Assembly: GCA_020631955.1 (NCBI GenBank)
Contig: JACKGL010000004.1
Span: 25,811-89,810 of the forward strand
Length of the DNA: 64,000 nucleotides
Direction of reading: 5' to 3'
DNA from: Candidatus Nomurabacteria bacterium
Lineage (GTDB): Bacteria; Patescibacteriota; Minisyncoccia; Phycocordibacterales; UBA9973
In this document: piece after piece, positions 1 through 64,000 of the stretch
How the letters are laid out: each line of letters opens with the position of its first letter
Position numbering within the stretch: position 1 is the first letter of the stretch
Notes under the pieces: model-generated
What the model saw: the letters and a program-made list of their open reading frames with translations, nothing else
What the model was told of the DNA's origin: nothing
Databases searched by the model: none
Position numbers and translations under genes: made by a program

Positions 1-1
1 T

Positions 2-1598
<1,597 letters not shown>

Positions 1599-1679
1599 AT
1601 TCCTATCCTTCAATACTACTCTAAAAAACCCTTCTTGAAAAGTTGCGAAAAATCCTATTTTCTGGTAGTATTTCGCCGT

Positions 1680-2360
1680 ATGACAGATAACAAAAATGAC
1701 ATAAAAAGCGCACTCCTTTCTGTGGGAGCTCATTTTGGTTTTGGCCGCTCTAGAAGGCATGCTACTACCAAGAAAAGAATATTGGGCAACAAAAATGGTA
1801 CCGATATTATAGACATAGAACAAACAGCTCTTGAGATAGAAAGAGCTTCTGCTTATATGGCAGAATTAGTAAAAGAAGGTAAAACTATCTTATTTGTAGG
1901 TACAAAACCAGAAATAAGAGAGATCCTAGTAAAAGCAGCAGACACATTGTCTATGCCTTATGTACAGAACAGATGGTCAGGAGGTATCCTAACAAACTGG
2001 TCTGAAATAAAGAAAAGAATAGAAAAGAGAAATGCTCTTATAAAAGATAAAGAAACAGGGGCTTTCGAAAAATACACCAAAAAAGAAAGAATGATCCTAA
2101 ACAACGATCTTAGAAAAATGAGTGACTTCTTTGGAGGTATGGAAAATATGTCAAAATTACCAGACGCGTTATTTGTTATCGACCCTCGCCAAGAAGATGT
2201 GGCAGTGAAAGAAGCTATCGACCTAAATATCCCTGTAATATCTATATTGAATACAGACTGTAGTATGAAAGGTATCTCTTACCCTATCGTAGCAAATGAT
2301 GCTTCAAGACAAAGCGTTTCTAAGATAGTATCTGAGATAGTAGCAACTTGCAGAAAATAA
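1680..2360 (+). CDS. rpsB: 30S ribosomal protein S2
   Basis: Translation LLSVGAHFGFGRSRRHATTKKRILGNKNGTDIIDIEQT is S2-like; start set at internal ATG (MTDNKND) rather than the 1569 extension. Confidence 0.85.
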   Translation: MTDNKNDIKSALLSVGAHFGFGRSRRHATTKKRILGNKNGTDIIDIEQTALEIERASAYMAELVKEGKTILFVGTKPEIREILVKAADTLSMPYVQNRWSGGILTNWSEIKKRIEKRNALIKDKETGAFEKYTKKERMILNNDLRKMSDFFGGMENMSKLPDALFVIDPRQEDVAVKEAIDLNIPVISILNTDCSMKGISYPIVANDASRQSVSKIVSEIVATCRK

Positions 2361-2413
2361 TTTTTCAACTTATTTTTTAATTCGTTTTTTATTAATTTTA
2401 ATATTTTTTTGTT

Positions 2414-3202
2414 ATGGCAGAAATAACCACAGAACTTGTAAAAGAGTTACGAGACAAAACAAACGTCTCTATTATGCAATGTAAAAAAGCTTTAGAAGAA
2501 ACAGGCGGAGATATAGAAGCCGCTATGTTGGTATTGAGAAAGATATCTGGAGAAGTAGCTTCTAAAAAAGCTGACAGAGAGACTAGTGCTGGTATCATAG
2601 GAGTAGCCCAAAATGGCAACAAAGCTGTAATGGTGACACTCAACTGTGAGACAGACTTTGTGGCTCAAAATGAAGACTTCAAAAAAGCTTTAGCAACTAT
2701 CACACAGATATATCTAGATAAAGGAGAGGATGCTCTAAAATCCGAATCTGAACCAATAATAAAAGAACTAGTTCTGAAAATAGGAGAAAATATAGTACTA
2801 GGTGAATACAAAGAGATATCAGGAGATACTCTAGGTGTATACCTTCACCACAACCAAAAAACAGCTTGTGTTGTGTCTTTGGAAGGTGGAGACGAAAGTA
2901 CAGCTAAAGATATAGCGATGCACATAGCCGCTATGAACCCTAAGGTGATCAGCAAAGAAGATATAGATCCTGCAGATATGGAAAAAACTACAGAATTTTT
3001 CAAAGGTGAAGTAGAAGAACAAGCTGCTGGTAAGCCAGAAGATATAAAACAAAAAATGTTGGATGGTAAAATATCTAGCTATCTAAAAGATGTTGTGCTA
3101 TTGGAACAACCATTTTTCAAAGATGAATCTAAAAGTATAAAAGATGTTCTTGGTTCTGCTGGTGCAAAAGTTGTTGCATTTGAAAGAACAAGAATATTAT
3201 AA
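2414..3202 (+). CDS. tsf: elongation factor Ts
   Basis: MAEITTELVKELRDKTNVSIMQCKKALEETGGDIEAAM is the UBA-like EF-Ts N-terminus; classic rpsB-tsf synteny. Confidence 0.85.
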   Translation: MAEITTELVKELRDKTNVSIMQCKKALEETGGDIEAAMLVLRKISGEVASKKADRETSAGIIGVAQNGNKAVMVTLNCETDFVAQNEDFKKALATITQIYLDKGEDALKSESEPIIKELVLKIGENIVLGEYKEISGDTLGVYLHHNQKTACVVSLEGGDESTAKDIAMHIAAMNPKVISKEDIDPADMEKTTEFFKGEVEEQAAGKPEDIKQKMLDGKISSYLKDVVLLEQPFFKDESKSIKDVLGSAGAKVVAFERTRIL

Positions 3203-3220
3203 TAAGAGACACAAGTCTTT

Positions 3221-3631
3221 ATGTCGCTTTCATTAATACTACTTCTAATAACATTTGCTCTGACCTGTTTTATCGTGGGTAAAAAAACTTACCTTCTAAG
3301 AACAGGTAAACTAGACCTTTATCATGAAGAGCGTCCTTGGAGAGTGTCCCATGAAGCTAGAAAGCTATATAAGGTCTTGGCTTTCATAGGAAAAAGAATA
3401 TTCAAATCACTCATATTCTCTCTAGGAAAACTCTACGTCACAGTAGAGCATAGAGTAAAGAAATTCCTCCAGGCAAAGTTCCCAAAGTACTTCAAAGAAA
3501 AAGAGGTTGTATCTCAAAAACCTTCTTTCTTCATAAGTACTATGCAAGAATATAAAGTAAGAATGAGGAGACACAAGAAGACGATCCAAGAAAAAGAGAA
3601 GGATTTTGAGGAAGAAGACGTTGTTGATTAG
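3221..3631 (+). CDS. hypothetical protein with N-terminal TM helix and basic C-terminus
   Basis: 136-aa ORF with hydrophobic N-terminus (LILLLITFALTCFIVG); no recognisable domain. Confidence 0.4.
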   Translation: MSLSLILLLITFALTCFIVGKKTYLLRTGKLDLYHEERPWRVSHEARKLYKVLAFIGKRIFKSLIFSLGKLYVTVEHRVKKFLQAKFPKYFKEKEVVSQKPSFFISTMQEYKVRMRRHKKTIQEKEKDFEEEDVVD

Positions 3632-3741
3632 ATTTGAGTTTTCTGGTAGTATACCTCTACGTTTGCCGGAATACCCGCCAGAACGACTTCATGTCGGGCT
3701 GGGCTCAGTCGGTAGACAAAGTTTGGTAAATAAGATTAAAA

Positions 3742-3981
3742 ATGTATACTGTATATGTTCTAAAAGACGAAAATGGAAATATCTATAAAGGTATGACAAA
3801 GGATCTAGAAAGAAGGTTGAAAGAACATAAAAACAAGCACACAAAAACTACATCAAAAATGAAAAATATTGTTGTAGTATACAAAGAAAATTTTGATGAT
3901 TTTTTATCAGCAAGAGAAAGAGAGATATACTTCAAATCTGCTGCTGGTAGAAAATTTCTCAAAAAAGTATTGCCGGAATAG
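3742..3981 (+). CDS. small GIY-YIG nuclease family protein
   Basis: MYTVYVLKDENGNIYKGMTKDLERRLKEHKN matches the GIY-x10-YIG / R / E motif spacing of stand-alone GIY-YIG domains; lies immediately 5' of tRNA-Thr. Confidence 0.65.
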   Translation: MYTVYVLKDENGNIYKGMTKDLERRLKEHKNKHTKTTSKMKNIVVVYKENFDDFLSAREREIYFKSAAGRKFLKKVLPE

Positions 3982-4044
3982 CTCAGTTGGTAGAGCAACG
4001 GTTTTGTAAACCGTGGGTCGTGGGTTCAAGTCCCTCTTCCGGCT
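3972..4044 (+). tRNA. tRNA-Thr (anticodon UGU)
   Basis: Cloverleaf read directly: acceptor GCCGGAA/TTCCGGC, D-stem GCTC/GAGC, anticodon stem ACGGT/ACCGT with loop TTTGTAA (anticodon TGT), T-arm GTGGG-TTCAAGT-CCCTC (one U-U mismatch). Confidence 0.8.
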
Positions 4045-4045
4045 C
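4027..4045 (+). repeat. direct repeat copy 1 (3' end of tRNA-Thr, caagtccctcttccggctc)
   Basis: Exact 19-nt match with 4212..4230. Confidence 0.7.
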
Positions 4046-4211
4046 ATAAAACAAATGAACTCAGTGCGGAGCACTGGGTGATTTTGTTTTACAGTCGGAG
4101 TGGGGCTTGAACCGAGCTGGCGCAAAGCCCGCGTAGCGGAGCCTGCGAGTGGGGGTCGATGGAGTGAGATATTTTACGAGTAATACGAAGTAAAATATCC
4201 ACGAGAGTGAC

Positions 4212-4230
4212 CAAGTCCCTCTTCCGGCTC
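4212..4230 (+). repeat. direct repeat copy 2 of tRNA-Thr 3' end (followed by CA, giving ...TCCA)
   Basis: Exact 19-nt match with 4027..4045; candidate att remnant. Confidence 0.7.
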
Positions 4231-4315
4231 CATTTGTTCTTTTAAATAGGTTTATATCTCTACGGTTGCTTGTAAGCAGCAGTCCGTTTAAAGAAGCGTA
4301 ACAGCTTCGGAGATG

Positions 4316-4345
4316 AGCACTCTCTTCGGGGAGTGCTTTTTTTAT
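4316..4345 (+). terminator. rho-independent terminator (plus strand)
   Basis: gcactctcttcggggagtgc hairpin followed by ttttttt. Confidence 0.55.
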
Positions 4346-4391
4346 ACAAAAAAACTGCCATTGCTGGTGGTAGTCTATATATTCAAAATAC

Positions 4392-4931
4392 TTATTTACT
4401 CATTGCAATATTGCTCTCTAAGAGCTTACAAAGCTTACTGTGTGCTTCGTTGAGGTTCTTTTTGTTATGTATTAATGAAAGTTTTTTCACAAGCGCTTTG
4501 TTTATCATATCTGTACCTTTGTAGTTCGACAAAAGAGTACTGATATATACAACCAGAAGAACGTATTCTTCTATTATCTCAAAACCCTTGGTATTAAACC
4601 CCTGAGCCAACACGACAACTATTTCTCTGGTAATTTTTTCAGTTGGAGTGTTTGTGACCAACCTAGAGGCTACATCAAAAAACTCTTCCGGGTTTGCTTT
4701 TGCAAAAAGCCCTATTGCCCACTTAGGCACATTAGCATTATCATACTCACTTAGTTTCTTTATGGCATATTCAGACGCCATATAGTTAAAGCTCGTCTTT
4801 GCTGTGTATCCCAATATCATAATAAGATCAATAATTTCCACAGCCGTACTTTCGAACACCTTGTAGATATCTTCCACAGGTGCGTGGTATGCTTTATAAA
4901 AGACAGTGTAAACTTCTTCGGAGGTCTTCAT
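4392..4931 (-). CDS. hypothetical protein
   Basis: 179-aa ORF, no recognisable motif. Confidence 0.45.
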   Translation of the reverse strand: MKTSEEVYTVFYKAYHAPVEDIYKVFESTAVEIIDLIMILGYTAKTSFNYMASEYAIKKLSEYDNANVPKWAIGLFAKANPEEFFDVASRLVTNTPTEKITREIVVVLAQGFNTKGFEIIEEYVLLVVYISTLLSNYKGTDMINKALVKKLSLIHNKKNLNEAHSKLCKLLESNIAMSK

Positions 4932-5004
4932 ATTTTATGTTTTAAATGTGCGCAATCAATTGAAGACTATGCTAACTCTAAACCCTTATTATGTCAAATA
5001 AGGT

Positions 5005-5700
5005 CTAGTTATCTATTTCTTCGGTAAGGTCTATATTTTCTTCTTCTTTGTTTTTACTATCTAGAAGTTCTTTTGGCAGATATCCTTCCACATCCTCTAC
5101 AGACTGAAAACCAGTATACACCTCGTCGTCTATCACAAGTATAGGTAGTTCAGCTTCCTCTACTTTATATATTGATTTGAGTGAATTCACGGCCGACAAT
5201 GTAGTATAAAAGTCAAAAGAATACACTCGAAGTTCATCATAAGAATCGCGCAGATCGGTAAGTACATAGCTCTGCTTTTCACAGTCTGTACAGCTCTTAG
5301 CGTCCCCATAAAAATAAAGTACTGTATATAAAGGTATATCACATTCTTTATTGATCTTTTTCATCAAAAGAAAGTCTTTTATCTCTAGTAGGAAATAAAA
5401 ATCTTTGAGTTCTTCGAGCTCAGAATAACTAGATAGGTTGTTTTCGCTGTATTCTATCTTGTGCGCTAGTTTGTTAAGCTCATCTGAAAGAAGTGCTCCT
5501 GTGGTGTCCTTACAAGAGAGTTGTGAAAGCAGTGTATATTGAGTCTCGGAAGAAAGTATGTCTAGCGATATGCTTTCTTGAATATTTTTTATTTCAGCTA
5601 GTTTCTTGTTGGCAAAAAAATTGGAAAGAAGCAAAGCAGAAATAAATATAACTGCCGTAATAAAAAACACGAGTATATATTTTCCAAAATCTATTTTCAT
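5005..5700 (-). CDS. membrane-anchored thioredoxin-fold-like protein with CxxC (CTDC) motif
   Basis: N-terminal TM helix, CTDC motif, C-terminal LPILVIDDEVYTG resembling the glutaredoxin/thioredoxin cis-Pro region. Confidence 0.4.
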   Translation of the reverse strand: MKIDFGKYILVFFITAVIFISALLLSNFFANKKLAEIKNIQESISLDILSSETQYTLLSQLSCKDTTGALLSDELNKLAHKIEYSENNLSSYSELEELKDFYFLLEIKDFLLMKKINKECDIPLYTVLYFYGDAKSCTDCEKQSYVLTDLRDSYDELRVYSFDFYTTLSAVNSLKSIYKVEEAELPILVIDDEVYTGFQSVEDVEGYLPKELLDSKNKEEENIDLTEEIDN

Positions 5701-5701
5701 A

Positions 5702-6982
5702 TTATTTTCTCTCAGAAACCCAACTTGATTCTTTGTTTATAAAAAAGTTATATATTGATTTTAGTATCCAAAGTGGAGCAATAAAACTATACATAATAAA
5801 AAGATAAAGATCTGAAAACTTTAAAGACGCTTTTCTGTTGGATATCTTTCTACCTATGATAAGAGATATAAAGATACTTACATATATAAATACCATCAAG
5901 AAAGCTATAGGGTTGGTATTTACAAAAAACCAATCAAAAGTAGGAAGAACTACTTTAGGGTCTACACCTACGACGCTTATCTTGCTGAAGTTCTTTTGCA
6001 AGAGATTATATGCGCTATATAAAAATATACTCCATAGGAACAAAACTGAAAGCACAGACATAAGTCCAGAAGGTATAGTAAAGAAACCTACTTCTCCGTA
6101 CTTTTTATCAAACAACATGTGTTTATAGTCAGAAGCATTTTTCAAGAAACCATATATCCATCTCTTTCTTTGTTTGTAGAGTGATTTTATACCAGTAGGA
6201 GTCTTAGTATAGACTATAGCATTCTCACAATGCATGATTTTCATACCGTTTTCTTGCATACGTAGAGCTATTTCTTGGTCTTCAGTATTGTGTGCTTTTT
6301 TAAAGTTACCTATTTTGTCAAAAACTTCTTTTCTAAAAACAGAAAAAGGTCCGGGTGTCACGTGGATGGCGTTTATGCTACAAAGTATCTTTTTATGGAA
6401 AATACCCATGTCATATTCAGCGTTCTGAGCCTTTGCAAGCCAGCCTTTACTTTCTGGTTTGTGCACAAGCATAGAGGGTGTCATGGCCATAGCATCTTTG
6501 TTTTTTATAAATCTATCTATAATATTTTTAAGAGCCATCTCGTCTACAAAAGAGTCACTATCTAGTCCGGCTATAAACTCTCCTTTGGCTTTTTCTATAC
6601 CAAGATTGATAGCTGTGTGTTTTCCACCGTTTTCTTTATCAAAAACTCGTACATTTTTAAGACCTTCAAATTCTTTTAGTTTTGCCAAAGTGTTGTCTGT
6701 ACTTCCATCATTTACTAGAATAATATCTAACTTATTTTTTGGGTAGTTAAGGTTTAGCACTGACTGTACAGTATCGCTTATAGTGTCCTGTTCGTTATAA
6801 CAAGGTATTATGATAGTCACTTTTGGATAGTAAGGAAGAGACACTATATTTTTTACCTTTTTTTCAAGCTTTTTCTTGCTTTCAAAAAATGTCACGAAGA
6901 AAAAAACCTGTATATACAAAGACAGGAACCCAAAGATGTAAAATATAAGCTCTTTTAACCCCATATCGCCCAATTTTACCAT
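5702..6982 (-). CDS. family 2 glycosyltransferase, processive (membrane, QxxRW motif)
   Basis: PKVTIIIPCYNEQDTI...LVNDGSTDNT GT-A fold signature plus QRKRW and multiple TM helices. Confidence 0.75.
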   Translation of the reverse strand: MVKLGDMGLKELIFYIFGFLSLYIQVFFFVTFFESKKKLEKKVKNIVSLPYYPKVTIIIPCYNEQDTISDTVQSVLNLNYPKNKLDIILVNDGSTDNTLAKLKEFEGLKNVRVFDKENGGKHTAINLGIEKAKGEFIAGLDSDSFVDEMALKNIIDRFIKNKDAMAMTPSMLVHKPESKGWLAKAQNAEYDMGIFHKKILCSINAIHVTPGPFSVFRKEVFDKIGNFKKAHNTEDQEIALRMQENGMKIMHCENAIVYTKTPTGIKSLYKQRKRWIYGFLKNASDYKHMLFDKKYGEVGFFTIPSGLMSVLSVLFLWSIFLYSAYNLLQKNFSKISVVGVDPKVVLPTFDWFFVNTNPIAFLMVFIYVSIFISLIIGRKISNRKASLKFSDLYLFIMYSFIAPLWILKSIYNFFINKESSWVSERK

Positions 6983-7038
6983 AATTTAAGGCTTTTATCA
7001 ATAGAAGCTAACATCCTGGCTATGATAAAATCATCTTT

Positions 7039-7725
7039 ATGGAAAATCAAGAAAAGAAAAGATCTATAGGTACAGGTGAAGCTATAATACTAGCCGGACT
7101 ACTTGTAGCCATAGCAATATTTGTTACAAACAGTGGAGGTGGTACAAACACACAAAACTCCGATGATGGTATAAAAATACAGAATCCTAGCCCTCAAGTA
7201 GTGGATGCAGAAAGCCTTATAAGAGGAGAAACAAAAGATACACAGGTATATATAGTAGAGTACTCTGACTATGATTGTCCTTTCTGTGCCAGATTTCACC
7301 CAACAATGAAATCAATAGTAGAAAAATATGATGGTAAAGTAGCTTGGGTTTACAAACAATTCCCTCTAACAAGTAGACACCCAAACGCTTATCAAAAATC
7401 TGTAGCCGCTCTTTGTGTAAACAAAATTGGTGGGGAAGAAAAGTTTTGGCAATATACTGATTTGCTTTTCGAAACACCTAGACAAAACAGTGAGCTGGCC
7501 ACTCTAGCTGGATCTTTAGGAATAGATACAAGCGCTTTTGATGAATGTATGAATTCTCCAGAAGTACAATCATTAGTAGATGCAGACATAGCAGAAGCGC
7601 AGTCACTGGGGGCCACAGGTACACCTTTTGCTGTAGCTGTAAAGAAAGATGGTACTAACGAAATAATAAGAGGCGCTGTTCCACAAGAAGAAGTGGAAAA
7701 AATAATAAATACACTTTTAAACTAA
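7039..7725 (+). CDS. DsbA-like thiol:disulfide oxidoreductase (CPFC active site)
   Basis: YSDYDCPFCARFHP thioredoxin-fold active site; N-terminal signal anchor. Confidence 0.75.
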   Translation: MENQEKKRSIGTGEAIILAGLLVAIAIFVTNSGGGTNTQNSDDGIKIQNPSPQVVDAESLIRGETKDTQVYIVEYSDYDCPFCARFHPTMKSIVEKYDGKVAWVYKQFPLTSRHPNAYQKSVAALCVNKIGGEEKFWQYTDLLFETPRQNSELATLAGSLGIDTSAFDECMNSPEVQSLVDADIAEAQSLGATGTPFAVAVKKDGTNEIIRGAVPQEEVEKIINTLLN

Positions 7726-7736
7726 AATAAATACAT

Positions 7737-7766
7737 AAAAACCCGGCTTAGCCGGGTTTTTGTTTT
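7737..7766. terminator. bidirectional rho-independent terminator
   Basis: aaaacccggcttagccgggttttt between convergent dsbA-like gene and rpoD. Confidence 0.6.
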
Positions 7767-9054
7767 AGTCAAAATAATTTCTTAGTCTCTTTATTTTTTC
7801 ATTATGTCTTAGTTTCTCATGAACCTTAGCCTCTATCTGACGAATTCTCTCACGAGTCACCCCGAACTCTTGTCCTACCTCTTCTAGAGTATGTTGCACA
7901 CCATTGGTCAGACCATATCTCATTTCCAATATTTTCTTTTCTTTCGGGTTGAGTTCATCTAATACTTCCCTTATCTGATCTTGAAGTATTCTACGAGCCA
8001 CTTCTTGGTCTGGGGAAAGTATTTTATCATCTGGAATGAATTCACCTCTTGTGGATTTTTCTTCTGAATCGTTACCGATAGGTTTTTCTAGAGAAACTGT
8101 CTCTTGGTTGATCTGTTCTATGGTGTATATCTTATCTACTTCTACACCCATCTCTGTAGCTATTTCTTCAGGTAGTGGGTCGCGGCCCAAGTCTTGTTGT
8201 AAACGACGAAGTACTTGTTTGTACTTAGATATTGTCTCTACCATGTGCACAGGTATACGAATAGTACGTGACTGATCAGCAAGAGATCTGGTTATAGACT
8301 GTCTTATCCACCATGTAGCATATGTAGAGAATTTGAATCCTTTTGTCCAATCAAACTTTTCTACTGCTTTGAAAAGACCAATATTTCCTTCTTGTATAAG
8401 ATCTAGAAGTGTAAGGTCGCTCGATCTTCCAACATACTTTTTAGCTATAGATACCACAAGACGAAGGTTGGCTCTAGCCAAAAGATTTTTAGCTTCTTCA
8501 TCCCCCGCCGCTACTCTTTTTGATAGATCTCTTTCTTCTTGTGCAGAAAGTAGGGGATACTTACCTATTTCTTTTAGATACATTTGTATAGAGTCATAAG
8601 AAGGTAGATCACGGAGAAGATTTTTCTGATCTTGTTTTATTTCTGTTTCTAGATTTAAAAGATTACCACCTTCAAGTACATCTATATGTAGAAGACCAAA
8701 ATCATCATAAAGTTCTTCAAGAAAAACAATATCGCTTTCTACGTCTGGAAAAGCTTTTAGGATTTCGTCATATGTGACATACCCTCTTTTCTTCCCTTTT
8801 TCTATAAGCTCACTTTTTATCTTATCTTTGTCAGCTTTTGATATCTTGGCACGTCTGGTTGTATTTTTTACAGCTTTTTTAGTAGATTTCTTTGCTGTTT
8901 TTTTAACAACTTTTTTATTTGTTGTTTTTTTTGCCGATTTTTTAGCTGTTTTTTTCACAGCCTTTTTTGCTACTTTTTTAGCAGTTTTCTTAGCCACTTT
9001 CTTTGTGGTTTTTTTAGCCTTCGATATTGTTTTTTTGGTTTTTTTTGCTGGCAT
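7765..9054 (-). CDS. rpoD: RNA polymerase sigma-70 factor RpoD with lysine/alanine-rich N-terminal repeats
   Basis: Regions 2-4 clearly present ([16 protein letters not shown]..., [25 protein letters not shown]..., [20 protein letters not shown]). N-terminus is [10 protein letters not shown] repeats instead of acidic region 1.1. Confidence 0.9.
8790..9050 (-). repeat. coding tandem repeat (AKK/KKT units) within rpoD 5' end
   Basis: Imperfect tandem tttttt/gctgtt repeats at nucleotide level encoding KKxAKK units. Confidence 0.6.
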
Positions 9055-9055
9055 A

Positions 9056-10762
9056 TTATTTTGATAATTTTAATTCTTCTAATTCTTTGTTCAGTTTATT
9101 TATTTCAGACATCAGAGATTTTATACTTTCTTCATCTTTCTTTCTTTCTGTTTCCCTGAGTTTAACATGTTTTTCTTGTATCTGATCTTCGAGTATCTCC
9201 ATCTTTGTGGCTCTGGCTATTTTATTGATCTGGAAGTTTTCATTGTCGTTTAAAAATATACTGGCCCTAAAAAGATATGCTTCTTTGTCTGGTGGTGACA
9301 TATTTTCAAATCTTTGGAGTAACATATCTTTATCTACCAAACCTTCCAAACCTTTTTCAAGTTTTTCCAATATAGCTTGGTTTTCTGTCATACCTATCTT
9401 ATACACTGCTCCCAAAAGCAAAGATATTTTATTTTTATCTATTTTGTTTTGAGTGGATTGATCTTGTCCTTTTTCAATGTCAAACTTTATACCTTCTACT
9501 TTTTCAAGTTCTTCTTTTACAGAGAGTTCATCTACATCTAGAAAATCAGCTATTTTTTGTGTATAAAATGATTTTTCTATAGAGCTATTTATGGACTTCA
9601 CTATAGGTAGTATCACACTAGATACAGCCTTTATCTTATCTTTCTTTTCTTTATGACTTTGGTCAACATATTCTAGTAAGAATTCGACTATGTTTTTCTT
9701 GTTTTCAAGTGTCTTTATCCAATCTTCTTTGTTTTCTTTTATGATATCTGCAGGATCTTTACCTTTAGGTAAGCTCACTAGACTGACTTCGAGTCCGCCA
9801 GATACGGCTAGCTGATAGCTCTTTCTGGAAGCATTCACCCCAGCATTGTCACCGTCAAAACAAAAGATTATTTCCTCAGCGCTTCTTTTTAGGATACCTA
9901 TGTGTTCCTTAGTAAGAGCTGTGCCTGATACCGCTACTGTCTCTAATATTTTAGCCTGATGAGACATCACTAGGTCCATCTGTCCTTCTACAACTATAAC
10001 TCTCTTTTTTCTTAGTATATCTATCTTGGCTTTATCGTATCCATAAAGAACACTTTTCTTATCATATACTTTTGTTTCTGGAGAGTTTATATATTTAGCC
10101 AGTGGATTGCCAGATCTATCTTTCTTATCAACCAATATTCTTCCGGAAAAACCTATTATCTTGCCGCTCTGGTTTCCTATAGGAAACATTATTCTTCCGC
10201 GAAATCTTTCATAGAGACCATTGTCGCCTTTAGAAACAAGTCCTGCATCTATCATGATAGATTCTTTCACTCCTTTTTTCTTGAGAAATTCAATAAGTCT
10301 ACCCCCAGAAAGTGGTGAGTATCCTATGCGAAAGTTCTTTATTGTTTCCTGCGAAAGACCCCTGTTTTTTAGATATTCGAGAGCTTCTGGTTTTTTCGTA
10401 AGGCAAAATTCATAAAAAAGTGTAGAAAGTTCAAGAACTTGTTTTATCTCATCACTCTCTTCTTTTTGTGAATCATATGTTTTTTGAAGTACAACACCCG
10501 CTTTATCAGCTAAAGTTTTTAGAGCTTCATAAAAAGATACTCCTTCTATCTCTTGCACAAAAGAAAATATATCTCCATGTACGCCGCATCCAAAACAGTG
10601 GTATGTTCCCCTGCTCGGTGAAACAAAGAATGAAGGTGATTTCTCATTATGAAACGGACACGTAGTCTTGTAGTAAGCTCCGCTATGATGCAATTCTATA
10701 TAGGTAGATATAAGATCCGCTATATCTATCCTTTCTTTGATTTGTTCTATTTGAGAACTCAC
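9056..10762 (-). CDS. dnaG: DNA primase
   Basis: CHC2 zinc finger [13 protein letters not shown]...HCFGCG, TOPRIM EGQMD motif; dnaG-rpoD synteny. Confidence 0.85.
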
Positions 10763-10784
10763 CCTCTTTGCAATTAGCTATTAA

Positions 10785-13700
10785 TTATTCCTCTTTGTTT
10801 TCTTTATATCCTGATCCTGCTGGTATAAGTCTACCAATGATCACGTTTTCTTTTAGACCTCTAAGATCGTCTACACCTCCTCTTATAGCGTTGGTGATAA
10901 GCACTCTGTTTGTGTTTTGGAATGAAGCAGCTGACAACCAACTCTTTGTAGTAATAGACACTTCAGATACTCCTAGTACAAGTGTATCTGCTTTTGCTGG
11001 TGTACCACCGTCTTTCGTAGTTTTATCATTTTCATTTAGGAATTCTACTGTTTCCACTATCTCTCCTGGTGAGAAGTCTGTATCACCTGAATCTGTGATC
11101 TTTCTTCTAGAGAACATCTGCTTCACTATTATTTCTACGTGCTTCCTAGAAATAGAAGCTCCTTGCAACTCATACACTTTGTTTATTTCGTGCATGATAT
11201 AATCTTCTGCTTTTTCTTGTCCACCATGAGCAAGCACTTCTTTTATGTCTGCTGATCCATCTGTCATAAGATCACCTTTTTGTACTTTGTCTCCCTTCTT
11301 TACAACAGAAAGTCTGTGAGGGGCCAAAGTGTAAACTATCTCATTTTCTTTACCATCAGCTTTTGAGTCAGCTAGTACTACTATTTCTTTATCTTTTCCA
11401 TTTTGTCTGATCTCGATCACTTCTCCGTCAACAGTAGCTACTGTAGCAGAGTTCTTTGGTATTCTTCTTTCAAATATTTCTTCTACACGAGGAAGACCTT
11501 GAGTAATGTCGACTCCAGCAACACCTCCGGCGTGGAAGGTACGAAGTGTAAGCTGTGTACCAGGTTCACCGATAGCTTGAGCAGCTATGATCCCTACAGC
11601 CTCTCCTTTTTCTACTAGTTTGTTTCTACCTAGATCTAACCCATAACACTTACGACAGATTCCATATCTAGTATCACAAGTAAGTGGTGTACGAACAGAA
11701 ACTTCTTTTATCCCTAGATCGTCTAGTTGGTCAGCGTCTTCTTTAGACAAAAGATGACCCTTCTTGAATACTACATTTCCATTTGCATCAGCAACGTCTT
11801 TTTGAAGTATTCTTCCTCTAGCGTGTTTTGATAAAGGTATGATAACACCAGAAACATTTTCTTCGTGCATCAATTTTTCTTGCTTTGTACCACAATCATC
11901 TTCTGTGATAACTACGTCTTGAGCTACATCCACAAGTCTTCTTGTAAGATAACCAGCCTTCGCAGTATTAAGAGCGGTGTCGGCAAGACCTTTTCTCGAA
12001 CCGTGAGTAGTAATAAAGTATTGTGTTGGCGATAGACCTTCTTTATATGAAGGTATAACTGGAAAGTCGATGATTCTACCTGTAGTGTTTTGAATAAGGC
12101 CTTTCATACCTGCCATCTGTAGTAGGTTTGAATAAGAACCTCTAGCTCCTGGGTGTACTAGGTCGTACACAGGACTTCTTTTATCTACTTGGTCTTTTAG
12201 AAGTTTTTCTATTTGACCCTTAGCACCGTCCCATATTTCAAGAACTTTTTGATATCTTTCTTCCTCAGACAAAAGTCCGTCCATGAATTGTTCTGTTACT
12301 ATTTTTTCTTTATTTCTACATTCTTCTACTATCTGAGCTTTACCTTCTGGAACAATAACATTATCTATTCCCCAAGTAGTACCTGAGATAGTTGCGTATT
12401 TGAAACCAAAGTTCTTTATTTTATCAAGTATCTTTGGTGTCTTTTCTACGCCGTATCTTAAGATACATTCATCTACTATCTTAGACATTTTCTTAGATGT
12501 AATTTCTTCATTTAGGTAAGGAAAATCTTCTGGGAGTATTACGTTAAACAGAAGTCTACCTACTGTTGTTTCAAACATTTTACCTCCAAAAGAAGCATAT
12601 TTTTCTTTCTCAGATGGAAGAACTTTTATTTTTGCTCTTAGGTCTACCTCTTCATAGTCATAAGCAAGTATAGCGTCGTTAGGACTTGAGAAATATTTTC
12701 CTTCTCCTTTCTCTCCTTCTAATTCTTTTGTCATCCAAAATGATCCAAGCACCATGTCCATACGAGGTGTAGCTATAGGGTCACCGTTAGCTGGCTTAAG
12801 AAGGTTCTTAGTTGCAGCCATAAGATTTGCAGCTTCACTTTGAGCTTCTACTGAAAGTGGTACATATACAGCCATCTGGTCTCCGTCGAAGTCAGCGTTG
12901 TAAGCCTGACATACTAGAGGGTGCAGTTGTATAGCATTACCTTCGATAAGTGTCGGCTGGAAAGCTTGAATACCTAGACGGTGAAGTGTAGGAGCACGGT
13001 TTAGAAGCACGTACTTACCTTGAATAACTTCTTCTAGTATCGCCCAAACTTCTGGCATTTGGTCATCTATCAGCCTGTTTGCACCACGAATATTGAAAGC
13101 AAACTCTTGTTCGATTATCTTTGATATAACAAACGGACGGAAGAGTTCTAGTGCCATATGTTTTGGAAGTCCACATTGTGAAAGAGCAAGTTGAGGACCA
13201 ACAACAATAACAGATCTACCTGAGTAGTCTACACGCTTACCAAGAAGGTTTTGACGGAAGAGTCCTTGTTTACTCTTTAGGTTGTCTGAAAGAGATTTAA
13301 GAGCTCTTTTTTGAGACTTGCTCATAGCTTGAGAATCGTTTTGTGCACTCATTGAGTTGTCTAGAAGTGCGTCTACAGCTTCTTGAAGAATTCTTTTTTC
13401 GTTTCTTAGGATCACGTCTGGAGCACCTATTTCCATAAGTTTCTTTAGACGATTGTTTCTGTTTATCACTCTTCTGTAAAGATCGTTTATATCTGAAGAA
13501 GCATGCCTTCCACCATCAATAGCCACCATAGGTCTTAGGGCTGGTGGTATAACAGGAAGCACAGTAAGGAACATCCATTCTGGTCTTATTCCTGACTTTT
13601 GCATAGACTTCACTAGAGATAGTCTTCTTTCTAGTTTTGTCTTTTCAGCTTTACCTCCTTTTTCTATTCTTTCTTCTATTTCTCCACGTAGTTTGTCTAG

Positions 13701-14378
13701 ATCTAGTTCTTTGAAGATGTTGTATATAGCTTCAGCTCCTATAGAAGCCTCAAAGCATGTACCATATCTTACAGAATAATGGTGAAATGTTATTTCGTTC
13801 ATCACTAGACCTGGAACTATTTCGTTTATTTCTTTTTTAGCAGTAGTAAATAGCTCTTTTAGTTTTTCTAGTTCTTTTGGATCTGTTACAGCTTTTGCTT
13901 TAGTCTTGTATTCGTTTTCAAGATTTTTTAGTATCTCTTTCTTTTCACTTTCGTGAACTTTTGTAACTATGTATCCAGCAAAGTATATAACTTTTTCTAT
14001 ATCACCTTGAGTGATACCCATAAGTAATGACATTCTAGATGGCACACTTTTTAGGAACCATATATGAGCCACAGGGCTTGCGAGTTCTATGTGTCCCATT
14101 CTTTCACGACGAACAATAGATTTAGTCACTTCAACTCCACATTTTTCACAGACAATACCAGCATATCTTATACGCTTATATTTTCCACAATAACATTCAT
14201 AGTCCTTTTCTGGACCAAATATTCTTTCGTCAAACAAACCGAATCTTTCACTTCTACCTGTACGGTAGTTGATAGTTTCAGGCTTTGTCACTTCACCATA
14301 AGACCAGTGTACTATATCTTCAGGAGACGCTAGTTTGAGGTGTATTTGATTGAAATCTTTTTGAGCAAATGTTTTCAT
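10785..14378 (-). CDS. rpoC: DNA-directed RNA polymerase beta' subunit
   Basis: NADFDGDQMAVYVPLS catalytic motif, Zn-binding CxxC, full length 1197 aa. Confidence 0.95.
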   Translation of the reverse strand: MKTFAQKDFNQIHLKLASPEDIVHWSYGEVTKPETINYRTGRSERFGLFDERIFGPEKDYECYCGKYKRIRYAGIVCEKCGVEVTKSIVRRERMGHIELASPVAHIWFLKSVPSRMSLLMGITQGDIEKVIYFAGYIVTKVHESEKKEILKNLENEYKTKAKAVTDPKELEKLKELFTTAKKEINEIVPGLVMNEITFHHYSVRYGTCFEASIGAEAIYNIFKELDLDKLRGEIEERIEKGGKAEKTKLERRLSLVKSMQKSGIRPEWMFLTVLPVIPPALRPMVAIDGGRHASSDINDLYRRVINRNNRLKKLMEIGAPDVILRNEKRILQEAVDALLDNSMSAQNDSQAMSKSQKRALKSLSDNLKSKQGLFRQNLLGKRVDYSGRSVIVVGPQLALSQCGLPKHMALELFRPFVISKIIEQEFAFNIRGANRLIDDQMPEVWAILEEVIQGKYVLLNRAPTLHRLGIQAFQPTLIEGNAIQLHPLVCQAYNADFDGDQMAVYVPLSVEAQSEAANLMAATKNLLKPANGDPIATPRMDMVLGSFWMTKELEGEKGEGKYFSSPNDAILAYDYEEVDLRAKIKVLPSEKEKYASFGGKMFETTVGRLLFNVILPEDFPYLNEEITSKKMSKIVDECILRYGVEKTPKILDKIKNFGFKYATISGTTWGIDNVIVPEGKAQIVEECRNKEKIVTEQFMDGLLSEEERYQKVLEIWDGAKGQIEKLLKDQVDKRSPVYDLVHPGARGSYSNLLQMAGMKGLIQNTTGRIIDFPVIPSYKEGLSPTQYFITTHGSRKGLADTALNTAKAGYLTRRLVDVAQDVVITEDDCGTKQEKLMHEENVSGVIIPLSKHARGRILQKDVADANGNVVFKKGHLLSKEDADQLDDLGIKEVSVRTPLTCDTRYGICRKCYGLDLGRNKLVEKGEAVGIIAAQAIGEPGTQLTLRTFHAGGVAGVDITQGLPRVEEIFERRIPKNSATVATVDGEVIEIRQNGKDKEIVVLADSKADGKENEIVYTLAPHRLSVVKKGDKVQKGDLMTDGSADIKEVLAHGGQEKAEDYIMHEINKVYELQGASISRKHVEIIVKQMFSRRKITDSGDTDFSPGEIVETVEFLNENDKTTKDGGTPAKADTLVLGVSEVSITTKSWLSAASFQNTNRVLITNAIRGGVDDLRGLKENVIIGRLIPAGSGYKENKEE

Positions 14379-14397
14379 AATCTTTATATTTTTATTA

Positions 14398-17300
14398 TTA
14401 TTCTTCTATAGTTTCTTCTACAACAGTAGCTTCGCTTTCGACCTCATCACTATCTACAACTTTCCCATCATTTATAAGTTGAACATCAAGAGCCAAACCT
14501 CTTAGGTAGTTGAGCATCACAGAAAATGATGCTGGTGTGTTGGTTTGGGTAATGTTGTCACCTTTTATAATAGAATCAAATGTTGCTACTCTACCTACTA
14601 TGTCGTCAGACTTTATAGTAAGCATTTCTCTAAGAGCATATGCTGCTCCATATCCTTCAAGTGCCCAGACTTCCATCTCTCCGAATCTTTGTCCTCCACC
14701 TTGAGCTTTACCTCCTAAAGGTTGTTGTGTAATCAAAGAGTATGGACCGATGCTTCTCATGTGTATCTTGTCTTCCACCATGTGGTGAAGCTTGAGTATG
14801 TACATGATACCTACAGCTACATCTCTTCTAAATTTCTCTCCTGTTCTACCGTCATATAAAGTAAACAATCCGTCTTCTCTATAACCAGCTTCTTTCAATT
14901 CATCTTTTATTTCTTCTACAGTAGCTCCTGCAAACGGAGGCACTACGGCTTGATACCCCAAAGTACCTGCAGCAAGACCTAAGTGAAGCTCTAGTATCTG
15001 TCCTAGGTTCATACGAGAAGGAACACCTAGTGGAGTAAGTATCACATCCACAGGAGTACCGTCTGCCATGTATGGCATGTCTTCTTCTGGCAATATAGTA
15101 GAAATAACACCTTTGTTTCCGTGACGCCCTGCTAGCTTGTCTCCTACAGATATATTTCTTACTTGAGCTACCTCTACGATAACTTTCTTTATTATTCCAG
15201 ATTCTAGTTGATGTCCTTGTTCTCTAGAGAAAACTTTCACACCTATGACACGCCCTTTCTTACCATGAGGCATTCTCATAGAAGAATCTTTTACGTCTCT
15301 AGCTTTTTCAGCAAAGATAGATCTTAGAAGTCTTTCTTCTGGAGTAAGTTCTGTTTCTCCTTTTGGTGTTATCTTTCCTACCAAGATGTCGTTTTCTCTT
15401 ACTTCAGCTCCTACTCTTATGATACCGTCTTCATCTAGGTTTTTTAGTTTTATTTCACCTACGTTTGGTATGTCTCTAGTAGTCACTTCAGCTCCTAGTT
15501 TTGTATCTCTAACAAGACAGATAAATTCGTCTACATATATAGATGTAAACTTATTATTTTTTACTAGTCTTTCAGACAAGATGATAGCGTCTTCATAGTT
15601 GTTACCACTCCATGTCATAAATGCCACTGTACAGTTTTGACCAAGTGATATTTGTCCGTCTACTGAGCTAGATGCATCAGCAAGAAGATCTCCTTTCTTT
15701 ACTTTTTGTCCCACGCTTACTACTGGTCTTTGATGTAGTACGCTAAAGTTGTTTGTACGTGAGTAGTTGATAAGAGGATAACCATGTTCTTTACCTTTAC
15801 TGTCTTTTACTATTACTTGTCTAGCATCTGATTTTGTTACTGTTCCATCTTCTTTCGCTAGTATTAGTCTTCCTGAGAACTTTGCAGCTTGCGCTTCTAT
15901 ACCTGTAGACACATAAGGTGATTCAGGAAGTACACAAGGTACCGCTTGTTTTTGCATGTTAGATCCCATGAGTGCTCTGTTGGCGTCGTTGTGTTCTAGG
16001 AAAGGAATAAGTGCTGTACCTATAGATATAGGTTGGTGAGGTGCTACGTCGATAAAATCTAGTTCTTCTGGAGATACTAGTCCTGGTTTTGTTTTTACTC
16101 TTGCTTCTACTGAGTCAGTAAGGAATTTACCGCTTTTATCATATTTTGCACTAGCGTTGGCAATAGTATATTTCTCTTCTTCAAGAGCGTTTAGATATAC
16201 CACTTCATTTGTGATCTTTCCGTTTTTTACTCTCACGTATGGAGATTCGATCACACCGAATTCGTTGATCTTTGCATATATAGAAAGGTGAAGGATAAGT
16301 CCGATGTTTGGACCTTCTGGAGTGTGGATAGGACATACTCTTCCGTAGTGGCTAGTGTGAACGTCACGCACTTCAAGTCCTGCTCTTTCACGAGTAAGAC
16401 CTCCTGTACCCAAAGCAGATAGAGTACGAAGGTGCTCTATTTCTGATATTAGGTTTTCTTGGTTCATGAACTGTGAAAGTTGGTTTGTAGAATAAAACTC
16501 TTTTATCCTAGCTTGCAATGGACGTTGGTTTATTATTTGTACTGGGTTTGCAGAAGAAGCGTCTATAGTAGACATACGGTCTTGGATGTTTCTCTTTATT
16601 TGAGTCATACCAACACGCATCTTTTGTTGAAGCATTTCTCCTACATACTTTACTCTTCTAGATCCTAGGTGATCTATATCGTCTCCTTTTGCTCCTGGAG
16701 TAGTGGATAGTTTTATTATTTGTGAGAAGATTACATTTAGGTCTGTCTTTGTAACAGATCTCTCTTCTAGATCTGCTTCTTTTACTGAAAGGTCAAATCT
16801 CTTGTTGAATGTGTGTCTACCTACTGTAGATAGATCATATCTTTCCCTGCTAAAGATACTATCTATATATTCTTTTGCGTTTTCTGCTGTAGCTAGATCG
16901 CCGTCTCTTAGTCTCTTATATACTTCTACATAAGCTTCCTGTACTGTCTTTGCTGTGTCTTTTTCTATCATTTCCTTCATTACACGTGTTTCGTCTTCAG
17001 TTTTACACATGCCAAGCATGTCTTTTTCTGTAAGACCGAAAACACGAAGAAGTGAGATAAAAGAAAACTTTCTCTTCTTATCTACTCTTACATACAAAAG
17101 TCCGTCTGTTTCCATTTCTACTTCTATCCAGACTCCTCTTGCTGGTACTATCTTTGCACCAAAATGTCTTTTTCCTTTTAGCTCTTTATCAGTAAAGAAG
17201 ATACCGTAACTTCTAGCGAGTTGAGGTACTAGCACTCTTTCTACTCCGTTTATGATGAAAGTACCATGATTGGTCATCACTGGGAAATCAGCCAAGAATA

Positions 17301-17628
17301 TTTCTTGTTCTTTCTTAGTACCGTTTGCTCTGTTTAGTAAAGATACAGTAGCTTTTAGTGTAGACTCATAGTTGAGTTTGTTTATTTTTGCGTATTCTTC
17401 AGAACACTTTGGTTCTGATACTACAAATGATTTGAATTCCAAATCATATTTTTTCTCCGAATAATCTTTGATCGGAGAGAACTCTTCGAAAAGTTCTTGT
17501 AGACCATGCTCTATAAGCCAGTTGAATGACTTGAGCTGATCTTCTATAAGATCTGGGAATTCGACAAATGGTTCCCTAAATTTCGAAAAAGTTTTTTTAG
17601 GTAGATTCTTTGATGGTATTAAATTCAT
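14398..17628 (-). CDS. rpoB: DNA-directed RNA polymerase beta subunit
   Basis: 1076 aa with conserved RpoB blocks (GEMEVWALEGYGAAY etc.). Confidence 0.95.
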   Translation of the reverse strand: MNLIPSKNLPKKTFSKFREPFVEFPDLIEDQLKSFNWLIEHGLQELFEEFSPIKDYSEKKYDLEFKSFVVSEPKCSEEYAKINKLNYESTLKATVSLLNRANGTKKEQEIFLADFPVMTNHGTFIINGVERVLVPQLARSYGIFFTDKELKGKRHFGAKIVPARGVWIEVEMETDGLLYVRVDKKRKFSFISLLRVFGLTEKDMLGMCKTEDETRVMKEMIEKDTAKTVQEAYVEVYKRLRDGDLATAENAKEYIDSIFSRERYDLSTVGRHTFNKRFDLSVKEADLEERSVTKTDLNVIFSQIIKLSTTPGAKGDDIDHLGSRRVKYVGEMLQQKMRVGMTQIKRNIQDRMSTIDASSANPVQIINQRPLQARIKEFYSTNQLSQFMNQENLISEIEHLRTLSALGTGGLTRERAGLEVRDVHTSHYGRVCPIHTPEGPNIGLILHLSIYAKINEFGVIESPYVRVKNGKITNEVVYLNALEEEKYTIANASAKYDKSGKFLTDSVEARVKTKPGLVSPEELDFIDVAPHQPISIGTALIPFLEHNDANRALMGSNMQKQAVPCVLPESPYVSTGIEAQAAKFSGRLILAKEDGTVTKSDARQVIVKDSKGKEHGYPLINYSRTNNFSVLHQRPVVSVGQKVKKGDLLADASSSVDGQISLGQNCTVAFMTWSGNNYEDAIILSERLVKNNKFTSIYVDEFICLVRDTKLGAEVTTRDIPNVGEIKLKNLDEDGIIRVGAEVRENDILVGKITPKGETELTPEERLLRSIFAEKARDVKDSSMRMPHGKKGRVIGVKVFSREQGHQLESGIIKKVIVEVAQVRNISVGDKLAGRHGNKGVISTILPEEDMPYMADGTPVDVILTPLGVPSRMNLGQILELHLGLAAGTLGYQAVVPPFAGATVEEIKDELKEAGYREDGLFTLYDGRTGEKFRRDVAVGIMYILKLHHMVEDKIHMRSIGPYSLITQQPLGGKAQGGGQRFGEMEVWALEGYGAAYALREMLTIKSDDIVGRVATFDSIIKGDNITQTNTPASFSVMLNYLRGLALDVQLINDGKVVDSDEVESEATVVEETIEE

Positions 17629-17957
17629 ACTTTTTTCTTATTAATAATAGACACCAAAATACCGTACTAAAACACAAAAATTCCGAACGTGTCGGATCTT
17701 GATAGTTTTAGTTTGTTTTGTTGCGGTATCGCAAGGTGCAGGGGTGAGATTAACCTTGTAATAGTAGACCGGTCCACAACTCAATCATCTTCAATCTGGG
17801 TTTCAGACTACACGAAATACCTTATTTTGTCAACACTTTTTACACTTTCCCTTTTTCTATATTTATATATCCCTTCACTTATTTCTTCCTCGGCTTTATT
17901 AAGTCCATTATCTGACCTACCACAGATCCAATAATAGCTGAAGATATAATGGGTATT

Positions 17958-18046
17958 GGCCAAAACATCCGAATGAACTCAGTATTGTTCGCAGTGTAAT
18001 GGAGCGGAATTGCGGACAACGTCGGGATTAAGAGAAGTTTTTGCGA
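17958..18046. repeat. dispersed intergenic repeat, copy A (core ggagcggaattgcggacaacgtcgggattaagagaagttt)
   Basis: Nearly identical to 18737..18823; shorter match at 19606..19660 and partial match at 4053..4070. Confidence 0.55.
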
Positions 18047-18197
18047 AGCAAAAATTTGAGATAGTGCCTAGCTGAGGCATTTACCGTTTAAGCCCTGTTA
18101 AGTAACCTGACGACCGAAGGGAGGAAATCGTAGCGGAGTGCGACTGAAAGGAGCGAGTTCAAAAAATATTTTTCCATAAATTTCATTTTGATAAATT

Positions 18198-18542
18198 TTA
18201 TTGTAGCTCAACTCCTTGATTTTCTATATTCCATAACAATTGATTATTACGAATCTCACCTCTATCTTTAACATGTATCGGGTATTTTATTTGAGATGAT
18301 AACATTTGTTGGATTCTATTTTTCATATCAGATATTTGACCTCTTGTCTTACCTGTAATTTCCAAATATACATCCAAATCTGAGTTTTCTGAATAACCAC
18401 CTGTTATCCTAGAACCATATAAAATACATTTTTTAATTGCGGGAAAACATCCCAAAGTTTTCTTTAGTGAGTCAATCTCACTTTCGCTAACTCCAACAAA
18501 TGTTTCACCATTTTTTTTTGTGATATCTGGTGTTTTTTCCAT
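18198..18542 (-). CDS. minimal nucleotidyltransferase (Pol-beta superfamily, MNT-like)
   Basis: LYGSRITGGYSENSDLDVYLEI = GS-x(9-13)-DxD nucleotidyltransferase signature. Start set at internal MEKTPD because the upstream part of the ORF overlaps the GC-rich repeat. Confidence 0.65.
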   Translation of the reverse strand: MEKTPDITKKNGETFVGVSESEIDSLKKTLGCFPAIKKCILYGSRITGGYSENSDLDVYLEITGKTRGQISDMKNRIQQMLSSQIKYPIHVKDRGEIRNNQLLWNIENQGVELQ

Positions 18543-18736
18543 AGGTAAGTTTAGAAAATAAAATTTATCAAAATTCCTTATTAAAAGAAAAATATTTTTT
18601 GAATTGCGTCTAATACTGAGCTCATGCGAAATCCTCGTAGCGTAGCGGAGAGGAGAGGATTTGGGTGGGAGCTGCATAGCGAGAGTTGTACGTTGTTTCG
18701 CTTCGCTATTTTATCATTATACTCTATTCTAGCGTC

Positions 18737-18823
18737 AGCCCAAATATTTGGATGAGCTCAGCATTGTTCGCAATGTAGTGGAGCGGAATTGCGGACAATG
18801 TCGGGATTAAGAGAAGTTTTGCC
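18737..18823. repeat. dispersed intergenic repeat, copy B
   Basis: ~90% identical to copy A over ~85 bp. Confidence 0.55.
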
Positions 18824-18938
18824 GACTTCCTTATTTCTATTATAGAGGAGGCGAAATTTAGGTGAAAGAAAAAGTGCTACCTTTGAAAAATATTAACGCA
18901 CTTTTTCTTGAACCTCATACACGCTGTTAGGCGATGTA

Positions 18939-19472
18939 TTATTCAAAATTTTTAATAAAAGTTATTTTTGTCCCTTGATTAAAATCAGAGTTTTCAACTT
19001 CATTAAGCTCATCTTGTCCTTTTACTTTGGTATATTTTTTCCCATTAGTTTCAATCATAAATTCATCAGCAAATTCTTTTGTTTGCGACAAACCATAACC
19101 TGGTGTGCCATATAAAATATCGTCGCTAGGATTGCCAGTCCAGTTTTTATAACTCGTAATAATAACGGTTATTTTACCTTCTTCAAAAATAACTTTTATT
19201 TCTCCACCTCTACCATGTTCTAAAGCATTTTTACCCAACTCAAAAATATAGTAGTCAAGGTTGTTGAATTTTTTATCGTTTGGGTCAATATTATTTTCCG
19301 CACATATTTGTTTCCACCACCTGTTCATCATACCAACTAATTTTTGAGTATCATATGTTCTTTCTGCCTGTTCAGCATCGGGGTGGCTTGACGATAAAAA
19401 ATTTACACTATACTCACGTGTAGGTTGCTCATTTGATTCTGATGTTGGGTAAAAATGCTTTTCGTTTTCCAT
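18939..19472 (-). CDS. GHKL/HATPase_c-like ATP-binding protein (anti-sigma-factor kinase-like)
   Basis: N-box ELGKNALEHG and G2-box GTPGYGLS; small size like RsbW/SpoIIAB. Confidence 0.4.
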   Translation of the reverse strand: MENEKHFYPTSESNEQPTREYSVNFLSSSHPDAEQAERTYDTQKLVGMMNRWWKQICAENNIDPNDKKFNNLDYYIFELGKNALEHGRGGEIKVIFEEGKITVIITSYKNWTGNPSDDILYGTPGYGLSQTKEFADEFMIETNGKKYTKVKGQDELNEVENSDFNQGTKITFIKNFE

Positions 19473-19494
19473 AAAAATTTTGAATAATATTTCG

Positions 19495-19612
19495 CCTAAT
19501 GTGCACGCTTATACAAAGTCTATCACAAAACGAAGTTTTTGGGAGAGATTTTGTATAAGCGTTGTTGTGTGTAGCTCCGCGGAGCACTACAACGCTGTGA
19601 GCGTGCACATTG
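19495..19612. repeat. long nested palindrome (gtgcacgc...gcgtgcac; cttatacaaa...tttgtataag; gctccgcggagc)
   Basis: Three nested inverted-repeat pairs read directly; the spurious ORFs on both strands here are mirror-like. Confidence 0.5.
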
Positions 19613-19660
19613 TGTGCAATGGAGCGGAGCGGAATTGCGGACAACGTTTCGGGCTAATCC
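19606..19660. repeat. dispersed intergenic repeat, copy C (core with agcgg duplication)
   Basis: caatggagcggagcggaattgcggacaacgtttcggg matches the core of copies A/B. Confidence 0.5.
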
Positions 19661-19819
19661 GAAGTTGCGGAGCGTAGCGGAGCAATTTGGAGAAATCCCG
19701 AGCCGAGCAATTTTCCTTTTATCCCTTGTTATACGAGGATGAGGAGCAATAGCGACGAAAGCGCAGCGTCCCCAAGGATTTTTGAAAGAAATCCGCAGCG
19801 TATGACGCAGGACGACACA

Positions 19820-20353
19820 CTAATATTTTTCTGAATTTTCCACGTGAATTAAAGCCATCGTGATTGCTTGCTTAGTATATTCTTTTCTGAGCAACCTACC
19901 ATGAGTAAGAATTCCTATAGCACCCTCTGCGGAGCCAACTTTTGGATTTTCTGTCAAACCAACCCTGTGAAATGCCTGATTAATATCTAATCCCTCATCA
20001 AAAACAAGTCTTGTAACGTCATAAGGGTATTCAAATGCAGAAGACAAGCCAACATGATAGTTTTGGCCGTCATAAATTGCACAAGCACACACATTCATAT
20101 AATCCGTTTTTGTATTTGGAACTTTCATTAATCCATCTTCAAGGCCAAAACTATAATCACAATTTTGGAAAGCATTTCTTGCTCTATTCATGGCTCCGCG
20201 AATAGTTTCATCAAGAGATTTAGGTTGCTCAGAAATTTCCGAGCTAACTTCTAAACCAGAAACCTCTGCGTTTGACAAAAAATTATAATCACGAATGGCT
20301 TCTCTAACAGCACCAACTTTTACATCATTTTGTGAACCAACTTTAATTCTCAT
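19820..20353 (-). CDS. YjjX-like non-canonical purine NTP phosphatase (ITPase/XTPase)
   Basis: C-terminal EGAIGILTHGRLLRKEYTKQAITMAL and N-terminal VGSQNDVKVGAV resemble the YjjX/Maf-Ham1 family. Confidence 0.65.
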   Translation of the reverse strand: MRIKVGSQNDVKVGAVREAIRDYNFLSNAEVSGLEVSSEISEQPKSLDETIRGAMNRARNAFQNCDYSFGLEDGLMKVPNTKTDYMNVCACAIYDGQNYHVGLSSAFEYPYDVTRLVFDEGLDINQAFHRVGLTENPKVGSAEGAIGILTHGRLLRKEYTKQAITMALIHVENSEKY

Positions 20354-20513
20354 AATATTATAGTGGAAAATTCATTTATTAATAAATGTGTCGCCCGAGT
20401 AATATGTCGTATAACTCGTTTTTATCGTAACTTTTCGACTAGTAAGCTACAAAAATTTATATGTTATCGTAACTTTTGATAAAATTCTTAGATAATATAC
20501 ATATTTATTTTAT

Positions 20514-20621
20514 CATGGATAAATTACTCAACCAAACAGAAAATTTACTTAAATTAAGAGGATGCAGTACTAAAACCAGAAAATCATATCTTCTCTATAT
20601 CAAGCAATACTACACTAAATC
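20514..20621 (+). pseudogene. remnant of tyrosine recombinase/integrase N-terminal (SAM-like) domain
   Basis: 35 codons MDKLLNQTENLLKLRGCSTKTRKSYLLYIKQYY fit the RGxS.nT..sY...i..F pattern of integrase core-binding domains; ORF ends abruptly. Confidence 0.3.
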
Positions 20622-21389
20622 ATAATCCCCCACCCTCGTTCTTTTTATAGAGTATGCTAGGCCAGTACAGCCGAGTCTCTTTCCTATTTTCTCTGCTAAT
20701 ACTCTCATATATGCCCCGCTACCGCAGGTCACTCGTACTTTTACTATCTGAAATACCTCACTACCGTGCGATGATGCGAACTCATTCCATCCAGCCACGA
20801 TATCTTTCTGTCTAAAATCCCCTTTTACTTTTTGTATTCTACTTATATTCAAAGAAGCTATCTCTTCTCCTGTCATACTTTTGTCACTTATCACTTCTAT
20901 ACTGTGTATCTTCACTGTGTGTTTCGGAGACTTAAACACTTTCCCGAGTCTTGCTAGTAGAAACACTGGTTTACCTTCTATGGTCTTAGAAGAATATTTC
21001 GGATAGTGTTCTTCAAATTCTCCTATGCATTTTTGTATAGCTACAGATAGATCTTCTTTGTTTAAAATAAAATCTTTTTTCACAGACTGTATTTCTCCCA
21101 AGACATCACCAGTGTCTGTAGACACACCGAAAAGCACTTCCACTTCGTACTCTTTATCAAAAGAAAGATACTTTTCTTTTTCGTGAACTTTCTCTCCAGT
21201 CAAAACCAAAAGTAGTCCACTGGCCATAGGATCTAGCCGGCCAGCATATGTGGCTTTTTGTCCTTTAGGTATCACACCTTCTTCTTTGGCTCTTTCTATA
21301 CACTCTAGAGGTGTCTCGCCTTCTTGTTTTTGTAGTAGATACAAGTCTTTTTCCATCTGCACTATTATACCAAAGTCCTGATTTGCCAA
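20610..21389 (-). CDS. truB: tRNA pseudouridine(55) synthase
   Basis: GRLDPMASGLLLVLTGE catalytic Asp motif; C-terminal PUA-like region. Confidence 0.75.
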   Translation of the reverse strand: MANQDFGIIVQMEKDLYLLQKQEGETPLECIERAKEEGVIPKGQKATYAGRLDPMASGLLLVLTGEKVHEKEKYLSFDKEYEVEVLFGVSTDTGDVLGEIQSVKKDFILNKEDLSVAIQKCIGEFEEHYPKYSSKTIEGKPVFLLARLGKVFKSPKHTVKIHSIEVISDKSMTGEEIASLNISRIQKVKGDFRQKDIVAGWNEFASSHGSEVFQIVKVRVTCGSGAYMRVLAEKIGKRLGCTGLAYSIKRTRVGDYDLV

Positions 21390-21444
21390 ATAGTCTATAT
21401 CGTGTTATTATCAGATTAAATTAATAACCTCTAAAATTTTTATC

Positions 21445-21753
21445 ATGAAAAACAAGTTGTTCTTTACCCTTATGCTCATGCTGGTAGGAGTTTTTTTTCT
21501 CAACGGTTGTGACAAGTCTCTCGTTCCGCCGTTCCCCGCTACAGTATATGAATACCATGAAGATGGTGACTACTTTACTGGAGTGTGGGGCGAAGAAAAA
21601 TGGAGATTTCGTGGAGCCGATAAATGGATTCATGAAGATCTGAAAAGGTTGCTCACAAGCGAAACTGCCCCGGAAGAAGTGGATGTCCTGTGCACTTTGC
21701 ATAAAGATCCCTACGGGCACCTCCGCCACCTGAGCGTGGAAAGTATAGAGTAA
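21445..21753 (+). CDS. small lipoprotein (signal peptide + LNGC lipobox), GC-richer than its surroundings
   Basis: MKNKLFFTLMLMLVGVFFLNGC lipobox. Preferred over the antisense ORF 21421..21762 because of the signal peptide and the following plus-strand terminator. Confidence 0.5.
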   Translation: MKNKLFFTLMLMLVGVFFLNGCDKSLVPPFPATVYEYHEDGDYFTGVWGEEKWRFRGADKWIHEDLKRLLTSETAPEEVDVLCTLHKDPYGHLRHLSVESIE

Positions 21754-21765
21754 AACCAGCACGTT

Positions 21766-21797
21766 AAAAACGGAGCGCGGAGCGCTCCGTTTTTTTA
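21766..21797 (+). terminator. rho-independent terminator
   Basis: acggagcgcggagcgctccgt hairpin followed by ttttttt. Confidence 0.55.
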
Positions 21798-22478
21798 TTT
21801 CTTATTTTTCTTCCACTCCTCTATCTTCTTATGATCGCCAGAAAGTAGCACGGGTGGTACTTTGTATTTCTTACCTTTATACTCTAATACTTCCGGTCTA
21901 GTATAAAACTCTGACGAAGACACTCTCTCTTCTTCCAAGCTTTCCATCTTCCCGAGCACTCCTTTTATCTGTCTGGATACGCTATCTATCACTACCATAG
22001 CTGGCAGTTCTCCACCTGTGAGTACGTAGTCTCCTATGGAAAGCTTCTGTGTCTTAAATACTTTATCGATACGTGCATCTATACCTTCGTATCTACCACA
22101 TATGAGCACCAAGTCTGTATATTTTTTTGCAGTAGCTTTGGCGTATGAAGTGGTAAACTTCTTACCAGAAGGTACAAAGTTCACTATCTGTACTTTGGCA
22201 CCATTTTTTGCATTGGCCTTCTTTAGAGCTTTTTCTACCGCCTTTATCACAGGCTCAGCACGTATTATCATCCCAGGACCACCTCCAAAAGGTCTGTCGT
22301 CTACTATCTTCGAGATATTGCCGTCTGGCCACACTTTACGGTATTTACCCGTCACATAGTCACGAGGGTTGTAGAAATATATCTTTATTTTTTTGGCTTT
22401 TATGGCTTTCCCTATGATAGATTCGCGTAGATATGAGTCGAAGCTTTCTGGGAAAAGTGTGATGATATGGAAATTCAT
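21795..22478 (-). CDS. trmD: tRNA (guanine37-N1)-methyltransferase
   Basis: MNFHIITLFPESF..., PFGGGPGMIIRAEPV, SPOUT-fold TrmD hallmarks. Confidence 0.85.
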   Translation of the reverse strand: MNFHIITLFPESFDSYLRESIIGKAIKAKKIKIYFYNPRDYVTGKYRKVWPDGNISKIVDDRPFGGGPGMIIRAEPVIKAVEKALKKANAKNGAKVQIVNFVPSGKKFTTSYAKATAKKYTDLVLICGRYEGIDARIDKVFKTQKLSIGDYVLTGGELPAMVVIDSVSRQIKGVLGKMESLEEERVSSSEFYTRPEVLEYKGKKYKVPPVLLSGDHKKIEEWKKNKK

Positions 22479-22684
22479 ATATAAAGATTAGCATTTTTAG
22501 GGCTAAATATCATATTTGACAAGATATATGTAATATGATATAATATAAAAAAACCGAAGCTAAGACTGCTTCAGAGTGGGAAGATATCTCCATAGAGGAG
22601 TATCAAAAAATACATTTCGAGGTTGTATCACATGGTGATAACCTCTAAACAATGTAAAAGGCGACCCCGTAAGGTCGCCTTTTT

Positions 22685-22870
22685 TTATTTTAGAGCTTCA
22701 GCGTCTGCTTTTGATAGGAACTTGAACATGTTTCCTCCGCATTGTGCACATTTGCCTTTTGCTGAGTATCTGTTGTTTTTCTCCTCTACAGAAGGATTTT
22801 GCATAGTTTGCATTGTCGGTTTGTTGTTTGCGTCACGACATTTCATGCAAAGAGCTTTAAGTTCTGCCAT
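22685..22870 (-). CDS. small zinc-ribbon protein (two CxxC pairs)
   Basis: CMKCR...CAQCGG in 61 aa; hairpin/T-run immediately downstream at 22659..22687. Confidence 0.4.
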   Translation of the reverse strand: MAELKALCMKCRDANNKPTMQTMQNPSVEEKNNRYSAKGKCAQCGGNMFKFLSKADAEALK

Positions 22871-22915
22871 ATAAATACTTATTAAGGATAATGCCCATAT
22901 TATACCATAGCCTAG

Positions 22916-23311
22916 CTACAATTCACAGACTAGTTCACAGCTTAGGATACACTGCTGTGCATCTGGGTCATGCCGGCAAGGAGAGGCACATTCGTTGAAA
23001 ATACCCCCTATTTCCTCACAAACAGCCTTGTCTATGCCTCCACACTCTTTATATACATCATCATATACACCTCCGTTTTGCAGACAAAGGCCTTTCTCGT
23101 TTGAAGTACCACTTTCAGAAGTAGGACATGGAGCAAATTCACAGTCAGGTCCTACTCTTCCCACAGCGCTACCATCAGGACAAATAAGAGCTTCTTCGGT
23201 ACAAGCTACTATATCACCGTCTAAAGAAGGGTTGCCAGCTAAAAAGATAGAGTACACAAACATAACTGCTCCCAGGAGGATAAATATCATCGTTAAGTGC
23301 TGATTTTTCAT
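22916..23311 (-). CDS. secreted/membrane-anchored cysteine-rich protein
   Basis: N-terminal hydrophobic anchor followed by 14 Cys in ~100 aa. Confidence 0.4.
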   Translation of the reverse strand: MKNQHLTMIFILLGAVMFVYSIFLAGNPSLDGDIVACTEEALICPDGSAVGRVGPDCEFAPCPTSESGTSNEKGLCLQNGGVYDDVYKECGGIDKAVCEEIGGIFNECASPCRHDPDAQQCILSCELVCEL

Positions 23312-23392
23312 ACTTATATTTTAGCATTTTACTTTTCCAAAGCACTAGGTTATTCAGTATTTTGATGCTAGTCTAAAGAAAAACTTACAGTT

Positions 23393-24133
23393 ATGAATAT
23401 GTTCTTTATTTTTATAATACTGCATTGGTATTTGTCTTTATTCAGTCAGACATTTTTCCTTCACCGGTACGCAGCCCACAGTATGTTCACTATGAATCGA
23501 GGTTGGGAAAGATTCTTCTTCGTGTTCACTTGGCTCACTCAAGGAGCCAGCTACCTATCACCTGGCAAATACGGCGTGCTACACAGGTGGCATCATGAGT
23601 TCACGGACACTGAGGAAGACCCTCACTCCCCATCTTTCACTAAAGGACTTTTTGCCCTGATGTGGAAGACATACCATATCTATCAAGACATAGGTAAGAA
23701 CTGGCAAAGACCCGACAAACATAAGAAAAACCTTCCATCTTGGGATAGTTTTGAAATCTTTGCTGAAAGTATGATTTCGAGAATCAGTTGGGTAACATTG
23801 TACATAATGTTCTACATCCATTTTGCTACACAGTGGTGGATGTGGCTTTTCATTCCTATCACTATCCTGATGGGACCAGTGCATGGGGCAGTCATCAACT
23901 ACTTTGCCCACAAATATGGGTATAGGAACTTTGACACGGACGATACGTCTAGAAATTTTCTACCTGTAGATGTATTGATGCTTGGTGAGAGCTATCACAA
24001 CAACCACCACAAGTATATGGGCCGAAGCAATTTTGGCTACAAGTGGTGGGAAGTGGACCCAGTGTTCCCTATCATACTCCTTCTGGAGAAGATGGGGGTA
24101 ATAAAAAGAAAAACACTCGTAGTGCACGAGTGA
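23393..24133 (+). CDS. membrane fatty-acid (acyl-CoA/acyl-lipid delta-9-type) desaturase
   Basis: Three His boxes: HRYAAH, HRWHHEFTDTEEDPHSP, HNNHHKY. Confidence 0.7.
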   Translation: MNMFFIFIILHWYLSLFSQTFFLHRYAAHSMFTMNRGWERFFFVFTWLTQGASYLSPGKYGVLHRWHHEFTDTEEDPHSPSFTKGLFALMWKTYHIYQDIGKNWQRPDKHKKNLPSWDSFEIFAESMISRISWVTLYIMFYIHFATQWWMWLFIPITILMGPVHGAVINYFAHKYGYRNFDTDDTSRNFLPVDVLMLGESYHNNHHKYMGRSNFGYKWWEVDPVFPIILLLEKMGVIKRKTLVVHE

Positions 24134-24142
24134 ATAGTAAAT

Positions 24143-24178
24143 AAAAAACCGCGGAGATACCTCCGCGGACTTTTTATT
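24143..24178. terminator. rho-independent terminator (bidirectional hairpin)
   Basis: ccgcggagatacctccgcgg flanked by A-run and T-run. Confidence 0.55.
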
Positions 24179-24210
24179 ACTCTTTGGATAGATAAGAGTA
24201 TGTATCAAAT

Positions 24211-24519
24211 TTAGATTCCTTTCAAATCTTCCATTGCAGCGTCTACTGATGAAGCCTCTACTGATTTCTTTCCTCCTTCTGGCTCATCAATCTTTAGATT
24301 GACACGTGCATTGTTCTTCATACCAATCACACGAAGTAGAGTACGGATAGCCTTGGCAGTATTACCTTGGCGACCGATTATTTTACCCATATCGTCTGGA
24401 TTGACTGAAAGAGTAAGTAGTACACCCATTTCGTCTACGTCACGTTTCACAGACACTGCGTCTGGACTGTCTACGAGAGACTTAACAATGTACTCTAGAA
24501 ATTCTTGATCTCTTTCCAT
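24211..24519 (-). CDS. khpA: KH-domain RNA-binding protein (KhpA/YlqC-like)
   Basis: GKIIGRQGNTAKAIRTLL is a KH GxxG motif; position between rpsP and trmD matches the conserved cluster. Confidence 0.6.
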   Translation of the reverse strand: MERDQEFLEYIVKSLVDSPDAVSVKRDVDEMGVLLTLSVNPDDMGKIIGRQGNTAKAIRTLLRVIGMKNNARVNLKIDEPEGGKKSVEASSVDAAMEDLKGI

Positions 24520-24610
24520 CGGAACAAACCTATTCTTCTAAACCTTCGCAGCACGACCGAATAACTGCATGTAGAAAATATTAACACAGAAATATGTAAC
24601 GAGCAATTAG

Positions 24611-25438
24611 CTAGAAGTATTTACTTTGATCTCCAAACCTTCCGGTCTTTTTTTCTGCTTCTCTTAGCTGTACAATGTTTTCATCAATAAGACGAGCAAG
24701 TCTGTCTATTTTTTTATAAATCTCATTTAATTCTCCTTCAGTCTTGTACAAGGTTTTTTCTTTTATGGCATTTTCAATATTGTCTTTAAATACTTCAAAC
24801 TCTTTAGCAAAAACATCTTTTCCGTTATCTTCATACAAACTCAATGATTTGATTTTTTCATAAAAATCAGCCACTTCTGGTATACCAGAGTTTTTCATAA
24901 TTACATATTCTCTAAAATTATTTAGTGTGCTGTGATCTTGTAGTTTAGCTCTATTTGGTTCTTTTGATGAACCAAAATATGAGACCATGGAATCTTTGAT
25001 TTGTCTGTATTCGGGAGCTATATTATTCTGGATCCTGTTTAGCTCGTGTGTAAGCATATCTATACGAGCTGCGTACACTTCCTCAGGTTTTGGATCTAGA
25101 TCATAATCCTTTCTCAAAGTTTCTATAGTTTCTCTTATTTCCTTGTCGCCTTCTAGTATTTCTTCTCTGACCTTTTGCATTCTTTCTTCTGTCACACCTT
25201 GGAGTCTTATTTTATCTTCCAGCTGACGCGCGTGATCAAAATAATCTTGTCTTTGTTTTTTAAGTTCTTCTATTTGTTTTTTTACCTCTTCAATCTTAGC
25301 AAATTTCTCTTCTAGTGAAAGTGCGTCTAATGGACTTGTCTCCTCTTCGACTACTACTTCAACATCTTTTTGTGCAAGACTAGGTGAAACTGGTGGTTCT
25401 TCTTTTTTGGGTGGTCTATTAAAAAAATTCATTATCAT
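24611..25438 (-). CDS. hypothetical coiled-coil protein
   Basis: Charged, heptad-like sequence; no catalytic motifs. Confidence 0.4.
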   Translation of the reverse strand: MIMNFFNRPPKKEEPPVSPSLAQKDVEVVVEEETSPLDALSLEEKFAKIEEVKKQIEELKKQRQDYFDHARQLEDKIRLQGVTEERMQKVREEILEGDKEIRETIETLRKDYDLDPKPEEVYAARIDMLTHELNRIQNNIAPEYRQIKDSMVSYFGSSKEPNRAKLQDHSTLNNFREYVIMKNSGIPEVADFYEKIKSLSLYEDNGKDVFAKEFEVFKDNIENAIKEKTLYKTEGELNEIYKKIDRLARLIDENIVQLREAEKKTGRFGDQSKYF

Positions 25439-25505
25439 AAGTCTTATTGTTTAATATACTAATAATCCAATTATATAAAATAAAACACCTGGGTGTCCAG
25501 GTGGT

Positions 25506-25802
25506 CTATTTTTCTTTTCTTTTTTTAGTAGGAGATTTTTTAGGAAGGACGTTTTTCTTCTTTCCATCCACTATTCCCTCTTTGACAAGGAAGTTGTGAA
25601 CTGTGTCTGATGTTTGTACTCCTTGTGAAAGCCAGTATGATACTCTATCTTTCTCTAGTCCTATCTTACCTTCCTTTGGATCGTAGTTACCTAGTATCTC
25701 TAAAAACTTTCCGCTTTTTGCCGCGTTTGTTGATTCGGTCACTACAAATCTAAATTTGGAGTCCTTCTTTCTTCCTGTTCTTTGTAATCTAATTGTTAGC
25801 AT
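25506..25802 (-). CDS. rpsP: 30S ribosomal protein S16 with Lys-rich C-terminal tail
   Basis: MLTIRLQRTGRKKDSKFRFVVTES; start set at internal Met. Confidence 0.8.
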   Translation of the reverse strand: MLTIRLQRTGRKKDSKFRFVVTESTNAAKSGKFLEILGNYDPKEGKIGLEKDRVSYWLSQGVQTSDTVHNFLVKEGIVDGKKKNVLPKKSPTKKRKEK

Positions 25803-25903
25803 GGAAAAGATACTACCATATAATACATACATATGCAATAGACCTAAAAGGGTAAATTATTCTTTAAAATAAGGGCGATTTCTGATATAATCTGGTTATA
25901 AAA

Positions 25904-27913
25904 ATGAGTAAAAAAAGACCCCAAAAACAGTATTCCGGGAAGAAAAATAACAAAGGCTCCTACAACAAATCCCAAAAAGACCAAAAAAGTAGATATATAT
26001 TTGGTACTGTAAGTATGAACAGTAAGGGTGTTGGGTATGTGGCTATAAAAGAAGACGACCCTAGAGAAAAGCATATAGTCATAGATCCTACTTTCCTAAG
26101 AACAGCTTTACATGGGGACAAGGTAAAAGTCCTACTTCATCCCAAGACTCCTCGCCGCCAACGTACCGGAGAAGTCGTAGAAATACTAGAGAGGAAAAAG
26201 ACTGTATTTTCAGGTACATGTATTTTCAGAGATGGCATATGTGAAATAAAACCAAAAGATAGAAAAATGTACACATCTATAATGATACCGGAAAAGTTTC
26301 GCAACGACGCAGAAGATGATGACAAAGTGATGGTAGAAATCGTCTCTTGGAAAAATGAACACGAGCCTCCTGTGGGTAAAGTGCTAAAAGTACTAGGTAA
26401 AACAGGAGAACACGAAGCTGAGATGCAAGCCATAGTAGAAGAATGGGGTTTTGTACTAGACTTCCCTGATGAAGTTATAGATGAAATAAAAGAGATAAAT
26501 AAAAAGAAAGACTACATCTTAGAGGCTGATGCATCGCACAGAGAAGATTTTAGAAAAGTTACCACCTTTACTATAGACCCCTTTGACGCCAAAGACTTTG
26601 ACGACGCTCTGTCTGTAAGAAAAATAGATGGTGACTTTTATGAGATAGGCATACACATAGCTGACGTATCTTTTTTCGTAAGACCTGGAACACACTTAGA
26701 TGATGAAGCTTATAAAAGAGCCACTTCAGTATACCTGGTAGACAGAACCATACCCATGCTCCCACTAGAACTATCCACAGACCTATGTAGCTTAAACGAA
26801 GGTGTGGACCGTCTCACTATGAGTGCCATTATAGAAATAGACACTTCAGGTCATATAAGAAAATCCAAGTTTGCAGAATGTGTAATAAATTCTGACAAAA
26901 GATTTACGTATGAAGAAGCTCAAAAAGTACTCGACACTAGTAATGGTCCTTTTCTTGAAGAGCTGAGCGTGCTACGAAGCATAGGTGAAAAACTCAGACA
27001 AAAAAGAAAGAAGGACGGGGCTCTCATGCTAGAAGGAGAGGAAGTGAAGTTTGTGTTGGATGAAAAAAAATTCCCTATAGACATAAAAATAAAAGTGCAC
27101 CAAGACACAAACCATCTTATCGAGGAGTTCATGCTACTTGCAAACGAAGAAGTGACAAAATGGGCTGAAGAAAAAATAAAAAAAGGGCTTATAGACACTT
27201 TTATATATCGTGTTCACCCTTATCCTGATAGTATCAAAATAGAAAAACTCAAAAACTTCCTAGGGGGTATGGGTTACACTGTGAAGCTAGACAAAGAAGG
27301 TCTTATTCCCTCTTCTTTCTTAAACCACACAGTAGAGGAAGCACCTTCTCATCCTATAAAAGACGCACTCACTAGTATGATCACTAGGTCTATGGCCAAA
27401 GCTTACTACACAGTGAGCAACTTAGGTCACTATGGACTAGCAAAAGATTTTTACACTCATTTCACTTCTCCGATAAGAAGATACCCAGACCTCATAGTCC
27501 ATAGAATAGTCAGAAGCATCCTAAGACAAACCAATAAAAAAGATCAGAGGGCTGAATACTTAGACATATGTGAACAATCTTCAGCTAGAGAAAAAGACGC
27601 TCAACAAGCAGAAAGAGAGTCTATAAGATACAAGCAAGTAGAGTACATGAGTGTCAGAATAGGCGAAAAATTTGACGGAGCCATAACTGGTATCACAGAA
27701 TGGGGTCTTTATGTGGAAGAAGAAAAAAGCTTGGCTGAAGGACTTATCAGACTGCCAGAAATATCTAAAGATGAAAACTTTGTGTTCGACGAAAAACACC
27801 TTACTCTGACTGGAGAAAAGACTAAAAAGGTGTATAGGATCGGCGATAAAGTACAGATATTGGTAGCTGGTGTAGATCTAGAAAAAGCTTATATTGACTA
27901 CAACATCATCTAG
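25904..27913 (+). CDS. rnr: ribonuclease R / exoribonuclease II family
   Basis: RNB catalytic block (IDPFDAKDFDDALSV..., HIADVS), cold-shock-like N-terminus, C-terminal S1 domain. Confidence 0.85.
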   Translation: MSKKRPQKQYSGKKNNKGSYNKSQKDQKSRYIFGTVSMNSKGVGYVAIKEDDPREKHIVIDPTFLRTALHGDKVKVLLHPKTPRRQRTGEVVEILERKKTVFSGTCIFRDGICEIKPKDRKMYTSIMIPEKFRNDAEDDDKVMVEIVSWKNEHEPPVGKVLKVLGKTGEHEAEMQAIVEEWGFVLDFPDEVIDEIKEINKKKDYILEADASHREDFRKVTTFTIDPFDAKDFDDALSVRKIDGDFYEIGIHIADVSFFVRPGTHLDDEAYKRATSVYLVDRTIPMLPLELSTDLCSLNEGVDRLTMSAIIEIDTSGHIRKSKFAECVINSDKRFTYEEAQKVLDTSNGPFLEELSVLRSIGEKLRQKRKKDGALMLEGEEVKFVLDEKKFPIDIKIKVHQDTNHLIEEFMLLANEEVTKWAEEKIKKGLIDTFIYRVHPYPDSIKIEKLKNFLGGMGYTVKLDKEGLIPSSFLNHTVEEAPSHPIKDALTSMITRSMAKAYYTVSNLGHYGLAKDFYTHFTSPIRRYPDLIVHRIVRSILRQTNKKDQRAEYLDICEQSSAREKDAQQAERESIRYKQVEYMSVRIGEKFDGAITGITEWGLYVEEEKSLAEGLIRLPEISKDENFVFDEKHLTLTGEKTKKVYRIGDKVQILVAGVDLEKAYIDYNII

Positions 27914-27952
27914 TCGTGATATAATATTGCTATATTAATATAAGTTAGTGTT

Positions 27953-30900
27953 ATGAATTCTGAAATCAATCTAAAGGACCCAAAATGGGATTCCTTAAAG
28001 GCAATATTTTTTATAGGTATAGTCGTGGTAGCTGGAATGTTTGCGGTATCAAAGTCTTCCTTAAGAGACGCGATACTTCCAGGAATGGTAGATCCTCTAA
28101 ACTCAGTAGGTATGAGTGTGGACATTTACTCAGTACCAGGCACACAAAAAGTGGAGAAAGATATCTATGGTGTAGCTCTAGCTAAATACTGGGACGAAAT
28201 AGGCCCTTGGGGTGATAACGACATAGAAAATGCTCTGGAAGAACTGGACCTAAACTCCATAAGAAATGTAGGAGGTCTCGTAAAATACCAAAGAGTCTGG
28301 CTCTCGGATGAACAGGTCGCCGAACTTCTAACAGAAGACGAACAGATGGCTCTTTTACCTGGCAATGAAGTCAGAGGATTTGGATATATTATAGCAGACA
28401 GAATATCAGAAGAAGCTGCGGGTAATGAAGGTGAAGTAGCAGAAATAACGGAACCAAAACCAAAATACGATAACTTATCATATCTGGAAGGGTATCAAAA
28501 TTCATATCCTCATAACTTTATCCACGATATAGTCAGCATAGCAAATGTATCTGACGCCACAGTTTCATATACTATAAACATTAACTACGGGACACCCGAG
28601 GAAGCAGCTCAGCAAGTAGCTTTTCTTATAGACCAAGGTGTAAATCTAAAATACGTAGAAATGGGAAATGAAGTATATTCCAAAGGAAATAAATATTATA
28701 TAAACGGAAACCCTCTCATTACAGCTCCTATATCTGTAGCATCATACATCGAAGACGCAAACGAATTTAGATCAGCTATAGCTGCCGTAGCCCCTAACGT
28801 AAAATTTGCATTAGTAGCTGCTCCCAAAAAAGGTTTTGAAGAAGCCGCAGAAGGTTTTGATTCTGATGGTGATTTCAACACACAATGGAATATAGCTCTA
28901 AACGAAGCGATGAATGCAAATGGATACGACACATACATCATGCATTTCTATCATGGATTTTTTACCTGTAGTGATATATTCACATCTATGCAAAGAGACG
29001 ACATATTTAACTGTTCTAAAGGAGAGCTAGATGATTTCGACAACCCTTCTCCACTACCTAACCTAGCCACTGCTATGCCGCCAATATATGACTACTACCA
29101 TGACACTTTCTCAGATAAAAACATGATCATTACTGAATGGAACATAAACCAAGACTCTACTCGGACAAACTCTACACTAGCCAACTCCATATTACACGCC
29201 GCCTTCACAGGTCAATTCCTAAACCTCATAAATGACGCAAACTTCCGACATGGGAATTTTATAAAACTAGCTAGTTATCATACATTTGCTACTGACGGTG
29301 GTAATGCGATGATAAGTAAAAGAACCACATCTAACAACGAAGCTCTAACCGAACCAGAAGATATAGGAAATTTTGTAAGACGCACACCTTATTTTGCGAT
29401 GAAGTCTATGAAGAATATATTCAAAAATGACTACACACCAGCGCAGTACAATGTTAATTTTACTGAAGACGCAGAAGAGTTTGGTCAGGATATATTTTTC
29501 TATACTTACAAATCCCCTAGCGGAAATATAGCTATATTCGTATCAAACCTTTCAAACAAGACACTTAGGTTTTCTGAAATCAGTCTAGACGGTCAAAATG
29601 TAGATTTGTACAATTCCGCTTCATACATAGAGTATATAGACGGCAATAATAACTATTACAGTTTAGGTACTACAGAATTTGAAAAAAACCCTGGACTAGA
29701 TGCCAATGTAGTAGAAGAGAGATTTAAGAGGACTTCAAATCTATACATACCGGCATATGGAGTAGGTACTGTATATATAACACCAAAGTATGCACAAGAA
29801 GCTAGCTCAGATAATCCTAGTCCAGATAACAATCAAATATATACTTCAGAAATAATAACCTACGCTACCACTAACGCAGGAACAAATCTGATGTTCGAAT
29901 TCTCCAAACCAGAAGATGCACAAAATCCACTACCTGTAGTAGTAGCACTGCACGGTGGAGCTTTTGGACCAGGTGGATTAAATGTGCTAGATGGATATAT
30001 TTCAGACTTTACAGGCGCTGGCTATGCTACAGTAGAGGCTTCATACAGATCACTTTCCGAAGGCACTTTCCCTGCACAAGTACAAGATATAAAAGGACTC
30101 ATAAGATATCTAAGAGCAAACTCAGCCACTTTAGGTATAGACCCAAACAAAATAGCTGTTTTAGGCACTTCATCTGGAGGAATGATCATGAATACTGTAG
30201 GGTTTAGTGCAGATGAACCAAGTCTAGAAGGTACCACAGGAGGTAATACTGGTTTTTCTAGTAGACCAAATGCCATTATAAACTTATTTGGTTCAGTCGA
30301 CCCTGCCAATCCTTTCAATCTAAAAGAAAGTATAGTGACTATATTTAAAGAATACGCTGGATGTGAATCCAATGATCCATGCACAGGTATAAACATAGCA
30401 GTAGCAGCTAACTATGCAGATGCAGGAGATCCACCTATACTTACATTACATGGAGAGGAAGATGATTCGGTATATATAGAAAACTCATACGCGATACACC
30501 AAATATTCAACGAACAAAATATACAAAACGCACTCATCACACTTCCTGGTGTCGGACACGACAAAGAAGCGGTTTTAGACCAAGAAATGGAAGCAATAAT
30601 AGACTTTCTGGATACTACACTTTATGAAAGTGACAGCTTCGACTTCGATGATTATCAAATAGAATTCTCAGAGAATGATGAATACGAAATATTAGGACCC
30701 GGACTTGATAACTGGACAATGTGTATAAACGGAAACGAAAAACATAACAAATACAACAGTCTTTATGAAGGCGCACCGTTACCAATAACTCTCAAAGTAC
30801 ATTCTTACCCAGAAGGAGAAGTGGTGTATCAAGTAAATGACTTAACAAATCATAATACAATCCTCAATAACCATCTAATACACGGGCAAGAATACACACT

Positions 30901-31414
30901 TCAGTTTATAGGTGTTGATGGGCAAGACATGGAAACTAATTGGGAAGTTTCGACTGTTCTCACTATTATAAACACACCACCCCCTCCTTCATGTGGACCA
31001 GGTGATGATGATGCAGGGTTTATACCTAGTAGCGACATAATTGATGAAGACACAGGAGGAGACAATAACCAATGTGGTTTTATAGCAAACATAATTGGAG
31101 TATGTAAGACTGACACTAAAATAGACACTACTGACCCCAAAGTTAGCATCACTTCCCCACTAAACGGATCAATAGTCTCAGGTAACGTAAACATAGTAGT
31201 CAGTGTACAAGACAATATAAATGTAAGAAAAGTATATTGGTATCTAGATGACAAACAAATGGATGGTGTAGAGGTAAACAGTAAATATCAAAATATTTCA
31301 TTTAACCTAAACGCGAACAACCTCTCCGCTGGAGCTCACAGTATATACGCACTAGTAGAAGACAGCAGCGGAAACACTAGCACAAGTAAGACAATAAGAA
31401 TAAAAACAAATTAA
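27953..31414 (+). CDS. large secreted multidomain hydrolase (TIM-barrel glycosidase-like N-region, alpha/beta-hydrolase esterase module, C-terminal Ig-like domain)
   Basis: Signal anchor; YVEMGNEVY (xGNE glycosidase-like); HGGAFGPGG plus GTSSGG (esterase oxyanion/nucleophile motifs); C-terminal beta-rich repeat. Confidence 0.5.
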   Translation: MNSEINLKDPKWDSLKAIFFIGIVVVAGMFAVSKSSLRDAILPGMVDPLNSVGMSVDIYSVPGTQKVEKDIYGVALAKYWDEIGPWGDNDIENALEELDLNSIRNVGGLVKYQRVWLSDEQVAELLTEDEQMALLPGNEVRGFGYIIADRISEEAAGNEGEVAEITEPKPKYDNLSYLEGYQNSYPHNFIHDIVSIANVSDATVSYTININYGTPEEAAQQVAFLIDQGVNLKYVEMGNEVYSKGNKYYINGNPLITAPISVASYIEDANEFRSAIAAVAPNVKFALVAAPKKGFEEAAEGFDSDGDFNTQWNIALNEAMNANGYDTYIMHFYHGFFTCSDIFTSMQRDDIFNCSKGELDDFDNPSPLPNLATAMPPIYDYYHDTFSDKNMIITEWNINQDSTRTNSTLANSILHAAFTGQFLNLINDANFRHGNFIKLASYHTFATDGGNAMISKRTTSNNEALTEPEDIGNFVRRTPYFAMKSMKNIFKNDYTPAQYNVNFTEDAEEFGQDIFFYTYKSPSGNIAIFVSNLSNKTLRFSEISLDGQNVDLYNSASYIEYIDGNNNYYSLGTTEFEKNPGLDANVVEERFKRTSNLYIPAYGVGTVYITPKYAQEASSDNPSPDNNQIYTSEIITYATTNAGTNLMFEFSKPEDAQNPLPVVVALHGGAFGPGGLNVLDGYISDFTGAGYATVEASYRSLSEGTFPAQVQDIKGLIRYLRANSATLGIDPNKIAVLGTSSGGMIMNTVGFSADEPSLEGTTGGNTGFSSRPNAIINLFGSVDPANPFNLKESIVTIFKEYAGCESNDPCTGINIAVAANYADAGDPPILTLHGEEDDSVYIENSYAIHQIFNEQNIQNALITLPGVGHDKEAVLDQEMEAIIDFLDTTLYESDSFDFDDYQIEFSENDEYEILGPGLDNWTMCINGNEKHNKYNSLYEGAPLPITLKVHSYPEGEVVYQVNDLTNHNTILNNHLIHGQEYTLQFIGVDGQDMETNWEVSTVLTIINTPPPPSCGPGDDDAGFIPSSDIIDEDTGGDNNQCGFIANIIGVCKTDTKIDTTDPKVSITSPLNGSIVSGNVNIVVSVQDNINVRKVYWYLDDKQMDGVEVNSKYQNISFNLNANNLSAGAHSIYALVEDSSGNTSTSKTIRIKTN

Positions 31415-31436
31415 AATAACCCCTTGGGGTTATTTT
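31415..31436. terminator. bidirectional terminator hairpin
   Basis: aataaccccttggggttatt between convergent genes. Confidence 0.45.
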
Positions 31437-32107
31437 ATTCTTGTACCATCGAAATCTTGGTTGTTTATAGATTTGCGTAAATCTTCCAGCTTCTGACCCA
31501 GAATGATATCTACTTCCAGATCTAAGCTTTTTGCGTTCCTAGCTGCTTCCGGATCGAAAGGAGTAGAAAGTCCTGGTTCCCATTTTTCTGGTATACATCC
31601 TAGATAAGTATCCCAATCTATGTCTTTCATTATTTGTGCATCAGGATATTTCTTTGGGTCTTTAGAGTAGACATACTCTACATTTGAAATATTTATCACC
31701 TTTTTAGCGCCGAACTTCTTCGCCAGCTCAACAGCAATATAGTCAGTACTTCTTCCTGGTTTCCAACCGGCACCTAAGATAACATCTTCGTTCCAATCCA
31801 CTTCCATATCCGGAGAAGTTATTATCTGAGTATTGGCCATATCACCAAAAGCCATCTTTACAAACTCAGCATTGAGCCTTGTAGAGTGTATACCCACCCA
31901 ATCAAGGGCTTCACTTTCATCATCAAACTCTTTCAGTGCATCTTGATATCTTCTAGCTAGTCGTCCACCTCCTGCGATGATAATAAATCTTTTTCCTTTT
32001 GATACTTCTTCTCTTACTAGATCAATAAAACTTTTTATATAATCAGTATCTATATTATCTGGAAATATTAGAGAACCCCCTAAAGATATAACTTGCACTT
32101 CTTTCAT
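31430..32107 (-). CDS. pyrH: UMP kinase (amino-acid kinase family)
   Basis: ISLGGSLI, IIIAGGGRLARRY, GWKPGRSTDYIAVELA, VEYVYSKDPKKYPDA. Confidence 0.6.
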   Translation of the reverse strand: MKEVQVISLGGSLIFPDNIDTDYIKSFIDLVREEVSKGKRFIIIAGGGRLARRYQDALKEFDDESEALDWVGIHSTRLNAEFVKMAFGDMANTQIITSPDMEVDWNEDVILGAGWKPGRSTDYIAVELAKKFGAKKVINISNVEYVYSKDPKKYPDAQIMKDIDWDTYLGCIPEKWEPGLSTPFDPEAARNAKSLDLEVDIILGQKLEDLRKSINNQDFDGTRIK

Positions 32108-32108
32108 A

Positions 32109-32702
32109 TTACTGTAGTCCTAGTTTATTCATAATCTCTGTATGCACTTCTTCTATAGATTGCTCACCGTTTATATCCAACACGCTGTAAGCTGAATCTT
32201 CTCTCATATATTCGAGCATTGGTACTACACTTTTTCTAAAATCACCTAATCTGTTATTTATCTTTTCTTCTGTGTCATCATGCCTACCCCTAGACAACAG
32301 TCTGTCTCTACTCCAACCATCACTGACTTCTATGTTCAAAACAATATACTTTTCTCTACCTAAAAATTGCATAAACTCTTCCATGGCTTTAGCTTGGCCG
32401 GTACTCCTAAGAACTGCATCTAAAAAAACTATCTCATTATCTTCTTTCATGTCTTTTATAAGAGTATCTACCATAGTCCATATAGGAAAAATATCTGGCA
32501 AAAAGAAACCGTTATCTACAGTATTTTTTACCTTTTTAGAAACATATCCATCTCCACCCATAAGATCTCTAAATCTAGAGCCGCTTTCAGTAAGCAAAAC
32601 CTTTTCTCCTTTTTTAGTGAAATAATCCATCAAGAGCTTTACTTGGGTTCCTTTACCGCAACCGCTTTTCCCTACAAAAACTATTGTTTTTTCTATATTC
32701 AT
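32109..32702 (-). CDS. adk: adenylate kinase
   Basis: P-loop GKSGCGKGTQ, LID-like SRGRHDDTEEKINNRLGDF. Confidence 0.65.
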   Translation of the reverse strand: MNIEKTIVFVGKSGCGKGTQVKLLMDYFTKKGEKVLLTESGSRFRDLMGGDGYVSKKVKNTVDNGFFLPDIFPIWTMVDTLIKDMKEDNEIVFLDAVLRSTGQAKAMEEFMQFLGREKYIVLNIEVSDGWSRDRLLSRGRHDDTEEKINNRLGDFRKSVVPMLEYMREDSAYSVLDINGEQSIEEVHTEIMNKLGLQ

Positions 32703-32770
32703 ACTAATACAGAATACAAGAAATCGGCTTTTAATTCAAGAAAATAAGCCTTGAAAAATAAGCCAAAATC

Positions 32771-33358
32771 ATGTTTAATAAGCATATGAAAAAACATATC
32801 ATCACTTTGGCAGGTAAAAACGGCAGTGGTAAGTCTTCCACGGGTAATAAATTAGCAGAAATGCTCGGTTATGAGAGGTTCTCAACTGGAGATTTTATGA
32901 GACAGATGGCAGAGAAAAAAGGTATAAGCCTCGAAGAGCTCGGTAATCTGGCGCAAAGTGACCCATCTATAGACAAGTCGATAGATGAGAACAGTCTAAA
33001 ACTAGCAGAGATGGATAACATCATTATAGACTCCAGACTAGCTTTTCACTTTATACCTGACTCTTTCAAAGTTTTCTTAGAACTAGCGCCCGAAATAGCT
33101 GCTGAGAGAATATTGAAAGATAAGGATAATGTCCATAGACAAAATGAGGCAAATGCTGATTTTAGTGATAAAGAATCTATAATCAAATCTATCACCGAAA
33201 GACTCGAATCAGAAAGATCTAGATATAAAAAATACTACAACATAGAAGATCACACTGCACATGAGAACTTCGATTTGGTTATAGATACCTCTTTGTACCC
33301 TATGGAACAAGTAGCGCAAATAATATACGACACATATCAAGAATGGCTAAAAAAATAA
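32771..33358 (+). CDS. cmk: cytidylate kinase
   Basis: ITLAGKNGSGKSSTGNKLAEMLGYERFSTGDFMRQ. Confidence 0.75.
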   Translation: MFNKHMKKHIITLAGKNGSGKSSTGNKLAEMLGYERFSTGDFMRQMAEKKGISLEELGNLAQSDPSIDKSIDENSLKLAEMDNIIIDSRLAFHFIPDSFKVFLELAPEIAAERILKDKDNVHRQNEANADFSDKESIIKSITERLESERSRYKKYYNIEDHTAHENFDLVIDTSLYPMEQVAQIIYDTYQEWLKK

Positions 33359-33380
33359 ACCGGCAAATGCCGGTTTATTT
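33357..33380. terminator. bidirectional terminator hairpin
   Basis: aaaccggcaaatgccggttt then T-run. Confidence 0.5.
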
Positions 33381-33396
33381 TTAAATGGAAGTAAAA

Positions 33397-34662
33397 TTAG
33401 TATTCTCTCATTGTCACCTGTGCATCGATCTTCTTCATAAGATCTGTGATCACATTCACAACGATAAGAAGCGCTGTACCTCCGATAGCAAGTGATGCTA
33501 TACCAGTGATAGATTGCAGTATGATAGGAAGTATAGCTATAAACCCTAGGAATAGAGCCCCTACAAATGTAACTCTAGTAAGCACTTTACCAACATATTC
33601 TTCTGTAGCTGCTCCTGGTCTGATACCTGGGATAAAAGCTCCATTCTTTTGTAAGTTTGAAGACATAGATTCTGGATCAAAAGTAATAGCAGTGTAGAAG
33701 TATGTAAAGAAGAATACTCCTATAAAGTAAATAGCGATATATGTAGGACTTGTTTGTTGCCATCCTGCAAGTGTCTCAGCTATTTTCAGAATTGTAGGAT
33801 TTGTAGAGATAGTACTTAGTATATTTCCAGCGAGTTGTGGAATAAGTAAGATAGATAGAGCAAAGATGATAGGCATCACTCCTGCTTGGTTCATTCTCAT
33901 AGGGAGATATGTGTGTACTCCACCGAAAGCTGTTCTACCTCCTCTAGCTTCTCTAGCATATGTGATAGGTATAGGTCTTTCTGCTTCAGTGATAAATACA
34001 ACACCAGCGATAACTATAAGAGCTACAAGAGCAAAAGCTATGTATGTAGGTAGATCTGAAGGGTTGTAAGCAAAAGCTAGTTGTCCTACAGCACGTGGCA
34101 GTCTAGCGACAATACCAGCAAAGATGATAAGTGATACACCGTTGCCGATACCAAACTCTGATACGAGTTCACCAAGCCACATAAGAAATACAGCTCCAGC
34201 TACTATGATAAGTACGTTAAAGAGCATAGCTCCACCTCCTATATCTCCAAATACTCCTTGTTTTTGGAAAAGTGCAAGAAGACCATATCCTTGAATAAAG
34301 GCTAGTGGTACTGTAATTATTCTTGAGTATTGAGAAAACTTTTTTCTTCCTGCTTCTCCTTCTTCTGAGTAAAGAGCTTTTAGTCTAGGCACCATTACTG
34401 TAAGAAGTTGCATGATTATAGATGCAGTAATGTAAGGACCTACTCCTAGCATAACCAAAGATAGGTTTGAAAGACCACCTCCAGAAAATACATCCAAAAA
34501 ACCTATGAACTGATTTGAATCTAGTACTTGGTTTAGTCTTAGGTTGTCTATACCTGGTATAGGAACAGCAGCAAGAAGTCTAAATGCAACAAGAGCACCC
34601 AGCACAAAAAGAATCCTGTTTCTTAATGATTTGTCTTTTAGTATTGTTTTAAACTTCTTCAT
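33397..34662 (-). CDS. secY: preprotein translocase subunit SecY
   Basis: 10-TM SecY with conserved blocks. Confidence 0.9.
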   Translation of the reverse strand: MKKFKTILKDKSLRNRILFVLGALVAFRLLAAVPIPGIDNLRLNQVLDSNQFIGFLDVFSGGGLSNLSLVMLGVGPYITASIIMQLLTVMVPRLKALYSEEGEAGRKKFSQYSRIITVPLAFIQGYGLLALFQKQGVFGDIGGGAMLFNVLIIVAGAVFLMWLGELVSEFGIGNGVSLIIFAGIVARLPRAVGQLAFAYNPSDLPTYIAFALVALIVIAGVVFITEAERPIPITYAREARGGRTAFGGVHTYLPMRMNQAGVMPIIFALSILLIPQLAGNILSTISTNPTILKIAETLAGWQQTSPTYIAIYFIGVFFFTYFYTAITFDPESMSSNLQKNGAFIPGIRPGAATEEYVGKVLTRVTFVGALFLGFIAILPIILQSITGIASLAIGGTALLIVVNVITDLMKKIDAQVTMREY

Positions 34663-34673
34663 ATATTTTTAAA

Positions 34674-35126
34674 TTAAAGAGTGATAGTGCATCCAGCTTT
34701 TTCAGCTATTGCTTTTGCGTTGTTAGTGAAAGCGACTTTTTGGAAAGAAACTTTTTTGGTTATACCACCAGTGGATACTATTTTCACTTTAGGCATTTTA
34801 CCATATATTTTCTTTGCTAGTCCTTTTTCTACTAAAGTAGCAGAGCTTACGGTTTCTCCAGCTGAATATATAGCGTCGATTCTTCCTAGTGATATAGCTT
34901 TATATACTACTCTCGAGTCATTCACTGTGCGAGCTCTGTTTTTACCATGACCTCTTCTCTTTGGAAGTTTCTTTATTTGATCTCTCAATACAGGTCTATC
35001 TTTGTGTCCTGATCTTGCTGTCTGACCTTTCATTCCTCTTCCTGATGTCTTTCCTCTCTTTCCTCCTCTACCTATTTGTACAGACTTTTTATTTGTATTT
35101 TTTCTTTTTATTTCGTGTATTTGCAT
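34674..35126 (-). CDS. rplO: 50S ribosomal protein L15
   Basis: GRGGKRGKTSGRG Gly/Arg-rich N-region; synteny. Confidence 0.85.
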   Translation of the reverse strand: MQIHEIKRKNTNKKSVQIGRGGKRGKTSGRGMKGQTARSGHKDRPVLRDQIKKLPKRRGHGKNRARTVNDSRVVYKAISLGRIDAIYSAGETVSSATLVEKGLAKKIYGKMPKVKIVSTGGITKKVSFQKVAFTNNAKAIAEKAGCTITL

Positions 35127-35132
35127 AAGCCT

Positions 35133-35813
35133 TTACTCTTTTTTACTACTTTCTTCTTCATTAGAAACATCTCCATCTTTAGCAGTTTTTTCTGGTGAAG
35201 CTTTTTTCTTGTAAGGAGATGATACTTCAGCTAAGGCTTTTACAGTAGCTCTAGCTATGTTCACCTTGTTCTTAGATCTTGAATGTATCTTAGAAGTAAC
35301 ATCTTTTATACCAGCTAGTAGAAGGATATCTCTTATAGCACTACCTGCCACAAGTCCTTTTGATTTGTTAGGCATAAGCATAACTCTAGCACTAGCATAT
35401 TTTGCATCCAAAAGATGAGGTACAGAACCATTCTTGTTGGTTTTTATTGTTATCATGTTTTTCTTTGCGTCAGATATAGCCTTACTTATAGCAAGTGATG
35501 TATCTGTAGCTTTACCCATACCTACTCCTATAGATCCTTTCTTGTCTCCCAAAAGCATAGCAACTGAGAAGCTAAATCTTCTACCTCCAGCCACAACACG
35601 AGTCACTCTTCTTATATTGAGTATCTTTTGTTCAAATTCTGGAGCTTTTCTTTCTCTTGCTCCATCTCTCTTACCTCTTCCTCTCATAGGCTTTCTTGTA
35701 GATCCAGGTCTTACGTTTCTTCTTTTTGTCATTGCAGCACGAGCATCTTTGTGAGTTTGTACAAACTCATTTGTGTTCTCCGCTGCGTTTTGTGTTTTAT
35801 TTTCTTCGCTCAT
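35133..35813 (-). CDS. rpsE: 30S ribosomal protein S5 (with N- and C-terminal extensions)
   Basis: VTRVVAGGRRFSFSVAMLLGD...GVGMGKA S5 core. Confidence 0.85.
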   Translation of the reverse strand: MSEENKTQNAAENTNEFVQTHKDARAAMTKRRNVRPGSTRKPMRGRGKRDGARERKAPEFEQKILNIRRVTRVVAGGRRFSFSVAMLLGDKKGSIGVGMGKATDTSLAISKAISDAKKNMITIKTNKNGSVPHLLDAKYASARVMLMPNKSKGLVAGSAIRDILLLAGIKDVTSKIHSRSKNKVNIARATVKALAEVSSPYKKKASPEKTAKDGDVSNEEESSKKE

Positions 35814-35823
35814 ATTTCAACTC

Positions 35824-36177
35824 TTAAAATACTAATCCAGACTCTCTAGCAGCGTCTGCAAGTGTTCTAATACGACCAGCATATCTAAATCCTCCTCTAT
35901 CAAATACTACGTTTGTTATACCTGCAGCTTTGGCTTTCTGTGCTATATCTTTACCTACTTCTTTAGCTCTATCGATATTACCTTTTGTTTTTGACTTCAT
36001 GTCATTTGCAGATGCTATAGTGTTGCCGTTTGTATCATCTATTATCTGAGCATATATAAACTTGTTTGATCTATATATGTTAAGACGAGGCATGTCTGTG
36101 GTACCTGAAATCTTAGAACGTATTCTGTTCTTTATTCTCATTCTGCTTTGTGATTTTTTTTGTTCTTTTGTTTTCAT
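35824..36177 (-). CDS. rplR: 50S ribosomal protein L18
   Basis: RLNIYRSNKFIYAQIIDD...NVVFDRGGFRYAGRI. Confidence 0.85.
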   Translation of the reverse strand: MKTKEQKKSQSRMRIKNRIRSKISGTTDMPRLNIYRSNKFIYAQIIDDTNGNTIASANDMKSKTKGNIDRAKEVGKDIAQKAKAAGITNVVFDRGGFRYAGRIRTLADAARESGLVF

Positions 36178-36195
36178 AATCTATACTCCCTTTTA

Positions 36196-36732
36196 CTAAG
36201 CAGTTTTCTTACCTTGCTTTCTTCTAATAACCTCATCTTCATATCTAAAACCTTTTCCTTTATATGGTTCTGGTTTCTTTAGTGATCTGATGTAAGCAGA
36301 AAAACTTCCTACCAACTCTTTGTCGATACCTGTGATAGTGATAAGGTTTTTCTCTGCTGTGACTGTAAGACCTGTTGGTATTTGCTCTTCTACAGGGTGT
36401 GAAAATCCTAAAGCAAGCTTTAGTTTGTCTCCAGCTACTTCTGACTTAAATCCTACACCTTCTAGTATAAGTTTCTTTACATAAGGAGTGTTTACTCCGT
36501 TTACCATATTTCTTACATGTGAAGAGTATGTACCCCAAAGAGAGTTAGCTTCTTTAGTCTCACCTTTCTTTTCAAAAGAAATATTTGATCCATCTACTTT
36601 TATTTCTACTAGTCTTGGGTTGTACTCTTTCTTTAATTCACCGTTTGGACCTTTTACAGTTACCATACCAGCATCTACTGTGACAGTAGTTTTGTCTGGG
36701 ATATTTATTATCATTTTTCCTATTCTTGACAT
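36196..36732 (-). CDS. rplF: 50S ribosomal protein L6
   Basis: MSRIGKMIINIPDKTTV; two L6 repeats; start set at internal Met. Confidence 0.85.
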   Translation of the reverse strand: MSRIGKMIINIPDKTTVTVDAGMVTVKGPNGELKKEYNPRLVEIKVDGSNISFEKKGETKEANSLWGTYSSHVRNMVNGVNTPYVKKLILEGVGFKSEVAGDKLKLALGFSHPVEEQIPTGLTVTAEKNLITITGIDKELVGSFSAYIRSLKKPEPYKGKGFRYEDEVIRRKQGKKTA

Positions 36733-36743
36733 ATCTATAACTC

Positions 36744-37130
36744 TTACCAAATAGTGAATAACAATTCTCCTCCGACCAACTCTTTTCTAGCATCTAGGTG
36801 TGTCAAAATACCTTTTGGTGTAGAAAGTACTAGTACTCCTCTACCTGTAAGGTATTTTTTAAAGTCTCCCACTTTTCCATACATTCTTCTTGATGGTTTT
36901 GAAATTCTTCTTACTCCTCTGATGTCTGCTTTAGTTTCTCCCTTTTCCAAAAGAAGAAGTAGGGCTTTGTGACCTTTGTGAGTCTTTTCTTCTATTTCTA
37001 CTATATACCCTGCCTTTTTAAGACATTCTGCAATACTTTGTTTTAGTGCTGAGTGCTGTACCAAAACTGCATCTTTGCCTGCCATAGATGCATTTTTGAG
37101 CATATTTACCATATCTCCTATAACGTCCAT
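36744..37130 (-). CDS. rpsH: 30S ribosomal protein S8
   Basis: DVIGDMVNMLKNA...GELLFTIW. Confidence 0.9.
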   Translation of the reverse strand: MDVIGDMVNMLKNASMAGKDAVLVQHSALKQSIAECLKKAGYIVEIEEKTHKGHKALLLLLEKGETKADIRGVRRISKPSRRMYGKVGDFKKYLTGRGVLVLSTPKGILTHLDARKELVGGELLFTIW

Positions 37131-37131
37131 A

Positions 37132-37317
37132 TTACCAACTCGACTTTCTTACTCCTGGTATCATACCCTCGTTTGCGTGTTCACGAAAACAAATTCTACA
37201 AATACCAAAATCACGCATAAAACCCCTGCCTCGACCGCAGAGTGCGCATCTGTTTTTAATTCTTGTACTATATTTTGGAGTCTTCTTTGAGCGCTCCCAT
37301 GTTGATGTTTTTGCCAT
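37132..37317 (-). CDS. rpsN: 30S ribosomal protein S14 type Z (zinc-binding)
   Basis: 61 aa, CALCGR...CRICFRE. Confidence 0.85.
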
Positions 37318-37518
37318 AATAAAAATTCTCGATTGACCACTTGGGTTTCTCGTGTTTTTGCTCTTGACCTCTTTATAAGGGCAAAAGGAGAAACACGGAC
37401 CACAAAAGTCAACGTGGGTATAATTTATCAGATAAGCCGAATATTGTCAAATAAAAACCACCGTAGCCGAACAGGACGTTCTAGACACTACGGTGGTAAC
37501 CTGAAAACCCAATGTTTT

Positions 37519-37950
37519 TTAGGTCGATACTTTCTTTGCTTGGATGCAAAGGGTCGCATGCGGGACAGCACGAAGCCTCTCCTTGGAGATAAGCTTGCCG
37601 GTTTTGCGACAGATCCCGTATGTTTTGTTTTTAATACGGGATAAAGCCTTCTCAAGGCGGCCAATGTATTCGGTTTGACGGTTTACCATAAAACTATGGT
37701 ATTCCCTCTCGGCTGTGCTGGTTCCATCTTCCAGATTAGAAAACCTGGTGTCATGATCACCAAGGACCGATGCTCCATTTAACTCTCCTTTATGATAGGA
37801 CAGAGTTTCTTGAGCATCTTTTAGTTTACTAACTATCAACTTTTCAAACTCTTCGAGTTCGTCAGCTGAATACCGGGTCTTCTCTTTTTGTTGACCAGGT
37901 AAAGTTTGTGCGCTCGCTGCGCCACTGGGGGTAGTACTGTTGTTTCTCAT
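37519..37950 (-). CDS. DksA/TraR-family-like protein with degenerate (2-Cys) zinc finger, inserted in ribosomal operon
   Basis: Coiled-coil-like N-region plus C-terminal YGICRKTGKLISKERLRAVPHATLCIQ resembling the DksA C4 finger with two Cys replaced; visibly GC-richer than flanks. Confidence 0.5.
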   Translation of the reverse strand: MRNNSTTPSGAASAQTLPGQQKEKTRYSADELEEFEKLIVSKLKDAQETLSYHKGELNGASVLGDHDTRFSNLEDGTSTAEREYHSFMVNRQTEYIGRLEKALSRIKNKTYGICRKTGKLISKERLRAVPHATLCIQAKKVST

Positions 37951-38039
37951 ACACTAAATTTGGGTTTAAGTGAATTATTCGGTTTTAAAACATTGATCTC
38001 CAATATACAACAAATACAGAGATTTGCAAGTATAAAAAC

Positions 38040-38063
38040 AAAAAACGCCTTTCGGCGTTTTTT
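38040..38063 (-). terminator. rho-independent terminator downstream of rplE (inside r-protein cluster)
   Basis: aaaacgcctttcggcgtttt hairpin; minus-strand reading is followed by a T-run. Confidence 0.5.
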
Positions 38064-38072
38064 GAGTCAGAT

Positions 38073-38639
38073 CTATTTTTTCTTCTTCTCTTCTTCGGCT
38101 TTAAACGGCATACCCATTATTTCGAAGAATTTGATAGCTTCTTTTTTGTTTTTTGCTGTAGTCACCACTGTTATAGAGAGTCCAAAAACATCTTTTATAT
38201 CTTCATCTCCTGTTTCTGGGAAGATAGTGTGTTCTTTTATTCCTAGTGTCATGTTACCCATGCTGTCTACTACTTTTCTGTCGATACCACGGAAGTCTTT
38301 TGTACGAGGTATAGATATGTGTACTAGTTTATCGAAAAATTGATACATATCATTTCCTCTAAGTGTCACAGATACTCCTACAGGATCTCCTTCTCTTACT
38401 TTAAAGCTAGCGATAGACTTCTTTGCACCTCTGATAGAAGGCTTTTGACCTGTTATTTTGTATATTCTGTCTAACACGTGGTCGTTTCTGTTTCTATCAG
38501 TCTTTGCTTGTTTTCCTGTACCTGAAGATATAACTATCTTTTCAAATCTAGGTGCAGCAAGCATGTTCTTATAACCAAAATCCCCTTTCATGAGTTCAAA
38601 TGCTTTTTTCTCTTGTTCTTTTGCTGGTATGAATTCCAT
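38073..38639 (-). CDS. rplE: 50S ribosomal protein L5
   Basis: NMLAAPRFEKIVISSGTG..., GMPFKAEEEKKKK tail. Confidence 0.9.
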   Translation of the reverse strand: MEFIPAKEQEKKAFELMKGDFGYKNMLAAPRFEKIVISSGTGKQAKTDRNRNDHVLDRIYKITGQKPSIRGAKKSIASFKVREGDPVGVSVTLRGNDMYQFFDKLVHISIPRTKDFRGIDRKVVDSMGNMTLGIKEHTIFPETGDEDIKDVFGLSITVVTTAKNKKEAIKFFEIMGMPFKAEEEKKKK

Positions 38640-38651
38640 ATTAATAACTCA

Positions 38652-38963
38652 CTATTTTACAATTTGTCCGCTTTTTCTTGCTATTCTGACCTTCTTATCT
38701 TTTTCCATAGTAAATCCTACTCTAGTAGCTTCACCAGTCTTAGGATCTACAAGTGCTACATTTGAAAGGTGTATTGGTCTTGGTACTTCTATTATTTGCC
38801 CTCCTGTGTTACCCCCTTTCTTCTCATGCTTCTTTTTCATGTTAACACCAGAAACTAGCACTCTATCTAAAAGAGGAAATATTTTTTCTACCTTACCTTT
38901 CTTACCTTTATCAGCTCCAGAAATCACTATTACATTGTCTCCTTTTTTTATCTTGCTTGCCAT
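38652..38963 (-). CDS. rplX: 50S ribosomal protein L24
   Basis: KIKKGDNVIVISGADKGKKGKV KOW motif. Confidence 0.9.
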   Translation of the reverse strand: MASKIKKGDNVIVISGADKGKKGKVEKIFPLLDRVLVSGVNMKKKHEKKGGNTGGQIIEVPRPIHLSNVALVDPKTGEATRVGFTMEKDKKVRIARKSGQIVK

Positions 38964-38965
38964 AT

Positions 38966-39337
38966 TTATATAACCTCAGGTGCTAATGATGCTATCTTTT
39001 GATAACCCTTCTCAGAAATCTCTCTAGGTATAGGACCGAATATACGTCCTGCCTTAGGATCTTTCTTTCCTTTTTCTAGTATTACAACTGCGTTTTCGTC
39101 AAATCTGATATAAGATCCATCTTTTCTTCTTAGTGGAGCTACTTGTCTTACTATCACTGCTTGATGTACATCTTTCTTTTTCACAGCTTTTCTTGGTTCT
39201 GCTACTTTCACAGAAACAACAACCACATCACCGATAGATGCATATCTTCTCTTAGAACCACCGAGAACTTTGAAAACTTTCGCTATCTTTGCTCCTGAGT
39301 TGTCTGCTACTTTTACTACTGATCCGTCTTGTATCAT
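38966..39337 (-). CDS. rplN: 50S ribosomal protein L14
   Basis: [17 protein letters not shown]. Confidence 0.9.
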
Positions 39338-39340
39338 ATT

Positions 39341-39607
39341 CTAACTCTTACTTTTTACTACTCTTACAAGAGTAAAGTTCTTATCTTTTGACAAAGGTTT
39401 TGATTCTGTTATTTCTACTTCATCACCTATCTTTGCAGTATTTCCTTCATCATGAGCTTTGAACTTCTTAGCTATGTTTATATACTTTTGATATTTTGGA
39501 TGCTTAACAAATCTTGATACTGATACCACTATAGTCTTGTCCATCTTATCTGAAGTCACAACTCCTTTAAGAACTTTTGATTTTTTTGTTGTTTCTTGTG
39601 TTTTCAT
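39341..39607 (-). CDS. rpsQ: 30S ribosomal protein S17
   Basis: [29 protein letters not shown]. Confidence 0.85.
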
Positions 39608-39608
39608 A

Positions 39609-39800
39609 TTATTCTGACTTATTCTTTAGAGCTGTTAGTAATCTAGCTATTTGCTTTCTAGATGCTCTCTTCACATGAGAGTGAGATGATCTACCTCCAG
39701 CGCTACCAAATCTAAAATCTTTCATAGCTTCTCTATGTGTGCTGATTTCTTTGTTTATTTCTTCCACTGTTTCTGGGATTTTATTCTTATCCTTAGCCAT
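39609..39800 (-). CDS. rpmC: 50S ribosomal protein L29
   Basis: Small helical protein in the conserved position between L16 and S17. Confidence 0.75.
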
Positions 39801-39801
39801 A

Positions 39802-40224
39802 TTATCTCTCTACTATTTTAGTCTTCACTGGTAATTTTGTACCTGCTTTTCTAAGAGCTTCACGAGCTATGTCCGCTGGAACGTTGTCCACTTCAAAAAC
39901 TATTTTTCCTGGCTTCACTTCAGCGCAAAAACCTTGTGGATCCCCCTTTCCTTTACCCATACCTACTTCGTTTGGCTTTGCTGTGAAAGGTCTGTCTGGA
40001 AAAACTCTTATCCAATATTTACCAGTCTTACCTAGTTGTCTAGACATAGCCTTTCTAGCTGCTTCTATTTGGTTTGATCTTACTCTAGCGAGTGTAGTAG
40101 CTTTTAAACCATAAGAACCAAAAGCTACAGTAGTACCTCTGGTTTCTTTCATAGAAGCGAGTCTTGTTTCACTCTTTCTTCCTGTTTGCCATTTTCTATG
40201 TTTTACTTTCTTAGGAAACAACAT
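39802..40224 (-). CDS. rplP: 50S ribosomal protein L16
   Basis: [16 protein letters not shown]. Confidence 0.9.
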
Positions 40225-40227
40225 ATG

Positions 40228-40893
40228 TTAGTTATTATTATCTTCAAAAACTTCTCCCTTATAAATCCACACCTTTATACCGATATCACCGTAAGGTAGG
40301 CTAGCTCTTTCTCTTGCAAAATCAATATCAGCTCTAAAAGTCTGAAGAGGAATAGAACCTTTCTTGATTTCTTCTGTACGTGCCATATCTGCACCTCCTA
40401 GTCTTCCAGAAAGAAGTATTCTTACTCCTTCTACACCTCTAGTAGCCATAACCTTTTCTACCACTTGCTTTCCTACTCTTCTGAAAGGCATTCTTTTTTC
40501 TAGACCTTCAGCTACAGAATAAGCTACTATTCTTGCATCTGCATCTGGGTTATCTACTTCTACTATATCTACTTTTACTTCAGCGCTAGCTTCTAGGTTG
40601 TTTTTTCTGATGAATTTTTCTATATCAGCTTTTAGTTTTTGTGCACCTTCACCGCTTCTACCGATGATAACACCTGGTCTTGAAGTCTTTAGTATTATTC
40701 TAAGAGCTTTTTCACTTCTTTCTATTTCTACAAGAGAAACAAAAAGACCCTTTAGTCTCTTATCTAGAAACTTTCTAAGTTTTAGATCTGAAACTAAATT
40801 GTCCTTATATTTTGCACCAGAGAAAAACCACTTAGACTTCCAATCTCTAAGGATACCGATTCTATGTGAATATGGATGCACTACTTTTGTCAT
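40228..40893 (-). CDS. rpsC: 30S ribosomal protein S3
   Basis: KH domain plus S3-C (GRLGGADMARTE). Confidence 0.9.
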   Translation of the reverse strand: MTKVVHPYSHRIGILRDWKSKWFFSGAKYKDNLVSDLKLRKFLDKRLKGLFVSLVEIERSEKALRIILKTSRPGVIIGRSGEGAQKLKADIEKFIRKNNLEASAEVKVDIVEVDNPDADARIVAYSVAEGLEKRMPFRRVGKQVVEKVMATRGVEGVRILLSGRLGGADMARTEEIKKGSIPLQTFRADIDFARERASLPYGDIGIKVWIYKGEVFEDNNN

Positions 40894-40895
40894 GA

Positions 40896-41228
40896 TTATT
40901 TACTCTTTTCTTTTAGTTCTATTTTAATATGGCTTGATCTACGGTTTATAGGTGTAGCTGAACCTCTAGCTCTAGGCATTCTTCTTTTTAGAACAATACC
41001 TTTATCTACTGTTATGTTAGAGATAACTAGATCTTCTACATTTGCTTTGTTTGTACTTTTTGCGTTTGCTGCTGCTGATTCTATAAGTTTCTTTATAGGA
41101 AGAGATGCCCTTTTTGGTAGAAATGAAAGCTCAACAAGCGCCTGCTTTACAGTCTTACCCTTAACAAGGTCAGTAACTAATCTTACTTTTCTTGGTGATT
41201 GTCTGTAGTTTTTTAGGAAAGCTTTCAT
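40896..41228 (-). CDS. rplV: 50S ribosomal protein L22
   Basis: SPRKVRLVTDLVKGKTVKQAL. Confidence 0.85.
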   Translation of the reverse strand: MKAFLKNYRQSPRKVRLVTDLVKGKTVKQALVELSFLPKRASLPIKKLIESAAANAKSTNKANVEDLVISNITVDKGIVLKRRMPRARGSATPINRRSSHIKIELKEKSK

Positions 41229-41238
41229 ATATCAAATA

Positions 41239-41580
41239 TTATTTCTTAGTTTCTACAGAAGCCTTAGCTGCTTTTGCTGCTGCTATCTCAGACTCTTTCT
41301 TCTTTTGATCAAGTTCTTTCTGCATCTTACCTCCGTGTCTTTGGAATTTCTTTGTTGGTGAGAATTCTCCAAGTCTGTGTCCTACCATGTCTTCTGTTAC
41401 AAGTACCTCTAAATGATGACGTCCGTTGTGAACACCAAAAGTAAAACCTACCATTTCAGGTGATATCACAGCTGAGCGAGCCCAAGTCTTAATAACACCA
41501 GTTTCAAGTGGTTTTTTACCTTCTATTTTCTTGATGAGTCTATCATCTATATATGGTCCTTTATATGCTGATCGTGTCAT
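41239..41580 (-). CDS. rpsS: 30S ribosomal protein S19 (C-terminal extension)
   Basis: [18 protein letters not shown]. Confidence 0.9.
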
Positions 41581-41713
41581 AAAAAATCACGCCTTTTTTC
41601 AAAGGCTCTCGTATATTAACAAAATATAGAAATGTGTCAATACTATTTCTCTTAGAAACCTCTATATTTGACAGCTTATTCTACAGATGGTGTTGTATAA
41701 ATACTGGCTATAT

Positions 41714-44700
41714 TTAAGAGGTTTTTATCATGTCTTTTAGTTTACAGTATTTACAGTCTGGGTCGTCACAGTTCTTCCCTGCAAATACTGCATTTTGTAT
41801 CTCTGAAACTACGTTTATTATCAAGTCTTTTAGCTCTTTCACTTCTTCATCCTCTATGATAAATTCCTCTTTGTGAAACTTACCTTTTTCATCTGGTTGA
41901 ATAAAATCCAAAATACCACTTTGCATACTATACTTACCTTCTGCAAATTCATTTAATAAAAGTTTATAAAATATCAACTGACGATAATAAGCTCCATCAC
42001 TTCCTTTGTTTTTCCCCATGATATCGTTTCTGGTTTTTGGATAACCTGTCTTATAGTCCACCACTTTTACCTCATGGTCATCTATAAACTCCAGTTTATC
42101 TAATACACCTGTAAGTCTGACTTTGTTATCTAGTACTACACCATTTATCCTATACTCATTTATCACATTTGTATGGAAACTATCTTTGTAGTTATCAAAC
42201 CAAGCTCCTAACATTTCTACCCCTCTGCTTTCCAACTCTTCTATATCGTCTTTTCTCACTGATAGTTCGTGTAAATGCATAGTAAAACTTTTCTGCAGAT
42301 AATCTTTACCCACATCTTCATTTTTAACTGTATTGAAAAAATCTTCTAAGGCGTTGTGTACCGCACTACCAAATACCTGATGTTTTGACTGAGCGTGAGG
42401 TATACGTAGAAGATTTTCATAAAAAAACTTCCATGGACATGTAAGGTAATTATTCAAAGCTGTGGCAGACAAGCCTCTTTTGTCTAGCATGTAAGAAAGA
42501 AATTCAGGATCTAAAATATTGCTACTATTTACTTCTTCCTTACTAGAAACAAGCTCACCGAACTGGGAGATGTATTTTTCTTCTGTATCTTTTGAGTCTT
42601 TTAGACTTATCAGAGTGTTATCAATATCTGCTACATATGAGCTTGGCAACAAATCCCTGCCAGTGTCAGATAAAATACTGTAAGATATAACAACTTCTTT
42701 TTTTGCTCTAGTAAGAGCTACGTAGAAAAGACGTCTTTCGTCATCAAAGAGATTGGACGCATCATCTACTTCATCTTTTTTTGTAAACAAATATACAGAA
42801 GGTAGAAGCTTCAGTTTGTTTACTTCTCTTTTATCACCCCAGTTGCCGCTATAGCACTTGGTGATATATACCACTTCAAACTCAAGACCTTTCGATTTGT
42901 GAGCAGTCATGAGCCTGACACAACCAGGAAGATTGTTTTGATTTTTTCTTTTTATCATAAGACCGTGTTCTTTTACTGTCTCAAGATATCTAAATAGATC
43001 TCTAAGACTCGCATCATTTTTGGATGAGATTATTTTTTTGGCTTCATCAAAAAAAGCAGATATCTGGGCTAGTCTTTCATGAGAGTCGGTAGAGGATAAA
43101 ATATCATCTAAAATACCGCTATCTTTAAAAACAACTTCTAAGGTACTCAAGAGGTCGTTATTTTGAGAAAACGTTTTCCAAGAAGAAAACTTTTGTAAAA
43201 TACTGGACATGTCTTTAGCGTTAGAAATGTTTAGAGATTTTAAATGTTTATCTGGGTCTTCCAGCACGTCCCAAAAACTTATCTTCTTTTTATGAGAAGC
43301 TCCATATATAAATTTGTGTATAGAAAGTGGCGAAAGTCCAAATACGTCTACATGTAAAGCTTCAGCCAAAGCTTCATTGTCACCAAAACTGTCTATAGCC
43401 CTAAGGATAATCAAGAATTTTTTTACATCACTTTGAGAAAATAGGTCTTGGTCTGACTCTATCTTGTATTTTATACCCAGTTTACCGAGATACTTGGCGA
43501 AGATTTCCGAATCTCTATTATTCCTATATAAGACTGCTATTTCTTCTGGGTTGATACCTTGATCTATCTTTTCCTTTATATCAGAAGCCACAAAATAACC
43601 TTCTACGTCTTCACTAGAAAGTGCATATAAAGATATTGGTTTTTCTTCATAAGAGTTGTGAGATTTTAAACTCTCTTCTTGAGGTAATACAGAACTAGCG
43701 CTGTCTAATATGGTCTGACTAGATCTATAATTTATAGAAAGATTTATCAAAGTAGCGTTTTTGTACTTTTCTTTAAAATAATAAAAGTTTTCTATAGAAG
43801 CTCCTTGGAACCTAAATATGGCTTGCTTGTCATCACCAACAACAAAAATATTTGGGCTCTCGTGGAAGGAAAGAAGTTTTTCTATTATGGAGTTTTGAGC
43901 ATTATTTGAATCTTGATGTTCATCTACGAGTACATACTGATAATTCTCACCAAGTATCATTAGTAAGTTTTCATTTTCTTCTAAAGCTCCCAAAAGAGAC
44001 AAGAGCATATCTTCAAAATCATATTTTTTAGCAAGACTGAGTTCTTCCTCATATGAAAGATACACCAAAGAAAGATCTTTATTCTTTTCTATCATCTTCT
44101 GAAGATCTACATATACACCCTTCATCTTACCTTTATGCGCCCCCTTCTCGTGATATTTATCCAATATAGAGTCAAAATTTTTCTCTTCTTTCTCCACCAA
44201 AGAAGCAAATTTATGTGCGCTTATACCTTCTCTTTTTAATTCAGATATAGATGAAGATATATATCTTACATAATGATACTTATCACCAAACGGTTTGAGC
44301 AGACTAAGTGTGCTTTTATCTACTATGTTTTCTAGTAGAGATATTTTATCGACATCACTTATAGCAAAAGATCCTATTATTTTTGGAAAATATTCTGGAT
44401 AAGATTTGATAATATGTTCCGCGAAACCATGGAAAGTATGTATGTTTACTCGATAAGCAGCCGAGCCTATGATGGAAGAAAGTCTAGATCTCATGTTTGC
44501 AGCACCGCTTTCTGTAAAAGTAATAGCCAATATATTCTCAGGAGAAGTATCTGTTTTTGCTAGTATGTTTGCAATACGAAAAGTCAGAATCTGTGTTTTA
44601 CCTGTACCTGGCCCCGCCACAACCATAACAGGCCCTTCTATAGCCTCGACAGCCTTTAGCTGAGCAGGGTTGAGCTTCTCTTTTTCTGATTCAAATTTCT

Positions 44701-44719
44701 TATCTAGATTGGTAGGCAT
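41714..44719 (-). CDS. UvrD/Rep-family helicase fused to C-terminal RecB-like nuclease with Cys cluster (AddA/PcrA-nuclease-like)
   Basis: Walker A AGPGTGKTQ, UvrD motifs, C-terminal VDYKTG... and CDDPDCKYC. Confidence 0.75.
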   Translation of the reverse strand: MPTNLDKKFESEKEKLNPAQLKAVEAIEGPVMVVAGPGTGKTQILTFRIANILAKTDTSPENILAITFTESGAANMRSRLSSIIGSAAYRVNIHTFHGFAEHIIKSYPEYFPKIIGSFAISDVDKISLLENIVDKSTLSLLKPFGDKYHYVRYISSSISELKREGISAHKFASLVEKEEKNFDSILDKYHEKGAHKGKMKGVYVDLQKMIEKNKDLSLVYLSYEEELSLAKKYDFEDMLLSLLGALEENENLLMILGENYQYVLVDEHQDSNNAQNSIIEKLLSFHESPNIFVVGDDKQAIFRFQGASIENFYYFKEKYKNATLINLSINYRSSQTILDSASSVLPQEESLKSHNSYEEKPISLYALSSEDVEGYFVASDIKEKIDQGINPEEIAVLYRNNRDSEIFAKYLGKLGIKYKIESDQDLFSQSDVKKFLIILRAIDSFGDNEALAEALHVDVFGLSPLSIHKFIYGASHKKKISFWDVLEDPDKHLKSLNISNAKDMSSILQKFSSWKTFSQNNDLLSTLEVVFKDSGILDDILSSTDSHERLAQISAFFDEAKKIISSKNDASLRDLFRYLETVKEHGLMIKRKNQNNLPGCVRLMTAHKSKGLEFEVVYITKCYSGNWGDKREVNKLKLLPSVYLFTKKDEVDDASNLFDDERRLFYVALTRAKKEVVISYSILSDTGRDLLPSSYVADIDNTLISLKDSKDTEEKYISQFGELVSSKEEVNSSNILDPEFLSYMLDKRGLSATALNNYLTCPWKFFYENLLRIPHAQSKHQVFGSAVHNALEDFFNTVKNEDVGKDYLQKSFTMHLHELSVRKDDIEELESRGVEMLGAWFDNYKDSFHTNVINEYRINGVVLDNKVRLTGVLDKLEFIDDHEVKVVDYKTGYPKTRNDIMGKNKGSDGAYYRQLIFYKLLLNEFAEGKYSMQSGILDFIQPDEKGKFHKEEFIIEDEEVKELKDLIINVVSEIQNAVFAGKNCDDPDCKYCKLKDMIKTS

Positions 44720-44763
44720 AATATAAAGTATACAAAAAAGACCGCAGATTGTCTCTTTGGTCT

Positions 44764-45546
44764 TTATTCTGCGGCATTGAGCTCTATAGGTCTTTCTTGA
44801 GGAAGATCAGGTTGAGTGCCATGATAATCCTTGTAGAGTTGGTCATAAGTATATGCTAGAGCAATAAAAGTAAGGGGTAAAGAAAACACCAGTCCAACAA
44901 AGAAGATCATCATTCCGATAATATTTACCAACACAATAGCGAGAATAAGTACAAATATACTTACTGCTTTTCTGCGTGTAATCTTAAATGACTCTTTCAA
45001 CGCTTTTATGCCCCAAATATTTTGATCAATTACAACGAATTGGTAAAAATAAACTCTAGTAGAGTAAAGTATGATAAGTATAAAAAGTGATATAAAAGCC
45101 AGTATTAAAGGAAGGATGTACTGTGCTAAAACACTTGGGTCTATAATAGAAGCTATAATAATGTTAAACGCATTACCCAAAACTAAAAATAGTGTACCTA
45201 GAACAACCCCGAAAAGTACTACTATAGGTAAAGCGTACAGTATAGCTGTACCAAGAATTTTCAAAAAATATTTAGGCTGCCAAAAATCTGAGAAAGAAAT
45301 AGTATCTCCTCTTACTAACTTCAAACTAGCGTTTACCACACCTATAATTATGATGAACTGGATAATAGACCACATGAAGTTGACCAGGTTTTCCAAAGAA
45401 GAAGTATTTTTGCCATCTTCTCCTCCTACTATGGCACTCATTATCAAAACAAAAGCAAAGACAGGTATGAGTTTCTTCCAGTTAGAAACAAAAATATTCC
45501 AGGAAACGTCAAATATTTTACCTATCTTTATGTTGTTATCTCCCAT
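44764..45546 (-). CDS. polytopic integral membrane protein
   Basis: About six hydrophobic helices; no catalytic motif. Confidence 0.4.
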   Translation of the reverse strand: MGDNNIKIGKIFDVSWNIFVSNWKKLIPVFAFVLIMSAIVGGEDGKNTSSLENLVNFMWSIIQFIIIIGVVNASLKLVRGDTISFSDFWQPKYFLKILGTAILYALPIVVLFGVVLGTLFLVLGNAFNIIIASIIDPSVLAQYILPLILAFISLFILIILYSTRVYFYQFVVIDQNIWGIKALKESFKITRRKAVSIFVLILAIVLVNIIGMMIFFVGLVFSLPLTFIALAYTYDQLYKDYHGTQPDLPQERPIELNAAE

Positions 45547-45581
45547 ATCCTCATTATACCAAATATTGCCACCAATAAAAA

Positions 45582-46160
45582 TTAGCTGATTTTACCCTTA
45601 TAAAGAAAGCATTCTTTCGTGTGATCATCTACCATACCTATACCCTGCATAAATGCATAGCACATCACAGGGCCTGTAAACCGGAACCCTCGCTTTTTAA
45701 GATCTTTAGACATTTTTGTAGAAAGATCTGTTTTACTAGGGAGAGATTTGTGGTTTTTAAAGTTGTTCTTTATAACCTTACCACCTGTATATTTCCAAAA
45801 GTATTTCGTGGCACTTCCAAACTCTTTTTGAAGATCTAAAAAAGCTTTTGCGTTTTCTATAGTGGCTCTTACCTTTCCTTCGTGTCTTATTATTCCACTA
45901 TCCTTCATAAGCCTTTTCACATCTTTTTGTGTCATTTTTGATATTTTTTTTGGATCAAAGTTATAAAAAGCCCTAGCAAAGTTATCTCTCTTGTGCAGTA
46001 TAGTAGACCATGAAAGTCCTGCCTGGTTCGTATCTAAAACTATGGCTTCAAATATTTCTACATCTTTCTTTTTTGGTTTACCCCAAACACGGTCATGATA
46101 CTCTTGCATTAAAACATCATCCCCATCAGCCCAAACACATCTTTTTATTTCTCTAGCCAT
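45582..46160 (-). CDS. tag: DNA-3-methyladenine glycosylase I
   Basis: RCVWADGDDVLMQEYHDRVWGKP...QAGLSWSTILHKR. Confidence 0.8.
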   Translation of the reverse strand: MAREIKRCVWADGDDVLMQEYHDRVWGKPKKKDVEIFEAIVLDTNQAGLSWSTILHKRDNFARAFYNFDPKKISKMTQKDVKRLMKDSGIIRHEGKVRATIENAKAFLDLQKEFGSATKYFWKYTGGKVIKNNFKNHKSLPSKTDLSTKMSKDLKKRGFRFTGPVMCYAFMQGIGMVDDHTKECFLYKGKIS

Positions 46161-46599
46161 TTAAAACCTGATTAAAATCATCTGAATCATAATATTGTGT
46201 ACCATTTTTATAAGCCAAGAAACTTACCTGAGATTGCGGAAATAAAGGTGTAGGTAAATCCTCTGGATCAAACCAGTCCCAACTTTCACATTTATCTGGT
46301 TCTCGTATTTCTGGTTCGCCACTTTCCCAGTCAGCAGCTAGAGTGATGTGCAAATAATGTTTTGGGTCAAAAATCTTCACATTGGCAACATATACAAATC
46401 TAAGATTTTTTATCTTTAAACCACATTCTTCTTCCAGTTCTCTTTTTACGCAATCAGTAAAAGATTCCATATACTCCATGTGACCCCCTGGAAAGGCATA
46501 AGTACCTTCTCCATGAGAGCCTTTTCTTTTACCTAGAAGAACTTTTCCATCTTTCCAGATCATTACTCCAATACCGACTTTTGTAATATTATTTTCCAT
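46153..46599 (-). CDS. NUDIX hydrolase
   Basis: Nudix box GGHMEYMESFTDCVKRELEEECGL. Confidence 0.75.
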   Translation of the reverse strand: MENNITKVGIGVMIWKDGKVLLGKRKGSHGEGTYAFPGGHMEYMESFTDCVKRELEEECGLKIKNLRFVYVANVKIFDPKHYLHITLAADWESGEPEIREPDKCESWDWFDPEDLPTPLFPQSQVSFLAYKNGTQYYDSDDFNQVLNG

Positions 46600-46867
46600 C
46601 TTCTCTTCTTTTTATTGGCTTATTATTCCACTGCCAACGTGGTTTTTCTCCTTTCCAATAACATATACCTACAAGTATAAACATAAATACAAAAAGCCAT
46701 AGCAAAAATGGTCTAAGTGTATCCGATCCTGAGTGACTATTTTGGTCTATTTTTAAAAATATTTTTACCACCGCAAATGTCCACACAACAAGTACTACCC
46801 ATCCTTCCCAGGTAGATGGATACCATCCCCAACCAAAATATTTTCTTTTAAACCAATATCTTTTCAT
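46589..46867 (-). CDS. small membrane protein
   Basis: Two hydrophobic helices. Confidence 0.3.
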   Translation of the reverse strand: MKRYWFKRKYFGWGWYPSTWEGWVVLVVWTFAVVKIFLKIDQNSHSGSDTLRPFLLWLFVFMFILVGICYWKGEKPRWQWNNKPIKRREDGK

Positions 46868-46870
46868 TTT

Positions 46871-47281
46871 TTAAAAAGCTCCAATTATAAGAGCAAATAC
46901 TATTATTGAAACCAACTGAAATCCAGCACTAGTGAGAAACATGGCCCAAGTAAGTTTGCGTGACTTGCCGCTCCACATAGCTATACCTGCTACTGTCGGC
47001 ATAATAAAACCTAACCAAATACCGAAAGCTACGTGTATAGGATCCGATATACCTAGGTCTAAGAAAAATTTAAGTATCCAAACTTGCAATATAATAAGCA
47101 GGAACTGAAGTATGTATGTGGGCATCATTTTCTTATTCATCTCTTTCATTTCTTCTTTTGTAGGTTTAGGTCCATCATGTCCCATTACTCTCATCCACAC
47201 TTTCCCAAAAAGTGGACCATACCATATAAAACCCACAACCATACCAGCTATAGCGCAAAATAAAATAGTTAGAAAATTCAT
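46871..47281 (-). CDS. DUF1761-like membrane protein
   Basis: FIWYGPLFGKVW signature. Confidence 0.5.
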   Translation of the reverse strand: MNFLTILFCAIAGMVVGFIWYGPLFGKVWMRVMGHDGPKPTKEEMKEMNKKMMPTYILQFLLIILQVWILKFFLDLGISDPIHVAFGIWLGFIMPTVAGIAMWSGKSRKLTWAMFLTSAGFQLVSIIVFALIIGAF

Positions 47282-47365
47282 ATTATTAGATAAATTAATA
47301 TTAATATATCTATTATACCAATATTAAAAAAATAAAAAAAAGGCCTGGGAAAGACCTTTGTATAT

Positions 47366-47740
47366 TTAAACCATATCGATACACCTTGTATCTGAGTACC
47401 GTGAAAGTACAAAAGATGCCAATATGTAGTTCGTAAAACCTATCACAGACAGAATACCACCTATATGCAAAAAATAGTTCCAGTCGCTAAACTGTAGACC
47501 AAACAAAGCAAGATTTATTTGCATACTAGGGTACAAAGACATACATGTCGGCAACACTATCGAGAGAACATTTATTTCTCTTTTTCTTACATCCTCACTT
47601 CTCAGTAGAGAATAAAATATATTTGCTGAAAAGATCGAGAATATGAATCCGACCAATATCATTATGATACTAGCCAGACTTTGCATAAAAACCAGTAGCA
47701 AGTACTGCAAAACGAGTATAAGTACGACAGTTATATCCAT
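47366..47740 (-). CDS. small integral membrane protein
   Basis: Four hydrophobic segments. Confidence 0.3.
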   Translation of the reverse strand: MDITVVLILVLQYLLLVFMQSLASIIMILVGFIFSIFSANIFYSLLRSEDVRKREINVLSIVLPTCMSLYPSMQINLALFGLQFSDWNYFLHIGGILSVIGFTNYILASFVLSRYSDTRCIDMV

Positions 47741-47797
47741 GGGTAAACTTTTATACTATTATACACATACTGTATTTATAGTAAAATCCAGTTTGAG

Positions 47798-48553
47798 TTA
47801 TTTGGCATTTTCTTTTTCAAAGAAAATATTGCCGTTTATATACTGATAGACAAAACTTTCTGAGTACTGTACATGCCCGTCTTCATATACGCAATACAGA
47901 GTGTCATTTAATGTATCTACATAGATAAGCAAAGGATAAAAACTTCCACCGAGTTCTGGTACGTTCGATACTAAAGTATCAAAACTTGCCATAAATGTAT
48001 CTGTGGCTTTTTGTCTCTCGTACACGTAGTCGCAATCTATTTTCGGTAAAATAATATTTGGTGTCACAAAATCAAAGTCCGATATGCTTTTATCAAGTGT
48101 GTCTTGGTTTTCAAAAACTTTCGCGTCGCTAGGACCAAAAACAATAACTATATTCTCTTCATAAGTATCACCTTCCGCATAAGCTGTCCATGTGCCTGTA
48201 AAAATACTCCTGTTAGATGTGTCATCTTTTGTTATTGTCCCTTGTATGTTGCCAGTCTTTGTATCTTTTTGACTCGGCATATAGGAAAGTTCACCTGTGA
48301 CGTCGTTACCTACAGTATTCATCACGAGAGTGTAATAGTCTCTGTAGTTTATATCCATAAGCTTGTACTCACTCACAAACTGTTGTTCATAGCAGTATTC
48401 TGCGGTCTGACTTTCAAAAGGTATATTTTGATTTAGAGCATCTTTTTGATTGTATAGATACACTATATAAGAAACCCCTGCGAGTATAGAGAAAGCTATT
48501 ATGATCTTCAAAAAAAATACAAATGAGTTTCTATGTTCTTCCATATTTCTCAT
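47798..48553 (-). CDS. hypothetical membrane-anchored/secreted protein
   Basis: N-terminal TM anchor. Confidence 0.35.
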   Translation of the reverse strand: MRNMEEHRNSFVFFLKIIIAFSILAGVSYIVYLYNQKDALNQNIPFESQTAEYCYEQQFVSEYKLMDINYRDYYTLVMNTVGNDVTGELSYMPSQKDTKTGNIQGTITKDDTSNRSIFTGTWTAYAEGDTYEENIVIVFGPSDAKVFENQDTLDKSISDFDFVTPNIILPKIDCDYVYERQKATDTFMASFDTLVSNVPELGGSFYPLLIYVDTLNDTLYCVYEDGHVQYSESFVYQYINGNIFFEKENAK

Positions 48554-48566
48554 TATAACACCATTA

Positions 48567-48866
48567 CTAAGAAATGATATCTATAGTAAAAGTCACCTCC
48601 TCTCCTTCACCAAAACCTTCTTCTTTTCTGACTTTTGCTTTAACTGGTAGCAGATAAGGTCCATCTTTTTGAGGAAATATACTAGTTTCCCAAACAGTCT
48701 TGCCTATAGTCACTTTTACAGGTAAAGAGCCAAAACCTTTGCGTAAATGTGAAAAATCTTTTTTTATTTTATCTGAAATATTTTTATCTACCGAGAGAAA
48801 ATACCAAGCCGCTGTTTCTGATGGATATCTCCAAAGTGTAGATTTTAGACGGTAGGTACTTTTCAT
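48567..48866 (-). CDS. DUF1905-like protein
   Basis: WYFLSV...LPVKVTIGKTVWETSIFPQKDGPYLLPVK pattern. Confidence 0.5.
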   Translation of the reverse strand: MKSTYRLKSTLWRYPSETAAWYFLSVDKNISDKIKKDFSHLRKGFGSLPVKVTIGKTVWETSIFPQKDGPYLLPVKAKVRKEEGFGEGEEVTFTIDIIS

Positions 48867-48879
48867 AAAATATTATTTT

Positions 48880-49455
48880 CTAAATAGAATTTAAAAATCT
48901 TTGTCTATATTCTTGGTTATACTTCAGCTTAAGAATATATGGTGCCAAAGTTTTATTTTTAGCGTTTTCATTATCTAGAAAATCCAAAAACTCATCGAAT
49001 GGAATGAGAACATTTTCTATTTTTTCTCCAGGGTCATCAGCTATATCAGCTACTTTCTTACAACCTTTCGCCAATATAATATATGCATCATATATAAACA
49101 TTCCTCTAGAATGTATCACATCAAACACTTCTATACTTTTGGCTTGCATACCAGCTTCTTCTAAAAGTTCTATTTTAGCTCTTTCTATTGGATCTTCATC
49201 AAAAGTCTCCAGTCTTCCAGCAATATTAGAATTGAAATAACCACTGTCCCCTGGCTGCATGTTTCTTTGAGCCACATAATGGCCGTCTTCTGTGATAGCA
49301 ATAATAAGCACGTAGCCTACATGTTCTACAGCTTCAAACTCTCTAAAAGTCCCATCAAAGAGTTCTTGTTGCCAAGTGTAAGCACGAAAGTATTTGGATT
49401 CGTATACTTTCTTTGCGTTGTCGGGTACTTTGTTACTCATCTTTTTTTTCTTCAC
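48880..49455 (-). CDS. NUDIX-like hydrolase (ADP-ribose pyrophosphatase-like)
   Basis: Degenerate Nudix box AGRLETFDEDPIERAKIELLEEAG. Confidence 0.5.
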   Translation of the reverse strand: MKKKKMSNKVPDNAKKVYESKYFRAYTWQQELFDGTFREFEAVEHVGYVLIIAITEDGHYVAQRNMQPGDSGYFNSNIAGRLETFDEDPIERAKIELLEEAGMQAKSIEVFDVIHSRGMFIYDAYIILAKGCKKVADIADDPGEKIENVLIPFDEFLDFLDNENAKNKTLAPYILKLKYNQEYRQRFLNSI

Positions 49456-49837
49456 TTGAGAAATCTAAAGAGCATGAGTTGATACAATAATGTTTGCCTG
49501 TGTTCGTATCATCCGGAAAGATATGCCCTAGATGAGATCCGCACTTAGCACAAGTGACTTCTGTTCTTTGCATACCCATACTGTTATCTTCTTGAAAATT
49601 CACACTACCAGGTATAGCGTCTTCGAAAGCTGGCCACCCGCGAAGACCTAAAGGTCCTTCTTTTGAGTTGAGTTTTACGTTGGATTCAAAAAGTGGAGAC
49701 CCACAAACCTTGCACATATACTTACCTCCCTCATGATGATCCCAGTATGCACCAGAATAAGGAGCTTCTGTACCACCTTCTTGTGTCACCTTGTATTCTT
49801 CGTTTGATAATTTGTTTTTTAGTTCTTCTTTATCCAT
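49433..49837 (-). CDS. msrB: peptide-methionine (R)-S-oxide reductase
   Basis: Two CxxC pairs plus RTEVTCAKCGSHLGHIF. Confidence 0.85.
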   Translation of the reverse strand: MDKEELKNKLSNEEYKVTQEGGTEAPYSGAYWDHHEGGKYMCKVCGSPLFESNVKLNSKEGPLGLRGWPAFEDAIPGSVNFQEDNSMGMQRTEVTCAKCGSHLGHIFPDDTNTGKHYCINSCSLDFSSEEKKDE

Positions 49838-49872
49838 AACTATAATATTATAAAGTTTTTTATGATGAAAAT

Positions 49873-49905
49873 GAAGCGGGGCGACCCTTGGCCGCCCCGC
49901 GCTCT
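49873..49905 (-). terminator. GC-rich terminator hairpin after DoxX-like gene
   Basis: gcggggcgacccttggccgccccgc. Confidence 0.4.
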
Positions 49906-49923
49906 TCTACAATCTAGCTAAAA

Positions 49924-50532
49924 CTATTTACCTTCGTGACCAGTACATCCACCTTTGCAACCTTCGCAGTTGTCACACTTACCACCACATTCCTTACAAT
50001 CACAGCTACCGCAGTCACACTTACCTTCACCACAACCACAAGATCCAGCACAGCCTTTACACATTCCTTCTTTACAATCTGACTTGTCGCAACATTTGCC
50101 ACACCCACATCTTATAGCCATATCTCCAGGTCCTGTCATAGCCATACCAAAAGCTACTAACATAAGTATGAAATCTAGTTCAAAAGCTCCGAAACCTACT
50201 CCACCTCTACCTTTTACAAGCACGATAGAGAAGAACATGATAGTAGCTAGTATCACACCAGCTACATGAGTCCAAAGACCAAAAAGCATAAGTCCCCCAG
50301 AGACAACTTCCAATATAGATACCAACCAAGCAAAGAATGCTCCAAGTCCAAAAGAAGCAAAGAAAGCTATAGTGCCTTCTATGTTTGAAAGCTTTTGTAT
50401 ACCATGAAAAATAAACACACTAGCTAAAGCTAGTCTGATAAGTAGCAAACCAAAAGCAGGATTACAGCTTTCTGTCAGCCCAACTTTTGAGAAGCACTTA
50501 CAAGTACCGTTTTTACAATTACACATAAACAC
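49924..50532 (-). CDS. DoxX-family membrane protein with metallothionein-like Cys-rich C-terminal tail
   Basis: DoxX-like 4-TM core (LLLIRLALASVFIFHG...) then ~60 aa with about 20 Cys in CxC/CxxC arrays. Confidence 0.6.
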   Translation of the reverse strand: MFMCNCKNGTCKCFSKVGLTESCNPAFGLLLIRLALASVFIFHGIQKLSNIEGTIAFFASFGLGAFFAWLVSILEVVSGGLMLFGLWTHVAGVILATIMFFSIVLVKGRGGVGFGAFELDFILMLVAFGMAMTGPGDMAIRCGCGKCCDKSDCKEGMCKGCAGSCGCGEGKCDCGSCDCKECGGKCDNCEGCKGGCTGHEGK

Positions 50533-50623
50533 AAATAATAAACTAATAAATTTGTACTTAAATTATACAAAATAATACAAATTATACAAAATAAAAAAGA
50601 GGACACGGAGTCCCCTTTTATAA

Positions 50624-51901
50624 TTAGTTATAAAACAAATAGTTTTGAAGCAGCCACACCGCTATACCAGCGATGTAACCAAAAAGTACAGGTAATGTTG
50701 CGACCTTCATGTACTTACCAAATGTAAGAGAAGGTACCATACCACCAGCTACGACACCGGCCGCAGAACCGATAAGGAGTAACGAACCTCCAGTACCGAC
50801 TGTGAAAGCCGTAAAGGTCCATATCCTGAAATCAGTCGTCTGGATGATATCCATCGCAGCAGCTGTAAGTGGAACATTGTCAAAGAGTGACGATGCCACA
50901 CCCAATATCGAACTACCTTTTATGTATGCGTAGAAGTCGGCATTGGCACCATACATGTCCAGTGACAAGTGTGCCAATATACCTATTTCTTTCAAGGCCC
51001 CAACACAAAAAAGGATTCCTATAAAAAATTTGATAGACTGAATGTCTATTTTTCTCAACAGGTTGTCCATCTTGGTGTCTGTAAGGTCAGTATGACTACT
51101 CCAATTACCAAGCAGTTCTATGACTAACCATACAAGACCCAATCCAAGCATAAGTCCGAAGAAAGGTGGTACACCCATACTTGAAAAAATAACCGGAAAA
51201 GCAAATCCTGTAAGTGCAGTGCCTATCACTATCTTTTGCGATTTAGATAGCACCACTTTTACTGGTTTCTCATCTCCAGATTTTACATTGGCCACACCAC
51301 GTCCCAACCATAAGGTAGATACAAGCCCCATCACCAAAGATGGCACCAGTGTATCTACTACGATCTGGCTTGCAGTAAACTTGCACTGCACCCAGAGCAT
51401 GATAGTGGTAACATCACCTAAAGGCGACCAAGCTCCACCGGCGTTCGCTACTACCACTATACCAGCCGCCACATAAGGTATATCCTTTGGCTTGAAAAAA
51501 GCCCTGGCTATGGTGACGATGATTATCGTAGTAGTAAGGTTGTCCAAAAGCGCACTAGTGAAAAAAGTCACAAGAGCCAGAAGGTAGAATTGCTTTCTGT
51601 CAGAAAGACCTCTCTGAAGCAGTTTGTACTTTACCCATTCAAAAAATTTGAAGTGGACTATCACTTCCACTAGTGACATGGCGCACAACAGAAATATGAC
51701 TATCTCTGCTATCTCAGCACCAGTGCTGCGTACACCGACATCCACCTCCTCAGCAGACATCAACATGAACACAAAGACCCATAATACTGCAGCGAGTATC
51801 AGGGCTATCCCGGTTTTGTTGAGCTTGATAACATGCTCAACAGTGAACAATGCATACCCTACTAAGAATATGCAAAAGATGATGATTTGATTCGAATCCA
51901 T
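50624..51901 (-). CDS. ArsB/NhaD-superfamily ion transporter-like permease
   Basis: 12-TM permease with duplicated halves; family assignment by overall pattern only. Confidence 0.5.
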   Translation of the reverse strand: MDSNQIIIFCIFLVGYALFTVEHVIKLNKTGIALILAAVLWVFVFMLMSAEEVDVGVRSTGAEIAEIVIFLLCAMSLVEVIVHFKFFEWVKYKLLQRGLSDRKQFYLLALVTFFTSALLDNLTTTIIIVTIARAFFKPKDIPYVAAGIVVVANAGGAWSPLGDVTTIMLWVQCKFTASQIVVDTLVPSLVMGLVSTLWLGRGVANVKSGDEKPVKVVLSKSQKIVIGTALTGFAFPVIFSSMGVPPFFGLMLGLGLVWLVIELLGNWSSHTDLTDTKMDNLLRKIDIQSIKFFIGILFCVGALKEIGILAHLSLDMYGANADFYAYIKGSSILGVASSLFDNVPLTAAAMDIIQTTDFRIWTFTAFTVGTGGSLLLIGSAAGVVAGGMVPSLTFGKYMKVATLPVLFGYIAGIAVWLLQNYLFYN

Positions 51902-52166
51902 ATAGAACGTTTTTTTGTCATACTATCATAAACCAGCTTTTAGGCAAATAAGACCATGAAATATAGATTTGACAATATTTTTAGTAAAGAATATACTAGT
52001 ACCCAATCAAACTTTAAAATAAAATACATGGAAATAATCATCACATCGTCCGACGACATCATGGTATGTATCATCGGTATGTATTTCACCGGTATTTGTT
52101 TACTCGTGGTATCTGAAATTATCAAAACCACCGAGAGAGACAAAATTAAAAAAATGGGATAAAATA

Positions 52167-52430
52167 ATGCCTATGAAAAAGAAATGGTACCGCATAGCTG
52201 GCCACAGTGCTAACATGAAAGAAAACAGACGGGAGCGTTGGCAACTGTATGAAAAAGGAGGAAATGAGATCATAACACTCTTATATGACTGGAAGATGAA
52301 AGGAGAAGTAACAAGAGAAAACTTCATTCCTGATTCTTCAGCCTATAGAGATGGAAACGGACTTTTGTCCTGGATAGATATCTATGCTTCCTTAGAAATA
52401 GAAGGCGAGCATGCAATATTTGTCCTATAA
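52167..52430 (+). CDS. hypothetical protein
   Basis: 87-aa ORF followed by hairpin gacgctttatgcgtc plus T-run. Confidence 0.3.
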   Translation: MPMKKKWYRIAGHSANMKENRRERWQLYEKGGNEIITLLYDWKMKGEVTRENFIPDSSAYRDGNGLLSWIDIYASLEIEGEHAIFVL

Positions 52431-52467
52431 AATAATATGGACGCTTTATGCGTCTTTTTTTTTTATT

Positions 52468-52585
52468 TCATAGTTTTTTTCTTTCTGCGGGCCACTCGGG
52501 TTAAGTAGCCCACAGCTCCAAGCTCCATAAGGATTTCTGAGGAATATTTTGAAAACTAGATTCAGGTATGTGGGTCGCAATATAT
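52468..52585 (+). repeat. cassette-boundary repeat R-a
   Basis: Shares ttttttcttNNtgcgggcca...gggtt.agta...taagg...tgtgggtc with R-b. Confidence 0.55.
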
Positions 52586-52588
52586 TGT

Positions 52589-53626
52589 TTAGAATTCAGC
52601 AAAGATTCGTTTTTCCGAAGAGATAATTCTGACTTTTCTCCCATAAGGCAAGCAGATTTGTGGGTTGGTGTGGCCAAAATCCATATTTTGAATTACTGGA
52701 ACAGTTTTATTATACTCTCTTATTACTTTTAAGATCTTACCACGTTGCTCTTTTCTGTATGAAGATTTTTGACCTGCTGAATTTTGTTCTTTAAAACTCC
52801 ATGCTTGTGGTCTTCCAACAAGAACCCCTTTTACACGTTCAAGAATACCTCGTTCACCAAGGGCTCGATACACACGCTTAACATAATCACTAGATGGTAT
52901 TTCCTCTGATGTTTCAGTGATAAGGATAATATTTTCAAATTGATCAAGAGCTGGAATCTTCGCCCCATGTCGTAACAGCTCATCAATGGATTCCAAACAT
53001 CCGCCCCAAGTAATTCCATCAGTATTAATATTGCCGTCCCAATACCAACCGTCATTTTCTTCATATATTCGTTCTTCGTTTAATTTTGAAATATCATCCC
53101 AGCCTAATCCTATATCATTATATACTGGACTTGGCTCCAGCTCGAATTCACCATTATCAAAAAGAGCATGCTTTATATATTTTATAGTGTATTCGTCCAT
53201 TCTCTTTTGCATGCCAAATTGAGTAAACAAAGATGCTCCATAGAACGAAGGAATTCCATTGAGCCAAAGAAAATTTGCAAAATGAGTATTATCACTAAAT
53301 CCGAAAAAAGGTTTTGGATTATCGATAAAAGGCTCCGACGGTAAATTCTTTATATATGTTATTTGATCATCTCCACCAAGCGAAGCAATGACGGCTTTTA
53401 TATCATTTTGAATAAAGCTGTCTATTAAATCTTTCGAACGTTCCTCTTTAGAAGCACCAAGTTTTGAGGTAACTGAAAATTCTACAGGTTCTAGCTCAAA
53501 GACTTCTCGAACCCTTTTAAGGGCAAGTTCATATACATGCGGCCACTTTCCTGGGGCAGCAAAAGATGGTGACACAATACCAACTTTGTCACCAGGGTTA
53601 AGTTTTGATAATTTACTGAAATTCAT
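52589..53626 (-). CDS. LD-carboxypeptidase (S66 family, LdcA/MccF-like)
   Basis: GFSDNTHF (Ser nucleophile), DFGHTNP. Confidence 0.7.
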   Translation of the reverse strand: MNFSKLSKLNPGDKVGIVSPSFAAPGKWPHVYELALKRVREVFELEPVEFSVTSKLGASKEERSKDLIDSFIQNDIKAVIASLGGDDQITYIKNLPSEPFIDNPKPFFGFSDNTHFANFLWLNGIPSFYGASLFTQFGMQKRMDEYTIKYIKHALFDNGEFELEPSPVYNDIGLGWDDISKLNEERIYEENDGWYWDGNINTDGITWGGCLESIDELLRHGAKIPALDQFENIILITETSEEIPSSDYVKRVYRALGERGILERVKGVLVGRPQAWSFKEQNSAGQKSSYRKEQRGKILKVIREYNKTVPVIQNMDFGHTNPQICLPYGRKVRIISSEKRIFAEF

Positions 53627-53660
53627 ATATTTTTATTTTAACTTAATCTAAACAAAAAAG

Positions 53661-53785
53661 GTATCTGGGTCAGACCGATACTTTTTTCTTAGTGCGGGCC
53701 ATGTGGGTTCAGTACCAGAGTAGTGAGACACCGTAAGGGTTATTTAGGAAAAATTCAGACACTAATTTGAGGCTTGTGGGTCATA
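53661..53785 (+). repeat. cassette-boundary repeat R-b
   Basis: Homologous to R-a along its length, and to R-c in its 5' part (ctgggtcagaccgatactt...tgcgg). Confidence 0.55.
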
Positions 53786-53850
53786 TAGAGAAATATTGAC
53801 ATAATATATAAATTATGATAAAATGATAGAGAACCAAAAATTAAGAAACA

Positions 53851-54363
53851 ATGAAAGTACTTTTATTAGAGGATAATCCTCAAAATATCGAAAGCTTAAA
53901 AACGGCAATTTTAACTGCCTGCCCTAATGCTGACATTACTGTATTAACAGAAGTAGGAGCTTCTTTTTACAAAGGTTCCGAATACAACGAGGCTGTGCAA
54001 TTAGCCTCGTATGATGCTGTAATAACAGATGTAAACATGCCTGGCTATACTGACCGTGATGGCATGATAATGAGCCCAATTGGACCTATTATTGCCTTAA
54101 AGGCATTACAGCAAGGAGTTAAAAGAATTGCCGTTTTGACGGATGCCAACCACCATGAAGCCAGCCCGATTTCAAAATCGGCTGATCTTTTCCGGGGTTT
54201 TCACTCGGAACTTGGATTTAATGGTGACTGTGTTATTGGTGACATAAAATTATATTATGAAAACACTAATAAGCTTAATACCAAGTATCAAACAGACACC
54301 TTGAGATGGCTCTTTAGTGAAACTAAAGACAGGGTTGTAGATTGGTTGAAAAAAAATCCGTAA
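53851..54363 (+). CDS. stand-alone response-regulator receiver (REC) domain protein with unknown C-terminal extension
   Basis: MKVLLLEDN..., DAVITDVNMPG (phospho-acceptor Asp context). Confidence 0.55.
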   Translation: MKVLLLEDNPQNIESLKTAILTACPNADITVLTEVGASFYKGSEYNEAVQLASYDAVITDVNMPGYTDRDGMIMSPIGPIIALKALQQGVKRIAVLTDANHHEASPISKSADLFRGFHSELGFNGDCVIGDIKLYYENTNKLNTKYQTDTLRWLFSETKDRVVDWLKKNP

Positions 54364-54375
54364 GGATAATAACAA

Positions 54376-54408
54376 AAGGTCTCTCAAATTTTCGAGAGGC
54401 CTTTTTTA
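54376..54408 (+). terminator. rho-independent terminator
   Basis: ggtctctcaaattttcgagaggcc then tttttt. Confidence 0.5.
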
Positions 54409-54412
54409 TTTT

Positions 54413-54454
54413 GAGACATGTGGGTCACTCCGATACTTAGTTCTCTTTGCGGTG
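54413..54454 (+). repeat. truncated boundary repeat R-c (interrupted by IR1-L after ...ttgcgg)
   Basis: catgtgggtcactccgatacttagttctctttgcgg aligns with the 5' part of R-b. Confidence 0.5.
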
Positions 54455-54640
54455 TTTATTGGACAAAGTTCGAAACTATTTCGAGCAAAATCCAAACGAT
54501 TAATGCGGACTCGGCAGGGCGAAACAATTTGTCTGAGGGAAAGGATTCGCCCTGCCTCGGCTGTTTTCCCGCCCGCAGGAGGGGTCTGGGGAGGAATGCG
54601 GGCGGGTTTCGGACTGGGGGTTTTCGGAAATTCGGCAGCT
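54450..54640 (+). repeat. IR1-L (~191 bp, GC-rich, contains two strong internal hairpins)
   Basis: Reverse complement matches 56824..57014 over every stretch I compared. Confidence 0.8.
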
Positions 54641-54649
54641 AATAAAAAT

Positions 54650-55129
54650 CTAACACAAAAAATACAATCCAAGTAGTGCGTAGATTATTCCGAACACCCA
54701 CGGAATAATCAACTCGATGTGTGAAAATGGATAGTATTTTTTGTTATCCTCGCCCTTACCCAAAACTTCCCATTCGTATTTATACAAAGCGAGTGGTAAA
54801 TATTCCTCGATTTTGTGAACAACAGCAAACTTCCCAGTGTTTAATTGTTTGTATGACCTAATGAGATACCAAAAAACTACACAAACAATTATTCCGACAA
54901 GGGCGAGGATTGATTTTACAAATGATAGATTTTCAAAAATCTTAATTTGAAAAGATAATCCTATGAGCGAGATAAGAGCAGTATTTATCGTAATAAAATA
55001 ATTATTTGCGTGTTGTCGTCTGTCGCTCGTTTTTTCTATGCTCTCAACATAAAGTTTATACTGCTCAAATAAGTGTTCTTTGTAGTCGTTTCCGTAATCT
55101 TTTTCATTTTTTGAAAATAAATCGCTCAT
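54650..55129 (-). CDS. small 3-TM membrane protein (candidate pore/effector component)
   Basis: 159 aa; soluble N-region then TM helices at ~53-68, 85-101, 139-158; last gene of operon, abuts IR1-L. Confidence 0.5.
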   Translation of the reverse strand: MSDLFSKNEKDYGNDYKEHLFEQYKLYVESIEKTSDRRQHANNYFITINTALISLIGLSFQIKIFENLSFVKSILALVGIIVCVVFWYLIRSYKQLNTGKFAVVHKIEEYLPLALYKYEWEVLGKGEDNKKYYPFSHIELIIPWVFGIIYALLGLYFLC

Positions 55130-55133
55130 AGGA

Positions 55134-55535
55134 TTATCTGTTGCCTTTCAAAAGCAAGCCAACATTTTCCCAAGTCCAGTTATACATTTTGTCAGTGGTT
55201 TTTACTCCGACTGGGAATGTGCAATTCTTATTACTTCTGCCTTTGATAAGAAAATATGGCTTGCCTAATTCTTGGGCAATTTTTATTTCTTCCGTAACTC
55301 CTTTTGCTGTGTGTGTCCATTCACCGCAAATCACGACGACCTGTTGAGCATTTATTATTTTCTGCTTAACTTTTGCTTTCCAATCACCCAACAACGCTTG
55401 TTTGACTGACAAGTCGCTTATTTCAAAAGGAGTGTCGTCGTGTTTTGCTTGTCCGACAAAAAGATGTTTCAAATCCTCGTCGTGATCAAAATCAAAACTG
55501 ACGAATACTTTTGTTTTTGTGCCGTAGTAAGTCAT
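55134..55535 (-). CDS. TIR-like (DUF1863/ThsB-like) domain protein
   Basis: KVFVSFDFDHDEDLKHLF (TIR beta-A/DUF1863 N-motif) and QQVVVICGEWTHTAKGVTEEIKIAQELGKPYFLI, which parallels ThsB VTCVLIGSQTFNRRWVRYEIMKSIEKGNKIIGI including the conserved Glu. Confidence 0.6.
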   Translation of the reverse strand: MTYYGTKTKVFVSFDFDHDEDLKHLFVGQAKHDDTPFEISDLSVKQALLGDWKAKVKQKIINAQQVVVICGEWTHTAKGVTEEIKIAQELGKPYFLIKGRSNKNCTFPVGVKTTDKMYNWTWENVGLLLKGNR

Positions 55536-55542
55536 AAATTAT

Positions 55543-56505
55543 TTACTCAAAGAATTTTCCAAGCCACCCACCAACAATACTTTGTGCAAATGCAATAACT
55601 TGCACAATCACAAAAATCAAAAATGGGTTTATATCTACAAACCAACTAACAACCCACGAAAGGAGAAGTGTCAGAAGTAAAGAGATAACAAATCCTTTTG
55701 TTTTTGAAATTTTTGGTTCAACTTCTTTTTTTGTTGGTTCATCTTTTTTATCGAGTAGTTTTTGGATATATTCAACTATTTCATCACTACTTTTAAATTC
55801 TATTTCAGAAATGCCAACATAACTTGAAGATTTTTCATCAAAAAGCGATTTATTAAAATCCTCAACATATTTCAGTTTCTTGCCATAAGCAGAATCATCA
55901 CGCTTCTCTTTCGGCAAATCCCAATATGCTTCACTCTCTTTCTTTTCTGATTCATTATCTGGATACCAAATACTCATTCCATAGTCGCCTGTATGGATTT
56001 CCAAGCCATGAGAGTCTTTTTTTACAAGTTCTTTTACTTTAGCAACGCCATCTTTAATTCTCTCTATGGATTGACGCAAAAACCTTCGATATTCATCTTT
56101 TGAGATTATTTCTGGATGTTTCGATAAAATGTATAAATTAACTTCATAATTTCCAAAAATTGGTACTTTAGACCAAACAACTTCTTTTTTTAGACTTTCA
56201 ATTCTGTCAGGCATGACAAAATCTTTTTTCTTGATTTCGGACTCCAAAACAACGCCGTCTTTTATTGAATGGTCTGTTCCACCTACAAAATCATGATAAA
56301 GCTCTATTGTCCGCATCTTTAAATCAATAGGATCATCTGAAATTTTATACTCAATTGTGGAATAGTTATGATGATAATCATCATTAATGCTCACATCTAT
56401 CTTAATTTTTTTCTCACTAGGGAAAAACTCAAAAGTGTTCGTTGTATGTTCATCGTTTATGACGATTGAATTTTCATCATCAAAAATTTCTACTTCTTTT
56501 TTCAT
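55543..56505 (-). CDS. hypothetical protein, ~270-aa soluble N-domain plus C-terminal 2-TM domain
   Basis: C-terminal hydrophobic helices GFVISLLLTLLLSWVVSWFV and FLIFVIVQVIAFAQSIVGGWL. Confidence 0.5.
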   Translation of the reverse strand: MKKEVEIFDDENSIVINDEHTTNTFEFFPSEKKIKIDVSINDDYHHNYSTIEYKISDDPIDLKMRTIELYHDFVGGTDHSIKDGVVLESEIKKKDFVMPDRIESLKKEVVWSKVPIFGNYEVNLYILSKHPEIISKDEYRRFLRQSIERIKDGVAKVKELVKKDSHGLEIHTGDYGMSIWYPDNESEKKESEAYWDLPKEKRDDSAYGKKLKYVEDFNKSLFDEKSSSYVGISEIEFKSSDEIVEYIQKLLDKKDEPTKKEVEPKISKTKGFVISLLLTLLLSWVVSWFVDINPFLIFVIVQVIAFAQSIVGGWLGKFFE

Positions 56506-56517
56506 AAGTTTAAAAAA

Positions 56518-56724
56518 TTATTTTAATAAATCCTCCATAGGAACGCCTAACGACTTGGCGATTTTTTGGATTGTTTGAACGCTTGGTTTCGTAACAACAC
56601 CACCCTCAATTTTTGTCAGGGTAGAGTATTTTATGTCCGCTTTTTTCGCCAAGTCATCTTGGGTCAATCCTTGTTTTGTTCGTATTCGTTTTATGTTTTC
56701 TGATATAGTTGCCATAGTATCCAA
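56518..56724 (-). CDS. XRE-family helix-turn-helix transcriptional regulator
   Basis: IKRIRTKQGLTQDDLAKKADIKYSTLTKIEGG is a Cro/C1-type HTH. Confidence 0.7.
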   Translation of the reverse strand: MDTMATISENIKRIRTKQGLTQDDLAKKADIKYSTLTKIEGGVVTKPSVQTIQKIAKSLGVPMEDLLK

Positions 56725-56823
56725 ATTTTGATAGTATTATCTTATGAGAAGATTCTTTCTTTGCTCACAAAACAATGATAGCAAAAATTATGGATTTATT
56801 CAATATGTATTTTCTGATTTTGT

Positions 56824-57014
56824 AGCTGCCGAATTTCCGAAAACCCCCAGTCCGAAACCCGCCCGCATTCCTCCCCAGACCCCTCCTGCGGGCGGGAAAA
56901 CAGCCGAGGCAGGGCGAATCCTTTCCCTCAGACAAATTGTTTCGCCCTGCCGAGTCCGCATTAATCGTTTGGATTTTGCTCGAAATAGTTTCGAACTTTG
57001 TCCAATAAACACCG
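56824..57014 (-). repeat. IR1-R (inverted copy of IR1-L)
   Basis: See IR1-L. Confidence 0.8.
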
Positions 57015-57131
57015 CCAAAATTCGGAATTCAAATTTCCGCCAAAAATATGGTCGGCGCGAAGCGCCGTCTGTTCTGCATTCCCCCCACAAAATCCTGATT
57101 CTGCAAGGATTCGCCACGCTCCGCGTGGCTC
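57012..57131 (+). repeat. IR2-L (~120 bp), immediately abutting IR1-R
   Basis: Reverse complement matches 58533..58652; contains palindrome cggaattcaaatttccg. Confidence 0.75.
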
Positions 57132-57155
57132 CTCGTTTGCCAATACAAAAACAAT

Positions 57156-58500
57156 ATGAATAATCACACCAGAAAGTTTTTTATCTATACTCGTAAATCT
57201 ACCGATACAGAAGATCGGCAAGTTAGAAGCATTTCGGACCAATTGGCCGAATTGAAATCTCTTGCACTCAAAGAGAATATTGAGGTTGTAGATATTTTTG
57301 TAGAAAAACAAACCGCCAAGATTCCGGGTCGGCCAGTATTTGACGAAATGCTTCTTCGTATCGAGCAAAATGAGGCAAATGGAATTTTAGCGTGGCATCC
57401 TGACAGATTAGCGAGAAATAGTGTTGATGGTGGAAAAATTATCTATTTGCTCGATACGGGGAAAATTGCCGAACTTAAGTTTCCAACTTTCTGGTGTGAT
57501 ACGACACCGCAAGGAAAATTCATGCTCTCAATCGCTTTTTCGCAATCCAAGTATTATGTGGACAATCTAAGCGAGAATATCAAGCGTGGTAAGCGGAACA
57601 AAGTGAAAGACGGAATATGGCCTCAAATGTCTCCACTCGGATATATGAACAAGGGTGGAAAAATTGTTGTTGATGAAAATATCGCACCTTTAATCAAGAA
57701 AACATTTGAGGCATATTCGTCTGGGTCTTTCACTTTGCGCCAACTTCGTGACAAATTTAACGAACTTGGATTGAAGCGAAAAAGCGGAAAGGAACTTGCG
57801 GTGTCGAATTATCAAAAACTTTTGAAAAATCCGATATACACTGGTTTGATGCTGTATAACGGCGAAATCCACGAGGGCAAGCATGAACCGATTATCACAA
57901 AGAAACTTTTTGATTCCGTTCAGGAAGTGATGATGAGGAAATCTAAACCTCACTCGAAAGGTCTAAAACCATTTTGTACAGAGGATTTTTCCGTTGTGGA
58001 GAATGTGGCTGTTTCATTACCACCGAAACACAAAAAGGACATAACTATTTGCGATGTACCAAACGGAAAAATCCTTGCTCACAAAAAATACACTCGTGAG
58101 GAAATCATCACTTCCGAAATTCAAAAAGAAATCAAAAAGTTTCTTTGCCAGACGATTGGGCTAAATGGATGTTGGCGGAAAACGAAAAAGATAAATTGGT
58201 GGAAACCCAATCGTCTACGCTTTTTAGGATAAGACAAAAGCCGATATTTCTCTCTTGATTCCAAGATTGAGAAGCTGATGAATGCTTACCTAGAAAACGC
58301 ACTTTCACTAGAGGAGTATCGAGATGCTAAAAGTGCGTTGGTCAATCAAAAACAGCTTCTCAAAGAGAAATTATCGGCTTTTGAGCAAAAAGGGAATAAT
58401 CGGTTCGAACTTACGGAAAAGTTTTTGAAATACAATATAGAATTGGCAAACGAGGGAATAAATGAAGAGAAACTTCATTTATTCAAAAAAGTCGGTTCGA
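57156..58500 (+). pseudogene. large serine recombinase (resolvase/integrase family), disrupted
   Basis: N-terminal catalytic domain (YTRKSTDTEDRQVRSISDQ..., GILAWHPDRLARN) and recombinase domain present; canonical zinc-ribbon FRCGECGCFITTETQKGHNYLRC is readable only in the -1 frame around 57977..58090; in-frame TAA at 58230 before the coiled-coil C-terminal part. Confidence 0.6.
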
Positions 58501-58532
58501 ACTTTATTATTGAAGCTCGAACCGTACTTTTT

Positions 58533-58652
58533 GAGCCACGCGGAGCGTGGCGAATCCTTGCAGAATCAGGATTTTGTGGGGGGAATGCAGAACAGACGGC
58601 GCTTCGCGCCGACCATATTTTTGGCGGAAATTTGAATTCCGAATTTTGGCGG
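58533..58652 (-). repeat. IR2-R (inverted copy of IR2-L), last bases overlap tRNA-Ser 3' end/CCA
   Basis: See IR2-L. Confidence 0.75.
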
Positions 58653-58734
58653 AGACGGAGGGATTCGAACCCTCGGTGGTGTGACCCACACACGCTTTCC
58701 AAGCGTGCGCACTAGACCGCTATGCGACGTCTCC
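58650..58734 (-). tRNA. tRNA-Ser (anticodon GGA), type II with long variable arm; CCA encoded at 58647..58649
   Basis: Reverse complement folds as GGAGACG acceptor, 3-bp D-stem, anticodon stem CACGC/GCGTG with loop TTGGAAA, 16-nt variable arm, T-arm GAGGG-TTCGAAT-CCCTC. Confidence 0.8.
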
Positions 58735-58770
58735 TTGTGCTAAAAACTACCTACCCAAGGCAGGTCAACC

Positions 58771-59019
58771 TTAAGTTGAGCTTAGCACAAACTTAATTAT
58801 TGCAAAAACAGCAATACCTCCCCAGAAAATCTCTAAGATAAGATTACTATAGTTCTTGTCTGCATATACCCTAGCTCCTAGAGCTATAGCTGCAAGAAGG
58901 TTTAGAACTGGGTACAAAATACTTTGACTATGCAAAAAACCAAAAGAGTTTAGAGCATAAGTCCCTATGAGAAGTATAGTACCAAACCAACCTATCATTT
59001 TTATAGATACTTTATGCAT
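58771..59019 (-). CDS. small membrane protein
   Basis: Two or three hydrophobic helices; start chosen at internal Met to limit overlap with rnc. Confidence 0.35.
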   Translation of the reverse strand: MHKVSIKMIGWFGTILLIGTYALNSFGFLHSQSILYPVLNLLAAIALGARVYADKNYSNLILEIFWGGIAVFAIIKFVLSST

Positions 59020-59020
59020 A

Positions 59021-59725
59021 TTATATCCAACCTTCTTTTTCAAGAGCCGCTCTAGCTGCTGCTTGTTCAGCTTCTTGCTTACTTTTACCATCACCAGAAG
59101 CAGACATCTTCTCTCCAAAGAAGATACCTATGGTAAATTTCTTATCATGATCTGGACCAGTTTCTTTCAAAACTTTATACATAGGTGTTAAAGAAAGATG
59201 TTCTTGTGACATTTCTTGCACCAAACTTTTAGAATCTCTCCAAAGCTTCTTTTTTTCTATTTCATCTATCAGATGAAGTATAGTGCTAGCGACAAATTTT
59301 TGTGCCACATCATATCCTTGATCTAGATATATAGCTCCGAGTAGTGCTTCATAAGTATTTGCTAGTATGTATTGTCTAGCCTTACCTGTATCTTTTGCTT
59401 CACCTTTAGAAAGTAAAAGATGTTCGTTTACTCCCATCAGTGATGACGCGTCTGCCAAAGTCTGAGAGTTTACCAACGCAGCACGAAAAGCAGTCAGCTT
59501 CCCTTCTGCTTCGTCTGGATATTTATCAAACAAAAATCTAGTAGTGATGAGTTCCAACACAGCGTCTCCTAAGAACTCCAACCTTTCGTTGTGGTTGAGT
59601 CCTAGTGACTGATTTTCGTTCAAATAAGACCTGTGAGTAAAAGCCTCAACAAGTAGATCTTTATTCTTAAAGGTTATGTTGATATTTTTTTCGATACCTA
59701 TAACCTTGTCCAATTCTTGACTCAT
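59021..59725 (-). CDS. rnc: ribonuclease III
   Basis: ERLEFLGDAVLEL RNase III signature plus C-terminal dsRBD. Confidence 0.85.
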   Translation of the reverse strand: MSQELDKVIGIEKNINITFKNKDLLVEAFTHRSYLNENQSLGLNHNERLEFLGDAVLELITTRFLFDKYPDEAEGKLTAFRAALVNSQTLADASSLMGVNEHLLLSKGEAKDTGKARQYILANTYEALLGAIYLDQGYDVAQKFVASTILHLIDEIEKKKLWRDSKSLVQEMSQEHLSLTPMYKVLKETGPDHDKKFTIGIFFGEKMSASGDGKSKQEAEQAAARAALEKEGWI

Positions 59726-59735
59726 ATATTTTGTA

Positions 59736-60635
59736 TTACTGACTTATAATCTCGATAGATTGAGCTATATACTTTGTCACGTCGTCGTACATTTTTAGAT
59801 CGACAACTTCTTCTATAGGAAACCACTTCGCATCATCCAAACCTCCAGATTCGGAATGAAGAGTGACTTTGGTAAATGATGATTTTGCTAAAAATATTAT
59901 TAGCTGTTTTCTTATCTTACCTTTTTGTGGATGAGAAGCTATGTATTCACTTTCACCAAGCTTTTGTGTGATCTCTATATCCAGATCTGTCTCCTTTTTC
60001 AGTTCTCTTATTGCAGCTTCTTCTGGAGTTTCTCCTTCTTTCACACCACCTTTAGACAAAGTCCAGTATCCGAAAACGTCGTGCACCATAGCTATGTATA
60101 TCTTTCCATTGTGGAAAGTATATACCACAGCACCAGCTTTCACTTCTATCGGAAGTTTGTCTGGGTCAACATCTTCGTGTTTCATCTGTCTTTTAGACTT
60201 TTGTTCTTTGCCTGGTTCTCCTATTTCTTTGTAAACAGCTCCGAGTACACCGTTAATAAACCTAGAAGAACTTTCTCCTCCGTAGGTTTTTCCAAGTTCG
60301 ATAGACTCATTTAGTGCCACCTTAGGTGGTACTTCTTTATAATCACCAAATAAAAGCTCAGCCAAGCCTAATCTCAAGATATTTCTATCTACAGAATTTA
60401 TTTTCTCAAGTGGCCACTCTGGAGCAGCTTTGGTAATGACCTCATCGATAATCTTTCTTTTCTTAGTAACCATATCTAAAAGATAATTGATGAAATCACC
60501 ATCGTCTTGTCCTGGTGCAAACTCTTCGGCTATACGAGTAGAGATATCATTTATCTCTTTATCTGGGTATTCTCTAAAATCCCATTCAAAGAGGGTTTGC
60601 AAAGCTATTGATCTGGAAAGGTGCCTATTCGCCAT
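59736..60635 (-). CDS. nusB: NusB antitermination factor fused to C-terminal NUDIX hydrolase domain
   Basis: N-terminal MANRHLSRSIALQTLFEWDF NusB fold; C-terminal GGVKEGETPEEAAIRELKKETDLD Nudix box. Confidence 0.7.
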   Translation of the reverse strand: MANRHLSRSIALQTLFEWDFREYPDKEINDISTRIAEEFAPGQDDGDFINYLLDMVTKKRKIIDEVITKAAPEWPLEKINSVDRNILRLGLAELLFGDYKEVPPKVALNESIELGKTYGGESSSRFINGVLGAVYKEIGEPGKEQKSKRQMKHEDVDPDKLPIEVKAGAVVYTFHNGKIYIAMVHDVFGYWTLSKGGVKEGETPEEAAIRELKKETDLDIEITQKLGESEYIASHPQKGKIRKQLIIFLAKSSFTKVTLHSESGGLDDAKWFPIEEVVDLKMYDDVTKYIAQSIEIISQ

Positions 60636-60713
60636 ATTATAAAATGAATTTTGTACTATTTATTTTATAAAATAATCCAAGAAAAAACAAATAATCCTAT
60701 CTATAATGATGGA

Positions 60714-60920
60714 TTATTTGCTCTTTTTGGTTTTCTTTGTTGCTTTTTTCACAACGTTTATCACACTCTTTCCCTTATATCTACCATCAGTAAGTGATAC
60801 TCTGTGACGAAGGTGTGGTACACCTGTGTCTTTATCATTTATGATAGCTTGTGATTTAAGAGCATGATGAGAGCGTCTGTTTGCAGTATGCGCTCTTGTA
60901 TGTCTCATTCGTACAACCAT
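60714..60920 (-). CDS. rpmF: 50S ribosomal protein L32
   Basis: RMRHTRAHTANRRSHHALK...HLRHRVS; start at internal Met. Confidence 0.75.
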   Translation of the reverse strand: MVVRMRHTRAHTANRRSHHALKSQAIINDKDTGVPHLRHRVSLTDGRYKGKSVINVVKKATKKTKKSK

Positions 60921-60963
60921 GCGCGATATAATACTACAAAAGCCCCTATTTTGCAAGGTCAGA

Positions 60964-61593
60964 CTAATACCCCACCTTGGTCAAAAAACTCTTTCTGTGT
61001 AAGGGGCTGATACCGTATTTTTTGATCATTTTATAATGATCTTTAGTGCCATAACCTTTATGGTCTATGAAGGAATACTCTGGATAATACTTGTCTTTTC
61101 TCTCCATATATCTGTCTCTTTCTACTTTCGCCACTATAGAAGCTAGAGCAATGCATTTGATCTTTTCATCACCTTTTATGATAGTTTCTTGGTGTTTGTA
61201 TTCTTCTGGGGCTTTCAGTCCCCCATCTAGGAGCACCATGTATTCTATCTCACATACACCATACTTCTCACACATTTTCTTTTCTATTTTATATAATGAC
61301 TTAGTAAGACATTTTTTTATACTAGGACTTATACCTTTTTCATCTATTTCTTTGGATCCAGCCATGGTTACAGCAAAATGACAGAGTCCTTTCCTCTGCC
61401 ATTTTTTTATTTGTGTATACCATAGTTCTCTTTTTTGTTGTGACAGTTTCTTGCTGTCTCGGAGAGGTACATGAAATGCATCTATTTCTTGTATCAGTTC
61501 TGGCTTAAACAAAAAAGCGGCCACAGAAACTGGTCCTGCTATAGGACCTCTGCCAGCCTCATCTATACCAATACAAAGTGGAACATGTTGCAT
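60964..61593 (-). CDS. rnhB: ribonuclease HII
   Basis: GIDEAGRGPIAGPVSVAAF. Confidence 0.85.
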   Translation of the reverse strand: MQHVPLCIGIDEAGRGPIAGPVSVAAFLFKPELIQEIDAFHVPLRDSKKLSQQKRELWYTQIKKWQRKGLCHFAVTMAGSKEIDEKGISPSIKKCLTKSLYKIEKKMCEKYGVCEIEYMVLLDGGLKAPEEYKHQETIIKGDEKIKCIALASIVAKVERDRYMERKDKYYPEYSFIDHKGYGTKDHYKMIKKYGISPLHRKSFLTKVGY

Positions 61594-61649
61594 CGTCTAT
61601 ATATATTTTACCAAAATTTTTATCAAAGGAGCAAGAAAAAGTGTGAATA

Positions 61650-61690
61650 AAAAAACCCACGCAGTGGCGGTAGCGTGGGTTTCATGGGTT
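61650..61690 (-). terminator. minus-strand rho-independent terminator with no annotated upstream CDS
   Basis: Reverse complement reads acccacgctaccgccactgcgtgggt followed by ttttttt. Confidence 0.45.
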
Positions 61691-61711
61691 TGCCTACAAC
61701 CTGTTGTTTAG

Positions 61712-61848
61712 GTTGTGGGGCTCGGGGGTTCATTAAGTGCAACGTCTATGGCGGGCGAGAAAATCACCATGACTTTTGTCACACATCATGCATTGATTAT
61801 CTGTACAAGCGGAAGCAGGTCAATGCACTTTGTATGAACCCCTTTAAA
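61712..61848 (-). ncRNA. candidate structured small RNA (unclassified) ending at the 61650..61690 terminator
   Basis: Long-range pairing gggggttcat/atgaaccccc and aagtgca/tgcactt enclosing ~120 nt; GC-richer than flanks; no ORF. Confidence 0.25.
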
Positions 61849-62094
61849 AACATAAGGAAATCAAAGAACGAAAAAAAGATAAAAGGTTTCTACCTTAAGG
61901 GACAATAAATAAATCACTTAACTCCTAAAAAGGATACGGGACTATGCCCCCAGATTTTGTGATTTACCCTTGCGTAACTTAAGGGCTACCAGGCAATATT
62001 GGTGCCAAACCAAGAATCTTATAAAGGAGAATAAACCAGATTGGCTTTTTTGTAAAGAAGACGAATTTGAGGCAAATTGCTATAATGCACTCAC

Positions 62095-64000
62095 ATGGAA
62101 GCAAACAAGTCCAATTTTATACATCTACATACTCATAGTCACTATTCCCTACTAGATGGTATGAGCAAGATCCCAGACTTGGTAAAAAAAGCCAAAGAGT
62201 ACGGTATGCCAGCTCTTGCTCTGACCGATCACGGCAACATGTATGGTGCTATAGAATTTTACAAAGAGTGCAAAAAGCAAGACATCAAACCCATCATAGG
62301 AGTAGAGATGTATGTAGCCACCAGATCTCACACAGACAAAAACCCAGAATACGACAAAAGACGTTATCACCTGACTCTCCTAGCTAAGAATCAAAAAGGT
62401 TATAAAAACCTCATGCATCTAGTAACCATAGCCAACACTGAAGGTTTCTATTACAAACCGCGAGTAGACAAAGAGCTGCTAGAAAAATACAACGAAGGCA
62501 TAATATGTCTTTCTGGTTGCCCTGGTAGTGAGTTCATACAAAAACTAAAAAACAAAAAAGAAAAAGAAGCTAAGGAGCTTATTGAGTTTTATATAAAGAT
62601 ATACGGAAAGGAAAATGTTTTTATAGAGATCATGAGACATAATGAAGTGGATTGGTATGACTCACTTGTCACAAAAATAAAGTCTATAGCACAAGAGTAT
62701 GACTTGCCTTTGGTAGCTACTTGGGACTCTCATTATCTCTCACAAGATGACAAAGAAGCTCACGAAGCACTGCTTGCAGTAAACACCGGTAGTGAAGTAT
62801 CACAAAGTGCTTTTAGTATGAAAGATGGCGACTATTCTTTCATCGACGAGGAGGAAGCTAATAAAATATTTAACGAGGAACCAGAAGCTATAACAAACAC
62901 TCTAAAGGTAGCAGAACTTGTGGACCTAGAAATAGAACTGGGCAACCTATACTTCCCTGACTTCAAAATAGAAAGTGGTAAAGACGCAGATGAAGAACTG
63001 AGGGATTTAGCTATGGCTGGATTTGAGAGAAGAGGTATAAACCCAGACAAAACATACCTAGATAGACTAGAATATGAACTAGGTATCATAAAAATGAAAG
63101 GATATCCTTCTTACTTCTTGGTAGTAGCAGACCTGATAGCCTTTGCCACTAAGAACGGTATCCTTACCAACATTAGAGGTTCTGTGGCTGGATCACTTAC
63201 TACTTACCTACTAGGTATCACACTCGTTGATCCTATAGAATACCAGATACCTTTTGAAAGATTCCTAAACCCTGAAAGACCTTCTGCTCCCGATATCGAC
63301 ATGGACTTCGCCGATAACAGAAGAGATGAAGTATTAGAGTATGCAAAAGAAAAATACGGTGAAGACCGTGTAGTGCAGATAGGTACCTTCGGTACCATGA
63401 TGGCTAGAGGTGCTGTCAGAGATATAGCCCGAGCTCTCGGATACTCTTATACTATAGGAGACAGGATAGCTAAAATGATACCTATGGGTAGCCAGGGTTT
63501 TCCTATGACTATAGAAAAAGCACTTGAGCTAGAACCAGAACTAGATGAGTCATACAAAACAGAAAGAGACACTAGAATAATAATAGACACAGCTCTAAGG
63601 ATAGAAGGATGCGCCAGACACATCAGCGTACATGCGGCAGGGGTGGTGATATCACCAAAACCTCTTTACGAATTCACCCCAGTCCAACTCGACCCTAAAG
63701 GAGGAAAACTCATCACTCAATACGATATGTATTCTATAGAAGATGCTGGCCTACCAAAGTTCGACTTTTTGGGTATCAGAAACTTGGCCATACTCGCCGA
63801 CGCCATCAAGCTAGTAGAAAAGATCCACGGAGTAAAAGTCGATATTCAAAAAATACCAAGAGATGACAAAAAAACATTTGAGCTTTTGGCGAGAGGAGAA
63901 ACGGAAGGACTTTTCCAACTCAACGGATCTGGTATGACAAAATGGCTAAAAGAACTAGAGCCTACTACTATATACGACATCAACGCGATGGTAGCTTTGT
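62095..64000 (+). CDS. dnaE: DNA polymerase III alpha subunit (5' partial, continues beyond window)
   Basis: MEANKSNFIHLHTHSHYSLLDGMSKIPDLVKKAKEYGMPALALTDHGNMYG PHP domain; open frame to the window end (absent from the ORF track because there is no stop). Confidence 0.85.
   Translation, partial: MEANKSNFIHLHTHSHYSLLDGMSKIPDLVKKAKEYGMPALALTDHGNMYGAIEFYKECKKQDIKPIIGVEMYVATRSHTDKNPEYDKRRYHLTLLAKNQKGYKNLMHLVTIANTEGFYYKPRVDKELLEKYNEGIICLSGCPGSEFIQKLKNKKEKEAKELIEFYIKIYGKENVFIEIMRHNEVDWYDSLVTKIKSIAQEYDLPLVATWDSHYLSQDDKEAHEALLAVNTGSEVSQSAFSMKDGDYSFIDEEEANKIFNEEPEAITNTLKVAELVDLEIELGNLYFPDFKIESGKDADEELRDLAMAGFERRGINPDKTYLDRLEYELGIIKMKGYPSYFLVVADLIAFATKNGILTNIRGSVAGSLTTYLLGITLVDPIEYQIPFERFLNPERPSAPDIDMDFADNRRDEVLEYAKEKYGEDRVVQIGTFGTMMARGAVRDIARALGYSYTIGDRIAKMIPMGSQGFPMTIEKALELEPELDESYKTERDTRIIIDTALRIEGCARHISVHAAGVVISPKPLYEFTPVQLDPKGGKLITQYDMYSIEDAGLPKFDFLGIRNLAILADAIKLVEKIHGVKVDIQKIPRDDKKTFELLARGETEGLFQLNGSGMTKWLKELEPTTIYDINAMVAL

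Follow-up and report, generated by a model that had tools for sequence, protein, structure and literature searches.

Integrons, and especially the sedentary chromosomal ones, pair an integrase gene with a divergent row of co-oriented, mostly single-gene cassettes, and new cassettes are inserted beside the integrase. The cassette boundaries fall at GTT/AAC, and each unit has the geometry G|TT-ORF-R''-spacer-L''-loop-L'-spacer-R'. Their sites, about 60-215 nt long, conserve structure over sequence, similar attC interiors are found on unrelated ORFs, and the cassette functions are varied and mostly unknown. Within the integron integrase IntI, the I2 helix reads the extrahelical bases of the folded attC, and its acquisition is thought to have enabled cassette capture.(PMC7790495) The helix is described as necessary for capture and unique to IntI, and evolutionary intermediates are not known; the same paper discusses CTX-type integration of a folded strand by Xer as an origin scenario.(PMC7790495)

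Three further systems invite comparison. CALIN are clusters of attC sites without an integron integrase. Xer/dif, together with the elements that exploit it, combines a short recombinase that lacks I2 with a target beside the recombinase's own gene, tandem inserts, and a folded hairpin as partner site. In the pdif modules of Acinetobacter plasmids, single genes are bracketed by inverted repeats of about 28 nt.

The locus considered here lies between truB and rpoB in a 64-kb window, by which we mean the whole stretch of DNA that was analyzed. We put the probability at roughly 80% that this region is the fossil gene-cassette array of an integron-like system whose integrase has been lost. The integron-like system to which it would belong is widespread in the candidate phyla radiation (CPR) and apparently undescribed; a search of the literature on integrons and attC sites in CPR bacteria, under various names, returned no description of such a system. 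It has in common with integrons the divergent layout, insertion beside the integrase, the boundary triplets, the site geometry and size range, and the varied cassette content, and as a whole it looks like an integron without I2. With five sites and undamaged cassette genes but only a stump of an integrase, the window array is comparable to a CALIN. Unlike those of a CALIN, its sites appear to belong to a CPR-specific family and not to the canonical attC model. The properties listed above for Xer/dif recur here, the folded partner site probably among them, but the CPR system lies away from the skew-defined terminus where this can be tested, carries single-gene cassettes, and has a recombinase that seems to have spread horizontally and that often decays. 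Single genes are bracketed by inverted repeats as in pdif modules; unlike those, however, the CPR repeats vary between cassettes and pair with each other rather than forming 11-6-11 double-stranded sites, and the conserved L stem and junction of the CPR sites have no counterpart in pdif. The outer arm of the CPR site, ATTTCNNNYAA, may resemble a XerC-type half-site.

The Array between truB and rpoB

The first-pass annotation of this region described long, GC-richer spacers without ORFs that separate three small accessory genes. The sizes that it gave were borne out: the spacers that set the three ORFs apart measure 569 nt (17629-18197), 396 nt (18543-18938), and 347 nt (19473-19819). The elevated GC content holds clearly for the third spacer only (0.470); the first and second (0.378 and 0.384) are close to the window mean of 0.369 and exceed only the neighboring cassette ORFs (0.30-0.36). 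Short reading frames (40-80 aa) are in fact present in the spacers, and the one that was tested (81 aa, 17689-17931) is without a Pfam match. Two of the gene assignments proved correct: the MNT-like gene encodes a Polbeta/MNT-type nucleotidyltransferase (PF18765, E 4e-8), and the YjjX-like gene encodes an NTPase_I-T/YjjX ITPase (PF01931, E 4e-41). The third, a proposed GHKL/HATPase-like protein, has a weak HATPase_c_2 match (E 0.0024) that misses Pfam's cut-off.

The inverted repeats that closely bracket every small gene had been overlooked. They are 13-31 nt long, begin with GTT and end with AAC, and the flanking inverted-repeat score is 13-28 for the cassette genes versus at most 10 for 21 housekeeping genes. 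Promoter-like sites are without enrichment (8 versus 12.5 expected), and terminator-like sites are at chance level (2 versus 2.3 in shuffles).

Recombination sites were sought with a covariance model, R1, seeded with 15 sites from 11 other loci, none of them from the window. R1 produced exactly five matches in the 64 kb, all on the + strand and all inside the region under study, four of them at E-values of 4e-6 to 6e-9, which are approximate because the calibration was shortened. The curated seeds and covariance model replaced a generic finder for AAC…inverted repeat…GTT, which was dropped as nonspecific in AT-rich DNA after returning 560 candidates on both strands. Delimited by these sites, the array comprises three cassettes with one gene each (ITPase, GHKL-like, nucleotidyltransferase) and two or three that have no ORF, all on the - strand, in the order integrase stump, attI, c5 … c0.

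The integrase-proximal cassette, c5 (19646..20415), is delimited by its junctions and an inverted repeat and holds the ITPase gene (19820-20353) and an attC-like site. Its ends, GTTATACGA (19728-19736) and TCGTATAAC (20407-20415), are complementary, and the layout is that of the cassette at the intact locus L076. Site 5 (19634..19739, + strand; 51.2 bits, E 1.5e-8) is homologous to sites at L076 and L007 and runs in order through the R arm ATTGCGGACAAC / GTTTC, the L box, an inner hairpin with the loop GCGTAGCGGAG, ATTTGG, a second hairpin, a decayed L' box, and GTTATACGA; its L box mispairs. Next, c4 (19501..19645, junctions 19500 and 19645) is ORF-less and ends in the core repeat (…GGAGCGGAATTGCGGACAAC, then the junction). 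The stretch 19489-19621 (133 nt) folds with a dG of -35.7 kcal/mol (z -9.5), and within it lies site 4 (19489..19575, + strand; 53.1 bits, E 6e-9), a compact site of 87 nt with a 13-bp L stem, ACGCTTATACAAA/TTTGTATAAGCGT. The GHKL/HATPase-like gene (18939-19472) occupies c3 (18800..19500), and the 28-nt inverted repeat that flanks the gene is 93% complementary, starting with (G)TTAGGCGATGT and ending with ATTTCGCCTAA(T). Site 3 (18788..18937, + strand; 39.6 bits, E 4e-6) has mispairs in its L box and is a hybrid. In its L'' half it matches site 1 without a difference, and the remainder is about 90% identical to L045:2997-3125, where the neighboring ORF is unrelated.

Farther from the integrase, c2 (18615..18799, junctions 18614 and 18799) is again ORF-less and ends in the core repeat; the stretch 18603-18775 (173 nt) folds with a dG of -29.0 (z -5.2). 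Its site 2 (18603..18696, + strand) is weak and degenerate, at 17.9 bits, with an E-value of 0.15 when all 64 kb are searched and of 0.008 for the 3.4-kb region alone. The nucleotidyltransferase gene (18198-18542) lies in c1 (18021..18614) between inverted repeats at 18158-18202 and 18557-18603, with site 1 at 18009..18108 (+ strand; 53.0 bits, E 6e-9). The distal end of the array, c0 (17629..18020), is ORF-less, and its last 62 nt (17959-18020) belong to the first copy of an 88-nt repeat. Presumably c0 also contains the rpoB leader, and no R1 matches were found to the left of site 1. The L stems are mispaired in three of the five window sites.

The attI-like Junction and Intact Relatives

At the truB end of the array, an attI-like region (20416..20514, + strand) contains two direct-repeat boxes, TTATCGTAACTTTT (20422-20435 and 20464-20477). 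The junction reads …TATAAC followed by TCGTTTTTATCGTAAC, with the breakpoint at 20415/20416, and this stretch aligns with the integrase-upstream region of eight other loci as AAC|T(G/C)GTTnTTAT...TGTTATGCAAACTTTTG. The attI-like junction lies 99 nt before the ATG of the stump, a distance that is 69-145 nt across 67 loci. The window also contains GCGGACAAC / GTTTCGGGCTAATCCGAAGTTGCGGAGCGTAGCGGAGCAATTTGGAG, which matches the junction at L076. The stump itself (20515..20622, + strand), which the first-pass annotation had also overlooked, comprises 36 N-terminal codons of a tyrosine recombinase gene (Phage_int_SAM_4, E 6.5e-4) that run into the 3' end of truB, an integrase pseudogene that has 53% identity with residues 3-34 of the L001 integrase, which is intact. 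An independent assembly (L084) calls the same 36-aa gene, and no further pieces of an integrase gene were found within the 64-kb window.

The 19-mer at the core of the repeat, GGAGCGGAATTGCGGACAA, has exact matches at only 2 loci in 185,579 genomes, one of them probably by chance (Arenicellales), and an exact search did not find it in metagenome contigs. As the core is lineage-specific, relatives were sought through the integrase instead. Intact versions of the system were found at 80 metagenomic CPR loci, each with an integrase of about 270 aa, an attI junction, and cassette arrays that are co-oriented and divergent from the integrase in the locus maps. L001, a locus with an intact homologous architecture, also has the exact core 19-mer. 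An initial reading, in which two copies of a tRNA 3' end bounded L001 as an island, was withdrawn, the second copy being a complete tRNA-Val.

These loci were gathered via the integrase, and the association of sites with it was measured within integrase-centered windows, with their 287 kb of downstream flank as the control. By this measure the association is strict in both position and strand. R1 gave 81 matches in 82 loci, and among the 79 tabulated for 80 integrase-centered loci, 78 lie upstream on the integrase strand and 1 lies downstream. The motif GTTR...GATGT occurs upstream of the integrase 35 times on the + strand versus once on the - strand, and twice in the downstream control; the corresponding counts for ATTTC...YAAC are 60, 2, and 5. 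Junctions are spaced at a median of about 650 nt, and cassette content is varied, with 12 of 20 ORFs lacking a Pfam match.

Among solved structures, the closest sequence relative of the integrase is IntI, represented by VchIntIA (2A3V, E 1.7e-46), and the two share a C-terminal (R/K)SPL motif. TIGR02249 (integron integrase) is its best or second-best NCBIfam model, at 225-227 bits, which is under the cut-off of 265. Unlike IntI, the CPR enzyme is only about 270 aa long and is without the region of about 42 residues that holds the I2 helix. The match to VchIntIA falls into two stretches that skip its residues 211-241, and alignment with a genuine IntI1 leaves a 42-residue gap across RARAWW…WPWFWVFAQHTH. 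The IntI1 reference comprised the C-terminal 180 residues from pPaeBURNS1, three other IntI1 loci being truncated by other elements. On these alignments the absence of I2 may be regarded as settled.

Natural insertion and replacement breakpoints are seen in two pairs of near-identical loci. Between identical flanks, L072 and L076 differ by a 549-nt unit that comprises an attC-like site and a 115-aa ORF; its insertion point is …GGACAAC|TCGTTTC, some 150 nt upstream of the integrase ATG. Loci L041 and L042 show 100% identity that starts at …TAAC|TAGTT and extends over the integrase, and their sequences left of this breakpoint are unrelated. In addition, one group of near-identical attI sequences is preceded by at least five different R arms. 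Both the indel and the replacement have their breakpoints exactly at …AAC|T(G/C)GTT, in the attI beside the integrase, and from such comparisons of metagenomic contigs we infer that the cassettes are probably mobile.

The recombinase could instead be the housekeeping Xer of CPR bacteria, the attI a chromosomal dif beside its gene, and the cassettes IMEX-like elements that exploit Xer and pile up there. We consider this unlikely, although several properties of the system invite it. The integrase also scores on the XerA, XerC, and XerD models, and its L076 allele, at 238 bits, is above the archaeal XerA threshold of 220. An imperfect palindrome of 11-6-11 layout, ATTTCNNNYAA-CTGGTT-TTTATCCAAAC, can be recognized in the attI, and difSL, which adjoins xerS, is a precedent for a site beside the recombinase gene. 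Xer also integrates the folded single-stranded hairpin of CTX phage. The "Cand" recombinases of candidate phyla have been classed as Xer-related.(PMC8138268) Judged provisionally from contigs, however, the position of the sites argues against a dif, as the GC skew does not change sign across the integrase in L039, L049, L047, and L007, which places these sites away from the terminus, and the skew of the window has no inflection at 17-21 kb; a possible switch is seen in L067 and L076. Integrases that are 81-88% identical across contigs labeled as different CPR lineages fit horizontal spread better than vertical descent, and a housekeeping role fits poorly with copies that have decayed to stumps in the window, L096, L097, and L073. 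Finally, the inserts carry one gene each, together with a conserved folded site dedicated to it, and are not phage- or plasmid-like elements.

Fold of the attC-like Sites

Read antisense to the cassette genes, a site begins with the R arm ATTTCNNNYAAC and a spacer of 3-5 nt, continues through the 11-bp L stem, and ends with one nucleotide and GTT. The L stem closes a three-way junction made up of AAGTT, hairpin 1, ATTTGGG, and hairpin 2, and a typical site is about 110 nt long. The first-pass annotation had called for a covariance analysis of the repeated element, and a conserved secondary structure with covarying pairs was indeed found. In 78 distinct sites the L stem is 95.6% paired, with compensatory changes at 11 of 11 pairs, and paired cells overall amount to 89% versus 65% in shuffles and 29-42% with the partners slid; in alignment A3 the pairing is partly by construction, because the seed sites were required to contain a 7-nt inverted repeat, and alignment A4 was fitted to the model. 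The AAC/GTT triplet is invariant in A3, A4, and R1.

Several details set this fold apart from that of integron attC sites. The L stem is a perfect helix, with no extrahelical or bulged positions in any of the 78 distinct sites, the R pairing extends over 12-31 bp and is interrupted internally by a mismatch that is conserved, and the motifs AAGTT and ATTTGGG belong to a three-way junction that is likewise conserved in the interior. The hosts differ as well, being CPR bacteria. The spacer is asymmetric, with 3-5 nt on one side and 1 nt on the other. One attC interior occurs joined to unrelated ORFs and R arms, a pattern that fits host-specific attC families as in chromosomal integrons, although the mobile unit could also be differently defined.

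These details bear on the idea that the array is an ordinary integron remnant, a CALIN served in trans by a canonical, I2-bearing IntI, with the small recombinase incidental. In favor of such a remnant, the cassettes are of classical size and have the classical geometry, G|TT…ORF…AAC-L''-loop-L'-G|TT. We nevertheless find it very improbable, given that the sites are tied in position and strand to an I2-less integrase in dozens of loci, that the insertion breakpoints fall at the site beside that integrase, and that the L stems offer no extrahelical bases that an I2 helix could recognize.

Strong covariation indicates selection for intramolecular pairing, and the sites lie within the 3' UTR of every cassette transcript, so the repeats might be thought to act in cis as RNA structures of the small-gene transcripts (terminators, stabilizers, or processing sites) or to be small RNA genes. 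This account, too, has very little likelihood in our view. Homology breaks at the edge of the structure, and the strand antisense to the cassette mRNAs carries G·T over A·C mismatches by 2:1 (66 versus 32, a modest bias). Taken together, the breakpoints and the mismatch bias point to folded DNA rather than to a functional RNA. Terminator-like sites are not enriched, as noted, and a search of the window against Rfam 15 reached gathering scores for two tRNAs only; in the repeat region it gave sub-threshold matches to miRNA-type hairpin models only, and no family was matched.

Proposed Mechanism and Its Significance

In relatives, the intact system would work as follows. A tyrosine recombinase gene adjoins a conserved attI-like site, at which single-gene cassettes would enter successively, all of them transcribed away from the integrase. 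Each cassette closes with an attC-like site and would recombine within the AAC/GTT triplet. By analogy with integron integrases, the enzyme would bind the R and L stems of the folded single strand and exchange one strand with the double-stranded attI. Indirect hints that the bottom strand is the one that folds are the more stable fold of the strand antisense to the cassettes and its excess of G·T over A·C mismatches. The necessary asymmetry may come from the unequal spacer and the conserved R-stem mismatch rather than from extrahelical bases read by I2. With its integrase cut to 36 codons and three of its five L stems mispaired, the window array would be frozen, barring an integrase elsewhere in the genome that acts in trans.

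The chances seem to us about even that CPR bacteria possess a true cassette-capture platform in which an I2-less close relative of the integron integrases acts on folded sites without extrahelical bases, either as a "pre-I2" survivor or as a sister solution. Capture without I2 would, if true, contradict the I2 requirement and provide the intermediate that is so far lacking in the history of how integrons arose. Confirmation of recombination would make that origin directly testable and would reveal a second way of giving a folded recombination site polarity. It would further expose, in CPR bacteria, a major pathway for the exchange of genes; the "Cand" recombinases of these bacteria have been taken for Xer-like enzymes.(PMC8138268) Arrays of this kind may escape integron-finding software that is keyed to the IntI insertion.

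The Repeat Family and the Spread of the Cassettes

The dispersed repeat that first drew attention to the region is real, with copies in all three spacers and none elsewhere in the window. The stretches 17959-18046 and 18738-18825 are 86% identical over 88 nt, and the third copy has just 40 nt in common with them (19608-19647, 88%). The core 19-mer has three exact occurrences, all on the + strand, where shuffles lead one to expect 0. What had been described as a conserved element belongs to an array linked to an integrase, in which it covers the junctions between cassettes together with the recombination sites, which are attC-like. The recurring "gcgtagcggag" sub-motif is the loop of the inner hairpin in these sites. 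It recurs in the spacers, as stated, and also in the sites of unrelated genomes; with up to one mismatch, GCGTAGCGGAG occurs at 4131, 18128, 18640, and 19672 versus 0.12 expected. The copy at 4131, beside tRNA-Thr, had been grouped with the others but falls outside the site family and was rejected as a site, its best model score being 1.7 bits.

The first-pass annotation had left the choice between a MITE-like family, an att-like family marking a variable region, and structured RNAs, and of these the second is retained. MITE- or REP-like repeats accumulated by chance in an intergenic stretch might have inverted repeats and sit in noncoding sequence, as the 88-nt unit does, but they can be all but dismissed, as the copies are confined to this region of the window, have a core that is rare among genomes, share a single orientation without target-site duplications, and in relatives are bound to a particular integrase gene, on one side of it and on one strand.

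Read as an array of accessory genes that has become frozen, the odd noncoding stretch upstream of rpoB finds an explanation, and some of its genes can be followed beyond the window. Other CPR genomes have homologues of the GHKL-like gene in their cassette arrays, in one case as the first cassette, next to an integrase that is truncated. The ITPase protein of the window is present on 13 contigs, and the gene order is identical wherever the listed places show neighbors, so that the window array appears from these contigs to be fixed in the population.

A Probable Fossil Cassette Array between rpoB and truB

What the window itself holds between rpoB (14398-17628) and truB (20610-21389), at positions 17629-20622, is only the fossil of a cassette array. 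Three small genes lie there, all on the minus strand: a Polbeta/MNT nucleotidyltransferase (18198-18542), a HATPase-like (GHKL-like) protein with a weak match (18939-19472), and a YjjX-type ITPase (19820-20353). The first-pass annotation had described long spacers between these genes, and they measure 569, 396, and 347 nt; its description of them as GC-richer holds clearly for the third only (0.47 vs 0.369 for the genome) and not for the others. The core that it reported as repeated is indeed a 19-mer (GGAGCGGAATTGCGGACAA) present three times, always on the plus strand, versus none expected, and its recurrent sub-motif GCGTAGCGGAG occurs four times in the window versus 0.12 expected. Its three-copy element is better described as two 88-nt copies (17959-18046 and 18738-18825) that are 86% identical and a third shared over 40 nt only. 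Overlooked were an inverted repeat of its own that closely brackets each small gene, such as the 28-nt, 93% complementary repeat around the GHKL-like gene (18927-18954/19472-19499), and a 36-codon ORF on the plus strand (20515-20622) that encodes the N-terminal part of a tyrosine recombinase (Phage_int_SAM_4, E 6.5e-4). The remainder of this recombinase gene is absent from the 64-kb window. A terminator-like hairpin with a T run on the minus strand at 17682-17696, ∼55 nt upstream of the rpoB start codon, could be an rpoB leader/attenuator or the end of array transcription.

Architecture of Related Arrays

The exact core is also found in a Saccharibacteria MAG (L001), between two small genes beside an intact 272-aa recombinase whose N-terminus matches the window stump (KTCKAYLLYIKEY vs KTRKSYLLYIKQY), and a 28-nt inverted repeat (GTTAGCCGACAT…/…GGCTAAC) surrounds one of the two genes. 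An architecture survey of 80 metagenomic loci revealed runs of small co-oriented ORFs upstream of and divergent from the integrase, with spacers of roughly 50-360 nt. Inverted repeats of 13-31 nt bracket many of these ORFs; their outer ends show conserved sequence (GTTRNNNGATGT… at one end and …ATTTCNNNYAAC at the other), their two arms are separated by a fixed internal mismatch, and their scores are 13-28 for small ORFs versus at most 10 for 21 housekeeping genes of the window. Within 6 kb upstream of the integrase, these end motifs are almost confined to the integrase (plus) strand: GTTR...GATGT appears 35 times on that strand versus once on the minus strand and ATTTC...YAAC 60 times versus twice; 287 kb of downstream sequence contains two and five occurrences, respectively. 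The sequence after …YAAC falls into two classes, resembling either an insertion site beside the integrase (attI-like) or a cassette recombination site (attC-like; attC as defined in PMC2095811). The attI-like class has the conserved sequence AAC|T(G/C)GTTnTTATCCAAAC…TGTTATGCAAACTTTTG, and in 67 loci its junction precedes the integrase ATG by 69-145 nt. The attC-like class begins with a 3-5-nt spacer, an L'' box of ∼11 nt, AAGTT, and hairpin 1, whose loop is often GCGTAGCG, and continues with ATTTGGG, hairpin 2, a complementary L' box, one nucleotide, and GTTR….

A covariance model of attC-like sites (Model R1) was based on an alignment (A3) of 15 sites from 11 loci, none from the window. The L stem is fully paired in A3, and 10 of its 11 pairs show compensatory changes, although this pairing arises partly by construction because seeds were required to contain a 7-nt inverted repeat. 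Across 82 loci the model yielded 81 matches, and 78 of the 79 tabulated for integrase loci are on the integrase strand and upstream of the integrase. The L stem is 95.6% paired in 78 distinct sites (slid controls, 29-42%), with covariation in every one of its 11 pairs. Sites have a median length of 111 nt, and junctions are spaced at a median of ∼650 nt.

No Pfam match was obtained for 12 of 20 cassette ORFs from other arrays; the others are a nucleotidyltransferase, two cytidine deaminases, a CPT/zeta-like kinase, a DpnI-like nuclease, a CN hydrolase, a SWEET/PQ-loop protein, an Asp/Glu racemase, and an FtsH_ext-like protein. The GHKL-like protein of the window has only 36 homologues, and every source-named one comes from bacteria of the candidate phyla radiation (CPR), including an identical copy with the NCBI name Candidatus Nomurabacteria bacterium. 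One homologue is the first cassette of a Doudnabacteria array, adjoining a truncated integrase and followed by a Model R1 match on the predicted strand and then by NUDIX and Fic cassettes, and another (L095) lies within an array of at least 12 genes with four Model R1 matches. The Doudnabacteria array (L096 2139-5251 and L097 1420-4420) has integrase fragments of 70 and 64 aa and two model matches; integrase decay seems common among arrays. A second attI-like junction with an integrase N-terminal fragment in another locus (L073 2685-3037), ∼1.9 kb upstream of the main integrase, suggests tandem or nested platforms. In two further loci (L057 7129-7863 and L058 694-840), a single 147-nt site interior follows three R arms (AGCTAAC, GCCTAAC, and ATTTAAC). 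Sites are therefore homogeneous within one array, like the VCR repeats of Vibrio.

Sites and Units in the Window

Model R1 found five matches in the window, all on the plus strand and inside the array: site 4 (19489-19575; 53.1 bits, E 6e-9), site 1 (18009-18108; 53.0 bits, E 6e-9), site 5 (19634-19739; 51.2 bits, E 1.5e-8), site 3 (18788-18937; 39.6 bits, E 4e-6), and site 2 (18603-18696; 17.9 bits, E 0.15), all E-values being rough. Junctions (…AA[C/T]|) fall at 18020, 18614, 18799, 19500, 19645, and 20415. Read outward from the integrase stump, an attI-like stretch (20416-20514) with two direct repeats of TTATCGTAACTTTT is followed by c5 (19646-20415), which carries the ITPase and has complementary ends of its own (GTTATACGA/TCGTATAAC), c4 (19501-19645; no ORF), c3 (18800-19500; GHKL-like gene), c2 (18615-18799; no ORF), c1 (18021-18614; nucleotidyltransferase), and c0 (17629-18020), a terminal segment reaching rpoB. 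In the 88-nt element, the terminus of an ORF-less unit (…ATTGTTCGCAATGTAGTGGAGCGGAATTGCGGACAAC|) runs into the spacer, L'' box, and AAGTT of the site that follows, and the 'gcgtagcggag' motif is the hairpin 1 loop of an attC-like site. Site 3 is a hybrid in which the L'' half is the same as that of site 1 and the remainder matches, at ∼90% identity, a site in L045 that accompanies an unrelated ORF. Its L stem is consequently unpaired, and mispairs exist in sites 1 and 5 too. These mispaired sites and the truncated integrase mark the window array as decaying and frozen.

The ITPase protein was found on 13 contigs and the GHKL-like protein on 11, from several samples, and gene order matches the window in every listed place showing neighbors. 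On one short contig from another sample (L088 1-520), the ITPase cassette and attI-like stretch adjoin a different gene, GAPDH, rather than the integrase stump and truB, and homology to the window ends within the second attI repeat box.

Cassette Insertion and the Integrase

Natural events were captured by pairs of loci. L072 and L076, whose flanks are 100% identical, are distinguished by a unit of 549 nt that comprises one attC-like site and a 115-aa ORF and is inserted at …ATGTCGGACAAC|TCGTTTCTATACG adjoining the integrase. In the cassette-gene sense the unit reads G|TTATATTC-ORF-GAATATAAC-AC-L''(GCATTAACCGA)-loop-L'(TCGGTTAATGC)-GGGAC-G|TTGTCC, the geometry of an integron cassette with crossover within GTT/AAC. 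L041 and L042 share identical sequence from …TAAC|TAGTT through the integrase and are unrelated left of the breakpoint, and elsewhere at least five different R arms precede near-identical attI regions. From these three observations we infer that cassettes have been both gained and replaced at the attI-like site, which, judged by sequence comparison, would make cassettes of CPR arrays mobile.

Homologues of the recombinase number in the thousands; the best 120 clusters are 81-88% identical, ∼270 aa long, and labeled with many CPR lineages. Among solved structures, VchIntIA, the integron integrase of Vibrio (2A3V, E 1.7e-46), is the closest; the match to it is split in two and omits its residues 211-241. 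The integron integrase model TIGR02249 is the best or second-best NCBIfam model, at 225-227 bits, under its cut-off of 265 and with archaeal XerA comparable. Aligned with genuine IntI1 from plasmid pPaeBURNS1, the CPR enzymes lack 42 IntI1 residues (RARAWW…WPWFWVFAQHTH); the conserved KG-K-KDR and HSLRHSFATHLLE…LGH…TTQIYT stretches align with those of IntI1, and a C-terminal (R/K)SPL motif is common to both. I2, the additional helix specific to IntI integrases, is described in the literature as required for capturing cassettes, as reading the extrahelical bases of folded attC sites, and as unreported in other proteins, with no intermediates (PMC7790495). The L stem of CPR sites, in contrast to integron attC sites, has no extrahelical bases, which fits an enzyme without I2.

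Sites of this architecture are strictly linked to the integrase in position and strand, and breakpoints fall at AAC|. In the proposed mechanism, the integrase would bind a folded single strand at its R stem and 11-bp L stem and then exchange one strand with attI. In the free cassette, R'' would pair with the cassette's own 5' end over 12-31 bp to form an R stem carrying a conserved T·T/G·T mismatch. In place of bulges read by I2, the unequal spacer and this R-stem mismatch would confer polarity. Folding is more stable for the strand antisense to the cassette genes, where G·T mismatches are twice as common as A·C mismatches; this tentatively suggests bottom-strand use.

A serious alternative is a housekeeping Xer recombinase with dif beside its gene and IMEX-like inserts. 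Such a system would be mechanistically close to the one proposed, and a published classification places these recombinases as Xer-related 'Cand' enzymes (PMC8138268). However, neither the window nor any of four loci with clear skew shows a GC-skew switch at the site, the enzyme seems to have spread horizontally and has decayed repeatedly, and the inserted units each pair a single gene with a dedicated site. A canonical IntI acting in trans is a poor fit, as are RNA elements and MITEs, the structured-RNA and MITE readings being two of those offered by the first-pass annotation alongside an att-like one. A search of non-subscription literature on integrons and attC sites in CPR bacteria found nothing relevant, and an earlier description is possible.

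Other Features of the Window

Near-perfect inverted repeats surround three genes at 54446-58734: 201 nt, 99% (54446-54646/56818-57018), and 120 nt, 100% (57012-57131/58533-58652). The genes encode an 8xMP membrane protein (54650-55129), a ThsB-like TIR protein (55134-55535), and a large serine recombinase (57156-58232), and tRNA-Ser(gga) (58647-58734) adjoins the block, which looks like an integrated element or defense islet. At 4027-4231, a 19-nt direct repeat of the tRNA-Thr 3' end (caagtccctcttccggctc at 4027 and 4213) lies on either side of a GC-rich, 167-nt insert that contains ATGAACTCAGT and GCGTAGCGGAG and has no match to the attC-like model; the repeat pair resembles a remnant att duplication. 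The product of the sigma-70 gene rpoD (7765-9054) has an N-terminal extension that is repetitive and rich in Lys and Ala; DNA repeats with a 12-nt period (8864-9025) code for it.

Follow-up and report, generated by a model that had tools for sequence, protein, structure and literature searches.

Single-gene cassettes at the 3' end of tRNA-Ser: a serine-recombinase-linked system widespread in ultra-small CPR bacteria

CPR bacteria are tiny and have reduced genomes, and their routes of gene gain and exchange are poorly understood. Elsewhere, several systems that collect mobile genes have been described. In staphylococci and enterococci, SCC elements form composite islands that include ccr-less pseudo-SCC units, and their recombinases CcrAB and CcrC are large serine recombinases (LSRs). 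Integrons combine the tyrosine recombinase IntI with an attI site and attC cassettes. Among genomic islands at tRNA genes, 910 of 937 tycheposons carry a tyrosine recombinase and a minority use LSRs (10.1101/2020.12.28.424599). The system presented here is linked to serine recombinases and widespread in ultra-small CPR bacteria; we found no description of this kind of gene shuffling in the literature.

A preliminary description of the window (the whole 64-kb stretch of DNA that was analysed) had reported three direct repeats that separate single-gene units beside a tRNA-Ser gene. All three are present, as R-a (52475-52577), R-b (53682-53783) and R-c (54402-54452). R-a and R-b, said to be homologous along their length, are identical at 71 of 104 aligned positions (68% over 104 nt), with an alignment score of 36 against −15.6±5.3 in 2000 shuffles (z≈10). 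R-c aligns with 53647-53697, the 51 nt directly before the R-b core (score 11 against −9.4±3.8 in shuffles). R-c terminates with GCGG (54449-54452), and its final bases (..TTCTCTTTGCGG) are the counterpart of the opening bases of R-a and R-b. The inverted repeat IR1 starts at 54453, right behind this GCGG, and the claim that R-c is a 5' fragment breaking where the left arm of IR1 begins is therefore correct.

The repeats are junctions of the form X-GCGG-Y. X is the ~40-nt right end of one cassette (TTGAGGyAnnnGGGTCA..CCGATACT..GCGG) and Y the ~90-nt left-end module of the next (GCCAnnnGGGTTnAGTACC…TAAGG…TTGAGGyAnnnGGGTC). Cutting the unit at GCGG, the only sequence common to all junctions, into a right-end X and a left-end Y describes it better than a single R element. 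The junction features are:

52465-52490, + strand: distal junction, just past the terminator (52439-52455) of an upstream 87-aa ORF, with the GCGG core at 52487-52490 behind an X-type tail ATTTCATAGTTTTTTTCTTTCT that is akin to that of the following cassette (GATACTTTTTTCTTAGTGCGG).
52487-52577, + strand: Y module of the LD-carboxypeptidase cassette (R-a body; nhmmer E 3e-16 and alignment), comprising the GCGG core, GCCACTCGGGTTAAGTAGCC, TAAGG and the terminal M motif TCAGGTATGTGGGTCG (52562-52577).
53659-53697, + strand: right-end module of the LD-carboxypeptidase cassette (left part of R-b; repeat search and alignment), comprising the M motif AGGTATCTGGGTCA, X (GACCGATACTTTTTTCTTAGT) and the GCGG core at 53694-53697.
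53694-53783, + strand: Y module of the receiver cassette (R-b body; nhmmer E 2e-19), comprising the GCGG core, GCCATGTGGGTTCAGTACC, TAAGG and the terminal M motif TTTGAGGCTTGTGGGTCA (53766-53783), with identical copies in L007, L010 and L012-L016.
54410-54452, + strand: R-c, the right-end module of the receiver cassette (repeat search and alignment), comprising the M motif TTTGAGACATGTGGGTCA, X (CTCCGATACTTAGTTCTCTTT) and the GCGG core.

With a profile of related modules from other genomes, an nhmmer search of the 64 kb returned exactly two Y copies, the R-a and R-b bodies; the R-a sequence was outside the training set.

The junctions delimit two cassettes:

52491-53697, + strand: LD-carboxypeptidase cassette, 1207 bp, with one ORF (52589-53626, − strand; Peptidase_S66/S66C).
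53698-54452, + strand: receiver cassette, 755 bp, with an ORF (53851-54363, + strand; weak Response_reg match), its own promoter-like site (53796-53824) and a terminator (54374-54405).

Each unit thus holds one gene, in opposite orientations, as had been proposed. A terminator of its own, also claimed for each unit, applies to the receiver gene, where it lies inside the unit, but not to the LD-carboxypeptidase gene; the hairpin at 52439-52455 is outside that unit and belongs to the upstream 87-aa ORF.

Both cassettes recur elsewhere at 99–100% identity, within unrelated flanks that switch exactly at GCGG. The receiver cassette (53693-54452) is 99–100% identical in L007, L010 and L012-L016, and its flanks change at GCGG on both sides, giving at least five other left and at least four other right contexts. 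The LD-carboxypeptidase cassette has a different left flank in L006, and the switch again falls exactly at the core. In several loci the left flank of the receiver cassette is free of any module: it lies behind a host-gene terminator in L010 and L016 and behind a gene start in L007. The cassette directly abuts the window's tRNA-Ser in L012, another tRNA 3' end in L014 and a tRNA-like 3' fragment in L010; ARAGORN calls no tRNA in the latter two. This synteny comparison across other assemblies, in line with one of the checks that had been suggested, also recovered the tRNA-Ser anchor. These findings support the view that both units are independently mobile cassettes whose boundaries lie exactly on the common GCGG core.

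The proximal side of the array carries a larger element and the tRNA gene:

58647-58734, − strand: tRNA-Ser(gga), anchor and target of the array (tRNA gene calls).
54453-58652, + strand: LSR-W integrative element, 4.2 kb, between the receiver cassette and tRNA-Ser, with IR1 arms (54453-54646 and 56818-57011), cargo (8xMP, ThsB-like TIR, a 320-aa ORF and an HTH protein), an internal inverted core CCGC (57012-57015), IR2 arms (57016-57131 and 58533-58648) and the attachment-site core GCGG (58649-58652).
57156-58673, + strand: large serine recombinase gene of the LSR-W family, apparently disrupted, with a stop in frame 0 (58230-58232) and the zinc-ribbon part in another frame; the reading frame crosses the attR core and enters the tRNA.

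The GG at 58651-58652 is the complement of tRNA-Ser acceptor positions 72/71, and G73 and C74(CA) are supplied by every inserted right end. These data support anchoring of the array on the 3' end of tRNA-Ser. The LSR-W element is precisely absent in L012, an insertion polymorphism at the same GCGG core. Its layout recurs in L074, L206 and L207, and we could rule out that the long inverted repeats are an assembly artefact, since the layout is identical in four independent assemblies. Exact look-ups of the window's LSR fragment and HTH protein returned nothing on record.

The Y pattern occurs at 68 loci in species-representative genomes, compared with an estimated ~0.3 expected by chance, and nearly all Y-bearing genomes are labelled CPR/Patescibacteria. 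All 86 Y hits (loci from the genome scan) have a single orientation, and the module typically lies 0.1–6 kb from the 3' end of a tRNA-Ser. Among the 36 Y loci with at least 2.5 kb of sequence to the right, the first tRNA on that side is an opposite-strand tRNA-Ser in 18 and a tRNA-Trp in one. The ~90 nt of Y are strongly conserved between distant CPR lineages, also at positions outside the search pattern. As a negative control only, we used contigs from a metagenome scan that carry a tRNA-Ser 3' end and stem mostly from higher-GC, presumably unrelated bacteria. Neither X nor Y was found in the ~110 of them with a GC above 0.5, which share this tRNA-Ser 3' end and are presumably not from CPR bacteria; of nine lower-GC contigs (GC<0.5), five had X-type ends, one of them together with Y.

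We delimited 41 cassettes, most of them 0.5–1.6 kb long with a single ORF filling the space. The ORF is on the strand of the tRNA in 33 of 40 cases. Such compact, mostly co-oriented units, each with one dominant ORF, are what an integron array would contain, where cassettes are also mostly promoterless; the receiver cassette of the window, with its promoter-like site, is an exception. The cargo is diverse and includes no recombinase. Examples are LD-carboxypeptidases, PurA, DapB, methyltransferases and kinases, and one 'empty' unit of 116 nt occurs in L057. Clustering of all ORFs in the genome-scan loci revealed no conserved cargo or recombinase beside Y, and only LSRs recurred (~8 loci); at most Y loci, an LSR was absent within the ≤8 kb inspected per locus. 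Together, these data support recurrence of the same array architecture across CPR genomes.

Three abundant LSR families of CPR bacteria (L7, C and W) appear to integrate at the same putative GG crossover in tRNA-Ser, and two of the three have element ends homologous to Y and X. All three have CPR source names, and the best clusters listed are 76–100% identical to the query. LSR-L7 elements (L007, L208, L209 and L212) have their right end where GCGG meets tRNA-Ser and start with a diverged Y (GCGG followed by ..TCTCGTGTTAGAACC..GTAAGGnTATTTTAGCA..CTCGTGCG). In LSR-C elements (L085/L214, L030, L215 and L216), the right end is the canonical M-X module; this comparison covers right ends, the canonical Y being seen in cassettes. 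Full-size elements of the same arrays encode Resolvase, Recombinase and zinc-ribbon domains, which are absent from both window cassettes. In a Pfam scan of the ORFs in 40-62 kb, the sole recombinase was an LSR with Resolvase/Recombinase domains and no tyrosine integrase was present, in agreement with the preliminary description; the only LSR of the window belongs to clade W, and none of the L7/C type was found there. These findings support LSRs as the recombinases common to the array, the core and the end modules.

Our preferred reading, to which we assign a probability of roughly 0.7, is that R-a, R-b and R-c are recombination junctions of tandem small mobile cassettes that docked at the 3' end of tRNA-Ser, derive from LSR elements and are moved in trans. 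A junction reads as the right end X of the distal cassette, GCGG and the left end Y of the proximal one, and a cassette consists of a ~90-nt Y, one gene, usually on the strand of the tRNA, and a ~40-nt M-X module ending in (T)GGCGG/GCGG, which restores G73-C(CA) of the tRNA. Each insertion would rebuild a target-like site beside the tRNA and add another at its distal end, and serial accretion and shuffling would thereby be allowed. The circle junction of the receiver cassette would read ..TTAGTTCTCTTTGCGG joined to GCCATGTGGGTTCAGTACC. The cassettes are probably miniature recombinase-less derivatives of the LSR integrative elements of CPR bacteria. Judged from the shared ends, an LSR of the L7/C clade may catalyse their movement in trans, with the GG dinucleotide as the likely crossover, and their genes may be expressed by read-through from the tRNA side.

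The preliminary description had likened the locus to tandem accretion of islets at one att site or to an integron-like cassette array. The mobile units, the tRNA-Ser anchor and the recurrence in CPR genomes support this, but the locus is not an integron; the best reading is an array that works like an integron or SCC array. As in SCC, the recombinases are large serine recombinases (by class), the chromosome offers a single fixed target, where a conserved gene has its 3' end, tandem units are set apart by repeats of a short core, and recombinase-less units are presumably moved in trans. Unlike in SCC, however, the target is tRNA-Ser rather than rlmH, the units are mostly single genes of 0.5–1.6 kb rather than 3–60 kb, every unit carries conserved modules of ~90 nt (left) and ~40 nt (right), and the hosts are CPR bacteria. 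With integrons the array shares compact, mostly single-ORF, mostly co-oriented cassettes that lack a recombinase, a very diverse cargo and identical cassettes in different arrays. It differs from them in having neither IntI nor an attC hairpin, in junction modules with direct instead of inverted repeats, in its anchor on a tRNA gene and in its association with serine recombinases. Tycheposons and Islander islands likewise integrate at tRNA genes, tRNA-Ser among them; older elements are displaced outwards by newer ones, and the islands contain remnants and partial tRNA-like sequences. Those elements, however, are kilobases long, encode their own integrase and are flanked by partial tRNA copies, whereas here single-gene recombinase-less cassettes with dedicated end modules dominate, the duplicated part of the tRNA measures only 4–6 nt and the left end mimics the tRNA instead of copying it. 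A displaced tRNA 3' copy identical over the crossover, as in a classical tRNA island, is likewise absent from the junctions, which have only 4–6 nt in common with the tRNA.

The geometry of the junctions resembles the sites of phage-type serine integrases (A118/LI, Bxb1 and phiC31; PMC3783163), which have a ~40-bp dyad, a non-palindromic central dinucleotide and minimal identity between partners. The junction dyad is imperfect and extends 19 nt to each side of the central GG (GATACTaAG..tGGC-GG-GCCA..TTaAGTACC), with arm complementarity of 0.6–0.9 at ±1–2, ±14–17 and ±19. The start of Y copies the spacing of the tRNA acceptor and T-arm (GGGATTCGAACC at +8..+19); it matches the T-arm at ~9/13 positions and stays conserved between hosts that differ in the T-stem of their tRNA-Ser. 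The distal cassette motif TTAGTAyC resembles the LI zinc-ribbon-domain motif TTTAGTATC. In LSR-W, TTCGAA lies at +17..+22 on the element side of the site and at +12..+17 on the tRNA side. This offset of 5 bp outwards corresponds to the rule for serine integrases, in which the distal zinc-ribbon-domain motif of attP is 5 bp more distant from the centre than that of attB (PMC3783163). Unlike in phage-type sites, both arms of the cassette junctions have the motif in the attB-type position (11–19), and a cassette circle would therefore be unlike a classical attP. To our knowledge, classical LSRs neither recombine attB with attB nor integrate into attR, and serial insertion into a regenerated site is unexpected for classical unidirectional integrases. 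Moreover, the conserved Y interior and the M motifs, which are direct and not inverted repeats, lie well outside the minimal att site and exceed what an LSR site of 40–50 bp explains.

We consider it unlikely that the cassettes are not independently mobile but arose in situ as deletion remnants of full-size LSR elements and spread only within larger elements, as hitch-hikers, or by homologous recombination between Y or X copies after DNA uptake. Cassettes and full-size elements do share their end modules, most arrays have no recombinase nearby, the conserved 90-nt and 40-nt modules could act as homology arms, and the 116-nt empty unit is consistent with such an origin. However, the receiver cassette (755 bp) occurs on its own, and both of its flanks switch exactly at GCGG, also where its left flank has no module (L010/L016 and L007), and homologous exchange needs common sequence outside the breakpoints, which it would scatter.

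A tyrosine recombinase encoded elsewhere (integron-integrase-like, Xer-like or tRNA-targeting) might instead move the cassettes, with the LSR elements merely co-occupying the hotspot; we regard this as improbable. Most tRNA-gene islands use tyrosine integrases, according to the Islander (PMC4383910) and tycheposon (10.1101/2020.12.28.424599) reports. In addition, the direct-repeat M motifs recall arm-type sites, and the Y start often has a T-arm-like 5-bp inverted repeat with a 7-nt spacer (L019 and L044), but this palindrome is degenerate in many copies, including R-b, and the breakpoint lies outside the T-loop. Tyrosine recombinases need an overlap of 6–8 bp, more than the 4 bp (GCGG) that all junctions have in common. 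A further point against this reading is that neither the ORFs scanned in 40-62 kb nor the recurrent protein clusters, of which the longest members were read by eye, yielded a tyrosine recombinase. The attC-like bulged hairpins whose presence was to be checked are likewise absent; folding of R-a, R-b and R-c as single-stranded DNA on both strands gave z values of −0.09, +0.61, −0.30, −1.54, +0.68 and +0.30, and the repeat search reported no internal inverted repeat in any of them. Finally, the cassette ends are homologous to ends of LSR elements.

The same two observations argue against single-strand transposition of the HUH type (IS200/IS605-like), in which an element ending in GCGG would insert 3' of GCGG, like PATE-type non-autonomous elements. 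The target tetranucleotide in the left flank does equal the last four bases of the element, and orientation is strictly uniform. Significant subterminal hairpins are absent on either strand (z between +0.7 and −1.5), insertion is limited to tRNA-Ser-like sites and not to any GCGG, and no transposase was seen among the recurrent clusters read by eye, which makes this mechanism very improbable. A reading of R as a generic REP/MITE dispersed repeat, as a structured non-coding RNA or as a regulatory element that flanks genes by chance is already largely refuted: the strong conservation of ~90 nt of Y across distant CPR lineages could be read in this way, but there are only two copies in 64 kb, both within the array, all copies share one orientation and the association with tRNA-Ser, terminal inverted repeats are lacking, Rfam gives no match, and on either strand RNAalifold yields a weak consensus structure whose covariation term is unfavourable.

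We tentatively suggest, with more doubt than confidence, that an analogue of the integron driven by serine recombinases exists throughout the CPR/Patescibacteria lineage and uses the tRNA-Ser 3' end as a platform dedicated to gene capture. Cassettes with one gene and no recombinase would be inserted, stacked and shuffled between genomes, their ~90-nt left and ~40-nt right modules would mimic and regenerate the tRNA target, and co-orientation with the tRNA would serve read-through expression. The M motifs on either side of the cargo might mark where an 'empty' 116-nt cassette takes up new genes. Such a platform would be a second, mechanistically independent answer to the integron problem, based on serine rather than tyrosine recombinases. 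The tRNA-Ser cassette system, found in many CPR classes, would give a concrete and testable route of gene flow, and metabolic gap-fillers are part of its cargo. Genome engineers could take an interest in the three abundant, highly conserved recombinase families, whose natural sites are defined, and the modules make it simple to search metagenome bins of CPR bacteria by sequence for accessory genes and assembly breakpoints.

Several further ideas were examined and rejected. An origin of R from a tRNA was suggested by TGTGGGTCA, a word that R shares with the variable arm of tRNA-Ser in the window, but the alignment does not extend past it, neither ARAGORN nor Rfam detects a tRNA in R, and genomes with a different tRNA-Ser have the motif as well, as the general M. 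For Y as a structured RNA, the mutual information gave no paired columns. Operator-like tandem 8-mers after M had no downstream gene in common. The single match of a viral scan was a chromosomal defence island and not a phage. A strict association of the nnn triplet at the start of Y with that in the M motifs looked suggestive at first (TGT/TGT in 17 and CTC/CTC in eight cases, against two and five) and became weak once the right-end M was included.

A preliminary description had reported three direct repeats near tRNA-Ser, R-a, R-b and R-c, partitioning one-gene units (cassettes). All three were found where it had placed them, in a window with a GC content of ~36%. The features are as follows.

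52475-52577, repeat R-a
52589-53626, minus strand, LD-carboxypeptidase gene
53682-53783, repeat R-b
53851-54363, plus strand, gene for a 170-aa protein with a weak receiver-domain match
54402-54452, repeat R-c, ending at GCGG (54449-54452)
54453, start of a 194-nt inverted-repeat arm (IR1)
54453-58652, element of the large serine recombinase (LSR) family LSR-W, 4.2 kb
54650-56724, minus strand, four-gene cargo operon of LSR-W
57156-58673, LSR-W recombinase gene
58647-58734, minus strand, tRNA-Ser(gga), one of two tRNA genes in the window

R-a and R-b are identical at 71 of 104 aligned positions (score 36 vs −15.6±5.3 for shuffles), and R-c aligns with the 51 nt 5' of the R-b core (score 11 vs −9.4±3.8). 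R-c is indeed a fragment that breaks at IR1, and the two units carry one gene each in opposite orientations, as described; the claim that each has its own terminator held for the receiver gene only, which has one inside its unit. Because unit boundaries in other assemblies change at GCGG, the repeats are better cut there. One cassette's right end lies 5' of this core (M-X: TTGAGGyAnnnGGGTCA-nn-CCGATACT-N12-GCGG), and the left end of its neighbour lies 3' of it (Y: GCCAnnnGGGTTnAGTACC ... TAAGG ... TTGAGGyAnnnGGGTC). In R-c an M-X module is joined to IR1 in place of a Y module. The core GG is the complement of tRNA acceptor positions 72/71, and G73 and C74 (often the full CCA) come from the inserted right end, so that the tRNA stays intact. 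Each M motif repeats the Y-start word in direct orientation, and the cargo lies between two such motifs; they may serve the recombinase as accessory sites or mark where cargo is loaded.

Other copies of both genes were retrieved by exact-protein look-up in other assemblies, whose loci and contigs carry L numbers here. The receiver unit (53693-54452) was 99-100% identical at the nucleotide level in L007, L010 and L012-L016, with unrelated sequence outside it. On its left, five different sequences join at ...GCGG followed by GCCATGTGGG. Its right end, ...TTCTCTTTGCGG, is followed by IR1 in the window, the window's own tRNA-Ser 3' end in L012, a serine-recombinase element in L007, a tRNA-like 3' fragment in L010 and another tRNA 3' end in L014; ARAGORN calls no tRNA in the last two. 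The LD-carboxypeptidase unit has another left neighbour in L006, and the change again falls at GCGG. Both units are mobile and the repeats are their junctions. That these are site-specific cassette junctions at tRNA-Ser we regard as very probable. In L007, the direct left neighbour of the receiver cassette is a copy (88% identical) of the gene for the 320-aa protein of the LSR-W cargo.

A degenerate Y pattern gave 68 loci in one-genome-per-species contigs, against ~0.3 expected by our own estimate of chance. Nearly all were labelled Saccharibacteria, Paceibacteria, Parcubacteria or Nomura-, Yanofsky-, Magasanik-, Kerfeld-, Levy- or Taylorbacteria. Beyond the search pattern, Y is conserved at CC after AGTA, GGGTATTTTAG, TGAGG and the terminal GGGTC. 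A Y-module profile found exactly two copies in the window and showed that ten other loci have a second or third one; all Y hits in loci lay on the same strand (86/86). Among the 36 Y loci with at least 2.5 kb to the right, the first tRNA was an opposite-strand tRNA-Ser in 18, representing five different anticodons, and tRNA-Trp in one. As a control, we searched metagenome contigs for the same 28-nt 3' end of tRNA-Ser. The flanks were plain in ~110 contigs with GC>0.5 (presumably non-CPR; CPR, Patescibacteria); X-type ends occurred in five of nine contigs with GC<0.5, one of which also had a Y module. Short-read assemblies of these organisms break systematically at GCGG cores and inside IR1 and the second inverted repeat, IR2 (L003, L004-L006, L011, L055, and many contigs of 1.6-2.2 kb with LSR-W homologues), so that CPR metagenome bins are likely to contain too few of the arrays and LSR-W elements, or to contain them in pieces.

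We delimited 41 cassettes, most of 0.5-1.6 kb, in which a single ORF fills the space from Y to M-X; 33 of 40 ORFs lie on the strand of the tRNA. An 'empty' unit in L057 (116 nt) runs from Y directly into X with a single M. The cargo is diverse (LD-carboxypeptidases, methyltransferases, adenylosuccinate synthetase, FAD oxidoreductase, GrpB, DUF805, DUF4440, hydrolases, DapB, ADP-ribosyltransferase, kinases) and includes no recombinase.

Three CPR families of LSR occupy the site. The LSR-W element is precisely absent in L012. Its window cargo is defence-like: 8xMP, a ThsB-like TIR protein (PADLOC ThsB, E 1e-5), a 320-aa ORF without a family match and an XRE-type HTH protein, making the operon a candidate anti-phage module. 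The window LSR-W gene looks disrupted, with the zinc-ribbon part in another frame and an in-frame stop at 58230-58232. Relatives with an intact gene bear CPR names (identity to the L074 query protein is 84-95% in the 120 best clusters), and those in L074, L206 and L207 have the same layout beside tRNA-Ser. In LSR-L7 the core is shared and the right end, ...gcaTCTCGTGCTAnC..(T)GGCGG, meets tRNA-Ser in L007, L208, L209 and L212. Its left end, GCGG then ..TCTCGTGTTAGAACC..CCnGTAAGGnTATTTTAGCA..CGCGTCTCGTGCG, is a diverged but clearly homologous Y module that keeps the relationship of start and terminal motifs. LSR-C (58% identical to L7) has the canonical M-X right end in all four elements seen (L085/L214, L030, L215, L216), and in L215 another LD-carboxypeptidase cassette lies between the element end and tRNA-Ser. 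Right ends typical of LSR-W (L015, L028, L041, L072, L080) and of LSR-L7 (L021, L064, L076) directly abut canonical Y modules in further loci. In the architecture of their ends, cassettes thus match full-size LSR elements, but they lack the recombinase.

GCGG is the sole sequence common to all junctions. About its central GG the arms are complementary at ±1-2 (GC/GC) and ±14-19 (GATACT/AGTACC), with a fraction of 0.6-0.9 at those positions against ~0.25 by chance (our estimate). At +12 to +19 the tRNA half-site reads TTCGAACC, where the Y start reads TTaAGTACC; this cassette motif resembles the LI integrase motif TTTAGTATC (PMC3783163). The half-site of the LSR-W element itself has GTTCGAAAC five base pairs further out, matching the displacement of the zinc-ribbon-domain motif between attP and attB of serine integrases (PMC3783163). 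Both cassette arms have attB-type spacing, which would explain how every insertion restores a usable target beside the tRNA and adds a distal pseudo-target, but not what fills the attP role for a cassette circle.

The explanation we favour, at a probability of about 0.68, is an LSR-linked tandem cassette array at tRNA-Ser with a presumed LSR catalyst. A serine recombinase of the L7/C clade, acting in trans, would cut at GG and integrate circular cassettes at junctions of X with tRNA-Ser or with Y. The most recent arrival would usually be the unit nearest the tRNA, and the window array would have been built up from the distal flank through LD-carboxypeptidase, then receiver, then the LSR-W element, towards tRNA-Ser. 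The mostly co-oriented genes may be expressed by read-through from the tRNA side. The broader class is that of site-specific cassette arrays.

The array works like an integron, although the defining features of integrons were not found: R-a, R-b and R-c folded as single strands were no stabler than shuffles (z +0.7 to −1.5), so the repeats are not attC-like, and the ORFs scanned from 40 to 62 kb contain no tyrosine recombinase domain. It also works like an SCC composite island. Unlike classical tRNA islands and tycheposons (bioRxiv 10.1101/2020.12.28.424599; PMC4383910), it has no tRNA-fragment duplication and no tyrosine integrase, and its single-gene units carry dedicated end modules. The array flanks are core genes (CitMHS, DoxX, RNase III, NusB, RNase HII). 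A REP/MITE is excluded by just two copies in 64 kb, both within the array and in one orientation. A structured RNA was rejected: the RNAalifold consensus was weak with an unfavourable covariation term on both strands, mutual information showed no paired columns, and Rfam matched only the two tRNAs in the window. Full-text literature searches on Patescibacteria, CPR or Saccharibacteria with tRNA-Ser, serine recombinases, integrative elements, islands or integrons yielded no description of the system.

Inside LSR-W elements lies a further copy of the element's attachment site, inverted (Y2'-CCGC-X2'; window 54453-58652, L074 2613-6198, L206 3769-11500, L207 4135-11616), so that IR1 (194-277 nt) brackets the cargo and IR2 (120-131 nt) the recombinase gene. 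The arms are 97-100% identical inside one genome and different between genomes; the layout suggests invertible segments or concerted evolution. Cargo variants are TIR/8xMP, unknown, copper resistance, and DpnII restriction-modification with AAA_13. In the window and L074 the LSR-W frame crosses the attR core into the tRNA-Ser gene, and integration therefore changes the recombinase C-terminus. Full-size LSR-L7/C elements (L208, L214, L215, L216) share a ParB_N-fused N6/N4 methyltransferase, a small ORF and a ~500-aa terminase-large-subunit-like protein, carry defence genes (CBASS, Shedu, type I/ISP restriction-modification, Abi) or copper resistance, and may be satellite- or phage-derived. Tandem direct 8-mers right 3' of the Y module in larger elements (AAGTGACAAAAGTGACAC, ATGCCAAnAAATGCCAA, TAGACACGATAGACAC, ATGAGACAAATGAGACAC; L007 9905-9925, the left ends of L208, L209 and L212, and just past the M motif in L019, L022, L027, L025 and others) look like operator sites, varying by element subtype. 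Between array units there are degenerate fragments of the tRNA-Ser 3' end with a terminator hairpin behind them (L074 123-270 and 2464-2612, L207 ~4030-4135, L085 7210-7260). In L085, T-arm sequences meet head to head in a perfect palindrome (GTTCGAATCCCTTAGTG..CACTAAGGGATTCGAAC). All of these may be left over from recombination events that were older or in the wrong orientation.

Elsewhere in the window, a separate ~90-nt intergenic repeat (..ATTGTTCGCAATGTAGTGGAGCGGAATTGCGGACAACGTCGGGATTAAGAGAAG.., core 86-90% identical, no Rfam match at the gathering threshold) occurs at 17959-18046, 18738-18825 and 19608-19647. Three small tandem genes of the minus strand (159, 177 and 177 aa) each have one copy on their 3' side. 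A T-rich repeat with a 12-nt period (TTTTTAGCnGTT..) at 8864-9025 probably codes, on the minus strand, for a low-complexity segment rich in lysine and alanine.

Follow-up and report, generated by a model that had tools for sequence, protein, structure and literature searches.

Inverted repeats around a TIR operon beside a tRNA-Ser gene as probable structural parts of a serine integrase element of CPR bacteria

Genes and repeats beside the tRNA-Ser gene

The window, which is the whole 64,000-nucleotide stretch of a Candidatus Nomurabacteria contig that was analysed, carries four co-directional minus-strand genes between two inverted repeats, A and A'. These are followed by a second pair of repeats, B and B', which encloses a large serine recombinase (LSR) gene running into a tRNA-Ser gene. 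A sequence-only reading of this DNA had described the operon as an XRE HTH regulator, a 320-aa protein, a TIR protein and a 159-aa protein, and its contents were found to be as first described. The features are, by position:

52491-53697, no strand: cassette M0, with LD-carboxypeptidase cargo; older, cargo-only and bounded by GCGG cores
53698-54452, no strand: cassette M1, with a 170-aa protein; likewise older, cargo-only and bounded by GCGG cores
54449-54452, plus: core S3 (GCGG), attL-type junction where the older cassette M1 meets arm A
54453-58648, no strand: proposed whole element E, in the order A, cargo, A', core, B, LSR, B', then core and tRNA-Ser
54453-54641, plus: arm A, the start of which codes for the LSR tail, followed by two GC-rich hairpins
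54650-55129, minus: 8xMP membrane protein, 159 aa (Pfam PF24838, 2e-43); putative Thoeris-like effector
55134-55535, minus: ThsB-type TIR protein, 133 aa (Pfam ThsB_TIR, 4e-7)
55543-56505, minus: 320-aa protein with two C-terminal membrane helices and no family match
56518-56724, minus: XRE-family HTH regulator (Pfam HTH_3, 9e-17); first operon gene, element backbone
56725-56822, no strand: AT-rich stretch within the bracket, with a promoter-like site for the operon
56823-57011, minus: arm A', inverted copy of A
57012-57015, minus: core S4 (CCGC); A', S4 and B together form a full inverted copy of the B'-GCGG-A (attP-like) junction
57016-57131, plus: arm B, inverted spare of the last ~40 pre-core LSR codons, directly upstream of the LSR
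57156-58652, plus: LSR pseudogene with Resolvase and Recombinase domains (Pfam)
58533-58648, plus: arm B' (P-type), coding for the C-terminal part of the LSR
58647-58734, minus: tRNA-Ser (GGA), the putative integration target (ARAGORN, Rfam)
58649-58652, plus: core S5 (GCGG), attR-type junction to the 3' end of the tRNA, which reads CCGCCA on the minus strand

The first repeat (54446-54646 and 56818-57018) is 201 nt long at 99% identity. Its arms are identical across 193 nt (54449-54641 and 56823-57015), and the sole mismatch, 54448/57016, lies outside the GCGG core. The sequence-only reading had reported ~191-bp inverted repeats around the operon, G+C-rich in an AT-rich genome and with two long internal hairpins each, and all of this was borne out. 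The G+C content of the A arms is 52-53%, compared to 36.9% in the window and 33% in the enclosed segment, and the two long, GC-rich hairpins fold with z values of -5.7 and -3.1 for the two strands. A 9-nt deletion is common to both window arms. When 23 type-(i) A arms were folded to a consensus, the sequence of the hairpins was kept with almost no covariation. A known structured RNA was considered for the arms and dropped, since scans with Rfam covariance models gave nothing at the gathering score and nothing at E <= 10. The large hairpins went unflagged in a simple terminator scan, whose limit on loop size is too small for them; they may act as terminators.

The second repeat (57012-57131 and 58533-58652), which the sequence-only reading missed, adjoins the first and is 120 nt long at 100% identity. 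The gene that it encloses matches Pfam Resolvase (PF00239, 8.6e-20, residues 9-154), the catalytic domain with the active-site serine, and Pfam Recombinase (PF07508, 6.4e-15), and has the motif YTRKST close to the N-terminus. Its product shares ~27% identity with TP901-1 Int and has PDB matches to the SPbeta and A118 integrases. A zinc-ribbon motif (CGECGC...YLRCTK) is present and frameshifted in the window, and Zn_ribbon_recom was detected in intact relatives. Intact LSRs in related loci (L077, L032, L049 and L030) are 485-520 aa long. Compared to the intact genes of L077, L020 and L032, the window LSR has five single-base indels, at ~57971, 58083, 58133, 58226 and 58256, and is a pseudogene. 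Its reading frame would extend into tRNA-Ser up to 58715.

The two repeats and what they enclose span 4.2 kb. In a near-identical strain (L007) the site is empty: 54452 is joined straight to the tRNA-Ser 3' end and the flanks are 100% identical. The earlier suggestion of a mobile unit at this tRNA-Ser locus is supported by this empty site. The window holds the junction types tRNA/B, A'/B and A'/flank, and L007 supplies the fourth, the empty site. It is extremely improbable that the repeats are an assembly artefact, collapsed or mis-joined. Many related contigs do stop inside the arms, i.e., the repeats break assemblies, but four of four junctions per repeat are present and the layout occurs with element-specific arms in independent JGI, ENA, NCBI and Logan assemblies. 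One independent Logan contig (L001) contains the operon with 30 nt of repeat at each end.

Next to the element, direct repeats D1-D3, spaced 1207 and 755 nt, bound the cassettes M0 and M1. M1 was also found at 99-100% identity beside other tRNA 3' ends (L002, L005, L007 and L009). An attB/attP reading that took 53851-54445 as chromosome was revised, since this block (M1) is itself mobile.

An attachment site within the LSR gene and its inverted copy

In intact relatives, the last ~57 LSR codons extend across B' and the GCGG core and take up the first ~50 nt of A, and the GC-rich hairpins come after the LSR stop codon. The first ~51 nt of arm A hold the native 17-codon LSR tail (RCLLDKVRNYFEQNPND and a stop) together with a P'-type half-site. 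At B'-GGCGG-A junctions the LSR frame was kept across the core in 21 of 24 loci; exactly 120 nt precede A in every case, followed by RCLLDKVR(N/M)YFE.. and a stop. Variation in tail codons 9-17 peaks at third positions (1.69/1.83/3.84), and no third-position excess was found in B' (6.45/7.25/6.93). Since the codon-position signal is absent there, the coding status of B' is argued from its frame and length, which are always kept. The block of A', core and B, ~314 bp in length, is an inverted copy of the LSR 3' end and attP just upstream of the LSR gene. A' and B are thus an inverted spare of this region, and therefore both repeats are explained. The view of the repeats as a bracket of the TIR operon gave way to this result, as they duplicate the 3' end of the adjoining LSR gene together with its attP region.

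We consider it likely that the repeats are structural parts of a 4.2-kb CPR/Patescibacteria integrative element with exchangeable cargo and not of the TIR operon. The LSR would target the 3' end (CCGCCA) of tRNA-Ser genes and drive the element, with crossover at GCGG. Occupied and empty sites and a common GCGG core were seen, and we infer that the LSR has attP x attB crossover activity. The layout suggests that integration at the core would place A at the far element end (attL) and leave B' at the tRNA (attR). A and A' would then flank the cargo bay, and B and B' the LSR. A tRNA-Ser gene was found antisense at the LSR 3' end in 10 of the 10 related loci extending far enough.

The outer 20 nt of A, used as a query, retrieved 68 metagenome loci and 23 CPR-dominated genome loci, and (G)CGG precedes the arm-A end in 67 of 69 metagenome copies. 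The layout is repeated in dozens of contigs of both metagenome and CPR genome origin (e.g., L103, L016, L032 and L077), and the family is present across many CPR classes. The order A'/B-LSR-B' recurs at 75-92% nucleotide identity, with the A' end 140-142 nt upstream of the LSR start (n = 22). In L089 the LSR is only 41% identical, yet the layout is unchanged, with its own 134-nt repeat at 97%.

Within a locus, the B arms are 94-100% identical and the A arms 82-100%, and the B repeat is always 120 nt in relatives. Arm identity between loci is 75-93%, lower than within an element, and the arms would be kept alike via recombination or gene conversion. Perfect repeat identity had earlier been taken to imply very recent mobility, but the recombinase carries five frameshifts. 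With a dead LSR and perfect arms, arm identity requires a recombinase-independent process; the window element may now be immobile by itself, its arms held identical via gene conversion. The alternative offered at the time, ongoing homogenisation, for example by inversion or recombination, is supported: the arms are homogenised and inversion is seen in related elements. Two loci that share a tmRNA site (L106 and L110) have cargo that is 100% identical over 4170 nt and flipped between 210-nt repeats, and in two others (L066 and L070) the cargo is reversed relative to the LSR. These cargo swaps and flips could proceed via recombination in the arms.

The spare copy might also be a functional device, in which the integrase turns itself off on integration and is re-armed, combined with a repeat-flanked cargo-exchange bay in a platform specific to CPR bacteria. 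We regard this as unlikely. As a self-locking switch, to which we give the same low probability, integration would swap the native 17-aa LSR tail for tRNA-encoded residues and lock the element, and rare inversion or gene conversion between B and B' would re-arm it via the intact A' tail. The LSR frame does cross the core, its tail differs between the B'/A and B'/tRNA contexts, and it reads into the tRNA, the proposed locked state, in every checkable locus. Conservation of the layout down to 41% LSR identity is also consistent with a switch, and the active state would be short-lived and seldom assembled. However, a flipped LSR segment was found in 0 of 22 loci despite the 120-nt repeats, and conservation of the tail may reflect a role as a DNA half-site. 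L028 was examined as a flipped LSR segment and rejected; because its left arm is of a divergent A type, it is better read as two tandem elements.

Slightly more doubtful still is an excised circle resembling the yeast 2-micron plasmid, where cargo and LSR would be separated by two inverted attP blocks and the circle would flip or integrate via either. This geometry follows directly from the integrated layout, and both cargo orientations relative to the LSR occur, but equal site use predicts both orientations of the LSR relative to the tRNA and only one was seen. Also, the cargo lacks a replication gene, neither a circular excised form nor a molecule with attP alone was seen, and viral contigs scanned for the arm end gave 0 matches.

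Cargo of the element and the TIR and 8xMP pair

The cargo bay consists of the XRE regulator followed by exchangeable genes in either orientation. A small HTH gene heads most of the 23 cargo modules examined, and the HTH of L094 is 98.5% identical to that of the window, yet it precedes different cargo. Modules elsewhere contain N6_N4 and D12 methylases, Mrr, GmrSD, an OLD-like ATPase, Shedu SduA, a cyclodipeptide synthase and transporters. The 320-aa protein had no match in Pfam or PADLOC. Its homologue in L002 (88% nucleotide identity) occurs without TIR or 8xMP, and in L105-L115 the slot of this gene is held by other genes, restriction-modification or others. The idea of the four genes as one system did not survive these comparisons: only TIR and 8xMP are conserved together, the HTH is element backbone, and the 320-aa gene is replaceable.

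The sequence-only reading had treated the repeats as an invertible or transposable bracket of the TIR operon, i.e., a phase switch or composite transposon carrying a new four-gene Thoeris-like system. This is very unlikely. Cargo between such repeats does invert in relatives, and the TIR and 8xMP pair is mobile and widespread. However, the pair is also found flanked by other families of repeats and at ordinary places in the chromosome, and the arms are LSR coding sequence with downstream hairpins. The repeats are not parts of the TIR operon, and arms of the same kind enclose unrelated cargo in other genomes. A promoter-like site (TTGAAT-17-TATCAT with TG, minus strand, 56803-56775) and the regulator lie inside the bracket and, thus, flipping would not switch operon expression. 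A phase switch of the Gin/Hin/Cin type was ruled out by the ~500-aa LSR, the position of the promoter-like site within the segment and the LSR-coding arms. A composite transposon or IS was ruled out since there is no transposase in 54647-56817 and the core GCGG, inverted, is all that the flanks have in common. An integron was ruled out by the serine-type recombinase and by cassette ends that are LSR half-sites beside GCGG.

The earlier assignment of the TIR protein as ThsB-like stands. It scored 30.7 bits against ThsB_TIR, for which the cut-off is 21.2, and matched PDB 8fz9 ('TIR', E = 0.0012), and the glutamate of its TEEI motif aligned to the KEV glutamate of a Thoeris TIR, the conserved catalytic glutamate. 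The protein is 57-62% identical to TIRs that are elsewhere paired with Peptidase_C14 or 8xMP, including 57-59% identity to P0360 and P0381, both beside Peptidase_C14. Near-identical TIR motifs occur in cluster 2635319349, which is labelled 'Caspase - Type IV'. Judged by its sequence, the window TIR belongs to a type IV Thoeris clade. No caspase-like (Peptidase_C14) gene was found in or near the operon, and BLASTP gave no alignment between the window TIR and a type VII (SLATT-linked) TIR. SLATT, DUF2270, Macro and SLOG had no match in the operon at E <= 0.1, and PADLOC returned weak matches only. Among effector families, 8xMP alone was above its Pfam cut-off, and it is not a validated Thoeris effector type.

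In all contexts examined, L103-L115 and L118 among them, the 8xMP gene directly follows the TIR gene. Its AF2 model is all-helical with a pLDDT of 96, and comparison with solved structures by sequence, profile and Foldseek gave no meaningful match. The family comprises about 2,700 clusters at 50% identity. A TIR fusion was found in 0 of 10 longer homologues checked, and a literature search on 8xMP and PF24838 returned nothing relevant. The sequence-only reading had placed effector function in the membrane proteins; of these, the three-helix 8xMP always follows the TIR and is the likely effector. The 320-aa protein is not a constant partner. 8xMP is probably a swapped-in membrane effector of a type IV-clade TIR. 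Upon infection, the TIR would make an ADPR-derived signal and 8xMP oligomers would then damage the membrane.

Significance and comparison with known systems

CPR/Patescibacteria have tiny genomes and few characterised mobile elements. The family described here combines compact serine integrases, a defined and conserved target at the tRNA-Ser 3' end and modular cargo bays, and could interest genome engineers. It appears to transfer defence and accessory genes among CPR classes at near-identical sequence, and reading between the arms could provide a harvest of candidate defence systems from CPR metagenomes. For TIR immunity, 8xMP is added as a candidate effector tied to a TIR clade that is otherwise paired with a caspase-like protease. 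If the spare copy does work as such a device, the family would amount to an integrase platform, confined to CPR bacteria, that regulates itself and shuffles its cargo.

A TIR with a membrane partner is a kind of defence system already known, and the genes here are a variant of it. TIR systems with membrane effectors include type V with DUF2270, type VII with SLATT and a candidate '3TM' class (bioRxiv 10.64898/2025.12.03.692087), so the earlier statement that a membrane-effector TIR system is not a described Thoeris architecture no longer holds. As in Thoeris systems of this kind, the operon has a small membrane protein immediately after a ThsB-type TIR, its TIR clade is common with caspase-linked type IV, and the effector-swap logic applied here is the same as that used in bioRxiv 10.64898/2025.12.03.692087. 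In contrast, the candidate effector here is Pfam 8xMP, instead of DUF2270, SLATT, Macro, SLOG or a caspase.

Tycheposons are small elements, with defence or niche cargo, that insert on the 3' side of a tRNA or tmRNA gene, in which newer insertions displace older ones from the tRNA and degenerate remnants remain (bioRxiv 10.1101/2020.12.28.424599). In the window, M0, M1 and E show the same stacking, with the older farther from the tRNA. Tycheposons differ in being flanked by direct partial-tRNA repeats, with no long inverted repeats described around cargo or recombinase, and the hosts of the present element are CPR bacteria.

The element shares with the serine integrase elements TP901-1, A118 and SPbeta the resolvase and recombinase domains, the zinc ribbon and short sites with a small common core. 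The TTCGAA motif is at +17-22 in the element arm compared to +12-17 in the tRNA arm, 5 bp farther from the core, and this offset agrees with the published rule for attP and attB half-sites. Unlike in those elements, the LSR gene here spans its own attP, with the ~314-bp inverted spare upstream of the gene, and no directionality factor was identified. To our knowledge, there is no other serine integrase element with an attP-spanning gene and an inverted spare copy. A literature search for an LSR gene of this kind found no description, and the layout looks undescribed in the literature searched.

Broussard and colleagues reportedly described, in 2013, mycobacteriophages with attP within the repressor gene and integration-dependent truncation of that gene. 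There, as here, the attachment site lies in coding sequence, so integration alters the encoded C-terminus; here, however, the gene is that of the recombinase itself and a spare 3' end is retained. In the yeast 2-micron plasmid (FLP/FRT) and the invertible segments of serine invertases (Gin, Cin, Hin and PinQ), too, site-bearing inverted repeats separate the recombinase gene from another unique segment, and segments likewise occur in both orientations. In contrast to these systems, the LSR segment was never seen flipped here, and the recombinase is a large serine integrase, rather than tyrosine FLP or a small invertase, in an element that is integrated at a tRNA gene in the chromosome.

Adjacent inverted repeats and their core

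A repeat search of the window returned an inverted repeat of 201 nt (99% identity) around the TIR operon, and its two arms, A and A', are identical across 193 nt (54449-54641 and 56823-57015). The sole mismatch, 54448/57016, lies immediately beyond a GCGG core. The sequence-only reading had described these repeats as apparently identical, G+C-rich and carrying two internal hairpins, and this was confirmed: the arms have 52-53% G+C, higher than the window (36.9%) or the DNA between them (33%), and fold into two long hairpins (z = -5.7 on one strand and -3.1 on the other). An independent Logan contig contains exactly the window's operon with 30 nt of repeat at either end. A second, perfect inverted repeat, unnoticed in that reading, directly adjoins the right A arm and encloses the gene for a large serine recombinase (LSR) with Resolvase and Recombinase domains. 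The 3' end of the LSR gene continues into a tRNA-Ser gene. One core, GCGG or, if inverted, CCGC, is common to all junctions.

Features of the element in the window
54446-54646 and 56818-57018: first inverted repeat (A and A'), 201 nt
54449-54452: junction flank-GCGG-A
Cargo operon, minus strand: XRE HTH protein
Cargo operon, minus strand: 320-aa protein without family match
Cargo operon, minus strand: ThsB_TIR protein (30.7 bits, cut-off 21.2)
Cargo operon, minus strand: 159-aa protein, Pfam 8xMP, "octameric membrane protein family" (2e-43)
56818-57131: middle block, A' (reverse complement of left arm A) plus B (reverse complement of right arm B')
57012-57015: junction A'-CCGC-B
57012-57131 and 58533-58652: second inverted repeat (B and B'), 120 nt
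58649-58652: junction B'-GCGG-tRNA
58647-58734, minus strand: tRNA-Ser(GGA)

Other assemblies were found by searching with the protein whose gene lies immediately to the left of arm A. In L007, a locus from another sample, 1671 nt of left flank (100% identity) joins at 54452 to the 3' end of tRNA-Ser and the whole of 54453-58648 is absent, which answers the proposal to compare presence and absence at this tRNA-Ser locus. The junction of flank and A is present in three contigs from other samples (L003, L004 and L006). The segment 54453-58648 forms a single mobile element, and its unoccupied site is seen in L007. On the minus strand, its middle junction reads B'-GCGG-A, which would be the junction expected of a circle made from the segment starting at A and ending at B'.

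The outer 20 nt of A (TGTTTATTGGACAAAGTTCG) were found at 68 metagenome loci, and (G)CGG precedes 67 of 69 metagenome copies of this end. The same 20 nt occur at 23 loci among GTDB species genomes, nearly all of them CPR/Patescibacteria (Saccharibacteria, Nomura-, Zambryski-, Yanofsky-, Buchanan-, Komeili- and Moraniibacteria, and Paceibacterota); the genome that contains the window is a Candidatus Nomurabacteria one. The layout A'-core-B-LSR-B' was seen again at 75-92% nucleotide identity, with an intact LSR of 485-520 aa at several loci, for example L077. The distance from the end of A' to the LSR start downstream is 140-142 nt in 22 loci, and the LSR 3' end runs into antisense tRNA-Ser in all 10 loci that are long enough. 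An assembly artefact as the source of the repeats is contradicted by the occurrence of the layout in independent assemblies and is extremely improbable. Locus L089 has the same layout despite an LSR only 41% identical, with its own 134-nt repeat of unrelated sequence (97% between arms), so the design is old and maintained.

Within a locus, B arms have a constant length of 120 nt and an identity of 94-100%, and A arms a length of about 200 nt and an identity of 82-100%; between loci, the same arms are 75-93% identical. A 9-nt deletion is common to both window A arms and absent from relatives. Judged from these alignments, the arms appear to undergo concerted evolution. Perfect arm identity had been taken as a sign of very recent mobility or ongoing homogenisation. 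The first of these did not hold, because the window LSR carries five frameshifting single-base indels compared to three intact relatives (approximately 57971, 58083, 58133, 58226 and 58256), and the identity therefore does not imply recent recombinase activity. The indels of this LSR pseudogene cluster in about 290 nt (57971-58256), while the other 1200 nt or so of the gene and the neighboring genes have none. The cluster may reflect either true gene decay or locally poor sequence quality.

A recombinase gene across its attachment site

At the junctions reading B'-core-A, a single frame is kept in 21 of 24, and its stretch between GAGCCACGCGGAGCGTGG (EPRGAW) and the core end is exactly 120 nt long. 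Past the core, the LSR frame continues for 17-18 further codons inside A (RCLLDKVR(N/M)YFE(Q/L)NP..) before a stop. This native tail (...FWRCLLDKVRMFFEQNPND) differs from the tRNA-derived tail of an LSR that reads into tRNA-Ser. Variation in tail codons 9-17 by codon position is 1.69/1.83/3.84, with third positions twofold higher. The frame kept across the core and the third-position excess in the tail together indicate that the LSR gene runs through its own attachment site. Its penultimate 40 or so codons are B', and the first 51 nt or so of A are the native tail. The codon-position signal is absent from B' (6.45/7.25/6.93), although frame and length are always kept; B' is probably a weakly constrained tail under added constraint as DNA. 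The GC-rich hairpins are located after the LSR stop codon and are putative terminators or stabilizers, with loops larger than a simple terminator scan can score.

A' plus B therefore duplicates the LSR 3' end and attP as a spare copy in inverted orientation, just upstream of the LSR gene. On integration at the core, A would move to the distal end and B' would stay at the tRNA, so that the cargo would automatically come to lie between the two A arms and the LSR between the two B arms. In serine integrases, attP and attB half-sites differ by a 5-bp offset. The motif TTCGAA occupies positions +17-22 relative to the core in A (54453-54474) and +12-17 in the tRNA arm (58653-58670), 5 bp further out in the element arm, and this spacing would fit such an offset.

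We consider it likely that the repeats represent the attP and 3'-end block, present in duplicate, of an LSR element that targets tRNA-Ser and that the TIR operon is exchangeable cargo. The sequence-only reading, that the repeats are a switch or transposon owned by the operon, is very unlikely, as the LSR frame runs into the arms and the same arms surround unrelated cargo. What the spare copy does has several candidate answers, which are not mutually exclusive. A self-locking, re-arming switch for the LSR is possible but improbable, and the footprint of a 2-micron-like circle with two attP sites slightly less probable again. Further options are an operator for autoregulation and homology arms for cargo exchange.

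Cargo orientation varies between loci. Two loci at the same SmpB-tmRNA site, L106 and L110, carry the same cargo (4170 nt, 100% identity) in opposite orientations, and the 210-nt GC-rich repeats on either side of it belong to another family. In these (L106 repeats at 2439-2648 and 6491-6697), the tmRNA-adjacent cargo consists of HTH, TaqI-type restriction-modification, TIR and 8xMP genes with no LSR nearby, and both orientations were found in sister samples. Among A-type elements, L066 and L070 have their cargo inverted with respect to the LSR, while about 11 other loci are oriented like the window, with the HTH beside A'-B and divergent from the LSR. No flipped LSR segment was seen among the loci examined. 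L028 was considered as one and rejected, since its left arm is of a divergent A type and it is better read as two tandem elements. There (L028 1-1008 and 1015-2784), an LSR has a divergent A-type arm pair on its left (tail RCILKIARTEF...) around an 830-nt cargo and a standard A arm on its right; in this apparent tandem, the second element restores a native-like tail to the first LSR.

Exchangeable cargo and the TIR-8xMP pair

The Pfam matches bore out four co-directional minus-strand genes with a ThsB-like TIR protein. Most of 23 repeat-bracketed modules begin with an XRE HTH of 65-90 aa followed by unrelated genes: N6_N4 and D12 methylases with partner genes, Mrr, GmrSD with HNH, an OLD-like ATPase, Shedu SduA, a cyclodipeptide synthase, or ABC and P-type transporters. 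The HTH of locus L094 is 98.5% identical to that of the window, yet it precedes Mrr and another gene. Thus, the HTH and promoter region behave as a backbone and the rest as exchangeable cargo.

The 8xMP protein was found in more than 120 clusters at 79% identity or above across CPR, and its family has 2,747 clusters at 50% clustering. All contexts examined have a ThsB_TIR gene directly upstream of 8xMP, while the other genes vary: the 320/325-aa protein (window and L103), TaqI-type restriction-modification genes (L105-L110), a methylase and a 348-aa protein (L111-L115), or Lipase_3 (L118, a non-CPR 194-kb contig). The 320-aa gene is present in L002 without TIR or 8xMP. This constant adjacency and the separable 320-aa gene indicate that the conserved unit is the TIR-8xMP pair, and the proposal that the four genes form one system was not upheld.

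The window TIR is 57-59% identical to TIRs beside Peptidase_C14, a type IV Thoeris context, and its motifs also occur in TIRs labelled "Caspase - Type IV" (Table S1, bioRxiv 10.64898/2025.12.03.692087). That study predicted new Thoeris effectors from effector swaps inside a TIR clade and validated the membrane effectors DUF2270 (type V) and SLATT (type VII); a "3TM" class is listed, untested there. In a Pfam search, 8xMP was neither DUF2270 nor SLATT. Its predicted model is confident and all-helical (pLDDT 96), and sequence, profile and Foldseek searches found no relative among solved structures. The pair is predicted to be a new member or variant of Thoeris-like systems. On infection, the TIR would make an ADPR-derived signal, and 8xMP oligomers would then compromise the membrane. 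In an alphaproteobacterial genome (L116/L117, 2975-4390), a TIR homologue and two more TIR genes (TIR_2 and ThsB_TIR) lie upstream of a Peptidase_C14 gene; in L116, a Y1 transposase (IS200/IS605-type) gene disrupts this protease gene.

Neighboring cassettes and known systems

Two cargo-only cassettes with GCGG cores at both ends lie left of arm A.

Cassettes left of the element
52491-53697: M0
53698-54452: M1, encoding a 170-aa protein with a weak response-regulator match

Their ends are similar (left GCCAYNYGGGTTMAGTA; right GGGTCA..CCGATACTT..TTCT..TGCGG). Elsewhere, M1 occurs at 99-100% identity in other genomes with different left neighbors and its right end against the 3' end of different tRNA genes, and in L002 it lies beside a different LSR (40% identical). 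With such varied neighbors and tRNA ends, M1 looks like an independently mobile satellite cassette. In L005 (GCA_020428615.1, 3557-3725), a tRNA-like 3' fragment downstream of M1 is followed by an unrelated GC-rich hairpin block (CCCCCTCTCCCCCACA...TGTGGGGGAGAGGG); such blocks at tRNA-end cores may be general to several CPR element families. In L103 (2384-2460), a second tRNA 3'-end remnant (GGTACAAATCCCGGAGTCTCCGCCA) separates tRNA-Ser(TGA) from arm B, apparently a scar left at this site by an older integration event.

In the literature searched, we found no description of an LSR gene spanning attP or of a conserved inverted spare copy bracketing both gene and cargo. The LSR itself is a typical large serine recombinase, about 27% identical to TP901-1 Int and with PDB matches to the SPbeta and A118 integrases. 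The element resembles tycheposons in its accretion at a tRNA site with older cassettes pushed outward, but tycheposons mostly have tyrosine recombinases and direct partial-tRNA repeats (bioRxiv 10.1101/2020.12.28.424599).
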